DNA of 64,000 nucleotides from Octopus vulgaris (Eukaryota): assembly GCA_951406725.2 (NCBI GenBank), contig OX597823.1, positions 31,434,001 to 31,498,000 of the forward strand, in the 5' to 3' direction. Within the stretch, counting starts at the first letter, position 1; each line of letters begins with the position of its first letter. Of the stretch, positions 1 through 64,000 are shown piece by piece. The position numbers and the translations under genes are program-made. The notes below the pieces were generated by a model. It worked only from the letters and a program-made list of their open reading frames with translations. It did no database searches and was not told the DNA's origin.

Positions 1-279
1 CATTGTCAAGATTTTCCTTGAAAAGTTAATAAATTTCTCTACAAAAAGTATTGAGAACTTCTTCAGTTGAATGTTGAAATGCAAAACCCAACTGGAATTT
101 TGTTGTCAGGACGTTTTTATTCGATGTGAATACACTTTTGATATGCTGAATCCAAAAATGGAATCTATTTATTATCATTACGTCTAGATTTTCTCAATTT
201 TCCTCATTTTTCAGAAAAATGCATTGTTTACCTGTGAAATTTAATACGAATGTTTATTAGGATTTGTATATTATTTTAT

Positions 280-930
280 TAAGAATCGGGGAAAATCATT
301 GGATGATCAAAGAATGGCCACAGCGAACATTAGTTCCAAACTCTTTTAGTGTGGCTGAAGTGCCTTTAGTTCAACAGGGAAAATATATCCTCTCCCCCAC
401 TCCATATCAAACTTGGCGTCATCAAACAGTTTGTCAAAGCTCTAGATAAAGATGGTACGGCACATTACCCGGTTCTGCGCATTGAAAAGATAAAAGGTAA
501 AGTATTTGATGAGAGGCAAATCAAAAAAATTGATGAAAAATAGGGACTTTGTGAATTCATTGAACTGCATTGAAACAGTAGCATGCAATACATTTGTAAT
601 TGTTGTAAATGACATTCTAGGCAACAATAAAGCAACCAACAATGGCGAAATAGTCGACAATATACTGGAGAACTTTCCAAAGTTGGGAGCATATATGAGC
701 ATAAAGCGACACTATCTCCACAGCCATCTTGATAAATTCCCTGAAAATCTTGGTGACACAAGGTAAGAGCAGAAAGAACGTTCTCATCAGGACATAAAAT
801 CAATGGAACAAAGTTATCAAGGCAGATTGGACTTGCATATGATGGAGGACTAGTGTTGGAACTTAGCTCGTGATCTTTCTGAGATTCAGCACTCAAGAAA
901 ATCATCCAAACGCAAATTCATGGGAAATTA
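280..930 (+). pseudogene. Decayed DNA-transposon transposase, C-terminal part (Chapaev3/CMC-like)
   Basis: Across frameshifts reads PLHIKLGVIKQFVKALDKDG (from 397), MSIKRHYLHSHLDKFPENLG and EQKERSHQDIKSMEQSYQGRL...*CWNL. These match motifs I recall from Chapaev3-type transposases; the family name needs a profile search. Confidence 0.65.
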
Positions 931-960
931 AGCATAAACAATGATGTAATTTGTCTGTAG

Positions 961-1254
961 AAATTCTAAGTTTCGTTTTTGGATTGGGTTTGCAAGATTC
1001 TTTATGTGAGTTCGTGTGTTGTGTCTGAGCAGAGTCATTCTTTCTTGGTGCCTTATAATCTAATACACCCAGCGGTAAAATTTCCACTCATTTCCTTCTT
1101 TATTTTTCTAAAACTACTGAAAAAGCTGCAAGATGCTACGAAAATTTTAAGAACATAAAAAAGAAATAAGTGGAAATTTTACCGGTGAGTATGTTAAATA
1201 ATAAGACACTAAAAGAAAATGACTCTCCCCAGACACAGCAGAAAATTCTAAGTT
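961..1254. mobile_element. Short palindromic Penelope-type terminal-repeat element with degenerate hammerhead core
   Basis: Arms 1021-1113 and 1145-1236 are imperfect reverse complements. The loop reads CTGAAAAAG CTGCAAGATGCTAC GAAA. Direct repeat AAATTCTAAGTT at 961-972 and 1243-1254. Related copies at 11281-11465 and 59390-59450. Confidence 0.65.
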
Positions 1255-1677
1255 GTTTTTCTATTTTTTAGTAGAATTTTAAAAAAAACATTCTGGTTGT
1301 GAAGAAAAACATGTTTGTACATTTGTTTGTATGTTATGCCCTATTCTTCATCAGCTGTTTTATTGAAAATCAAAATAAAACAATGAAATACTATAGATTC
1401 GGTATCTTAAAATCTTAACATGATGGTAATAAAAGGATGTTACTTTTGGATTCTGTAATAAAGCCCGTTGTTCAGATCCAAACAGAGGAAAGAAGCTTTC
1501 TTTTTTAATTTCTGGCCTATATTGTTTTTTATAATTACTCGACATAAAAACAAGCATTAATTACATGCATACTTATATTCGGGGGTGGGTGAGTGTATGC
1601 ATACACATCGAACCTCGCTCGAGTCGCTATCTTTCCAGATTCACGTGGTTGGAAAACGAGTTTCTTAACCACACAAC

Positions 1678-1978
1678 CAATGGCGGACTGGCCAGGGTTG
1701 CCAGCTTGCCCGATGGCAACTGGGCCCCTGCGCCATTAGAATCCAATATATGGGGGCACATTTTAGTATCTAAGGGGCCGGGCCCATCCCCTCGAGTTTG
1801 GGAATTTATTATTCACTCCTGGAAGAATACATTAATTATTTCAGCCTGGCTGTGTCTGTGTACACTTGAAAAAAGTATTTTTAACAACAACAACAAAAAT
1901 TAAATGATAGCATTGTAGTTGCAGGTGGGACTCCTTAGTCTCCTGGCAACCAATATTTTTAGACCCAGTCCGCCACTG
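1678..1978. mobile_element. MITE with hAT-like TIRs
   Basis: CAATGGCGGACTGG ... CCAGTCCGCCACTG terminal inverted repeats plus an inner GTTGCCAG/CTGGCAAC inversion; no clean 8-bp TSD. Confidence 0.55.
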
Positions 1979-2720
1979 CACATTTTTTATGACAAAAGAT
2001 TATTTAGAAATTATAGAATTACGTGATATACATACATACATACATACATACATACATACATACATACATACATACAAATATATATACGTGTGTCTGTGTG
2101 TGTATGTGTGCGTCTTCTATAGCCTTGGGCCGACCAAAGCCTTGTGAGTGTTTGTCCCCACCACCATCGCTTGAAAACCGATTCGGCAAAAGAGACCGAT
2201 AGAATACGTACTAGGCTTGCAAAGAATAAGTCCTGGGGTTGATTTCTTCGACTAAAGGCGGTGCTCCAGTCAAATGACTGAAACAAATAAAAGAAGAAAA
2301 GAATATCGTTGTTGCTATTGCTGATGCTATAATTGCTCATGTAGCTCTCATTTTTTATTTTGCTTCTTTTGTCGTTATTGCTGCTGTCTTGTTTAACTCG
2401 AGATCTGCTCTGATTGAGCTGACCTATGATCAAAGACAATCCCGCCTGGTCCATCTAAGTTTGTTCGTCTGTCGATGGATACCAGGCCCACGTTATTCAA
2501 TCTGTCATTTTATCTCTTAGGAAAGTATAATGGGATTTGAGGGCGAGGGGTGTTTAACTGCTGTTTCTTGTATATTTATGCGACCATTTTCAGCAGCCTA
2601 ACTGGCTTAAGCTGTAATGATTTGTGTAGTAGTACTGGTATTTTCAGAGCTTTTGGAATTGTTTTGGAGTTGTTCTTGGTATTAGTGTTGCTGCTATAGT
2701 AGTAGTAGTAGTAGTAGTAA

Positions 2721-2762
<42 letters not shown>

Positions 2763-2899
2763 CAGCAGCAGCAGCAGCAGTAGTAATAGTAGTAGTATTA
2801 GTGGTGGTGGTGGTGGTTAGTCTCAGGTCAAATTTTGAGTAGATCTAAGAAGTTACATCTAGTGAACATTCTATTTTCCATAGACTATCTTGGAATACA

Positions 2900-3276
2900 T
2901 TAGGAGTGGGTGTATGGTAAGTAGATTGCTAACCAACTACATGGTTCTGGGCTCAGTCCCACAGCGTGGTACCTTGGGCAAGTGTCTTCTACTAAAGCCT
3001 CGTGAGTGGATTTGGTAGACGGAAACTGAAAGAAGGCCGTCGTGTATATATATATCAGACGCCATGATAGATCGTTAGCCACTACACACATTTTTTCTCT
3101 CCTTGTTTCTCTCCTTGTTTTCTGTGTCCCTTTCTGTAGAAGAGCGTAGGCTCGAAACGTAAAAGACCTTTTCTATTCCTGAGCGTTATACTAATACATC
3201 TGTTTGTTTTGTACACCACCTGTCTTCGTCTTTTGTTTTTTTCGTAAACTCTCCCTACATATATATATATATATAT

Positions 3277-3323
<47 letters not shown>

Positions 3324-3480
3324 TCCCCACCACCATCGCTTGAACACTGATTCGGCAAAAGAGACCGATAGAATACGTACTAGTCTTGCAAAGAATAAGT
3401 CCTGGGGTTGATTTGTTCGACTGAAGGCGGTGCTCCAGCATGGCCGCAGTCAAATGACTGAAACAAATAAAAGAAGAAAA
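2900..3480 (+). mobile_element. tRNA-derived SINE family A copy interrupted by a hammerhead-like element
   Basis: Head 2900-3045 and tail 3320-3480 match the full copy at 5688-6135. An unrelated insert (~3060-3258) sits in the internal TA/TG microsatellite. Confidence 0.8.
3060..3258 (+). mobile_element. Short repeat with minimal hammerhead-like motif
   Basis: TAGAAGA GC-GTAG-GCTC GAAACGTA at ~3136-3161. Related pieces at 47380-47470, 11130-11210, 56200-56275 and 56410-56498. Confidence 0.5.
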
Positions 3481-3865
3481 GAATATTGTTGTTGCTATTG
3501 CTGATGTTGTTGCAATTGTGGCGATTGTTATTGTTGCTGTTGCCGCTACTTTTGTTGTTGTTGTTGTGGCTGCTGCTACTACTGCTGCTGCCGCTGCTGC
3601 TGGTGGTGAGGCAGTATGTCCTGTTTCCCTATACTTGCACCTAGCGCACACATGTGTACATATGGTTGGCTGCGGTGATAAGTGATATTGGTAGAGGAAA
3701 GATACAGATAGTCAGTGTGCGCATGTGCATGTATGTGTATACACATGTAGAAAGTCCGTGTGTGTTTGTACGCATGTATGTATATGTGTACGGATGCGCA
3801 TACACATATGTGCGAGATAGTTTTTGTTTATATCTGCACGGGTATGTATATGTGTGTGTGTGTGC

Positions 3866-3899
<34 letters not shown>

Positions 3900-4981
3900 A
3901 GTTGTGTGTGTGTATGCGTGTAAAGAGATGGAAGTAAAAATAAGATAAAATAATGTCAGAGTTGACCTCAATTAAAATTATGTCATTTCCGGGGACATAG
4001 GTCAACCGAGAGGAAATGTATACACATGCATACACGCCCGCACCCAAAAATATACACACGCATACACACACTACACACACACACACTACACACACACACA
4101 CACACACATATAGCTATCAACAACTAGGTATATAAAGAAAATATATAATTAAATGTGTGTGTGTGTATATTTATATATATGTATCTATATATGTATGTGT
4201 GTGTGTGTGTTTGTGTAGTCCTGTGAAGCATGACACCTAACCAAAAATTGGTCTAGAAATAACAGTCAAAATCTCCTTCATATCACTCGACTATCTTAAA
4301 AAACAGAGAGCCAGAATTGTCACTGAAGAGGTAATCGTTGTAGCGTCAATACCTTCGATCTTAGATCTGTTCAATCTTAGATTGATTTGGTGCTTAATAA
4401 CAACAATAAGAAGAACCATAACAATTTCTACAGCAGCTGATTGCATTATTAATAAAATAGAATCGTAAGAGCGGTGGACGAAATGCCTAGCGATATTTCG
4501 CCCGTCGCTACGTTCAGAGTTCAAATTCCGCCGAGGTTGACTTTGCCTTTCATCCTTTCGGGATCGATAAATTAAGTACCAGTTGAACCCTTGTGGCAAA
4601 ATTTGAAACTATTATTAATAAAGTAGATATATAGATGTATTTACGTTGTTATTCTATATTTCATTTCTTAACCTGTACCCGGATATACGCTCTCCTGATG
4701 GAAGGTAGGAGTGTATCCTGTTGGCTCGTGCCCGACCGGCATTACAGGTCTTTAGGTCTGTGTTTACACGAATCTCATAAAGATGCTTCCTCGACTTCCC
4801 TGAGGACTGTTTGTCAGTAATTACCTTTCAGTTAGTTTCTCATCCCTCGACACTGAAAAGATGAGCGCTACATTGCTTATTTTCTACCTGACTCGAGAGA
4901 CATTCTATGGCTGGCGATATCTCTAGCAAGCCTCGAAGGTGGCGACGTACTGAACACTGTACATGATTTCTCAAATCTTCC

Positions 4982-5013
<32 letters not shown>

Positions 5014-5687
5014 CACCACCACCACCACTATCACCACTAGCACTACCACGCCGCCAGACAGAATATAAAATCTAGAGATTATAGTTAACAACTCTGAACG
5101 AGAAATTTCAAGAAATTAATTATTTCACGCTTCAATGTTACAATGAGATGTATATATATATATATAGACACCACACACGCACACATATATTTGTATATAC
5201 ACACTTACACGCCAACGTGCAAAGATATATGTGTGCGTGCGTGTGCGTGTTCATGACTCGATTCTTTCAAAGTGCAGATTTTGACACAGGCCATTCTTTG
5301 TTTGACTCCAAGATTAGGTTAATCGCCGAAGGAACACAATTCGAAACCACCCGGAAAATGGTGCATTGCTGTTACTATGGTACAATACGCGCATAAAGCG
5401 GAGTTCATAAGATTATTGGCGGGTGCCCTCCCTGCAAACTCCACACATACACACACACGGAAAGGCGCAGATGAGATTAGATTCTTTGAGTGAAACCAAG
5501 GGTCTTTGGTAAGAAGCGGTGCAAGTCACAAGATTGTTTTTGAAGCAATTTTGAGCACTGCTTGAACATAAACATTGAAACAGCCAGACAGTCTTAAAAG
5601 CATTAAGAATAGCAAAATGCAAGGCTGAGAAGAAAATCAGATGCCGTTCAGATGACTACCGGCGGCCATTTTGGACAACCTCCTTAT

Positions 5688-5850
5688 AGGCGCAGGAGTG
5701 ACTGTGTGGTAAGTAGCTTGCTTCCCAACCACATGATTCCGGGTTCAGTCCCACTGCGTGGTGCATTGGGCAGGGGTCTTCTACTATAGCCTCGGGCCGA
5801 CCAAGGCCTTGTGAGTGGAATTTGTAGACGGAAACTCAAAGAAGCCCGTC

Positions 5851-5908
<58 letters not shown>

Positions 5909-6135
5909 GTGTGTGTGTGCGTGTATGTGTGTGTGTGTTTGTCTCTCCAACATCGCTTGACAACCGATTCTTATGTGTTTATGTCCCCGTAACCAAGCGG
6001 TTCGGCAGAAGAGACCGATAGAATAAGTACTAGGTTTACGAAGAATAGTCCAGGGTTCGATTTGCTCGACTAGAGGTGGTGCTCCAGCACGGCCGAAGTC
6101 AAATCAATGAAACAGGTAAAAAAAATAAAAGAATA
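5688..6135 (+). mobile_element. Full-length SINE family A (tRNA-like head, internal (TA)n(TG)n tract)
   Basis: GGCGCAGGAGTG...GGTTCAGTCCC B-box-like head, conserved body and tail. Other copies at about 2110-2300, 13400-13600, 31770-32372, 34755-35117, 40520-40685, 44258-44715, 45415-45690, 46118-46525, 49005-49135, 50817-51230, 52290-52455 and 56598-56928. Confidence 0.9.
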
Positions 6136-6149
6136 GGGTCTAAGACAAA

Positions 6150-6730
6150 AAAAGACCCATTAGCGGAACAGTCTCGACACGAGTTTGGCTAACAAGAAAT
6201 GTCTCACAGCAAAGTTTCATTCTATAGAGATTGTATCCTTAAGTACGCTGATTTATAGCAGTGAAATACGGAGCATTTACTCAAGAGAAAGCAACCCGTG
6301 TCAGATTCTGAATAGACTAGCTAACCAACAATGAGGTCCTGGCTGGCGAACAGATTCCTGCAACAACAACGCCTCCATTGGCTGAGCGATGCACACTACA
6401 TGTCATTTAAATGGATCCTAAAAGATCTGATCCATTGTGAATTGGTCTCCGGCAAGAGAACACAAGGACAACACTATCTCCGTTTCAAAGATGCCTGCAA
6501 GACAAACACGAAGTCTTTTCATTTGAACACCGCAAAGTTGTTGACTTTGGTTCATCGATCTTTGGTGGATCAATCTTTGGTTGATCAATCCCGCTGAACA
6601 ATGCAAATAAACAAGAGTTTAAAATGACGACGAGAAAGGCTGAGGATTGGCAATGAAGAAAAGCGAATTTGATTGAAAATCAGCTCCATTCGACTAGAGG
6701 ACAGCGCCTTCAAATGTAACCACTTCAGTC
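6150..6730 (+). pseudogene. RTE-clade LINE reverse-transcriptase C-terminal relic
   Basis: KVSFYRDCIL/STLIYSSE and QQRLHWL...ILKDLIHCELVSGKRTQGQHYLRFKDACK resemble the RTE motif RLRWLGHV..M...PK..L..EL..GKR..GRP.LRFKD. Confidence 0.75.
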
Positions 6731-6781
6731 AATGACTCACATACGGCTTTCTATACATACATACATACATACATACATACA

Positions 6782-6817
<36 letters not shown>

Positions 6818-6854
6818 TGTATATATATATACATATATATACATATATATATAC

Positions 6855-6892
<38 letters not shown>

Positions 6893-6924
6893 ATGTGTGT
6901 GTCTGTATGTATGTATGTATTTAT

Positions 6925-7683
6925 GTATTTATATTAAAAGCATTACTATACATAAATGCCTCACTCCAGGAGGGACTCTTAAAGTCAAAACTACCATAAT
7001 AAGCACATTGTACTGAACGTGAGGAAAAGCAACTCTCGAAGCGAGCCTTTTATAAACAGATTCAGCCGCAGATCATGATTTCATAATTAGAGCACAAAAA
7101 TGCACTTTTTAATCGTCAGTGCAGGCACAATAAAGACACATAAAAATGAGCAAAAAAAATCAACATACCAGACGAACGCCAAATGTATCCAGCATAGTAC
7201 ATAGAATTGTTCACACTTATATATCTATGTTAGAGGCGGGCTTTTCGAGTTGCATCTAGGTACACGTGTTTATTGAGAATAAAATTCAGCACTGAATATA
7301 TTCCGGTTAAATTTACAATTTAAAAATAATATAAAATCTTTATAAGAGTTTATCAAATAGCATGAAAAACCTCATAAGGGAAAAAAATATTAATTATTCA
7401 CTTTAAATATATTTATTTATATTAAGGACATTACTATACATAAATGCCTCACGTTTGGAGGCTCGCTCCGAGAGTTGCATTCCCTCGCGTTCGGTACAGT
7501 GTGTTTATTATGGTAGTTTTGACTTTAAGAGTCCCTCCTAGCGTGAGGCATTTATGTATAGTAATGCTCTTAATATAAATAAATATATTTAAAGGGAATA
7601 ATTAATAATTTTTCTCTTGTGAAGTTTTTCACGCTAACTACGTGATAAATTATTATAAAGATTTTATCCTATTTTTTAATTGT
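6925..7683. repeat. Direct-plus-inverted repeat structure resembling a Penelope pseudo-LTR inversion
   Basis: 7315-7453 is the reverse complement of 7542-7683. The loop 7454-7541 is the reverse complement of ~6965-7048, and 6925-6964 repeats directly at 7414-7452. Confidence 0.75.
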
Positions 7684-8176
7684 ATATATATATATATATC
7701 AGACACGTGCCATCAGTAATTACTCAGGGTCGGCAGTTGGTGACGTTTATGTAGTAAAACACACAAAAATAAGCGAAGCACAGGCGCACGACTGAGTTAA
7801 AGGCAGATTTACTTCTTCCTTTATAGCACGTAAAGAAAATGTTTTTGTAGGAGTGAGTGTACGCAGCACGTGTACTACAACAGTATTATGCGTACCTTAA
7901 ATACTGAGATTGAAAGGCAGAGGTAAATTATGCCTACCTAATCTACAAAAAAATAATATATTTTGCCTTTTATGCGTAGTAATCAGAGTTTTCCAGTTAG
8001 AATTCTGTGTCTAAGGCCGATAGTCTATATTTTTGGTGCTTGCTTAGGTAATCAACACACTAATCGACATATAACCATTAGCCCAAAATATTACATATAT
8101 ATATAGAGAGAGAGAGGGGGAGGGGAGCGAGAGAGACAGCGAGAGAGAGTGTGAGAGAGAGCGAGAGAGAGAGCAT

Positions 8177-8240
<64 letters not shown>

Positions 8241-9295
8241 GAGTCTGGACAGTATTAATTTCCAGCAACAGCCTTCCCATGTTAAGAAGAATCTACTCCA
8301 AACTTGACAAAAGAATTGCACAAATCATAAGTTCGCTTCCTGGAAGTGATTTAAACATGAAGAAAGCAAAGATTTACAAAAGATGGTTCAACTCGACTCC
8401 TTGTGCTTTCCCTCCCCAGGAAACTAGTAATAGAAGTCACCCCAAATGAACCTGACCAGCAGAGGAAAACTTAGATAAAAAAAAAAACGGCTGTGGATAA
8501 CTTCAAAATAGAGATAGAACTCCAAAGACTGTGGGTCTAATCACATGAAGAAACACTAGAATTAATTTATGAAAAAATGGAGGTGAAAATCTCTATGAAG
8601 GCTGACGGACAACTTATTTAGCAACACTATCCAACTCTGGAAGCAAAATTTTGAAAATGAAGAATTAATTCCACTTGGAAGGTGGGAGAAAAATAATCTC
8701 AGATTCAGTCATTATGAAACAAAATGTACAAAACAATGATTTTGAAGATTCTTTCTTAAAGAAAATTAAGCCTCACAAATCCTTCATTCAAACAGCAAGA
8801 CGACCAGTAGCGAAGCGTAAATTAGACGATTATCAAAGACACAGCGTTGTTGATAATAATAATTCCAGAGCATTTAAACAAAGAAACAACCTTTTCAGGA
8901 GCAACAAAAATCGGTTCTTCTCAAGACAAAATACAATTCCTCAAAGATAAAGGGAAACAAACACACAAGTTTTGAAGGGAAGCGATTTAATCGTTTAAAT
9001 CATTGTCAGGATTTGAATAACACTTATTTTAGAGACTCCAGGAGGGTAAACTATAATGTCGACTATGAGAAGGATTAGTATTTAGAACGTAAATAATATA
9101 CGATGTGCGAAACGTTGCCGTTTGTTAGTGATATGATGATGGTGATGATGATGACGATGATGATGATGATGATGATGATGGGAGTGGGGAGTGGTGGCGG
9201 CGGCGGTGGTGGTGGTGATAGTAGTGGTGGTGGTGGTGATGGTAGCGTTGAATGCAGTGTTTGTGGTTGTGTGATGGTGGTGGTGGTGGTGGTGG

Positions 9296-9330
<35 letters not shown>

Positions 9331-9346
9331 GTTAGCGTAAATCATA

Positions 9347-9538
9347 AGGTGGCGAGCTGGTTGAAACGTTAGCACTCCGGGCGAAATGCTTAGCAGTATT
9401 TCGTCTGTCTTTACGTTCTGAGTTCAAATTCTATTCAGTTGTCGATAAATTAAGTACCAGTTGCGTTCTGGGGGCGATCTAACCGACTGGCCCCCATCTC
9501 CCAAAAAATTTCGGGCCTTGTATCTAGAGTAGAAAAGA
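9347..9538 (+). mobile_element. SINE family B with standard tail and TSD
   Basis: AGGTGGCGAGCTGG head, GAGTTCAAATTC B box, ...AGAGTAGAAAAG tail; flanked by TTAGCGT(A/G)AATCAT. Confidence 0.85.
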
Positions 9539-10042
9539 TTAGCGTGAATCATCATCATGGCAACATAACGTGACAACAACATCAACAACAACAACATTAT
9601 CTACAATGTCATCGAGTAATGTGATTATTCGCCTTTCTTTCTCGAATTATTCAAAAATTTATTTAAAATTTGAAAACCTATTTTTTATAAAAATGAAAAA
9701 AAAAAAAAAATGTCAGCTTGACTTTGTTGACAGTCGTTCATATATTGTATGTCTTCATCCAATAGAAAATGTTTCTGGAATCGTCAATCATGAGTACCAC
9801 TTCAAATTAAATCCAGTTAAACGTGGTGATAGTTTTATTTTATTTTCCTTTCGATGACAGCAATGTCATTGTTTATTAAGTTGTTTGTTTCCCCATTCGT
9901 TCTGACGAGTTGCGCTTTTACTATTTCTACTGTAGTCAACGCCCTGGTTCAGGAGCTTGCTTTGCAACCATCTGGTTTCCGGTTCGTTCGTGCGTGTGTG
10001 TGCGTAAATATGCATGTATTTACACACACATACACAAATTCA

Positions 10043-10405
10043 TCTCTATATATAAACGGCAAAATGTCTGTGTGTGTGTGTCCTTTATACAAATCCACAA
10101 TTTTTCAGTTAGAGGGCTCGTACTTTCTATGGTCATTCAAAACAGTCCAAGGGTGGTCGTGTATATCTTTACATTTCCCCAGTTACTCCGCAAATCCATT
10201 AAAGAATCAATAGAAGTGACTTTTTTGTGAATTTTCTATCCAAAACCCAATCAAAATGCCCGAAACTTGATACGCCAATTGAATGCCAGCTAGCTGTATG
10301 TGATTGGTCGGAGATTTGGACAGTACTCGCGTGTATGTGCGCACGCACGCAGCTGTATATACATGCACTAGCACTATGACTCGGCAACGCCGGCTCATAG
10401 TGCTA

Positions 10406-10406
<1 letters not shown>
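10043..10406 (+). mobile_element. Non-autonomous Helitron
   Basis: A|TCTCTATATATAAA 5' end and a 3' hairpin CTAGCACTATGA...TCATAGTGCTAG|T, i.e. inserted between A and T. A near-identical 3' end recurs at 57198-57236. Confidence 0.85.
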
Positions 10407-10457
<51 letters not shown>

Positions 10458-10673
10458 GTCACTAACTGTCACTGTATGTGTCTATACGGTTTATGTTGCA
10501 CTCAACTGCCCACTTTAATTTTATACTATGTATGTAAATAAATATATATATGTGCGTGTGTGTGTATGTGTGTGTGTACATAACTGCTTATATACATAAG
10601 CCCAAGCGATATAATATATATATTCAATCGTCGCTAAATGTAGGTGAGGGTGCCGAAGCACCTATATTGTTAC

Positions 10674-11052
10674 AAATAAGAGTTAAAAACTCTTAATGTT
10701 CGAAGAGCACAATATATGTACACCGACAGCGGGGTAACCGCCCCATTGCCGTCTCTGGAATGACTAGACTAGACTAGTTACACCTGTTTCGTAGGCATAA
10801 TCACTAATGGCTACCAGCTGTTTATATTAATATTTAGAATACCCATTAACATTTCGCTAAGTCAGCCATAAGTTTTTATAGCAAAAACATGGCAGACGGG
10901 TCTTGCCAAACCATCGACTGAAGATGCCAACGAAATACGCGAAACTAGTCAAGTCAAATGATTATAGAGACGGTCATGGAGCGGATACCTGCCCTCTCAA
11001 TGTATATATATTGCGGTCTTCTTACAGCATTAAGAGTTTTAAACACTTATTT
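10674..11052. mobile_element. Inverted-repeat element with hammerhead-like core
   Basis: Arms 10674-10798 and 10924-11052 are reverse complements. CTGAAGA...GAAACTAGTC at 10918-10950 has a palindromic stem III (ACTAGT). Confidence 0.7.
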
Positions 11053-11208
11053 CTAGCATTCAGTGATGATTATATAATTTTTCCTTTATAATATTATATT
11101 GCACCTAGCTGTTTATATATATATATCTTTCCTTTCCTGAGCGTCTACTAACACTTAATCCACGTCCTCGCGTTGTTACGTTTTCTCTTTATTCATGTTT
11201 GGATTAAC

Positions 11209-11280
<72 letters not shown>

Positions 11281-11281
<1 letters not shown>

Positions 11282-11465
11282 TTTTCGTATTTGGTTTGCA
11301 AGATTCATTATGTGAATTCGTGTGTTGAAGCAAATTTTGTTGTGTCTAGAAGGGTCATTCTGTTTTAATGCCTTATAAATTAACACACTCACCGATTCAA
11401 TTTCCACTCATTTATGCTTTTTTTTCTTAACTTTTCGTTGCTTCTTGCAACCTCTTCAATAGTTG
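11281..11465 (-). mobile_element. Copy of the 961-1254 family with hammerhead-like motif
   Basis: Minus strand TTGAAGA G-GTTGC-AAGAA-GCAAC GAAA at ~11432-11460; the element abuts (TA)n. Confidence 0.6.
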
Positions 11466-11544
11466 CTGACTTTGTCCGTTATAGGAGCTGCGTTCCTTTT
11501 GTTTATTTGTGCCCATGTGTGCGTGACAGTGTGCATGTGTATGC

Positions 11545-11577
<33 letters not shown>

Positions 11578-11822
11578 TGTATGTATGTATGTATGTGTAT
11601 GTGTATGTATATGTGTATGCATATATGTGTGTATGTTTGTATGTATATACTCTGCATATTCATGTATTTGTGTGTGCATATTTGTGTAACCGTCTGTTAT
11701 GTATGGATGTGCATCTCTATTTGTGTCCTTGTGTGTGTGTGTGTGTGTGTGTGTATGGTCATGTGCTTCCATCTCCTTTTGTGTGTGGGTGTGCGTGTGC
11801 TTGTCTGTCCGTATTACCTATG

Positions 11823-12980
<1,158 letters not shown>

Positions 12981-13227
12981 CTATATATATATATATATAT
13001 ATATAAGCAAAAATGCTAGTTCTAAAATCTCTGTAAGAGATCAATGCAGTAGTTGTACTGACAAGTAATATTTGGAGCTACTATAACATGGCTGTCCGTT
13101 CGAGCGGACTCTATGGCGATTTTTTTAATCCTAAGAGGACATCACCTCTAGCTGGTTAACGACGCATAGCTGCATCCGATATGATTGCGAGCAGGGGAGC
13201 GAAGCCTATCATCTTCATCTCCTAGCG

Positions 13228-13288
<61 letters not shown>

Positions 13289-14471
13289 TGTACATTCTTT
13301 TTTTATACCGTTTGAACTCGAAGTAGATAAAGTTATAAATAATAGCAAGTAGTGGATTAAAAACCTTATGGCGTCAGCGATATCTGTGCGTGCGTGTGTG
13401 TGTGTGTGTGTGCTCGAGTTAGTTCCGGCCATACTGCTTGACAACCGATGTTCCTTTGTTTACATCCCTGTAACCTGGCATTTAGGAAATGTTCACCGGT
13501 AGAATGTGTATAAGATTTAAATAAAAACTGAGATCCAGTTGTTTTACCGACCACTTCAAAGCGGTGCCCCAGCAACTGAAACGAGTTCAAAGTTAAGACG
13601 GAGTACAATGAATGCACGGAAGAGATTCTTCGAGACCAATCGTCGTGTTAGAAATAGCAACCAAATCGCTCTCTCAAATCACACACACACACACGTAAAT
13701 GATACACTGAATTGTTAAACTGTAACTAGTAAAATGGTCGGATTGTTGCCACTGCAAAGCTTCTGATCATAGATTAAAACGATCGTTGTTGGCCCACGGC
13801 TAAACAATAACAACCAGCATACTAGAAAGCTCGCGCGGGAAAGAGAGGGAGAGAGAGATTGAGAGGGAGGGGAGGAGAGGGAGATTGAGAGAGAGAGAGA
13901 GATTGAGAAAGAGAGGGAGAGAGAGAGAAATGCTTAGAAATAACGTCGATTGTTGACTGGTTTGTTTTAAATTATTTTCTTGGTTTGCGAAATAGTACCA
14001 AAGATTATAAATCTTAAGATCTTTATGATATGTTGGGAAAGCAATATTTATTGTGTGTATTCTGTACTCCATCTTTATCCTTTGATTTTAAATTCAAAAC
14101 TTCCAAACTCACGTGATCTTAAATTAATCTAGAAAGGATTGTCTCCCCTACAAAGGTGGCCACCAGAGGGTACACCACGCGTTTGAATCTTTTTTCACGT
14201 TTTGTGTTTTTCAACATTGATTGTCGTTACTTTTATTCATTCTGCATCACGTATAAAATGAATAGATTTTGTTTTGTGCACCAGAGGCATATTTAAGGTA
14301 TCCGGAATGTATTCTGAAGATTAGCTTTATCTCTTTTGTGCATCCTTGTATGATTACACGACTGTATTTTACAATGTGCATGTATATATGTATATACATG
14401 CACACAACGTAAAAACAGACGAAATACTGCTAAGCATGTGTATATTGTGCGCGTGATGCGTATTTAATGTG

Positions 14472-14507
<36 letters not shown>

Positions 14508-14657
14508 TTTGCATCGAAGTTAATGATGTAACCTGGAGAAAAGTTTGAAACAATTGTAAGCATGCGGATAAATAACATATTTTCTTGCCTCTCACATCTG
14601 ATTTTTTACCGTGTGTGTATGTGCATTTGTGTGTGCATGTATGTGTATGTGAGGGTA

Positions 14658-14738
<81 letters not shown>
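14658..14738. repeat. (TAA)n microsatellite at the 3' end of the R4/Dong-like LINE
   Basis: Pure TAT tract directly abutting the LINE 3' UTR. Confidence 0.9.
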
Positions 14739-14739
<1 letters not shown>

Positions 14740-17090
14740 TTACTGTCTTTGCACGGCTTCTAACGCTGGAGATGTATTACAATGTCAGCTGTTCACTACC
14801 AGAAAACTAAGGTAACAACCCTTATTTTTCGATCACCACCCGAAGTATTCGAGCGGTTCCAAGCAGTGCTGTTTTCTGCAAGTACTCCACCCTTATTGCA
14901 GCCCCTATTTGTTCCATGTACTTCTCAAGATTTTTGCTCACTGTTCCCATGGCTCCGATAATTATTGCTTCTACTACCACCTTTTCAGCGACCACTTTTC
15001 TTTCTTCCTTATTGCATACCTTTTTGTCAGCTGAGCATACAATATCTATGATCCAGCATCGTTTGCTTTCTTTCTCAATTAACACTGTCTGGTTTCCTAT
15101 TCTCTGTCTCATGGTTGCACTGAATCATAAAATCTCATAGGATCTTTGCATTATCATTTTCGATGATGCCTTCATACCATTTTTTTGATCTGTCAAGTCC
15201 ATACTTGTTGCAAAGTGTCCAATGGACAAGCCTTGCTATATTCTCATGACGTCTCTTATATACTTTCTGGGCTAGTGGCGTACATTGACTGGTAATATGC
15301 CATACGGTTTCATCATTTTGTTCACAAATTCTGCACTTATCACTTTCTGATATATTGTCTATTCGGTGTTTGAAGTAATTGGTTCTTAATGCTTGCTCTT
15401 GGACATCGTAGATCAGTATCACCGTTTCCGGTTTTAAATCAATTTTAGTCATCCATAACCATCTTTTTTCTCTGTCTATTTTATCTTCAACATCCCTATG
15501 AAATTGCCCATGCATTCTTTTCTTTATCCACCTATTTTCAGTTTCATTCATTCTCAGGTGCTTGTACACTGCTTTATCTTTGCAATCTTCCATCCTACAC
15601 ATGCCTGACCTTCTTACTTCCAATAATAGCGGTTCTGTGGCATTCTTACATACCGTACTATGTTGTTTTCTTCTGCTCTAATGTTGTGATCACATCCAGT
15701 CAGTCCTCTTCCCCCTCTTTTTCTTGATGCATAAGTCTGTCTGTGTCACTTTTTGGGTAAAGTATCCCATATCTAGTCAGCAACTTCCTTGTCTTTCTGT
15801 CTAAGCTGTTTAGTTTGTCTATTGTCCATGTGATTATCCCTGCTCCATATCTAAGGAGTGAAACCACCCAGGTTTTGATAGCTTCAATCGTATTCCGTCC
15901 GTTTAATTTCGACTTAAGGATCAGTATCAGTCTGCGCAAGTACTCCACCTTAAATTTTTCTGTCATTTCTTTCTCCATTAATTTATCCATTTCCAAAATG
16001 CCCAAGTACTTATCGCCCGTCTTTTCTAATTGCTTCATAACCTGCTCCGACGGTATCATTAACCCGTCCATACATTTAATTTTGCCTGTCTTTAATACTA
16101 ACACACCATACTTTTTCAATCCGAACTTCATTCTGATATCAGCACTGAAGGCATACACCGTATCAACGAGGGAACTGACTTGGGCTTCATCTTTACCATA
16201 AAGTTTAAAGTCATCCATGAATAACAAATGGTTGACTTTTTGTTGCCGGCTTTTGAATACACACCCAGCTTTTGCTTTCCTCAGAATCAGTGTCAGTGAT
16301 ATCAAGCACAGTACAAAGATCAGTGGGGACAGGCAGTCCCCTTGGAAGATGCCCCTCCTAATTTCTACTGTCCCTAAGCTTCTTCCGTATGCTGTCAGGT
16401 CCGTCCTCCAATTCGCATACTTTTTCCAAACAATCGCTCAACATTCAATGCAATCCCAAGCAGGTTCATACACACCATAATCTAAGAATGTGGGATCATA
16501 TCGTACGCCTTACGATAGTCGATCCATGACTAGGCTAAGTTACTTTTCCTCCTCTTGCAGTCTCTGAGTACAGTTTTGTCTATCAGGAGTTGATCCTTGG
16601 TACCTCTGCACTTGCGCTTGCAACCCTTCTGCACATGTGGCAGGACTCCATTTTTTTCCAGATGTTCGTACATTGACTCTGCGACTATTTCAGGCAATAA
16701 TTTCCACAAGTGGCAAGCAGGATATCGGCCTGTAATTGTCTACCGTATTGCCTTTATCAATGTTTTTCAAGCACAGTACTGTCCTACCCATTGTCTACCA
16801 CTCTGATGTTACTTGGTCGACACTTAACAAGGTATTGAGTTGTGTAGCTATTCGTGCATGACATTCACCAAATTATTTGATTTAGTAGCCTTGAACTGCA
16901 TCTGGTCCTGGGGCCTTCCAGTTGCTTTTTTTTATTTGCTGATTTCCTTCACTTTCCTAACTGAAATGACTAGTTCTGCTTTTTTTGGACAGACTACTGT
17001 TTGTTTCAGTTTTTGTAACCATTCAGCATCCTTCTTGTGCTCCTTGTCTTTGCTCCAGATGTCACTCCAAAACCTTTGACTTTCAATGTT
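14739..17090 (-). mobile_element. 5'-truncated, frameshifted R4/Dong-like non-LTR retrotransposon (RT + CCHC + restriction-like endonuclease)
   Basis: ORF pieces: VNHLLFMDDFKLYGK, KYLGILE, KLNGRNTIEAI, QEQALRT..DKCRIC..ETVWHITSQC, CWIIDI, LQKTALLGTARILR. Confidence 0.9.
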
Positions 17091-18309
17091 ATCAGGTGGT
17101 GGTGTTTGTAGTGGGCTTGTTGATGTGTTATTACTGTTGTTGTTGTTTGCAGTGGTGGCGGTGAGAGTAGTGGTGGTAACAACTGAAGATAGTGTTGTTG
17201 GTGATAATGATGTTGGTAGTGGTGATGGTGCTTCTGGTTGTGTCGTGCTGGCGGTGGTGGTGGTGATAGTGTTGCGAATGGCCGTCCGGAAGAATAGAAA
17301 TCTGGTGCACGCGATTGAGGTGGAATTAAGATAGCCGTGCATGAAACATACGAGTGGTTATTCGCAACATCCGTGAATGTGTTATTCGCTGTTTTCTAGA
17401 TCAGAGGCGAGGAATTCCCGTATAAGCATGTAGCTGGCTGCGAGTAAACGTCTTTGACAAGACTCAAGAAGGAGATAATGCATCTGGCATTCTCAGAAAC
17501 CGCTGCTTGTGGTGGTAGTTTCGTGTCCCTTCGATGGTCACTATGTTTTTAACACAACACGCTCAAAAGAGATGTTATCTCAGGATAACTACCGCAGTAT
17601 CTAGCCTGTCAACGGGATATGTACAGTACGTATACAACATAAATGGCTACTTTATTACTGATTCAACTGGACGTATGTGTGCGTGTACGTGTATGTGTGC
17701 GTGTGTGTGAGTGTGTTTGAGTGGATGTGTGGATGTGTATGTGTGTGTATCTGTGTCTGTGCGTGTGTGTATGTGTTCGTGCGTGCTTGTGCATGTATGT
17801 ATAATTATTAAATCCGAGAAAACTCGACCAGACAATGATGATGATTATTATTATTAAGTCAAAACATGGCGACGAACGGTTAGAAATGAGAGAACGTCGG
17901 GGAAAATGTCATGCAATATTTGTAGAAACGTTAGCACGCCGGGCGAAATGCTTAGCGATATTTCGTCTGTCTTTGCATTCTGAGTTCAAATTCCGCCGAG
18001 GTCGACTTTGCCTTTTATCCTTTAGGCGTCGATAACTTAAGTACCAATTGCGTACCGGGGTCGATCATATCGATTGGACCCTTCCCAAAAATTTCGGGCC
18101 TTGTGCCTAGAGTAGAATATTTTTTGAGGTAGTTTCAGTCAGAGTTCAGATCCTACCGAAATCAACTTTCATCCTTGATGAAACAAAGTAACAATCAAGT
18201 ACAGGGATCGATGGCATTGACTAATATCATGTTCTCCCAACTGTTCACCTTGTGCCTAACTCAGGAATCCATTATTAATACAGTTCTATATTTAAGAGAT
18301 GAGAAATTA

Positions 18310-18524
18310 TTTACATTATTTATATTATTTAGATTTGACAGATATTTGTCCTCATCTTGTTTATTGTTAACACAACGTTTCGGTTGATATACCCTCCAGC
18401 CTTCATCAGACGTCTTGGGGAAATTTCGAACCTGGGTTCTCTCTTATTCCTAAGGTATTTTTCGATGTTGCTGTTGTTGTTATTATTGCTGTTGTTGTTA
18501 CTGCTGCTGTTGTTGTTGTTGTTG

Positions 18525-18581
<57 letters not shown>

Positions 18582-18597
18582 TCACACACAGACATAC

Positions 18598-18683
<86 letters not shown>

Positions 18684-18696
18684 TGATGATGATGAT

Positions 18697-18730
<34 letters not shown>

Positions 18731-18874
18731 TCGAAAAATACCTTAGGAATGAGAACCCATGTTCGAAATTTCCCCAAGACACCTGATAAAGGCTGGAGGG
18801 TATATCAGCAGAAACGTTGTGTTATAACAACAAACAAGACGAGGACAAATATCTGTCAAATGTAAATAATGTAA
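18310..18874. mobile_element. ~560-bp inverted repeat of a hammerhead-bearing element with mirrored microsatellites
   Basis: 18310-18470 and 18728-18874 are reverse complements. Inner (TGT)n(TAT)n is mirrored by (AAT)n(GAT)n(AAC)n around a ~25-bp spacer. Confidence 0.85.
18369..18414 (-). ncRNA. Minimal type I hammerhead ribozyme motif
   Basis: Minus strand ACGT CTGATGA A GGCTG-loop-CAACC GAAAC GTT GTGT, with palindromic AACGTT stem III. The mirror copy at 18778-18823 has CTGATAA. Confidence 0.7.
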
Positions 18875-19017
18875 ATACTATCCATTATTAAGTCAAAGTC
18901 ATTAAATGTCACCTGAGTTTGTTTTTGATCCTTCCGAGATCATTAAAACATATACCAGTCATATGCTGGGGTACGTCTCCCTTTCCACGCTGTGTTTAAG
19001 TATTATTATGGCTTCTA

Positions 19018-19231
19018 AGGCGGCGAGCTGGCAGAAATGTTAGCACGCCGGGCGAAATGCTTAGCGGTATTTCGTCTGTCTTTACGTTCAGAGTTCAAAT
19101 TCCGCCGAGGTTGACTTTGCCTTTCATCCTTTCGGGCTCAATAACTTAAGTACCAGTTTTGTACTGGGGGTCGATCTAATCGACTGACCCACTCCCCCAA
19201 AATTTCGGGCCTTGTGCCTAGAGTAGAAAAG
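19018..19231 (+). mobile_element. Full SINE family B with 16-bp TSD
   Basis: ATTATTATGGCTTCTA at 19002-19017 and 19232-19247. The core GCCTTTCATCCTTTCGG(G)..GATAA resembles the Meta-SINE domain (from memory). Other copies at about 4445-4610, 17920-18118, 28080-28200, 33535-33692, 33748-33950, 48135-48340, 52790-52960, 61722-61950, 62262-62410 and 63930-64000. Confidence 0.9.
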
Positions 19232-19547
19232 ATTATTATGGCTTCTATTTCGTCTGTTTCACGTTCATTTTTTTTTCTCTTCTATATGCTTTGCCAACTT
19301 TTACTCTTACTCCTCCGCCTCCATACTCATTGTCACCTCGCCACCCCTTGCACTCAATTATAGCGCCTCCTACTTCACACTTCTCCACCCCGCACTTCAC
19401 ACATAACACACTCACCTATATTCTTCTCGCAATAAACCTGTGGCCAAATCTATAGAGAATCGCAGGATGTCAGCCATTGAATAAACAAAGACACAAAGCA
19501 CCGTATCATCGAGAAATTCACTTGAAATAGGTGAACTGAGACCTAAA

Positions 19548-19612
<65 letters not shown>

Positions 19613-19949
19613 TAAACACATTTATATGTACACTGTGTGTGTGCGTGCGTTATGTATATATATATATATATATATGCATACATACACACACATACATATA
19701 TATGTGTGTGTGTGTGTTTGTGTGTACTTATCTTTTTAACTATACAACTTAATATACAGACTATTAAGTAACATTGTTAAGTGAGAGCTTTTGTTTTAAA
19801 TGAGGTTGATATACACGTATGTGATTTTATGTATGTATAATCGTTGTAGTAATTATCTGAATTCTTTGTATAAAAAGTGGTTGGTTTCTAAAAAATAAAC
19901 AAAGCTCTTTTATTGAAAACTACTGACAACAAAGCTAAAAAGTTGTTAC

Positions 19950-20400
19950 CTAAGCCCCAGTATTATTTAAACCATAGACAAATCTTGCATGTTATTTTTG
20001 TGTTCTGCTTTACAGATTGCATGCTTAAAATGTAAATTAACTAGACTTCGCCTAAAACCCACCTGGTTTTCAAGACTTTTCTTAGGCACTTGCTAATATA
20101 ATTAAATGCACCAATAATTGTATGTTTTAGTGTTAATTTTCAATCATGGTGGTGAAATTTCTGGTTTCAAGGCAGATGTTTACCAATAATTTCTTTGTGA
20201 GTGACTTTACAAGAAATGTCAACATCAACTGCAACCGACTTTTAAAATCACTTTCTTTTCTGTCCCAAATAATCACGTCAGGCTTTATGTTTCCATTTCA
20301 AATAATTGATGCATATGTCCATCATTATTCTTAATGTAAAAACACATTCTCAACAACACAAGTATTTTCTATATTCGTTCATGGTTGACTTTCCCTAAGA
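19950..20400 (-). pseudogene. Highly decayed restriction-like endonuclease domain of an R2/R4/NeSL-type LINE
   Basis: Minus strand reads KPDVIIWDRKE and TIIGAFNYISKCLRK, the PD..D and IIGA motifs of RLE domains. Confidence 0.6.
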
Positions 20401-20964
20401 ATAGCTATACGTATTTTGCCATGTTGTAAGTATAATATACAATGCTATCATGGTAGAATGCGGCACAGCAACTTTGCTGCATATATGGCTAATTGCTGGT
20501 CATTTATTTAATATCTTCCACTGATATGTTACGTATTCGATGATATTGGTCGCATCTTGAAGGAGATGTTAACTTCTTCAAAATGCATATCTGCAAAACA
20601 CGCACACACATACACACGCACACACATCCGGTCTGAGCGAGGTGAACATACCATCCAAATATGTTGAATTTGTTTCTTATGACAGAAATAAAAATGATAA
20701 ATGATGGAAAATGGGCTATAGATTTTTAAGAAAGCAAGCAAAAGTATGTAAAAACGAAAGTAGAATTACGGAAAGAAAAGTATATATACATACATATACA
20801 TACATGTGTGTGTGTAATACTACAAGATACAAAAGGTTCACAACGAAACATACATAGAAATAAAGTAGCACGATACTCGTATGCATCCCATCTTCAGGTG
20901 CCTATCACATTTCATTATGGTTTTTACCACTAAACAATACCATTGAAACCGGCGATAGCAACAG

Positions 20965-21356
20965 CATCTAGGCACAAGGCCCGGAAATTTGGGGGAGGGG
21001 GCCAGTCGATTAGATCGACCCCAGTACGTAACTGGTACTTAATTTATCGAGCCCGTGAGGATGAAAGGCAAAGTCGACCTCAATGGAATTTGAAATCAGT
21101 ACATGAAGACAGACGAAATAACCCATTTCTTTACTACTCACAAGGGGCTAAACACAGAGAGGACAAGCAAGGACAGACAAATGGATTAAGTCGATTATAT
21201 CGACCCCAGTGCGTAACTGGTACTTAATTTATCGACCCCGAAAGGATGAACGGCAAAGTCGACCTCGGTGAAATGTAAACTCAGAACGTAACGGCGGACG
21301 AAATACGGCTACGCATTTCGCCCGGCGTGCTAACGTTTCTGCCAGCTCGCCGCCTT
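20965..21356 (-). mobile_element. SINE B dimer: head + core + tail B + head-less core + tail A
   Basis: Tail B (..AGCCCCTTGTGAGTAGTAAAGAAAT) joins a second core at TATTTCGTCTG near 21120. Confidence 0.85.
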
Positions 21357-21492
21357 CCTGTGGTTATAATAACTATTATTATTATTTAATTGGCAGAAAG
21401 TTTCAAAAATGTTTCAAGAATCGAGACTTTCGTTCAAATCGTATGTGCGGAACTCGCAACCGTTGAATCACATTTGTATGTTGAGGATGTTT

Positions 21493-21534
<42 letters not shown>

Positions 21535-22070
21535 AACATACAATCGAAAGGTGACTGAATGGTGCGTTGTGGCACATTTGCTATCCTTACATTTAATAGA
21601 CAACGTAACTGAAGTCAACTATATTTAACTGGGAATCGAAACAAGATGTCTAACTCGGCTGAGTGATTTCGCAATTAGCAAATGCAACATGTCACACTTT
21701 CGTATGCTTCGAATTAAAAAGAAAAGAATTACTATTTTGTAAAATTATGTTATCTCCTTTCACCTACAGAAGAAAAGAAGAAAAAACTATGAGAATGAAT
21801 TTAAAAAGAAAGAAAGAAATATTTTATTGAAAGGAGAGTATTTCTGAAAAAAGCTGTTCGCGCGAAACGAAGTTTGTTTTCTTTAGCAAGAGAGAGAAAA
21901 ACTTAAAATACTAGGTTAATGTGGAACGAATGTATTTGAAAAGTTGTAGAAAACTAGTTTAAATTAGTCTAATGATCACATTTCAAAAGAAGAGAATATC
22001 TGGCTAAAATATAGGTTGGCTGCTTTCATTTATATCATCATCATCATCGTCGTCGTCATCGTCAACACCA

Positions 22071-22170
<100 letters not shown>

Positions 22171-22392
22171 ATGCTTATTCATAGCTTATTCAATAACGAA
22201 AGGTTTGCGTGTTCGACCAACAATCTTAGAAAAGATGACTCAAATTTTCTTAACAACGCACATAATATCTATGGCTTGTGTGCCATGACCAATGTGTGTG
22301 TATATATGTATGTATGTATGTGTGTATGTATGTATGTTTGTGGGTGTGTTGTATCTGTCTGTCTACCTGTACCTAAATCTATGTACATACAC

Positions 22393-22465
<73 letters not shown>

Positions 22466-22473
22466 TATATATT

Positions 22474-22514
<41 letters not shown>

Positions 22515-22620
22515 GCATAGGCACATATATTTATATATACAAACATAGGTATATGTGTATAAATTTAGGTGCGTGTGTATAGACAGATACAACACACACA
22601 TACACACATGTATATATATA

Positions 22621-22838
22621 TTTCTTTACTACCCACAAGGGGCTAAACACAGAGGGGACAAACAAGGACAGACAAACGGATTAAGTCGATTACATCGCCC
22701 CCAGTGCGTAACTGGTATTTAATTTATCGACCCCGAAAGGATGAAAGGCAAAGTTGACCTCAGCAGAATTTGAACTCAGAACGTAACGGCAGACGAAATA
22801 CGGCTACGAATTTCGCCCGGCGTGCTAACGGTTCTGCC
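22621..22838 (-). mobile_element. SINE B monomer with tail B
   Basis: Core plus tail ending GTGGGTAGTAAAGAAA followed by (TA)n. Confidence 0.85.
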
Positions 22839-22854
22839 ATTATATATATATATA

Positions 22855-23035
22855 CTTTATTTAAAAGCAGCACAAAATTCAACAAAAGCTGTTACTCTGA
22901 CTCACGTTCCCGTTCGTCGGTCAGAGTAACATGTTTTGTTGAATTTTCTGCTGCTTTTAAATAAAGCATATTACTCTACCCTTGGTATTTGAGTACTCTT
23001 TTTTCCACCTTGTTTCACATTTATGTGTTTACTCC

Positions 23036-23040
<5 letters not shown>
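22855..23040. mobile_element. Hairpin terminal-repeat element
   Basis: Near-perfect ~47-bp arms at 22855-22901 and 22920-22966. The loop on the minus strand reads CCGACGA ACG-GGAA-CGT GA (truncated hammerhead-like). Flanked by (TA)n. Confidence 0.7.
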
Positions 23041-23094
<54 letters not shown>

Positions 23095-23154
23095 TGTATC
23101 TATCTATCTAACTATATCCACAGCTACACACGCAAGCACGCGTTATAAATAGTT

Positions 23155-23216
<62 letters not shown>

Positions 23217-23397
23217 GCCTGTCTGTCTGTCTGTCTGTCTGTCTGTCTGCCTGCCTGTCTGTCTGTCTGTGTATGAGTGTAAGAAAAGAAGCAGATAAAT
23301 GAGAGAAGCGTATTTGCACACAACTGGATGGCCGTCGACTCCCAGAAGTCCATCTGCTCTTTAACAGGTCTTGCTTTTTTTTTTTTTTTTTTTGCTT

Positions 23398-23506
23398 ACA
23401 GGGTGTCCAAAAATCATCCGACTCACCAACCAGGTCTGGTGAAGTTACCAGTTTAGACACCAACAAACCAACCGTGCAGTAGTGTTCACTGGATTACACA
23501 TTACCT
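23398..23506 (+). repeat. Old dispersed repeat with three diverged copies
   Basis: CAGGGTGTCCAA...AGTTTAG...TTACC block is similar to 24480-24635 and 29848-30000; possibly an RTE/SINE-related UTR. Confidence 0.5.
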
Positions 23507-25189
23507 GCTGTCTTGAAAGTATCCTTTGGTGAGAAAAATCTAAGAGGAGGCTGTCCGAAATCAGATCGGTTGTTGATGCAGCCGCCAGTCATCTTGCTAT
23601 TACTGACAGTTTTCTGAGTAGATACGCGTTCTTCTACAATGTAAGTCACTTTAATCGAATTCTACAGAGTAGGATCAAACCCGAAACCATTTCATTTCGA
23701 AGCACGTTTCTCAACGATGTGATCATATTTGCAGACCACCCAGCGTCACCATGGATATACTGGATTGGTTTAACTCAAGAACATTCACAAAGATTAAATT
23801 GACTTTAATATATAATATATTATGATTATGTGAAACCTAAACGTCTGCCATCAGGGATAATTTAGTAACAGGACAATTGACATCACTGTTCGCCTTACCC
23901 ACCAACAGAACTTAACAGGGAACTTAAATTAGCCAACAAAAGGAAACAAAATTCTTGGTCTAACTGATTTATTTGCATAAACTAAAATTCTAGCACATCT
24001 AAGTACCTCGGGTTATACTCCTGATGAAAATTAATGTTCTAGTGTATCAATCTCATCTCATCTAGATCGTCCCATAGGATGCCCCTCTTGGGGTTTCGGT
24101 TGCGCATACTACAGAAGTCACAGGGCGCTTTTCTATGTGGTCCCCCAGTTTCCATTTAACTAGGAACATTAGGGTCTCATCCAATGTCTTGTATTCAAGA
24201 TCCTCTGGATGACATCCTGCTAGTTCAAAGCCAGGAATCTGATCGGTTAGGTCCTCCTGATAACTAAATCCACGCCCTGCTGCCGTCGCTTCGATTTATT
24301 GTCGTTAAGGTTTTGTCTGTCTTCTACCCTACTTTTCGACCTGTCTGGCCTGGTAAGACCTGCTTGAAGATTTCTCTCCCTCCAGCATAGCTCTCCAAGT
24401 CAATGGAGTACACAGGCACTTCACCGCGGCAAGTTACTTGTTGAATTGGCCGTTAACTACACAGTAGTTCTTCCACCCTTTGATGGCCCTTATTTTTTAT
24501 CCCGCAGGGTGTCCAAATCACCCCCCTCCCCAAGCAAGCTTGATGGGGTTTGCTAGTTTAGTCGTCGACGATTCGATCATGCGACAGGTTGTGCTGGGTT
24601 ATATGTTACCGGTAGCGCTCAAGAGCGACCTGACATGAAAGGGAAACTATAATAGAGAAAACCTGAAACTCCAAAACAGCGAACTTTTCATCAATGCAAC
24701 ATTACTTTAAATTAGTTAAATGAGCGACTATCTTTAAGTGGAAGGATTTTTTCTGAAAGTACATATCCTTTTGTGATAACGGCTACATGGCAAGCCAGAG
24801 ACATTTTCATCTCAAGGTAAAATCATCAGTAAAAAATACATTTTTTTTCATTCTTATTCAATAACAGATGCAAAGATCTCACTGAACGAAACGAAGTTTT
24901 TATATCAATTGAGGAAGAGTAACACGACAGAGAACAAGGGAAAGTTTAGACAGGCAAGACACTGTCGCAATCAGTAGAAAATCAACTCTGTGAAATTTGT
25001 GTGTGCATGTGTGTGTGTGCGCGCGCACGTTTGTGTATGTATGTGTGTATGTCAATATATATCTATATGATGGCGTCTAAGGCTGAGCCTTCAAAACACT
25101 GAGCCAGCAAACTAAAGGAAACCTTTAACTAATAGACAACTGCAAGATTATTAGCTAATATATCAAATCATTTCTATATTCTTTCTATT

Positions 25190-26316
25190 ATCCTTTCTCA
25201 GCCTTGGAATAACCACCATGATGTAGATCAGGGGCTATGTGTGATAGTCCTGAACATGAAAGGAACTTTTTCACTGAATTCGACTCGGCAGACCTACGGT
25301 AAGCGAGAATCCAAAAGAATAAAAGCAAAACGAAGTTAGCTGTAAAGCTACCTTAATGATAGATCCGTCAGCATCATTTTAAGTCATCAACCTGATTCAT
25401 CACACATCCAGTATATCTGTCCCACAAGGTAGCATTAACTCCGTCCTTTTAGCTCAGCCCTTTGACCCGGAACCCTTCAACGGCATTTCCAAGGTTCGTT
25501 TCTCGACCGTCTTGTATTCTCGCAGTATTTGTAGAAGATCATCAACAACTATCAGCTATAGCTGTACCACAACGCCGACGATTCCATTCTATTTTCTCGA
25601 ATGAGATAAAAAAAAAAAGGAGAAATTAATACTCTTGTAGATAGTTTAAAGAGAAACTGCGTCGATTTAAAATCTTGGGAAGATGAGTGGAATGTGACAT
25701 TTGAGCCTTCAAAGTGTTAAGCAATGGCTTTACCAAAGAAAATCTCAGTAAACCATGCAGAGCACTTTGGGATTTCAATGTTGCACATATATAAAAAGGC
25801 AATTCGAGATTTGGGTGTAACGAAAGGCAGCGAATTCGTGTGAGCAGAATATGTTTCCACAGTATGCAACAAAGTGAAAATCTAAACAAAGTAGATAGGA
25901 GAAAGTAAAAAAGGGTGCAGCTGCCGCAAGCGAAGCACAAATCTTATGTATTTTTATATTACATATGCAACCAATTCGTTGAAGTTCAAAAGAAAAGTTC
26001 TCAAGACTATTGCAGTCGACGGAGCTGAAGGAGCCAAAATAGCAGCCTCGACATCAGAATATCACATAAAATAAGTAGGAGAGAGAGGGGGGATGAGACA
26101 GAAAGACGAACAGACAGACAAATAGACAGAGTAAGAGAAAGAGAAAGAGAGAGAGAGAGGAGGGGAGAGAGACAGAAACACAGACAGACAAATAGACAAA
26201 GTAAGAGAAAGAGAGAGAGGGGGAGAAGGGGGAGAGACAGAAAGTCAAATAGACAGAGTAAGAGAAAGAGATACTGAGACAGTGAGAGAGAGAAAGAGAG
26301 AGAGGGAGGAAGCGAC

Positions 26317-26361
<45 letters not shown>

Positions 26362-26800
26362 GTAAGAGAGAGAAAGAAAGGAAAAGGAGAGAGATAGAGG
26401 ATGAAAGAATGAGAGAGAGAGGGAGGAAGAGACAGAGAGACAGAGAGAGAGAAACAAATAGACGGAGTGAGAGAGAGAGAGAAAGAGACAGAGACAGTGA
26501 GAGAGAGGAAGAGGGAAAGGAGGAAGAGACAGACAGATACAGTGAGAGAGAGGGGGGAAAGAGAAAGAGAGACAGACAGACAGACAGACAGAGTGAGAGA
26601 GAGAAAGAGAGGAAAAAGAGTAACAGTGATCTGTGATATGTACACACACTACAGCCATGAAGATTTAGAGCTACGCTGTTGTTTCTTTGGCTGTTATTTA
26701 CGGCTGCAATATCGTAAAACCTTCATTTCGCGAGTCCACCCCAGCTCACACACTGCCTCTCAACAACTGATGCCATTTTTTACAGGAGCTTTCTACATTT
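25190..26800 (+). pseudogene. Decayed CR1/L2/Jockey-group LINE reverse transcriptase, interrupted by a GA-rich tract
   Basis: LCVIVLNMKGTF (LDxxxAFD), GISQGSFL (PQGS), NADDSILF (YADD) and LKSWEDEWNVTFEPSKC (W...W...F...KC) occur in the expected order. Confidence 0.7.
26075..26625. repeat. Degenerate (GA)/(GACA) polypurine tract
   Basis: About 550 bp of low-complexity GA/GACA repeats. Confidence 0.9.
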
Positions 26801-26871
26801 ATCAAAATATGAAATAAACTTACATCTAAAGGTGATTGAAGCTTTTTTTTTTTTTTTCAGTTAACGAAAAA

Positions 26872-28798
26872 CAGGTTCTCCTCACTTAACGTCATTTCTT
26901 TTCTACTCTAGGCACAAGGCCCGAAATTTTGGGGGAGGGAACCAGCTGGTACTTAATTTATCGACCCCGAAAGAATGAAAGGTAAAGTCGATCTCGGCGG
27001 AATTTGAACTCAGAACGTAGCGGCAGACGAAATACCAATTTCTTTACTACCCACAAGGGGCTAAACACAGGGAGGACAAACAAGGACAGACAAACGGATT
27101 AAGTCGATTACATTGACCCCAGTGCGTAACTGGTACTTAGTTTATCGACCCCGAAAGGATGAAAGGCAAAAAGGCAAAGTCGACCTCGGCAGAATTTGAA
27201 CTCAGAACGTAACGGCAGACGAAATACGACTACGTATTTCGCCCGGCGCGCTAACGTTTCTGCCAGCTCGCCGCCTTAACGTCGTTTCATTATAACTTCG
27301 ATGTGATATGAATATAAAATTAAAATAAAAATTCGAAAAGTGCACGCCTATCAAATTAAATCTTTGCTTGCTTTAATATTTTTTCTTTCTTTCTTTCTTT
27401 CTTTCCGTCTTTCTTTCTTTCTTTCTTCCTTTCTTTCTTTCTTTCTTTATATATTTTAATAACCTGTTGCGTTTTCAGTTCAGTAAAATATAAATAAACA
27501 ATACTGAATAACGATTGTTAAAAATACATTTTCGTCGAGTTCTGGGACATATAAGATCGGTCAACCGGTTTCCATGGCGTTTACGTTTTCATGATCAAAA
27601 CATTCCGCCTAAACGGGACACCAACTCGTTGCAGGGTTCAAGGCTAGCAATTATGAGGAAAAGGGGGTCAGTCGATTGCATCGGCCCCAGTACTTGACTG
27701 GTATGAAGGCGTGTAGTCTAGTGGTTAGGGTACTGCACTCACGATCGTTAGATTGTGTGTTCGATTCCCAAACTGGATGACGAGTTGTATTCTTGAGCCA
27801 AACACTTCGTTTCACGTTGCTTTACGGGTGGGAAAGTGGCAGAATCGTTATTGCGTTGCTGGGGATGTTTTTTGGTGAACCTGTGGTTTTCTACATTCTG
27901 ATTTCAATTCCCACCTGCCTGGAGAAGGCAACAAGAAACCACTCCAGCATTCATCGAAAGCCTAGTTCACGGTAACTGAAGTTCCAGTCATCTACTTAAC
28001 AGTGGCAGGAGAGGGTCATGCTTGGAGAAGGTTCACATGCACATGACCTGCCCAACGGCAGGCCACCACTAGTCTTGAGTGGTACTTTATTTTATCGACC
28101 CTGAAGGATTGAAGGTTGACCTCGGCGAGATTTAAATCCAGAACGTAGAGAGCTTAGAAGGAATGCTGCCAAGCATTTTGTCCAACATGCTAAAGATTCC
28201 GGGAACCCGTTGCCTTGCGATGAATGACAACGACAGTCATTCAATTTGTTTTTCTTGTTTTGTTTTGGGTTTTTTTTCACGAACATCATCTAAAATGCAG
28301 TCTTACACGTTTATTGTCAACTTCATTTTAAGGTACGACAAAACTTGAAATATAAAACAGTGGTGAAACTTGAATATCCTGGTGAAGAAATACTGAATAT
28401 GGAACTTATGGAGGTCGAATAGCACCGTGCGAGAATGAAAAAGAATTTAACAATTTCAGATTTGTCTCAGGTTTTTTATCCTTAGTTAAAACTACAGCCA
28501 TTTTCACTGTAACAAAGATACCTTAAGACATAGATCTTCAAACAGAATAAAAAATGAGTGATGCAAATCTTTCTTATATATGTTAATAACACATATATAT
28601 GTTTCAATATTTAATACCAGAAGTGATTTCAGTCTTTATTAAGAAGTTTGTTGATGTTTTCCTGACCTGGGGATACATTGTATGAATGCAGTTCTTCATT
28701 ATATCATGGAACGAACAGCAAAATTGTCGCTTTACGTCGTTTCACTAAAAGTCGCAATTTTTAAGAATCTGTCAACGACGTTAAGTGAAAACTGGCTG
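26872..28798. mobile_element. Pogo/Tigger-like DNA transposon relic carrying nested SINEs
   Basis: Left end CAGGTTCTCCTCACTTAACGTC; the right end reverse-complements to TA-CAGCCAGTTTTCACTTAACGTCGTT. No transposase ORF recognised. Confidence 0.45.
26899..27275 (-). mobile_element. SINE B dimer with 13-bp TSD
   Basis: TTAACGTC(A/G)TTTC at 26886-26898 and 27276-27288; internal tail B to GTATTTCG junction near 27035. Confidence 0.85.
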
Positions 28799-29131
28799 TA
28801 CAAAGTATCAAAAGCTGAATATAACAGACACTTCTTGACATATGTCTCATAGAAATGCAGGGAACTAATGATTAGCCCCGTGGAAGTCTATATGATTAAA
28901 TATACGTCTCAGAGCTATAACAAGGCGCCCATATATTACCAAGCGGTCAAATTTTCTGCGCTGCCGGATAATGTTCGTTGGGTATTTGCGCAAACGAAGA
29001 GTATCACACTATTACACATAAGACACGTGATGTAAATATAATTGCTTCTGCATATAAAAGAGTCTTCTGGCTGGGGTAACGGTGAGGCTTAAATATGAAA
29101 GTAACTATTAGAATATCGGAATGCTTTATAC

Positions 29132-29192
<61 letters not shown>

Positions 29193-30648
29193 CTATCAAT
29201 TGTTCTCCTTCACTGCACAACCCCGTTCCACGGAACAGCATTTCCATCTGATTTCTAAGCTTCGTCCGCCATTACTTTCACTGATTATGTCTCTTTCTCA
29301 CTAATTCTATGATTCTCTCTTTCTTCATGGAAGATAAATGTCCCAAAAGTTAAGGCATTTTCTCTTTCTATTAAAACGTTAAGCTGATATTCTATTTGTC
29401 AAACTTTGGTTTTGTGGCTTTCCAGTCATGCTAGAGATGTATACTTCCTTGCACAGACGTGGCAATGACGGGCGCCTCTTGCAACGGGTGTTCAGAGAGA
29501 TTATCACTCACGCTGACACATGCCTTTATTCAATCTTGGAATTTTCATTGAGTGTTTTGTCTTTCTTGGGTATGGTGAGCCACAATTCAGAACAGAAATG
29601 CTAACAGAGATGTTAAAAGGCAAGCGATGCCTGTGTTTAAAGCTTTTTAAGGTAAGGAAAGGTCTCGAACAAGGCTAATAGCCATTCTCTAGACAACATA
29701 TGCATTTTCACAGGAAAAATAACTAATCTACATCATTGGATGTAAATGAAACCGAAAGGAGTTATATCGGAGTTTCCTCCTCCCAGAGGGATTGTCTAAA
29801 CAAAGGCTGTTTAATGGCTGTTGAACCTTCAGAGTTTATCCGCCCATTGACTGGCTTTGTTTTTCATCCTATAGAGTGTCCAACGGAAACCACACTCCTT
29901 ACCAAGTAGATTTACTAGCGTTGCCGATTTTGTCGTCGACGGCCTGCTATGCGACATGCTGTACTGCGTCACGTGTTACCAGTAACACCAAAGCAGACCT
30001 GGCATAAAATATACATGCATATATACATGTATTAAATAACAGGGGTAAATGCATCACATGTATAAGACACAATAATAAAACGATATAACTTTTTTGACAG
30101 AAGGTATTTAAAGCGAGCGCTGAATAGACATTAAAAAATTCATATTTAATGTGGTTAATATATTGAAGTATAAAGACGGCTTTGAAAAAAAGCAGTCGAA
30201 AATAGCTAAACGCTACACACACACACACACACACACACAAATATATATGTATATATATATTTGTGTATTTTTCTTCCATCACGAATTCGTGTTTCTAAAT
30301 GTCCTCCACTTAAGAGTCGTTCGTACAAGATCGGTACCGAATGTATAGGCAGGTCAAACCGAGTGAAAAACCGGAAAGATACGAGTGCAGCTGAAATGTC
30401 GATAATCTTTTATTTCTTTTTTTTTTTATTTTCCTTTTATTTTGTACGAGTAAAATGCGTTATAAGACTACGGAATTGTATGCAATTAATTGCAAAAATG
30501 GTATTTAAAATCAACTTACAAAAATGAGCTGTCGCTTAAATAACAGAAATAAACATTTCACGTATACACATACATATACCCACATGTATGGTCATATACA
30601 CATATTCATAGATACACATACGCACATACATACATATGAACACATATA

Positions 30649-30737
<89 letters not shown>

Positions 30738-30781
30738 ATACGTATATATTCCTATACATGCATACACATACACACATACAC

Positions 30782-30827
<46 letters not shown>

Positions 30828-31080
30828 ATACATACAGGCGCACACACACATACGCACATACATACATACACACATACATACATACATACATAAATACATA
30901 CATACATACATACGTACATACATACATACATACGTACATACATACATACATATATATCTGTTCACGTATATCTATGTATGTACGGCTTACTATACACGCA
31001 CACATACATACACACGCACACACGCACACAGCCATAGAGGCTAAGCTAAAAACCATAAGTGTGTGTGTGTGTGCGCGCGC

Positions 31081-31111
<31 letters not shown>

Positions 31112-32371
31112 TGTGTATGTGCGTATTAATGTATATGTGAGCATGTGTTTGTACAGTTCTTCATCTGTCTATGCGCGTGTGTACGCGTGTGTCTATTGTG
31201 TGAGTATGTATCTATTGTATGTGTGTGTGTGTGTGTGTGTGGTGTGTGTGTGTATGTGTGGTGTGAGCGGTGATAGTTAAGTTTTGGTTAGATTATGAAA
31301 CAAACAAGAGTCCAGTGTAGATGAACGAAGATAGCGAGCGTTACAGGAAACTGGGGAGGGGAGGAGGGGGAGGAGCGGAGGGGAGGAGCAGAGGGAGGGA
31401 AGGAGGAAGGGGAGACCTGTTGAGTGAAGAAGCGTGGTGGGAGTGAGAAGTGTGAGAGGAGGGGTGAGCACTTGAAGAATGGTCGACATGTAGGAAGCAT
31501 TTCGACGATGGAATTTTTATTACGCCATTTCTTAGGATTTGGTCTGCAACTGCCAGTAGTGTATGCGTACATCTGTGTGTGTGTGTGAATGTGTGTGTGA
31601 GAGAGAGAGGGGGGTAGAAAGAGAGAGAGAGATAGGGAGGTAGAGGGAGGGAGAGAGAGGTAGAAGAAGAGAGAGAGAGAGGTAGAGGAAGAGAGAGAGA
31701 GAGAGAGGGGAGAGAGAGCGTATTTATACATAATCACACATAGATATGTGTGTGTATATGTGTGTGTACTCGTTTATTCTTTTCTTTTACTTGTTTCATT
31801 CATTGGACTGCGGTCATGCTGGAGCACCGTATTGACGAGTTTAGTCGAACAAATCTTCTGCTAACTTATTCTATCGGTCTCTTTGTACGAACCGCTACAC
31901 TGCGCAGGCGCAAAAAATAAGCAACGCCATTTGTAAAGCGATTTGGGGATGACAGATTACTCACAGAAAGACACACAATCACATATCTCCTACTTGATCA
32001 AATCATTTGACTGCGGCCATGCTGGGGCACCGCCTAGAAGGAATTTAGTCGAACGAATTGACCGCAGGACTTATTCTTTTATAAAGGCTGGTACTTATTC
32101 TATTGGTCTCTTTTGACGAACCACTAGGTTACGGAGACGTAAACGCACCAACACCGGTTGTCAAGCAGTGGTAGAAGACAGACACACAGATACACACATA
32201 TGTATCAATATAAATATATACGTCGGGCTTTTCTCAGTTTCCGTCTACCAAATCCACACACAAGACTTTGATCAACCCTGGGCTATAGTAGAAGACACTT
32301 GCCCAAGGTGCCACTCAGTGGGACTGAACCCGGAATCATGTGACTAGGAAGCAAACTTCTTACCACACAGC

Positions 32372-32970
32372 CGTATTTCGTCTGCCTTTCCGTTCTGAGT
32401 TCAAATTCCGCCGAGGTCGACTTTGCCTTTCATCCTTCCGGGGTCGATAAATTAAGAAGCAGTTACGCACTGGGGTCGATATAATTGACTTAATCCGTTT
32501 GTCTGTCCTTGTTTGTCCTCTCTCTGTTTAACCCCTTGTAGGTAGTAAAGAAATAGGTATTTCGTCTGCCTCTACGTTCTGAGTTCAAATTCCGCCGAGG
32601 TCGACTTTACCTTTCATCTTTTCTGGGTCGACTTTACCTTTCATCCTTTCTGGGTCGACTAAATAAGTACCAGTCACGTACTGGGGTCGATCTAATCGAC
32701 TTAATCCGTTTGTCCGTATGCCCTTGTTTGTTCCCTCTGTGTGTAGCCCCTTGTGGGTAGTAAAGAAATAAGAAACGTTAGCATACCGGGAGAAATGCTT
32801 AACAGTATTTCATCTGTCTTTACGTTCTGAGTTCAAATTCCACCGAGGTCGACTTTACTTTTCATCCTTTCGGGGTCGATAAATTAAGTTCCAGATGCGT
32901 ACTGAGGTCGATCTAATCGACTGGCCCCCTCCCCAAAAATTTCGGGCTTTGTGCCTAGAGTAGAAAAGAA
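32372..32970 (+). mobile_element. SINE B trimer (core+tailB, core+tailB, partial head+core+tailA)
   Basis: Junctions AAAGAAATAG|GTATTTCG (~32556) and AAAGAAATA|AGAAACGTTAG (~32770). Confidence 0.85.
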
Positions 32971-33124
32971 TATGTGTGTGTGTGCGTGTGTGCGTGTGTG
33001 GGTGGGTGTGTGGGTGTGTACGTATGAATTTTCTGTATACGTTGATGACCTTTCCGTTGTGTCTATTAAGTATTGATTAATGCATGTGTATACGTGTGAA
33101 TTATACGTATGCGCATGTGCGTGA

Positions 33125-33192
<68 letters not shown>

Positions 33193-33277
33193 TGCAACAG
33201 CTGTATTGCGATTATACGTCGTCGTTGCAAATGGTGTTGTTGTTGTTGCTGTTACTCTTTTGTACTCTAGGTATAGT

Positions 33278-33535
33278 GGAGGCGCGTGGCGTAGTGGTTA
33301 GGGTGTCAGCTTCATGATCGTAAGATTGTGGTTTCGATTCCTGGACCGGGCGACACGTTGTGTTCTTGAGCAAAACACTTTATTTCACGTTGCTCCGATC
33401 CACTCAGCTGGCAAAAATTAGTAACGCTGCGATGGACTGGCGCCCCGTCCAGCTGGGGAACACATACGCTGTAGACCTGGGAAAGCGGGCCCATGAACCT
33501 GGCTAGGCTTTAAAAAGATGCATTTATTTATTTAT
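33278..33535 (+). mobile_element. tRNA-derived SINE family C
   Basis: A box TGGCGTAGTGG, B box GTTTCGATTCC, then TTGTGTTCTTGAGCAA; (TTTA)n tail. Copies at 27706-27825 (+) and 55985-56130 (-). Confidence 0.85.
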
Positions 33536-34319
33536 TTTACTCTAGGTACAAGGCCCGAAATTTTGGGGGAGGGGACCAGTCGATTAGATTGACCTCAGTG
33601 CGCAACTGGTACTTAATTTATCGAACACGAAAGGATGAAAGGCAAAGTCGACTATGGAGGAATTTGAACTCAGAACGTAGCGGCAGACGAAAGAATGGTT
33701 TTCGTTTCTCTTCTGTTGTAGGATGTTGCTATTTCTTTGAATGGAAAAGGCGGCGAGCTGGCAGAATCGTTAGCACGCCGGGCTAAATGCTTGGCAGTAT
33801 GTCGTCTGCATTTACGTTCTGAGATCAAATTCCACCAAGATTAATTTTACCTTTCCTTCTTTCGGGGTCAATAACATTAGTACCATTTGAGCTCTGGAGT
33901 CGATGTAATCGACTTACACTCCTCCCCTGAACTTACTGGTCTTGCACCAATATTTCCAACTACCACTACAGCTACTACTACTGCTGCTGCTGCTACTACT
34001 ACTACTATCGTTATTATCATTATTTATTTTATGCATTATTTATATGGTTTTATTTAGTTTATCTACAGATTGGGATCTCGACTGTTCGTATTGCCGCTTT
34101 TGCACAAATCTATCTTTTGATTTTGGTGACGTTTGTATAAACAGAGAACATACTAAATCACTGTAGATAACGATGGTGGTGTTGTTGTTGATGTTGTTGT
34201 TGTAATAGGGTCGGGTGGAGGAGCTGTAGTGGGTTAGATAAGGTGAAAAGGCAAGCAATTAGGGTACTGATGTAAAAAGATAGGAAGAGAGAGAGAGAAA
34301 GAGACGGAGGCAGGCAGAC

Positions 34320-34354
<35 letters not shown>

Positions 34355-34602
34355 GGCAGGGATAGAGAGATGGAGAGGGAGAGATCAAATGTTGCTAATG
34401 TTTTGAAAAGATTGATGAACAGAAGGAGAGAGAGGGAGCTCCGTTTGATAAATATTCCCTGCTGAAGTAGGTCACATGATGTAAAGGAGGCATTGATAGA
34501 TGGATAGATAGAAGAGTTAGATGTGTTTAATTACGTTTATACGGACGTATTATGAACGTACGAGTGTATGTATGCATATACATATATACATACATATATA
34601 TA

Positions 34603-34657
<55 letters not shown>

Positions 34658-36019
34658 GTATATATATATATATTCATATATATATATATATATATTCGTA
34701 CATATATTATATACTTATATATATGTATATATATATATATTCTTTCTTTCTTTTATTCTTTTATTTGTTCCAGTCATTTGACTGCGGCCATGCTGGAGCA
34801 CCGCCTTCAGTAGAACAAATGGATCCCATGATTTATTCTTTGTAAGCCTAGTTTTTATTCTAGCGGTTGTCAAGCGATGGTGGGGGGACAAACAGACACT
34901 CAAATACATATACACACATACTCACATACATACATACATACATACATACATACGACGGGCTTCTTTCAGTTTCCATCAGAACATTCCACTCACAAGGCTT
35001 TGGTCGGCTCGGAACTATAGTAGAAGACACTTGCCCATGGTGCCATGCAGTGGCACTGAACCCGGAACTATGTGGTTGGGAAGCAAGCTACTTACCGCAC
35101 AGCCACTCCTGCGCCTATATGTATATACAAATATATGTGTCTGTTTGTCTGTCTGTATATGTATAAATGTGTGTGTGCTTGTATGAATGTATATGTAGTT
35201 GTAGTGAATGTTTGTGTGCACATACATAGATGCATATGTACGAACACTCGCACATATGGACAAACACACACATGCATGCATGCATACATACATACATACA
35301 TACATACATACATACATACATACATACATACATACATACATACATACATAGTAGGAGTGTGGTTATAGGGTAATGTGATAGGCCTAATAGAGTTGTCATT
35401 GCAATCTTATTGCTTCCAGCTCGCTTGTTATTGGCCAGCCCCTGTAGTGAACCGAGAAACGAGTCCTTAGGTGAGTCTAGGAATGCACTCAAGGCGAGAA
35501 AGAAACTGTGGCGATCAGACTGAATTTCCGCCGGCTTCCGGTAGCGAAGAAAAAATATCAGTTGTCATGAGGCTTTCTCGCCACTGGATCTACCTCCTTC
35601 GCAGCTCAAGCAATGATGCCGACAAATGCGTACCCCGACCTACGCTAAAACCATTTTTTTATGCCGATAAACTTTTCCATGACATTGATCTTCGATCTTA
35701 GATACTGCATCCTTAAAATAATTAGGTGGTGATAGAAAATCTTGCAATTAAGACAGATGTCGACGTGCGAGAAGTGTTTAGTGAGAATACTTTACGTCAT
35801 CCACACAGAACAACGTTGCAGCTAGGTTTAAGAAGGAATTTGCCCCCGGTTGACTCATGTGTGAGACTGAGTGTCTCTTTCTAAAGTCCACACTGCTTAC
35901 TCCAGCCAGTGGAATTCCCCTAAATATGGCCTGAATCGCCCGTTCAAATCAGTTCCCGAACAGGAAACTGCGCCTATCTGAATATTCTTAATTGAACTCA
36001 GGAAACTGACTAAGCAAAA

Positions 36020-36560
36020 CAACACTTCAGCTTGTCACGCGGAATGTCTAACACAGTTTCATGTCAGAAATTAGATCAACTTACTTCAGCCTCGAACAGC
36101 TGGAGTTAGCCTGTAAACTAGGTGGGGTCTACTGTTTAGAACCTGTAATTTAAGGGTCTGCTACTGCACTCATTGAAAACTGACTACCCCCATAAACCTC
36201 TTTAACAGAGGTTTGTGGGGGTACCTTATTCTAGAATGGCGGCATCAGTAACATAACATCGGTTTTGCTTTGAGAAACAGTCCGCTGTCTGAACTAACCG
36301 AGACCCCGTTTATAAGCAACTGATGTAATTTCGTATTCCACTTGCAGAAAGTCTCAATGACGGAGTAACTGTACAGTAATCTGCCATCTTGAGAGTCTGA
36401 ACAAAGACCGCTTATATCAGGCAGTAACTAAAATACCAAAACAAGACAAATTCCTCCTAATAGGTATTTGTGATAGGATGAAAGAATTAAAAAACTGGAT
36501 CGGATGATTAGTGACCATAGAGTTAGGGAAACTAACAGAAAGGACATCAGACTTCGTTTT
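36020..36560 (+). pseudogene. Very decayed APE endonuclease of an RTE-like LINE
   Basis: LVTRNV (LATWNV-like), IGFAL and LYQAVTKIPKQDKFLLIG (preceding a GDFN-type motif). Confidence 0.45.
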
Positions 36561-36749
36561 CTTTATGCGACAAACACCGTCAACATTACAATACTATCTC
36601 CCAGGAGAAAAGCGATTGCTAGTCTTCAGGCAGGCATCCTGGATATAAATGTCGAAATCTGGTTAGCTACAACAGGGTTAGGCGGGTAGACCGCAAAACA
36701 TATTCTGCTCATTCTAGTCACTTGTGTATTGAAGGATGCTGCTCGTTGG

Positions 36750-39952
<3,203 letters not shown>

Positions 39953-40914
39953 ATGCGTACAAACATACATACATACCTTTATTGATAGATAGAGATAGAG
40001 AGAGAGAGATTCTCACATGTATACGTCAGAATCTATAAAATATCATCTATACAATATCAATTCAGAGTCTATATAATACAATCTCTCTTTTATATAATAT
40101 AGACACCATCTTGCAATAACTAAAAAAAAAAATCTGCCTCCAGGGTTCTTTAAAGTCAGAAAACAGCAGACAATAAAATAAGTAATCAAAATTTATTTTT
40201 GCAAAATTGCCAATGCAGTTAAGAATGGGGAAGCCTCCAAATTGAAAGCGAGACGCAACATAGATTGACTGATTGCAATAGAAATCTGTTCCTGATACTA
40301 TGACGACGCTGTTCGTCTGAACATTGCTCACGTCATGAAAGTGTTCCTGAATTATTAAAACACTGTTCAAATATCCGGTTATGTTGCAATTTCTAATGAG
40401 AGATATATTTTCCTATACACAATGTTTCTGTATAGGACATTTGTTCACACACACACATACAACCACATACGCACACACAGGCTCACACTCACATCCACAT
40501 GCGCTCATATATAAATGTAGAAGCGCAATGGTAAAAAATTTGCTTCCCAACCACATGGTACCGGGTTCAGTCCCACTGCGTGGCACCTTGGGCAAGTGTT
40601 TTTTTTACAATAGGACAGGCCGATCAATGACTTGTGAGTGGATTTTGTAGACGTTGGTAAACGGAAACTGAAAGAAGCCTGTCGTAATGTCATGTAATTA
40701 GATATTGACTATTACGGATATTAGATTATTGGTGGGTTTCTTACCTTAAAAATTAATACTTAAAAATTAAAATTAATATTTAACATTATAATCGATGTTT
40801 TGACATAATCAAATCGTTAAGTTTCTAGTTTGATAATAGAGTTTTTTAAAAGAAAAATTATTATATTATTTAAAAATATTGTTTAAATATTTCTGATTAT
40901 TTATTAAAATATTA

Positions 40915-41448
40915 CAATTAACCTGAAGATTGACTGTAACCATAATTCGAATTATTAATTGAATTTAAATTATTGTTATTCGAATTGGTTACGGGCATGA
41001 AACGATCGTAGTGTTTTTACACTTTATCTTATATTAAACTTTTAATGCTTTTTGATAGTTATATATATTTATTTTAAATAAATTAATCAATTAATTAATT
41101 AATTAATTAAGAAAATAAATAAATTAATAAATAAAATAAAATAATATTAATAAAATATATATATACATTTATATATATATATTTAAAATTTATAAGTTTA
41201 AATTATTATTTAAATAATTTTTAAATTTTAACTTTAATTTAAATATTTTAATTTGGAATTTATATTTTATATTTTATATTTTTTATATATTTTTTTAATT
41301 AATTTAATTTCTATGTATTGGCTTATGATTTTCACTGTTTGATTTGCCTAATAGTGGTTTTATCTCTAATTTAATATAATATATATTTATAACATGAAAT
41401 TAGATTTAATCCTAAATCTAATTTTTCCCTGTAAGTTTGGATTTACTC

Positions 41449-41455
<7 letters not shown>
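40915..41455 (+). mobile_element. AT-rich hammerhead-bearing element with long stem II
   Basis: CTGAAGA at 40923, ~70-nt stem II, GAAACGATCGTA at 40999-41010. The 3' part (41310-41455) matches 42262-42390 and 49897-49943; ends in (TA)n. Confidence 0.75.
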
Positions 41456-41500
<45 letters not shown>

Positions 41501-42155
41501 GAATTGAATTGTTGGTGTAGCAGTGACGTTCTGATGATCTGATGAGCTAGCTTTCTTTATTTGCATTACTATGTGAATATACAATTGTATTATATAATGC
41601 AAAACATGCATATTAATGCAAACTTGAAAGCATAATTTTATTCTACACTTATTACTACGTAAAAAAGGCTGCGAAACGGCCGTAGGTCTTAGGCTGTCAA
41701 GAAGTAAAATAAATATACTCATCTCTCATACTTCCTGACTTCGTATGGTTCATATCAGGGGTAATGTTGGCTTGTCCGCCCAGCCAGCGAGGTGGAATCA
41801 TTCAAAAGTAAAAACGATGCAAAGTGCTTTATGACCAGCGATGTATAACGACATACGACAGTCTAGTCGATCGTGTGACATATATAGAAAGTAAGAGCGT
41901 ATCTTTGATGTAGGTTTAAGAAATTGCCACCCTTAACGTTTAAAAGCGCAACTATTAAGTAAATTTTCACTTTGAACTTTTACATGAAACGGAGTTGAAA
42001 GAGGAGTTGGCACAGAAACAATTGTAACTTATTAAAATGCGCTGGAGCCTTTCTTTGTCTTCTTAATCGGATGATGCGCGCAAGGTGTCTATATATATAT
42101 ATATATATACAAAACATATATACATATATACATATATACATATATATATTTGAAA

Positions 42156-42219
42156 CCACCTGAAGAATGTCTACTACTCAAAGATGTGATGAAAAGAAGA
42201 CATGAAACGATCGTAGTGG
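42156..42219 (+). ncRNA. Intact-looking type I hammerhead ribozyme
   Basis: CCAC CTGAAGA ATGTCT-loop-AGACAT GAAA CGATCG TA GTGG: stem I CCAC/GTGG, 6-bp stem II, full core, GUA cleavage triplet. Lies in a ~250-bp element (42150-42400) between TA-rich tracts. Confidence 0.85.
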
Positions 42220-42398
42220 ATATTAATAATTGTTAAATTTCTAAATAATATAAATTAATTTATGTATTGGATTAAGTCTTTCTTTGTTTGATTTGCATAA
42301 TAGTGGTTTTGTCTCTAATTTAATATAATATAAAATTGGATTCAATCCTAAATCTGATTTTCCCCTGTAAGTTTGGATTTATTCCCTAATATTTATTA

Positions 42399-43011
<613 letters not shown>

Positions 43012-43227
43012 GTAATATGTGACAATTATTCGGGAGCCATGATAAAACTCCGCGTTTCGGATGCCGAGATGGCAATCCACGACGTCATCTGTTCAGTTAT
43101 CCAGCCATCAGAAAAATGCTACCGAATAATTGTCACGTATTACATTTACAGATAAATTTCTCTATTTTTATATTATCGAGGTCTCTTTCATACTTTTGTT
43201 ATCTTACCATTTTTATCAATAGATATG

Positions 43228-43782
43228 TTTCTTTATTAGCCACACAGGGCTGCACACAGATAGAACAAATTACAAGGTTGAGCTTTTCTTTTGAAGGTTT
43301 AAAAAAAAAAAAAAAAAAAAGGAAGGGGGAGTTTCGATCAAAAGGGATCATAAAAGGAGAGAAAGAGGACAAAAAAAAGGGGGGTTAAAAAAAGGGGGAG
43401 AGGAAAAAAAAATTGATCAATAGGGATCGTTATCACAGAAATGTCAATATGAAGTGTAAAGGGGAGGACAGGTGAGGTTTACCCGTGGAAAGAAAAGCCT
43501 ACGGAAAAGACCACGGTAACCTCGGTCAATGGAGTCACATGTTATATTTCTTTTTTTTTTTTTTTTTTTTGCGAATAAGCAACTCTCTGTTTTCAATTTC
43601 TGGGTTCATAGGATCAGGCTCAAGGTGGCTTCGTCATTCATACGTGCCATTCTTGCTACATTCACCCATCTTTTTTTAAAACATTCGCTAGACAAAACTT
43701 GCCTCTCTACTCTCACTTTCCTTTTCAAGTGGTACTTGAAGAAGTTGATGAGAGATTGACCAGAGAGGAAAGTGTTTGTCTC
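43228..43782 (-). mobile_element. 3' fragment of the same Tx1-like LINE, with complete 3' UTR
   Basis: 43605-43782 matches 36841-37019. Ends GTGTGGCTAATAAAGAAA; the 5' truncation abuts (AGAT)n. Confidence 0.88.
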
Positions 43783-43871
<89 letters not shown>

Positions 43872-44025
43872 TACAGATTGATAGATAGACAATTAAATTT
43901 TGGAAAAATTAAATGAAAAGTTTTCTGAAAGAATATTTGCATAGTATTTAAATAGAAGGAGCATTTTTCCTTGTTTCTGTCTGTCTCTGTCTCTCTTAAT
44001 TACTCTTGTGGGTTCGAGGTCGTTG

Positions 44026-44102
<77 letters not shown>

Positions 44103-44210
44103 ATCTATATCTATCTATCTATCTATCTATATAGTATATATATATATAGATATATGTATATATATATATGTATATATTTGTATATATATATATATATATG
44201 TATATGTATG

Positions 44211-44259
<49 letters not shown>

Positions 44260-44478
44260 TTTTACTTTTCATTTGTTTCAGTCATTTGACAGAGACCATG
44301 CTGGAGTACCTCCTTTAGTCGTACAGATTGACCCTCAGGACTTATTCTTTGTAAGCCTAGTACGTATTCTATCGGTTTCTTTTGCCGACCCGCTAAGTTA
44401 CGGGACGTAAACACACCAACAATGGTTGTCAAGCGATGGTGGGGGGACAATCATAGAATACAAACATACGCACACACA

Positions 44479-44553
<75 letters not shown>

Positions 44554-44722
44554 GACGGGTTTCTTTCAGTTTCCGTCTACTAAATCCACTCACAAGGCTT
44601 TGTTCGGCCACTGGCTATAGTAGAAGACACTTTTGGCCAAGATACCACGTAGTGGGACTGAACCCGGAACCATGTAATTAGTAAGTAAGCTACTTACCAC
44701 ACAGCCACTCCTGCTGTATGTG

Positions 44723-44774
<52 letters not shown>

Positions 44775-45701
44775 AATACCTAGATAGACTGTATGTCTAC
44801 GGTACTCGGCTGCTACTTGCATACCTCTCTTCTGGACATCAAAAACAACATGGATGTTGAAGAAACAATCAGGCTTTACATTCAGCCAACTCTTCTGAAA
44901 GATCTCACTAAATGTACTTTGCAAGTCAGAAGAACGTTATATCGGTGACTCGAGACCGACTAAATATTGTGTTATTTAGAGCAAAGATGATCACATTGGC
45001 GTGTATACACTATGTGTGTGTGTGTGTGTATACAGGTATATATATATATATATATACATACATACACACACATATACACAAACATACATTTATATACTCA
45101 CATACGCACATGCATGCTCACAATTTTTCACGTGTGTGTGTGTGTGTGTTATGTTTATGAATAAATAATGTGCATTACATAAGAGTAGTTAAGAAATTCA
45201 TTTCATATTCATAAGGTATCACGGTCGATTCTAGTGGGTGGCAACTTGGGGCCAATCTCTTAAGTTTTTTTATTTTGTTTTTTTCTTCAGCTCGAACGAA
45301 ACTTTGAGATTGAAACTGGGTGGATTGAAATAATTCGAAGCCCTGCAATTCAAAGTTTTGACTTTATCAGGGTCTGTGTCACGCTGCTTTGAAATATAGA
45401 AGAATACATACCCTTTATCTTTCACATGTTTCATTCATTAGCCTGCGGCCATGCTGGAACATCGTCTTGAAGAATTTTAATCGAACGAATCAACCCTAAT
45501 TCTTATTATGTTTAAACCTGGTACTTATTCTATGGGTCTCTTTTGCCCCCCAAAAAAGACACACACACATACATGTGTTTACTGGTGACTCAAAGCCAAA
45601 GAGATGTGATATCCAAATATAAAAAGAACTGAACCTGGAAACGTGGTTGGGAAGCAAACTTCTTACCACGCAGCCACGCCTGCACCTATGTATTTGTATG
45701 C

Positions 45702-45737
<36 letters not shown>

Positions 45738-46056
45738 TTATATATAGCTACTTATACGTGTGTGTGTGAGTGTACACAACACACACACGAACGCACACAT
45801 ACAAACACACACACACACACACACACATGCATTTTATACGGACAGTTTCCACCAGATTGTTCCACAAGGAGAATTTGTTAGACGGAACTCTTGTATGAAA
45901 CACTTGTCCAAAGTGCCGCGCAGTTAGACCGACCTCGTAGTTGTGAAGCCAGCTTAACCACAAAACCATACTTCGTAACGCACTCCTACACAGAAGGCAA
46001 ATATTAGTGTTAATTAAGGATACCTAAAAACTCATTACTCACACAATACTCACTCA

Positions 46057-46107
<51 letters not shown>

Positions 46108-46331
46108 TCGCACACACACTCTTTTACTCTTTTACTTGTTTCAGTCATTTGGCTGCGGCCATGCTGGAGCACCGCCTTTAGTCGAGCAACTCGACCCCGG
46201 GACTTATTCTTTGTAAGCCCAGTACTTATTCTATCGGTCTCTTTTGCCGAACCGCTAAGTAACGGGGACATAAACACACCAGCATCGGTTGTCAAGCAAT
46301 GCTAGAGGAACAAACACAGACACACACACGC

Positions 46332-46396
<65 letters not shown>

Positions 46397-46650
46397 TATA
46401 CGACGGGCTTGGTCGGCCCGAGGCTATAGTAGAAGACACTTGCCCAAGGTGCCGCGCAGTGGGACAGAACACGGAACCATGTGGTTGGTAAACAAGCTAC
46501 TTACCACACAGCCACTCCTGCGCCTAAAAATGTTATATTTGCATAAACAGTCCGACAATGAAGAGAAATTACTTGGAGCAAACATAATTTTAAAGATGAT
46601 TTCACCAGTGAAAAGGCATCATTTTTATTAACATGAAGCAAAATAGCTAT

Positions 46651-46722
46651 TTCCCAAGCGGGGAATCGAACCCCGGCCGCCGCGGTGAGAGCGCGGAATC
46701 CTAACCAGTAGACCACTTGGGA
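46651..46722 (-). tRNA. tRNA-Glu-CTC: tRNA-Glu (anticodon CTC)
   Basis: TCCCAAGTGGTCTACTGGTTAGGATTCCGCGCTCTCACCGCGGCGGCCGGGGTTCGATTCCCCGCTTGGGAA: perfect acceptor, anticodon and T stems; TTTT about 8 nt downstream. Confidence 0.9.
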
Positions 46723-47250
46723 TGTATTATAATACATTAGATCTTATACCAGGTTTTTGTTTATAGTGACCTATACACCTTGTACACATCATCAAAGTAG
46801 GCCTCTCTCTTTCTAAGATTATGAAATTATTGAGAAAAGAATTTACCGACCGGAAACCACAAAAACCATTGTCGGAAACTGTCCTCTCAAGATGGCTGCA
46901 AAATAATTGTGTCTCACCTACAGGAAGTAGATTGGTTTAATAATTTCACGCAATTCATCCTAGGAAACAAAACTGCATTTCCATACAAGGAAATACTGAA
47001 ATAGTTTCTCAACCATATATATATATATATACATATAAGAGTGTATAAAGATTTATACACAGAGGGAAGACCATTGACAGGACTTATTACATGCTAAAAA
47101 GGGCAGTTAAACCCCAAACCACGAAAAAAATAATTCTAAAGGCACGCCGATAATGGCACTAGAATGAATAGAACACAAAAATTAGTAGTTAATCCCATGC
47201 AAACCACTGGTAATGAATTATTCTAATTTTTTACCCCCGTAATTTACACA

Positions 47251-47292
<42 letters not shown>

Positions 47293-47507
47293 CTCCCTAA
47301 ATTTGTTTTCTCTTTTTTTCTTTCTCGCCACCTTTTCTCCTGTTTTCGCCTTCATTCTTTTGTTTCTTTCTTTTTTTGTTATGAAGAAGGATCCGAAACG
47401 TTAGAGACTTTCTATTCTTTTCAAACGTTATGATTGCAACACCTTTGTTAAAACCTGCCATACTCATTTTTATATTTCTTCTGTCCCCGCTCATTACTTA
47501 ATACACA

Positions 47508-47555
<48 letters not shown>

Positions 47556-47589
47556 TAAAAGTCGTTGAAACTCCGCTGGTAGACCCATA

Positions 47590-47973
47590 TCATGGCACTC
47601 CGTCGGTTACGACGACGAGGGTTCCAGTTGATCCGATCAACAGAACAGCCTGCTCGTGAAATTAACGTGCAAGTGGCTGAGCACTCCACAGACACGTATA
47701 CCCTTAATGTAGTCCTCGGGGAGATTCAGCGTGACACAGAGTGTGACAAGGCTGGCCCCTTTGAAATACAAGTACAACAGAAACAGGAAGAAAGAGTGAG
47801 AGAAAGTTGTGGTGAGAGAGTACAGCAGGGTACGCCACCACCGCCTGCCGGAGCCTCGTGGAGCTTTAGGTGTTTTCGCTCAATAAACACTCACAACGCC
47901 CAGTCTGGTAATCGAAACCACAATCCTACGACCGCGAGTTAGCTACTCTAACCATTGGGCCATTGCGCCTCCA
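47590..47973 (-). mobile_element. tRNA-derived SINE family D
   Basis: Head GGAGGCGCAATGGCCCAATGGTTAG...GGTTTCGATT followed by a body different from families A-C. Confidence 0.75.
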
Positions 47974-48481
47974 TAGACCTGTATAAGTCAAATCCAATTC
48001 TTTTCTTCGTTTATTTAGGTGAGTCTTAGTTTCTTTGTTGGAAATGAAAAATATCTGCCCGTTTCAACGTCAAGAAAGTTTGTATGTGTACGATCTTTCA
48101 ATACTTGCCATTTGCGCAGAGAACCATTAAATACTTTTCTACTCTAGGCTCAAAGCCCGAGAGTTTAGGGCGGAGGGGCTAGTCGATTAGATCGTCTCCA
48201 GTACGCAACTGGTACTTAATTTATCGACCCCGAAAGGATAAAAGGCAAAGTCGACCTCGGCGGAATTTGAACTCAGAACGTAGCGATGGGTGAAATACTG
48301 CTAGGCATTTCGCCCGGCGTGCTAACGTCTCTGCCAGCTCCATCCCACCTTAGATAAGCATTAAATACGTAATTTCTTTGGATAGTGTTGTCAGATCGTA
48401 ATGCATTTTTTATCAAACGTTCTCATGAGGAATTTATGCGGCAACAATTTGACTATTAAAGTTCCTCGTCTGTTCAACTCT

Positions 48482-48641
48482 CAGGCGTGGTCCCACGAAT
48501 TTTTCGAAAGGAGGGTACAAGGTCAGAAGAGAATATATTTCCAGGAGAAAAGGGCGTAATAACATTATTTAGAAAGGCGCGCTTCTTTTGTTGAGAGGGG
48601 CACGTGCACCTCAGCCCCCTCCCGTCTTGGGTCCGCCTCTG
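48482..48641. mobile_element. GC-rich MITE relic (hAT-like ends)
   Basis: CAGGCGTGGTCCCA ... TGGGTCCGCCTCTG imperfect TIRs. Confidence 0.45.
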
Positions 48642-49170
48642 ACTCTCTCTAATTTGTAAAGTTTTCCTCCGGTAGATTCAAAATGTGACTAGATAATTTT
48701 CTATGGTGTCGTACGAGAAAGTTGTCTGTAAATGATTAGAACAAAAGCAGCGAGACCTTCACCGACTTATTGATCGATTTACTAGAGATGTACCGTGCTC
48801 TGAATAACCCATCAAAATGCATTGGAGCGCAGTAGTTGACACAAAAGATGTAGAACATTCTAGTCTGGAAGTGGTGCTATTGTATGGTGTCGACCAGGAT
48901 GGCTGAATAACTAGAGCATTAAATACATAAACGCATACACATAAATGAGTGTATATAGTGCGTGTGTGGGTATGCATATATATATATTTTTTATTTTTAT
49001 TTTATTATTCTTTGTAAACCTAGTACTTATTCTATCCGTCTTTTTTGCCGAACCGCTAAGTAACGGGGATGTAAACGCACCAGCATCGGTTGTCAAGCGA
49101 CGTTGGGTGGGTGGGGGAGAAAAACACAGACACACAAACATATACACACATACACACACACGCACAGATA

Positions 49171-50071
49171 TCTCTATATTATAATTCTGAAATGCGAAAA
49201 GTTTGTTTGTTTGTCTGGTTTTGGCATTGAGAACGGGTTAAAGGTCACTAGATCCCGTCGGATTGACTCCAAAGTTTACAGGGACATGTAAAATGAGGTG
49301 AGGATGCGAGTGGGCTAGGTTAGAAATCCCCATCTTAAAAGGTGTCGTTGCTAGGGCCAAAAACGCACTTTGACAAGTCTACTCTAATTCTTTTACGTAT
49401 CTGTCTTTCTCCATCACTCACTCTTTTTCCTCCCTTCCCATCACTTTCTATATATAACGTCGTTTCACAGCGTCTAACTCCCTTCCCTTCACTTTGTCTT
49501 TATAACGTCGTTTCACAGCGTCCTATATCCCTCCCTCCCCGCCTTCGACAGCGCTTTCACACTCTCTCTCTCTCTACGTCTGTCTGCATTCATAGAGAGA
49601 ATTATCATCGCCACCACCACCACACAATCATGAGAACAAATATTATGAATCAGATATTTATTGAGTTAATTTATATGTGTGTGTGTGTTCTATATATAAA
49701 TATGTATATATAATGTATATATACAAAGTGTGTATATCTGTATTTATGTATATTAAACTTTTTAATACTTTTTGATAGCTATATATTTTTTTTTAAATTT
49801 ATAAATAGAAATTAATAATTTTAATTTTAAATTTAAATAATTTTAATTTTTAAATTTTATATTTTATATATTTTGTATATTATATTTTTATTTTTATGTA
49901 TTGGTTTATGTTTTTCACTGATTTGCCTAATAGTGGTTTTATCAATTGAAAGGTGTGGCTTCTAGGGCAAAATTCATCATCATTAAAGTGTGGCCCGCGT
50001 AGTTATATACCGAAACAAATAAAACAATGATAAACTTTTTTAATCCCGAGCAAGACCGGGTTACTCTGCTA
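49171..50071 (+). mobile_element. Non-autonomous Helitron 1 of a cluster
   Basis: A|TCTCTATATTATAA start; 3' hairpin CCCGAGCAAGACCGGG followed by TTACTCTGCTA. Confidence 0.7.
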
Positions 50072-50792
50072 TCTATATATATAAAAGAGGCTTTGGGTCA
50101 AAATTGTGCGCACGTTTTGCTACGTCAGAGGTTCGCGGCCACACCAGTGGTCAGATCGAACTGAAAATTTACACAGGCACAGAAGGCGTGATGAGTTGAG
50201 TAGGTTAAAACTCACCATCTGAAAAGATGCGGTTGCTATGCTGAGAAGATTCAAGGGGGCTCTAAGCCCCTCCAGATTGGTGCGATTGGCATCTAATCCT
50301 ATCTATAAAATGAAGAAGGCGAACGTAGACACAGATTGGGTTTTTATGTAAAAAGGGGTCTAAATGTCGTTTAGGGGATTCAAATTTACAGAAGGCGGTA
50401 ACTTGTGGGGGAAAATTGATTGGGAGACGTTTTATAGCGCTACAGTGGTTGTTTTGGCGTGAAAACTGGGATTTTATTGATCTGGGGCGACACTTGCTGG
50501 TCTAGATCGGACACCTTTTGCCCGATTTCAATCAAATTTTCAACATGGTAAAGTGAAAGCGGATTTGTAATTTAAACGTCGAAATCTAATTTTTTTATAA
50601 ATGGCAGAGAGATAGATAGATAGAGAAAGATAAAGAGTAAGAGAAAGTGAGGGAAAGTCCAAGAGAAAAGAAGAGTAAGAGAGTGGGAAAATGAGAAAGG
50701 ATAGAGAAACAAAGAGGGAGAATGTGACGATAAGAAACAGAAAGTAATAATCATAACCTCACCCGCGCGTAGAGCGGGTCACCTTAAGCTAG
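50072..50792 (+). mobile_element. Non-autonomous Helitron 2 of the cluster
   Basis: TCTATATATATAAAAG start; ACCCGC-GCGTAGA-GCGGGT hairpin and CTAG|T end. Confidence 0.8.
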
Positions 50793-51246
50793 TATATATA
50801 TAATTTGTATACATTTGTGGCTGTGTGGTAAGTAGCTTGCTAACCAACCCCATGGTTCCGGGTTCAGTCCCACTGCGTGGCATCTTGGGCAAGTGTCTTC
50901 TGCTATAGCCCCGGGCCGACCAATGCCTTGTGAGTGGATTTGGTAGACGGAAACTGAAAGAAGCCTGTCGTATATATGTATATATATGTAAGTGTGTGTG
51001 TATGTGTTTGTGTGTATGTGTTTGTGTGTCTGTGTTTGTCCCCCTAGCATTGCTTGACAACCGATGCTGGTGTGTTTACGTCCCCGTCACTTAGCGGTTG
51101 AGCAAAAGAGACCGATAGAATAAGTACTGGGCTTACAAAGAATAAGTCCCGGGGTCGATTTTCTCGACTAAATGCGGTGCTCCAGCATGGCCGCAGTCAA
51201 ATGACTGAAACAAGTAAAAGAGTAAAAGAGAGTATATATAATGCAT

Positions 51247-51279
<33 letters not shown>

Positions 51280-51283
51280 ATGC

Positions 51284-51339
<56 letters not shown>

Positions 51340-51340
<1 letters not shown>

Positions 51341-52222
51341 GTGCATTATGTGGTCGGTTTGGCAGAAAATATGCACACCTATGTTAAAAGTGCTGGCGAG
51401 TTTGCATGGCAAGTATTTTTTTCCTCAAATGAAAGGACAAAATTCCTCATCTTATAAAATGTGGCCCGAGTAGACCCGAATGAAATCGGGTAATATTAAC
51501 CAAAATGTGAAAAGAGATCTAAAAGGGGCTTGAAGGGGATTAAAATTTAAAGGAGCGGGTGTTTAGGAATTCTCTGTTACATGAAGCTAAAAAATTTGCG
51601 ACAGCCTTTAAACCGTCAATGTGTTGCCGTCCATGATGAAGAAGTTTTGAATGCTTGCCATGGTGAGTCTACTGTCGTGAGAAAGAATCACTTCAAAGCT
51701 TGGTGTTTAGGAATTTTCTTTTACATCAAGTTCAAAATTTTAGGCCAGCCGTTAAACTGCCACTACGTTGCTGTCCGTCATTAAGAAATGCCAGCCATGG
51801 TGACTCTACTATCTTCAGATTCTATCCCTTCAAACTTTGGTTTCCAATATTTTTTTAATTTTTATTCAGCTCGTAAGTTCGTCTGTCCCTTTTAAATGTT
51901 AGTGTTTTGCTGTCTGCCTTGAAGCAGACCTTTCCGTTGTCACTGCCTGATATTTATGATTGATCTTTCAAAATATTTTATTTCTCAACTTACTCAAGAT
52001 CTTTTGTTGTTTATAAATGGGAGAGAGATAGATAGAGAAAGATAGAGAGTAAGAGAAAGCGAGGGAGAGTCCGAGAGAAAGGCAGAGTAAGAGAGTGGGA
52101 AAGTGAGAGAGAAAGGAGAGAGAAACAAAGAGGGAGAATATGGTGATAAAAAGCAGAAAGGAAGCAACAGAAAGTAACAAGCACACTCTTACCCGCGCGT
52201 AGAGCGGGTCACCTTAAGCTAG
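51340..52222 (+). mobile_element. Non-autonomous Helitron 3 of the cluster (5' boundary uncertain)
   Basis: 52012-52222 duplicates 50595-50792, including an identical 3' hairpin and CTAG. Internal ~143-bp tandem duplication at 51559-51812. Confidence 0.7.
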
Positions 52223-52281
<59 letters not shown>

Positions 52282-53203
52282 ATGTATATACACATATATA
52301 CGCCGGGCTTCTTTCAGTTTCCATCTACCAAATCCATCGCAAGGCTTTGGTCGGCCGGAGAAGACACTTGGCCAAGGTGCCACGCAGTGGGACTGAACCC
52401 AGGACCATGTGCTTGGTAAGCATGCTACTTACAACACAGCCACTCCTGCGCCTCTGTGTGTGTGTGTGTGTGTGTATCTATATATTATATGTTTTTATAT
52501 GTTTGTATATTTTGATTACATATCGTTACTATTATGCAAAAGTGACGTAAGTCTAAAACGTTGCTTTTTCAGAAAAGGAAACAAAGTAGTTCCACCATTC
52601 CATAGCTAAAACCGTTGTACTTACACTTTGACAATTTTTCAATATCTTGGCATCTGAAGCAGCTGGAGATACGATAGTTTGACCAAAATAACCGACAGTT
52701 GCAAGCAAAAATAAATATTAGAAAAAAGCATATGGCCAAATTAGGACATACGACAGTTTAATATAATAGCAACGAATTATGTGCAGACGCAAGGCGGTGA
52801 GCTGGCGGAATCACTGACAGACCGGACAAAATGCTTAGCGGTATTTCGTTCGTCTTTATGTTCAAATTCCGCCGGGGTCGGCTTTGTCGTTCATCTTTTC
52901 TGTATCTATAAAATAAATACCAGTCCAGCAGTGGAGTCGACGTAACTGATTTACGCTTTGTACCAAAATTTAAAACCGACATTATATGTGGGCGCATATA
53001 TAAATAAACATACGCATTCCCATATGGCCACTCACACACACACTCACACACCCATACACACTCTGTACGTCAAACTACGAGAAGTTTCTTTGACATAGTG
53101 ACCTTATTGGCTTTAAAATGTTGACGGATTCGTATTTATTAAACTGCAAATATCTAAGGTGTATATATATATATATATATAAAGTACGGTCTGCAAGGTA
53201 ATA

Positions 53204-53712
<509 letters not shown>

Positions 53713-53948
53713 TTTTCCCTACCCACCTTTTCTACTCCTCCACATTGTTTGTTTATTTACTTATTTATTTATTTATTTATTTATTTATTATTGTCGTCGT
53801 CGTCGTAATCGATGTCGTTATTGTTTAGGCTTGTAATGTTGACCATATCTTTCATGTGAATTTAACAATTACAAATTTCCCAAGATTGTCGCACTTTATT
53901 TCTTTACGATCTGTAAGGACACTGAATGAGTATGTGTCTATCAGACTG

Positions 53949-54047
<99 letters not shown>

Positions 54048-54077
54048 CACACACACATACACACATACACACACACA

Positions 54078-54115
<38 letters not shown>

Positions 54116-54339
54116 CTTTCTCACACAGAGGACGAATAAACACAAAACATGAGTAGAATGAATTTTATGCCTGTCTTTAGGTCGCGTTAGGATGCACCGA
54201 TAATTGATTTCAAGAATATTATTTAATAATCACAATTAAAAGAACAAGGTAGCAGCCACCCCCACACATCACCAATACCACGACTACCACGACCACGACC
54301 ATCATCACCATCACCACCACCAACACTACAACTACTACC

Positions 54340-55307
54340 TATTTCTTTACTACCCACAAGGGGCTAAACACAGAGATGACAAACAAGGACAGACAAACGG
54401 ATTAAGTCGATTATATCGACCCCAGTGCGTAACTGGTACTTATTTAATCGACCCCGAAAGAACGAAAAGCAAAGTCGACCTCGGCGGAATTTGAACTCAG
54501 AACGTAACGGCAGCCGAAATACCTATTTCTTTATTACCCACAAGGGGCTAAACACAGAGGGGACAAACAAGGACAGACATAGGTATTAAGTTGATTACAT
54601 CGACCCCAGTGCGTAACTGGTAATTAATTTATCGACACCGAAAGGATGAAAAGCAAAGTCGACCTGGGCGGAATTTGAACTCAGAACGTAATGGCAGCCG
54701 AAATACCTATTTCTTTATTACACACAAGGGGCTAAACACAGAGGGGACAAACAAGAACAGACATAGGTATTAAGTCGATTATATCGACCCCAGTGCGTAA
54801 CTGGTACTTAATTTATCGACCCCGAAAGGATGAAAGGCAAAGTCGACCTCGGCGGAATTTGAACTCAGAACGTAACGGCAGCCGAAATACCTATTTCTTT
54901 ATTACCCACAAGGGGCTAAACACAGAGGGGACAAACAAGGACAGACATAGGTATTAAATCGATTACATCGACCCCAGTGCGTAACTGGTACTTAATTTAT
55001 CGACCCCGAAAGGATGAAAGGCAAAGTCGATCTCGGCGGAATTTGAACTCAGAACGTAGCAGCAGCCGAAATTCCTATTTCTTTATTACCCACAAGGGGC
55101 TAAACACAGAGGGGACAAACAAGGACAGACATAGGTATTAAGTCGATTACATCGACCCCAGTGCGTAACTGGTACTTAATTTATCGACCCCGAAAGGATG
55201 AAAGGCAAAGTCGACCTCGGCGGAATTTGAACTCAGAACGTAGCAGCAGCCAAAATACCGCTAAGCATTTCGCCCAGCGTGCTAACATTTCTGCCAGCTT
55301 GCCGCCT
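54340..55307 (-). repeat. SINE B pentamer: one head plus five 184-bp core+tailB units
   Basis: ATTTCTTTA recurs at 54341, 54525, 54709, 54893 and 55077. Flanked by ACA(A/G)CTACTACC at 54328-54339 and 55308-55319. Confidence 0.92.
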
Positions 55308-55641
55308 ACAGCTACTACCACCACCCCAACAACAGCCACACCATCAACCCCCTCCGCCACCATCATCATCACCGTCGTGGTCATCATCATCATCATCGTC
55401 GTCATCATCATCATCATCAGTCGTCTTCGGCTTTCTCCTCGTCGTCGCCGTCATTGTCAACTGACGATTATGAAATGCAAAGAAATTTCCAGCAGACAAA
55501 TTGAGAAATTAAACAGAAATCGTGTCTGTGGGAAAAAATCTGCTGCTTTTGTGATTATTTTATGTCGACACGACTAGACTGGATGGTTTATACCGGCTTT
55601 ACTCTAATTTTTGTGAGAATCTAAACAGACACACACACATA

Positions 55642-55697
<56 letters not shown>

Positions 55698-56280
55698 CTG
55701 TGCCTGTGTTTGTTTTCATACAAATAAATAAGAATTGAATAAAATAATGGAAGCTCCACTTTTTTTTTCACCATTTTGGCAATATGACAAATTCAAAACT
55801 GCTCCAGTCTCAATATGTTTGTGTTCAGTTTACCTAAAACCTATACAGGTAAACGTTACCTTCTCGAGGTACGCCGACTCATAAACGACTGTTTGCCGGT
55901 TCCATGACAAACCGTCCTTTATGTGACTGCATGTCTCGAAAAGGTTTTCCCCACCTGAATGGGACGGCAATCCGTCGCAGGGTTACTCACTTTTGCCAGC
56001 TGAGTGGACTGGAGCAATGTGAATTGAAGTGTCTTGCTCAAGAACACAACACACAGGCCGGTCCAGGAATCGAAACCACAATCTTACAAACATGAGTCCA
56101 ACACTCTAACCACTAAGCCACATGCCTCCACTCTAACATCTCTCTTTCTCTCCACCCCTCTCTCTCTCTACGTGTATATATATATATATATATATATAGT
56201 TCAAATTTACTGCAAACAAAAGACGACGGCAGGTGTAGGAAAAACAAGCATGTGTATTAGTCTAACGCTAGGGATATATT

Positions 56281-56335
<55 letters not shown>

Positions 56336-56493
56336 AATATGTATATATGTGTGTATGTATGTATGTGTGTATGTATGTACGTATGTATGTATGTACGTAT
56401 GTATGTACCTTTCCTGAACGTCTGGTAATACATTACATGTACCACGTCCACGCGTTGTTGTTTTTTTCGTGTTTGTTCTTCTTTTGGGAGATT

Positions 56494-56600
<107 letters not shown>

Positions 56601-57235
56601 CGCAGGAGTGGCTGTGTGGTAAGTAGCTTGCTTACCAACCACATGGTTCTGGGTTCAGTCCCGGCAAGTGTCTTCCACTATAGCCTCGGGCTGACCAAAG
56701 CCTTGTGAGTGGATTTGGTAAACGGAAACTGAAAGAAGCCCGTCATATATGTGTGTATGTATATATGAGTGTGTGTTTATGTGCGTGTGTTTGTGCCCTC
56801 ATCATCGCTTGACAACCGATGCTGGTGTGTTTACGTCCCCGTAACTTAGCGGTTCGGCAAAAGAGACCGATAGAATAAGTACTAGGCTTACAAAGAATAA
56901 GTCAAATAACTGAAACAATTAAAAGAGATATATATATATATATATATATATACGTAAAATATTTTTAATTAAATAACAATACGGTCAATGAGTTAACGAT
57001 TGTACCAATCCGTCAGTCTTATTTACATATCAATAATAATTACGCATATATACATACATATATCTACATACCTACATATATATGTATATATACATGCATA
57101 TATGTTCAAATTTGGCTCAGTCAAACGCGTTAAAAAATATATGCGATAGAAAAGCGAACATTATTTCCGAAAACAAAGAAAGGGATTTAGCACAAAACTA
57201 GCACTATAACTCGGCAACGCCGGGTCATAGAGCTA

Positions 57236-57291
<56 letters not shown>

Positions 57292-57423
57292 TAATAAAAA
57301 GAATTCCAACCTTGTCTGATTTTCACGTTTTATTTACAATCTTATAATGATATATTATAAGATAATATATTATAATTGAATAAAATAAAATGAAATAGTA
57401 GAATGTTAAATATTCATTCTGAT

Positions 57424-57468
57424 TGAACTAGTACTTTCATGCATTGAATTCTGCAATCTTCGGGTTCA
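57424..57468 (-). ncRNA. Minimal hammerhead motif in the Penelope pseudo-LTR (CCGAAGA core)
   Basis: TGAAC CCGAAGA TTGCA-GAATTCAA-TGCAT GAAA GTAC TA GTTCA: 5-bp stem I and palindromic AGTACT stem III. Confidence 0.75.
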
Positions 57469-57962
57469 TGTAGTAGTGTTGACAGTCATGCTTCACAATT
57501 TTTGACTGTAGCAAGATGAGTGATTCTGTGCTATAAATACAGCTGGGTAGGCTCCAGAGTGCTAGGTTTTGCAAACTGTATTCTGACCAATCAGTGTGTA
57601 GTATCACTCAATTACTTAAGCTGATTGGTTGGTTGAGCTGATTGGTTTAGGCATCACGCTTTGTTGGACAGGTCAAGAGTCCTGTATCTTGACCCTGGCC
57701 GAAGCAGCAATTGTTGGGTTACTTTTAGAAATGTTGTAAATATCCTTTGTCAGAGATTTTTATATTTTTATATTTCAATTGTCATCATCATCATTGTCAG
57801 CACCTTAATTATTGTTGCTAGTGGTGATGGTGGTGGCAATAGAACTTTTAACCCTAAATAAGATAATTTTCCTGCTATCTTCGTCTTGATCACCTTTAGT
57901 ATTGTTGTTGTTGTTAGTGGTCATGGTCGTAGCAGTGGAAGTAATACCTCTAAGTATTATTA

Positions 57963-58673
57963 TTATTGCTTATTTAGCTTGGGTTCGAATTTATCAATAA
58001 AATTCTTTTCTCTGATTTTCCTCTCGATTTCACTTGGGCTGTGTAATTTGTAGAATGGAAATATTATATATATTTTCCGACCACATGTTGCTAGGTGGTT
58101 ACTCAAAGGTATCTGACGGACCTCTGGGTCTCTAATCTGTTGCCGGTGTACACGTGAGCGTTCTAATAGTGCGTTTCCCGTCTGACCTACATATATTTCT
58201 TCACAATTTGGGCATTTGATGCAGTAAATTAAATTTCTGCTTTTGCAGTTCATATTCGCGTTTGTGAATATTTTCCCGGTTTTTGTGTTTATATATTGAC
58301 CGGTATGTATGAATTGGCATGTGCCACATCGGCTATCATTGCATTTAGATACCGTGAATGTTTGGTCTTTGTTGCTGAGGTCAAATTTTGCCTTTGTTAG
58401 TAATGTTTTCAAGTTTTTAGGCTGTCTTTTACTAAGCACCATAGCTCGATCCTTGATTATGTCTTTTAATTCATTACTTTGGGCAATGATTGGTAGGTTT
58501 GCTTTGGCAATGTTGAAGATATTCTGGTGACATGGGTTGTGTGTCACTATGAATGGTATGACTTGTTCTTGTTTTCCTCTTCCTTGGGTTGTCCTAAGTT
58601 GTTGTATAGGTATTTTTATAGCCCGCTGTATGCCATTTTCTATAAGTAGAGATGGGTATTTTTGTTTGAGCAA
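57963..58673 (-). CDS. Penelope-like element C-terminal region: RT thumb/linker, CCHH and GIY-YIG endonuclease (fragment, no native start)
   Basis: KQKYP..LI, IPFIVTHNP, KCNDSRCGTC, NCKSRNLIYCIKCPNCEEIYVGQTG...R..HR, RKIREKNFIDKFEPKLN. Confidence 0.9.
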   Translation of the reverse strand: MLKQKYPSLLIENGIQRAIKIPIQQLRTTQGRGKQEQVIPFIVTHNPCHQNIFNIAKANLPIIAQSNELKDIIKDRAMVLSKRQPKNLKTLLTKAKFDLSNKDQTFTVSKCNDSRCGTCQFIHTGQYINTKTGKIFTNANMNCKSRNLIYCIKCPNCEEIYVGQTGNALLERSRVHRQQIRDPEVRQIPLSNHLATCGRKIYIIFPFYKLHSPSEIERKIREKNFIDKFEPKLNKQ

Positions 58674-58756
58674 AAATTCTCTTAGTTCTATTAGGCGTTT
58701 GTTCCTGATATTTGCATCTTATATATATGTATATATATACACACATACATGTATAG

Positions 58757-58882
58757 GGTAGCGAGCTGGCAGAATCGTTAGCACGCCGGGCAAAATGTAC
58801 TGGGGTCGATGTAATCGACTTAATCCCTTTGTCCGTCCTTCTTTGTCCCCTCTATGCTTAGCCCCTCTGTGGGCAATAAAGT
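58757..58882 (+). mobile_element. Internally deleted SINE B with tail B
   Basis: The head joins directly to TACTGGGGTCGATGTAATCGAC and tail AGCCCCTCTGTGGGCAATAAAG. Confidence 0.75.
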
Positions 58883-58883
58883 A

Positions 58884-58954
<71 letters not shown>

Positions 58955-59452
58955 TGTGTGTGTGTGTCTGCGTGTACGTGTAGGGTGAGTACGTTTACAG
59001 TGCTTTTCTCCACGCTAGCGTAGCTTTGACGATGACATATTTGAGGCAAGGATTTGCTGGTGATTGCTCTTCTAGTCATCAACTTTCAATGGTTTTAAAG
59101 TAAAGGATTGTTATTGTCTCACAGATCTTCAAAATTGATCGGTCGTAATAGCAACAATAAATGTAGGCTTCACTATGTATTCATCTTTCGATAACACGTG
59201 AAGTTGTGGCTTTTCGACATTCACGCACATTTACACACACATATCCACACACGATAGTTATTGAAAAGGTTGCAGGAAGAATCGAAAGAGCTTTGACAAA
59301 CAAACAAAAAATCGGATATTTAATAAATGAGTGGAATTGAACCACTGTGTGTGTTAATTATATTGGCATAATAACTCTCCCAAGCATAGCAAAATTTGCT
59401 TCAACACACGAATTCACACAAAGAATCTTGCAAACTAGATCTAAAAACGAAG

Positions 59453-59516
<64 letters not shown>

Positions 59517-59552
59517 CCTACATATATACGCATACAGAAACAGAGAGTGGGA

Positions 59553-59585
<33 letters not shown>

Positions 59586-59618
59586 CCTACATATATACGC
59601 ATACAGAAACAGAGAGTG

Positions 59619-59696
<78 letters not shown>

Positions 59697-59709
59697 GAGA
59701 AAGAAAGAG

Positions 59710-59764
<55 letters not shown>

Positions 59765-59872
59765 AAGAAAGAGAGAAAGAAAGAAAGAAAGAGAGAAAGA
59801 AAGAAAGAAAAAAAGAAAGAGAGAAAGAAGGAAAGAAAGAAAGAAAGAAAGAAAGAAAGAGAGAAAGAAGGA

Positions 59873-59904
<32 letters not shown>

Positions 59905-59998
59905 AATAAAGAGAGAAAGAAGGAAAGAAAGAAAGAAAAAAGAGAGAGAAAGAAAGAAAGAAAGAAAGAAAGAGAAAGAAAGAGAGAGAGAGAGAGAG

Positions 59999-60048
<50 letters not shown>

Positions 60049-60089
60049 CAAGAGAGAGAGAGAGAAAGAAAGAAAGAGAGAGAGAAAAA

Positions 60090-60137
<48 letters not shown>

Positions 60138-60166
60138 GGGAGAGAGAAAGAAGGAAAGAAAGAAAG
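59453..60166. repeat. (GA)n/(GAAA)n polypurine tract with a ~70-bp local duplication
   Basis: AGATACCTACATATATACGCATACAGAAACAGAGAGTGGGAAG occurs at ~59512 and ~59581, followed by about 500 bp of GAAA repeats. Confidence 0.92.
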
Positions 60167-61181
60167 CTCTAATCAGTTGTTTAACCCAATCTAAGAAAAA
60201 TATATTTGAGACTCATCTATTGGAGAATCTTATCAGTGAGTCCGTGTGTCTATTAAACACATCCTATATTCACATTTGAATTTTATTTCTATATCATGAA
60301 AATTCAATCAACAATGGATATAGATACACGAAGTGCTAGAAATAGCAGATGTTCTCCATTATAACTCATACTTATAAGAGGAGAGGATGCATTGGATAAT
60401 GTATTTCCGCTTCCACTCCTTTCCTGTTCTCATTTCCATTCTCGCGTCCGAAGTGCTTAGCTTGTTATCTCTTACTGTTGCTCTTGTGTTGAACTACAAA
60501 AGACCTACAATAGAGTGCATTTCTCTTATTCAACTTAGGACAGAAAGAGGTCACCAAGTGGAAGTACGAAAATTAGTCATAAACAGATTACGTTGGACGT
60601 TAAACATGATGTTTTACAAAGGATTAATATGAGAGAAAATATTTATCTATATATTGCACAATCATTAAACTTACAAAGTTTCCAGTGGGAATTCTAGGTG
60701 ACGAAAATAAACAAAATTAGCTCATGGGCTGAAACAGCTATTCCGTTGTCTGCTCGAATATTGTTTTCCTTTTGATTTTCCTTTCATAGATCTAATATGA
60801 TGTTTGATAGGGGACGGCTCCTGCGTGTATGGATCAACGTTCAGTTTGGATGAAATATACCGCTAAGGACGATGACCGTCCAAGTAAATGCTAAAGGTCT
60901 GGAGAGCGGTTAACTGAAACAGAAAGGCGCGGTTTCTAGTATAAGAACATTTCTGGTTAGTAAAGACTGGTTTAAAAGACTTAAGAGGAACCTGACTTTT
61001 CACAATATTAAAATTACCAAAGCCAGCCAAAAGAAATGAAGTAAATGACTGCTAAAGAAAACTGCTAACCAGAACAAATATATAATGTTGATGGAAGCAG
61101 ACATTTCTGGAAGTGTGGGTCTGCTACAACTTTAGTTTCAAGCAAAGAGAAAGCAGCACCAGCTTTAAAGCTTCACTGTAA

Positions 61182-61566
61182 TCTCTCTATATATAAACGG
61201 CAGTTTGTCTGTGTGTGTTTCTGTGTGTCTGTTTGGTTGTACCCTCACCCTGACCACTGCTTTCAACCGATTCTGATGAAATTTGACACACACATAGCCC
61301 AATGTCATAATTCAAAACTAACGCAGCGAAAATTTTGAAAAGTTCCCCCAGTTCTGAAAAAAATCGATAAATTCGACATGGGGTCGAGAATCAGAAACAC
61401 AAACCACAGACTGTCTAGGGGACGCAACTCGACCTTTTTTAACTCTCAAAAAAAATTTACCATCATTTTTTTTCCATTTTTTTGCTATTTTTTGGCTATA
61501 ACTCTCTAAAAATGCTTTATAGTTATTTCCCTTACAAACCTGTGCAACGCCGGGCGATACTGCTAG
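61182..61566 (+). mobile_element. Non-autonomous Helitron
   Basis: A|TCTCTATATATATAAACGGC start; CCTGTGCAACGCCGGG subterminal hairpin and CTAG|T end. Confidence 0.87.
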
Positions 61567-62427
61567 TATAAAATAAAAGCCAATGCTTGTGTTTCTGTCC
61601 TAAAATCTAAGCTAAGTTCAATCAAGTTAGGATTTGTCATTCGAATAAAAAGGCTTCTTCGGGCTAAAAGATTTTTTTCAAAAATCTGTACACATTTTTG
61701 GCCTGGCATAAAAATGTACATTCTTTTCTACTCTAGGCACAAGGCCCGAAATGTTTTGGTGGTGGGGAGGGGCCAGTCGATTAAATCTACCCCAGTATGC
61801 AACTGGTACTTAATTTATCGTCACCGAAAGGATGAAAAGCAAAGTTGACCTCGGCGGAATTTGAACTCAGAACGTAAAGACAGACAAAATACCGCTAAGC
61901 ATTTTGCCCAGCGTGCTAAGCATTTTGCCTAGTTTCTGCCAGCTAGCCATTGCCAAGTGCAATGATTCCAACAAAGCGTTGCTCCTATAACTCAGTACAC
62001 TCTGATGCCGATGAATACAAGTGAACTTTCTGGTAAAGCAAGAGAGGAATATATCCCTCTCTATATAATCTCTTGGCTGCAACTGATAATTGACAAAACT
62101 GGCGAACCTAAATGCGCTCACAATAAGTAACTGAAGACTAGCAATAAAGACCAGGAGAAAGCTTTTGGTATGTCACTGTAAACAGGGTTTGTGTGTAGAG
62201 TGTCCCGAATCATCTTATATGACTGCTTCTCTGTATCGGGAAAACTTAAACACTGTCAACTCTTTACGTTCTGAGTTCAAATCCCGCCCAGGTTAATCAC
62301 ACCTCTCATCCTTTTGCAGTAGATAAAATAAGCACCAGTTAAGTAGAGGGGTTCGATGTAATCGACAAACCCCCTCCAACAAAATGTCAGGCCTTTTTTG
62401 CTTATGGTAAAATAAATTATTATTATT

Positions 62428-63905
62428 TTTACTTCTCTGAGATCTCGGTCTTATTCTGGTTAATTCTGTGAGAGCGGACAGCATCCTATTGTCAAAGGTT
62501 TCACAGGGTCTCTTTCTACGAATTATAAGACTTGGTCCACTGCTGTTACGTTTCGAGGAGGACTCTCAACACCAAAATCCTACCTTCTCCCAAAAAAGCA
62601 GTTTTAGGGGCCTGCTCTGTTATTATTTAAATTCCGATTTCTTTGACATATTTCTCGAACTTGGTTGTTATTGCTCCCAAGTACCCTTACAACTACTGAG
62701 ATAACAGTTACTCTCCTCATTGCCCCCATTCCTGAAATTTTGTCTTTTAGTAGCTTGTATTTCTCCACCTTTTCCAGCTCTTTGTCCCCTACGCGTGTGT
62801 CCCCAGCAATGGCAATATCTATGAACTTAGTTTCTTTTTTTCCTTTTTATTATCTACAACAATATCTGTTCTCCGAGCATCGATTAGGACGTCACATTGG
62901 ATTGTAAAATCCTACAAGATCTTACATTCCTTATTTTCATTGACACCATCCCACTTGTCCACCGACTTGTGGTACGGCTTCATCCAAGACCGTACCTTTC
63001 CCACAGTCTCTAGTGAACGAACTTAGCCACGTTATCGTACCTCCTTTTATAGTGTTTATCCATCAGTTTGATACACTCATTCACAATATGTGAAATTGTT
63101 TCATTTTTGATGCCACACATTCTACAAGCGGGCGATTCATTACTCCTTTTTGTTTGGAACTTGGTGTAATCAGGTCTGAGCTTACTCCAAGGCGATGCAA
63201 TCAATGCCTCATTGCCTTCCTTCAAATTACTTTTCCTTGGCCACCTCCAGGTGTTGGTCCAATTTTCCCCTTCAATTTCTCTGAGATATTGCCCATGAAT
63301 TGTTTTCATTTTCCAGTTGTCGATTCTTTCTTCATTTTGTTTCCTTTTAGCTGTGTCACATTTTCAGCATGTATCGTGTTGCTGTTTCTAACAGTGGCAA
63401 GCAAGAGTTCACTCTGCTATTTGACGTACCATCTCAGACCATTTACCTCGTTAACACAGATCTTGCATCCTTTGAGGTCACGTCCTCGCTTGTCTCTTGG
63501 TCACATACAGTCTATCGATATCGCTTTTGGGGCGCAGTTCCTTCATCATTGTCATCATTTTCCTGGTTTTTCAATCCATTTCCTCGAGTTCGTTCTTTCT
63601 CCACCTAACAACACTTATGTCGCATTGCATTAAGGAAACATTCCATGTATTCATTGCCCTGGTCTTGTTTTTTCCATTGAATCTACTCTCCATAATTAAT
63701 TTGGTTCTTTTGCAGTATCCTTGCCCAAAGCTTCCCTTTATCTTGCTCTCCTTAATTTTATCATTCTCCAAAATAACCAGATACTTATAGTCATTCATCT
63801 CAACATCCTTGATTCTCTCCCGTGGCGTAGTTCTACACCACCAGATGATATTATTTTGCCTTTTTATGATAAGCATGTCACACTTTTTAATCCCAAATTC
63901 CATTC
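62428..63905 (-). mobile_element. Second, more decayed R4/Dong-like LINE 3' fragment
   Basis: MEFGIKKC, YKYL.ILE, RFNGKNKTRAMNTW, HGQYLR, CRMCGIKNETISHIVNEC..YKRR.D. Short (TAA)n tracts lie at both ends. Confidence 0.85.
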
Positions 63906-64000
63906 ATTACTGTAATTATTATTATTATTAAGGCGGCGAGCTGGCAGAATCGTTAGCACTCCGGGCAAAATGCATAGCGGTATTTCGTCTGCCGCGACGT

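Follow-up and report, generated by a model that had tools for sequence, protein, structure and literature searches.

A composite SINE array occupies positions 54327..55319 (minus strand) of the analysed window, a 64-kb stretch of octopus DNA that has the character of microsatellite-rich animal DNA. The array consists of a single 47-nt SINE head, five 184-nt units and a flanking 13-bp direct repeat, the target site duplication (TSD). About 19 loci in the 64 kb have a common head and core, and they fall into three groups: copies with the tail found in the array (tail-L), copies with a shorter tail (tail-S), and a few older copies with other ends. From its 5' to its 3' end, the array is built as follows:

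55307..55319, minus strand: 5' copy of the TSD, 13 bp, adjoining head position 1
55260..55306, minus strand: SINE head, positions 1-47, with an A-box-like stretch and the 5' strand and loop of a hairpin; T43/G48 type
55076..55259, minus strand: unit U1, with the hairpin 3' strand, a B-box-like stretch, the core and a LINE-like tail-L of a rare variant
54892..55075, minus strand: unit U2, without a head; pairs with U1 (support 88/86)
54708..54891, minus strand: unit U3, without a head
54524..54707, minus strand: unit U4, without a head
54340..54523, minus strand: unit U5, 3'-terminal, with the common tail variant and the T125/A128 core variant; outside the U1-U4 clade
54327..54339, minus strand: 3' copy of the TSD, starting with GGTA like the internal junction site

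The earlier note had proposed one head followed by five 184-nt core-plus-tail units, and this is confirmed by the unit coordinates and by TRF, which reports 54336-55259 as a repeat of period 184 with 5.0 copies, 95% matches and 0% indels; all five units are exactly 184 nt long, with three middle units between U1 and U5. The enclosing repeat had been given as 12 bp. The enclosure stands, and the length is corrected to 13 bp with 1 mismatch (55307-55319 and 54327-54339; 14 bp if the first G of the head is counted), with the repeat abutting both ends. The flanks are of low complexity and 11 of 9996 13-mer pairs match equally well, so that an abutting match of this kind is still unlikely by chance. 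The 3'-most unit does differ in its tail, as had been noticed: U5 carries the common variant and U1-U4 the rarer one. The A-box-like and B-box-like stretches are presumed from a by-eye comparison with the Pol III consensus, and neither ARAGORN nor Rfam called a tRNA in the head.

Three of the four internal junctions read GAAATA-GG-TATTTCG and the fourth, between U1 and U2, reads GAAATA-GG-AATTTCG. In each, a tail end joins head position 47/48, which is the 3' edge of the UAGC loop at the tip of a 13-bp stem, the location that had been claimed for it. Across 13 head copies 92.9% of the hairpin cells pair, a level attained by 2 of 500 shuffles and by none of the slid controls (39-57%), and the loop-closing pair alternates between U-G and G-C. 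Pairing across copies thus supports the predicted hairpin without proving it, as the copies are kin. In most other heads (as at 19019, 17922 and 61935) the 43:48 closing pair is U-G or U-A, versus G-C in the heads of the tail-L monomers at 21354, 22839 and 27275. A search of the window for the 14-mer junction motif with up to 2 mismatches returned 8 matches where 0.79 were expected, six of them SINE junctions and two beside a tRNA gene. The window holds an intact-looking tRNA-Glu(CTC) gene at 46651-46722 (minus strand). Cleavage of the tRNA-splicing type was considered for the position of the break and rejected, as counting back from the B box by tRNA numbering places the 3' splice site at about 59/60 and not at 47/48.

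The base at position 48 bears on how the units came together. Tails that are not in junctions end in GAAATA, so the G48 of the junctions likely comes from the partner; it is present in 7 of 7 downstream units, while C48 is found in four of the five tail-L first units. Duplication within a C48 monomer would yield C48, and the G48 of the junctions therefore argues against slippage inside a monomer. C48 abolishes the GGTA site and might guard a copy against insertion.

A phylogeny of the units, proposed in the earlier note as a check, could be built within this array and with the neighbouring loci. Differences between units number 4-17 over the 184 sites, and 4 columns are informative. U1-U4 group as a clade (98/96) defined by four tail changes absent from the six other tail-L copies, and U5 stands apart, grouping weakly with the second unit of a trimer at 32556 (66/57). 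Columns 56 and 110 show all four gametes among U1-U4, variants being common to conflicting subsets of units. Private changes increase from U1 to U5 (1, 3, 2, 5 and 6; one-sided p=0.023, a count that omits the four tail-type differences of U5), and the 3' units are at least as divergent as the 5' units at 4 of 4 loci. The age trend along the array is weak, given the few changes and the kinship of U1 and U2: measured against the family majority the five units are about equally distant, and distance is not significantly related to array position (16 of 120 orders). Individual variants link particular units. A128 is common to U5, the second unit at 32556 and the three oldest copies; T125/A128 together occur in both 3' tail-L units and in 0 of 5 first or single units; G57 is present in all five array units and in 0 of 17 other copies; and T63 is common to both tail-L units at 32369/32556. 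Sharing of G57 and T63 near the unit start is what a hidden target duplication would produce. Three T4 runs occur in the array, each arising from a point variant, and U2 and U3, among the units scanned, have none.

These differences weigh on the proposal that a reverse transcriptase rolled round one 184-nt circular RNA and wrote five units in one pass, as in retrozymes. The exact 184-nt period with 0 indels, the single TSD and the GGTA microhomology at the outer target would all suit such copying, and the unit size lies within the 150-300 bp given for metazoan retrozymes in the available part of one account (PMC7761336). One circular template would give identical units, however, and units that differ at 4-17 sites, with U5 from another lineage, do not fit a single circle. 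Neither strand of the unit contains a hammerhead core motif, no Rfam ribozyme matches it, and whole-RNA folding is no better than that of shuffles (z -0.93 and +0.50, the latter for the 184-nt unit). Furthermore, the 5' head would require an extra switch, and the mixed-family dimers described below require no circle. Reiterative copying of one circle, a candidate of the earlier note, is accordingly dropped for this array as very improbable. Because U1-U4 have four tail changes of their own, later expansion or a template of several units best accounts for there being five, and under every reading considered here the five units are best seen as the expansion of one incoming lineage.

Related composites lie elsewhere in the window, together with a copy used for comparison:

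20965..21354, minus strand: head and tail-L unit (21123-21354), then, across the junction, a tail-S element lacking a head (20965-21122); without a recognisable TSD
26886..27288, minus strand: head and tail-L unit (27037-27275), then, across the junction, a tail-S element that lacks its head and part of its interior
32369..32972, plus strand: trimer of a tail-L unit starting at about position 45-49, a head-less tail-L unit with a mixed core, and a tail-S element
22619..22839, minus strand: tail-L monomer inside a TA repeat, without a junction; comparison copy

A 13-bp TSD with one mismatch surrounds the whole mixed dimer at 26886..27288. The downstream units at 21122 and 27036 are tail-S elements of two different subtypes and that at 32556 is a tail-L unit with a mixed core, giving downstream partners of at least three types; the tail-S element of the trimer is joined at head position 15 (32770). 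At 21122 the bases of the sister family begin 13 nt from the junction, and the heads at 21354 and 27275 match the 5' (incoming) unit and not the target type. Essentially the same junction had been reported at about 21120, 27035 and 32556. Real junctions are indeed found at 21122, 27036 and 32556, though they are not identical letter for letter, and the first two have a downstream unit of a different family with another tail, a feature that the earlier note had not remarked. The nested form, a partial head followed by a second head, is seen at none of the 4 loci.

Copies at 32369 and 33692 begin at positions of about 45-52. No SINE head lies upstream at 32369. A second abundant repeat adjoins the trimer there (32250-32372, plus strand), cut short by about 11 nt at an AGCC microhomology with it, and 11 matches of this repeat in the window reach its 3' end. 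The 5' ends of three other SINE copies, at positions 11, 13 and 15-16, make a second cluster near the position-15 join. The core of the trimer's second unit contains a 27-bp duplication (32599-32660, plus strand), and an 8-bp duplication at about 27165-27172 affects the same core region. At 58761-58885 (plus strand) head positions 6-42 are fused to position 146 and an older tail-L variant, with about 100 nt deleted. Directly after the tail-S copy at 19019 and its 3' TSD, a short stretch (19248-19266, plus strand) resembles SINE positions of about 52-70. No head precedes the insertion, and the stretch is either a chance likeness or an old fragment.

The family counts as a SINE in being short, interspersed, many-copy and TSD-flanked and in having a 3' end in common with a LINE. 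TSDs of 13-17 bp are found at five of the eight loci examined (one of them not abutting the head); of the other three, one lies in a TA repeat and two have no TSD. Two LINE segments in the window bear on the tail:

43228..43782, minus strand: 3' end of an L1/Tx1-type LINE, whose last 50 columns match tail-L
36839..39505, minus strand: broken copy of the same LINE family with RT and zf-RVT domains; candidate partner family

Tail-L is identical to the LINE 3' end (43228-43277) in 37 of 50 columns, a score equalled by 0 of 1000 shuffles. Tail-S has no significant match to that end, its score being reached by 119 of 1000 shuffles. The fragment at 43228..43782 shows 83% protein identity to the end of the open reading frame at 36845-37453. 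Full-length relatives of the broken copy also have an AP-type endonuclease; the best relative of solved structure is L1 ORF2p, and the best named relative of the protein, at 63% identity, is from Argonauta hians. The putative partner is here called L1/Tx1-type, a label that covers both clades. Other mobile sequences in the window are a broken LINE of another kind at 14720-16437 (minus strand), with a reverse transcriptase match and an AAT-repeat end, and a 251-aa frame with a GIY-YIG domain at 57963-58718 (minus strand), likely a fragment of a Penelope-type element.

The two tails differ in how often they end inside another SINE. Four of 8 tail-L ends are joined at position 48/49 if U1-U4 are taken as one, or 7 of 11 if not, versus 0 of 9 tail-S ends (4/8 against 0/9, Fisher p=0.029, for a small sample whose events are taken as independent). 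One more of the 8 tail-L ends is joined at position 15, and the share of tail-L flanks lying in one repeat exceeds the 20% used by Kojima as a criterion. The sole LINE 3' end in the window, at 43228, is not followed by a SINE.

Four public runs were aligned to the monomer at 27037-27290, and three with different organism labels were used (X4, X9 and X14), each with 65,029-347,534 matching contigs. The fourth, a set of raw reads (X24), is not treated as evidence: 12 of its 12.9 million reads matched, one of them with the joint, and it is probably mostly from another organism. Run X9 is RNA by our guess, and contigs cannot show RNA ends or circles. The joints discussed are the 15 listed, beside which 642 further ones exist. 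Within the 11 back-joints listed, 189 of the 239 contigs from X4 connect the tail to position 49/50, as do 74 of 82 from X9 and 10 of 40 from X14, and this join is thus the leading back-joint listed in two of the three runs (X4 and X9) and not in X14. No head-then-head (nested) joint is found among the 15. The consensus of loose ends running past the tail starts with the junction sequence in X9 (214 contigs, agreement 0.61) and in X4 (1290 contigs, agreement 0.42). In the contig joints the letters between the tail and position 49 vary, the tail end wobbles across five bases, and C at 48 is absent among the junction letters listed. The T125/A128 letters make up 18-38% of the aligned depth, and summed contig depth, which is not a copy number, is lower over the head than over the tail in X4 and X9 and not in X14. 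Two further joints (27212->27100 and 27277->27100) leave the core end, pass through letters that do not align, and resume at position 64 or in a full head. They are relatively more frequent in X14; possibly they represent other tails on head-less units, or full-length tandems. A pattern scan of metagenomes returned 14 matches confined to the 19-21 nt searched, as expected by chance, and a scan of genome and viral contigs returned no match. The contention that simple slippage would not reuse one breakpoint is borne out by a junction that recurs in the window and in public contigs, mixes families and has G48.

From the observed anatomy, tail-LINE match, tail bias, mixed partners, recurrence and unit tree we infer an enzymology and an order of events in which the SINE inserts, with a site preference, into resident SINE copies, has its 5' end sealed by homology, and is then expanded locally or re-mobilised by read-through. 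We favour this model tentatively, as the leading though far from assured account of the arrays. Insertion itself would most likely be due to an L1/Tx1-type LINE enzyme preferring head position 47/48, to judge from the tail match and the protein relatives. A resident SINE, belonging either to the same family or to its sister, would be nicked by the partner enzyme immediately before GGTA, at the loop edge of the hairpin, and tail-L RNA would be copied into it. Homology between the new cDNA and the target head could let annealing seal the 5' junction so that one head remains, and the product would be a head, a new unit and a head-less old unit within the old target duplication. Most units being without a T4 stop, Pol III read-through would carry the junction into RNA, and this RNA might move intact or prime at further copies of the SINE. 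In the array, U5 would be the older resident, and U1-U4 would derive from one incoming unit that multiplied locally or arrived as a multimer. The earlier note's candidate of a SINE that inserts into itself at a fixed site thus becomes the preferred reading, widened to include the sister family as a target.

The tail bias and the mixed partners follow from insertion into resident copies, as do G48, the outer GGTA, the older-looking 3' units and the variants shared at unit starts. It also makes demands. Since no nested form is seen, head sealing must be almost routine, and the incoming-type heads at 21354 and 27275 need either heteroduplex replacement or re-mobilisation. Against the model stand the LINE end that carries no SINE, the headless start at 32369, the single join at position 15 and the 10 of 40 contigs in X14; moreover, a nuclease preference leaves the palindromic junction unexplained.

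That palindrome, GAAATA-GG-TATTTC, is the starting point of a second reading, in which SINE RNAs are joined before a single insertion. The RNA would be cut, or reverse transcription would stop, at the 3' edge of the loop; GAAAUA of tail-L would pair with the UAUUUC downstream, and RtcB-like ligation or an end-to-end template jump would make a chimera that is inserted with one head and one outer TSD. The template jumping named in the earlier note falls within this rival, which we rate as possible but less probable than insertion into resident copies. Of the 163 positions in head and core, just one, position 50, carries the reverse complement of the final 6 bases of the tail; it lies two bases from the junction break, and this would explain why only tail-L joins. 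In both mixed dimers the head is of the 5'-unit type, the TSD surrounds the whole composite and partial heads are lacking, all as expected of a joined RNA; the 5' ends at about 45-52 (32369 and 33692) and at 11-16 lie near the junction points; contigs differ in the letters that separate the tail from position 49; and RtcB ligation has a precedent in the available part of PMC6789731. The pairing, however, spans just 6 bp and is worth -3.6 kcal/mol, neither older 3' units nor rare variants shared at consecutive unit starts are predicted, and the first priming and the jump must use RNAs of two different LINE partners. An intramolecular product of the C48 type would in addition carry C48, which the listed junction letters lack. 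A variant that we consider quite unlikely has the SINE RNA cut at the loop edge and its tail ligated through the 6-bp pairing, yielding ribozyme-free 184-nt circles as well as cross-family chimeras; by this host-enzyme route, an L1/Tx1-type reverse transcriptase would write circles and chimeras as head-capped stacks.

The third reading, a multimeric master with later recombination, had been set by the earlier note against its own interpretation and is kept here as a rival that we hold unlikely. The junction would have arisen once or a few times and spread by Pol III read-through and retrotransposition, with mosaic partners and unit numbers produced by homologous template switching, gene conversion and unequal crossing-over. 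The great uniformity of the breakpoint over three runs with different organism labels speaks for it. The lack of T4 in U2 and U3, with the three runs in the array all point variants, is consistent with read-through; T125/A128 has the distribution of an arm-specific variant; the U1-U4 clade and its four-gamete conflict suit multiplication with recombination; and priming within a junction-bearing RNA would account for the GGTA of the outer target. Yet the four loci are four different composites, a crossover at 21122 would need to lie no more than 13 nt from the junction, and tail-L units on two of nine tail-S elements at position 48, with a third at 15, would be a high frequency for ectopic recombination. 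Once junctions are present, a master multimer with recombination probably contributes.

The arrays are a real, family-wide feature made of known parts, and what is unusual is the fixed self-junction. SINEs usually insert as monomers or fixed dimers; the present, very abundant family returns to a single internal breakpoint at separate loci, in two SINE families and in three public runs. If self-targeting is true, the SINE finds safe landing sites in its own kin and builds polarised arrays, an unusual mode of array building that offers a direct path from interspersed repeat to satellite, and octopus repeat libraries should handle head, core and tails as modules. If RNA joining is true, ligation of the U6/L1 type is extended to a fixed site and to genome scale.

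Ohshima and Okada reportedly described in 1994 the octopus tRNA-derived SINEs OK, OR1 and OR2, and the family analysed here may be one of OK, OR1 and OR2. Their consensus sequences were not found in the available part of one MetaSINE supplement. The junction is not described in the literature searched, nor the structure in the available parts of PMC13282606 (with its supplement), PMC4758252, PMC4824008, PMC3531059 and PMC9795677; the 1994 octopus SINE paper, Repbase and the 2015 octopus genome paper could hold a description.

Several known systems share parts of this anatomy. In R2 end-to-end template jumping, a 3' end is linked to a position inside another RNA, and one TSD results. The same is true of U6/L1 chimeras, in which RtcB ligation precedes insertion (Moldovan 2019; PMC6789731, as far as its available text goes); there L1 is variably 5'-truncated, whereas in octopus the join falls repeatedly at one position and has a SINE on either side. 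Metazoan non-LTR retrozymes are, in the available part of PMC7761336, dispersed tandem units of 150-300 bp that need a hammerhead, while the octopus array lacks a hammerhead and has a Pol III-type head and a LINE-derived tail. The sSats of squamates consist of tandem SINE parts in units of 70-290 nt, with a longer terminal unit (Vassetzky 2023; PMC10702118, available text), and the array is likewise a tandem of a SINE part with one longer terminal unit. In the available text sSats are put down to duplication and concerted evolution and the term "TSD" is absent; the octopus stacks, in contrast, are short, dispersed and TSD-bounded, involve two SINE families and use one breakpoint. With its three middle units, the array also falls short of the working limit of at least four middle monomers given there for an sSat.

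SINEs carried by Tx1 target another transposon and insert in tandem (Kojima 2015; PMC4494074, available part). Like the crocodilian SINEU/Tx1-Mar system described there, the octopus family may be mobilised by a LINE of Tx1 type that favours one site in a repeat, with tandem insertions and recurrent 5' additions over subfamilies. Unlike it, as far as the available part of PMC4494074 goes, in which the SINEU target is Mariner, the heads are snRNA-derived and the tandem copies sandwich a TSD, the octopus site lies in the SINE's own head, the added units are head-less and one outer TSD is visible. The octopus stacks are not visibly nested, and the family is not classed here as a SINEU-like member, but it may work like one.
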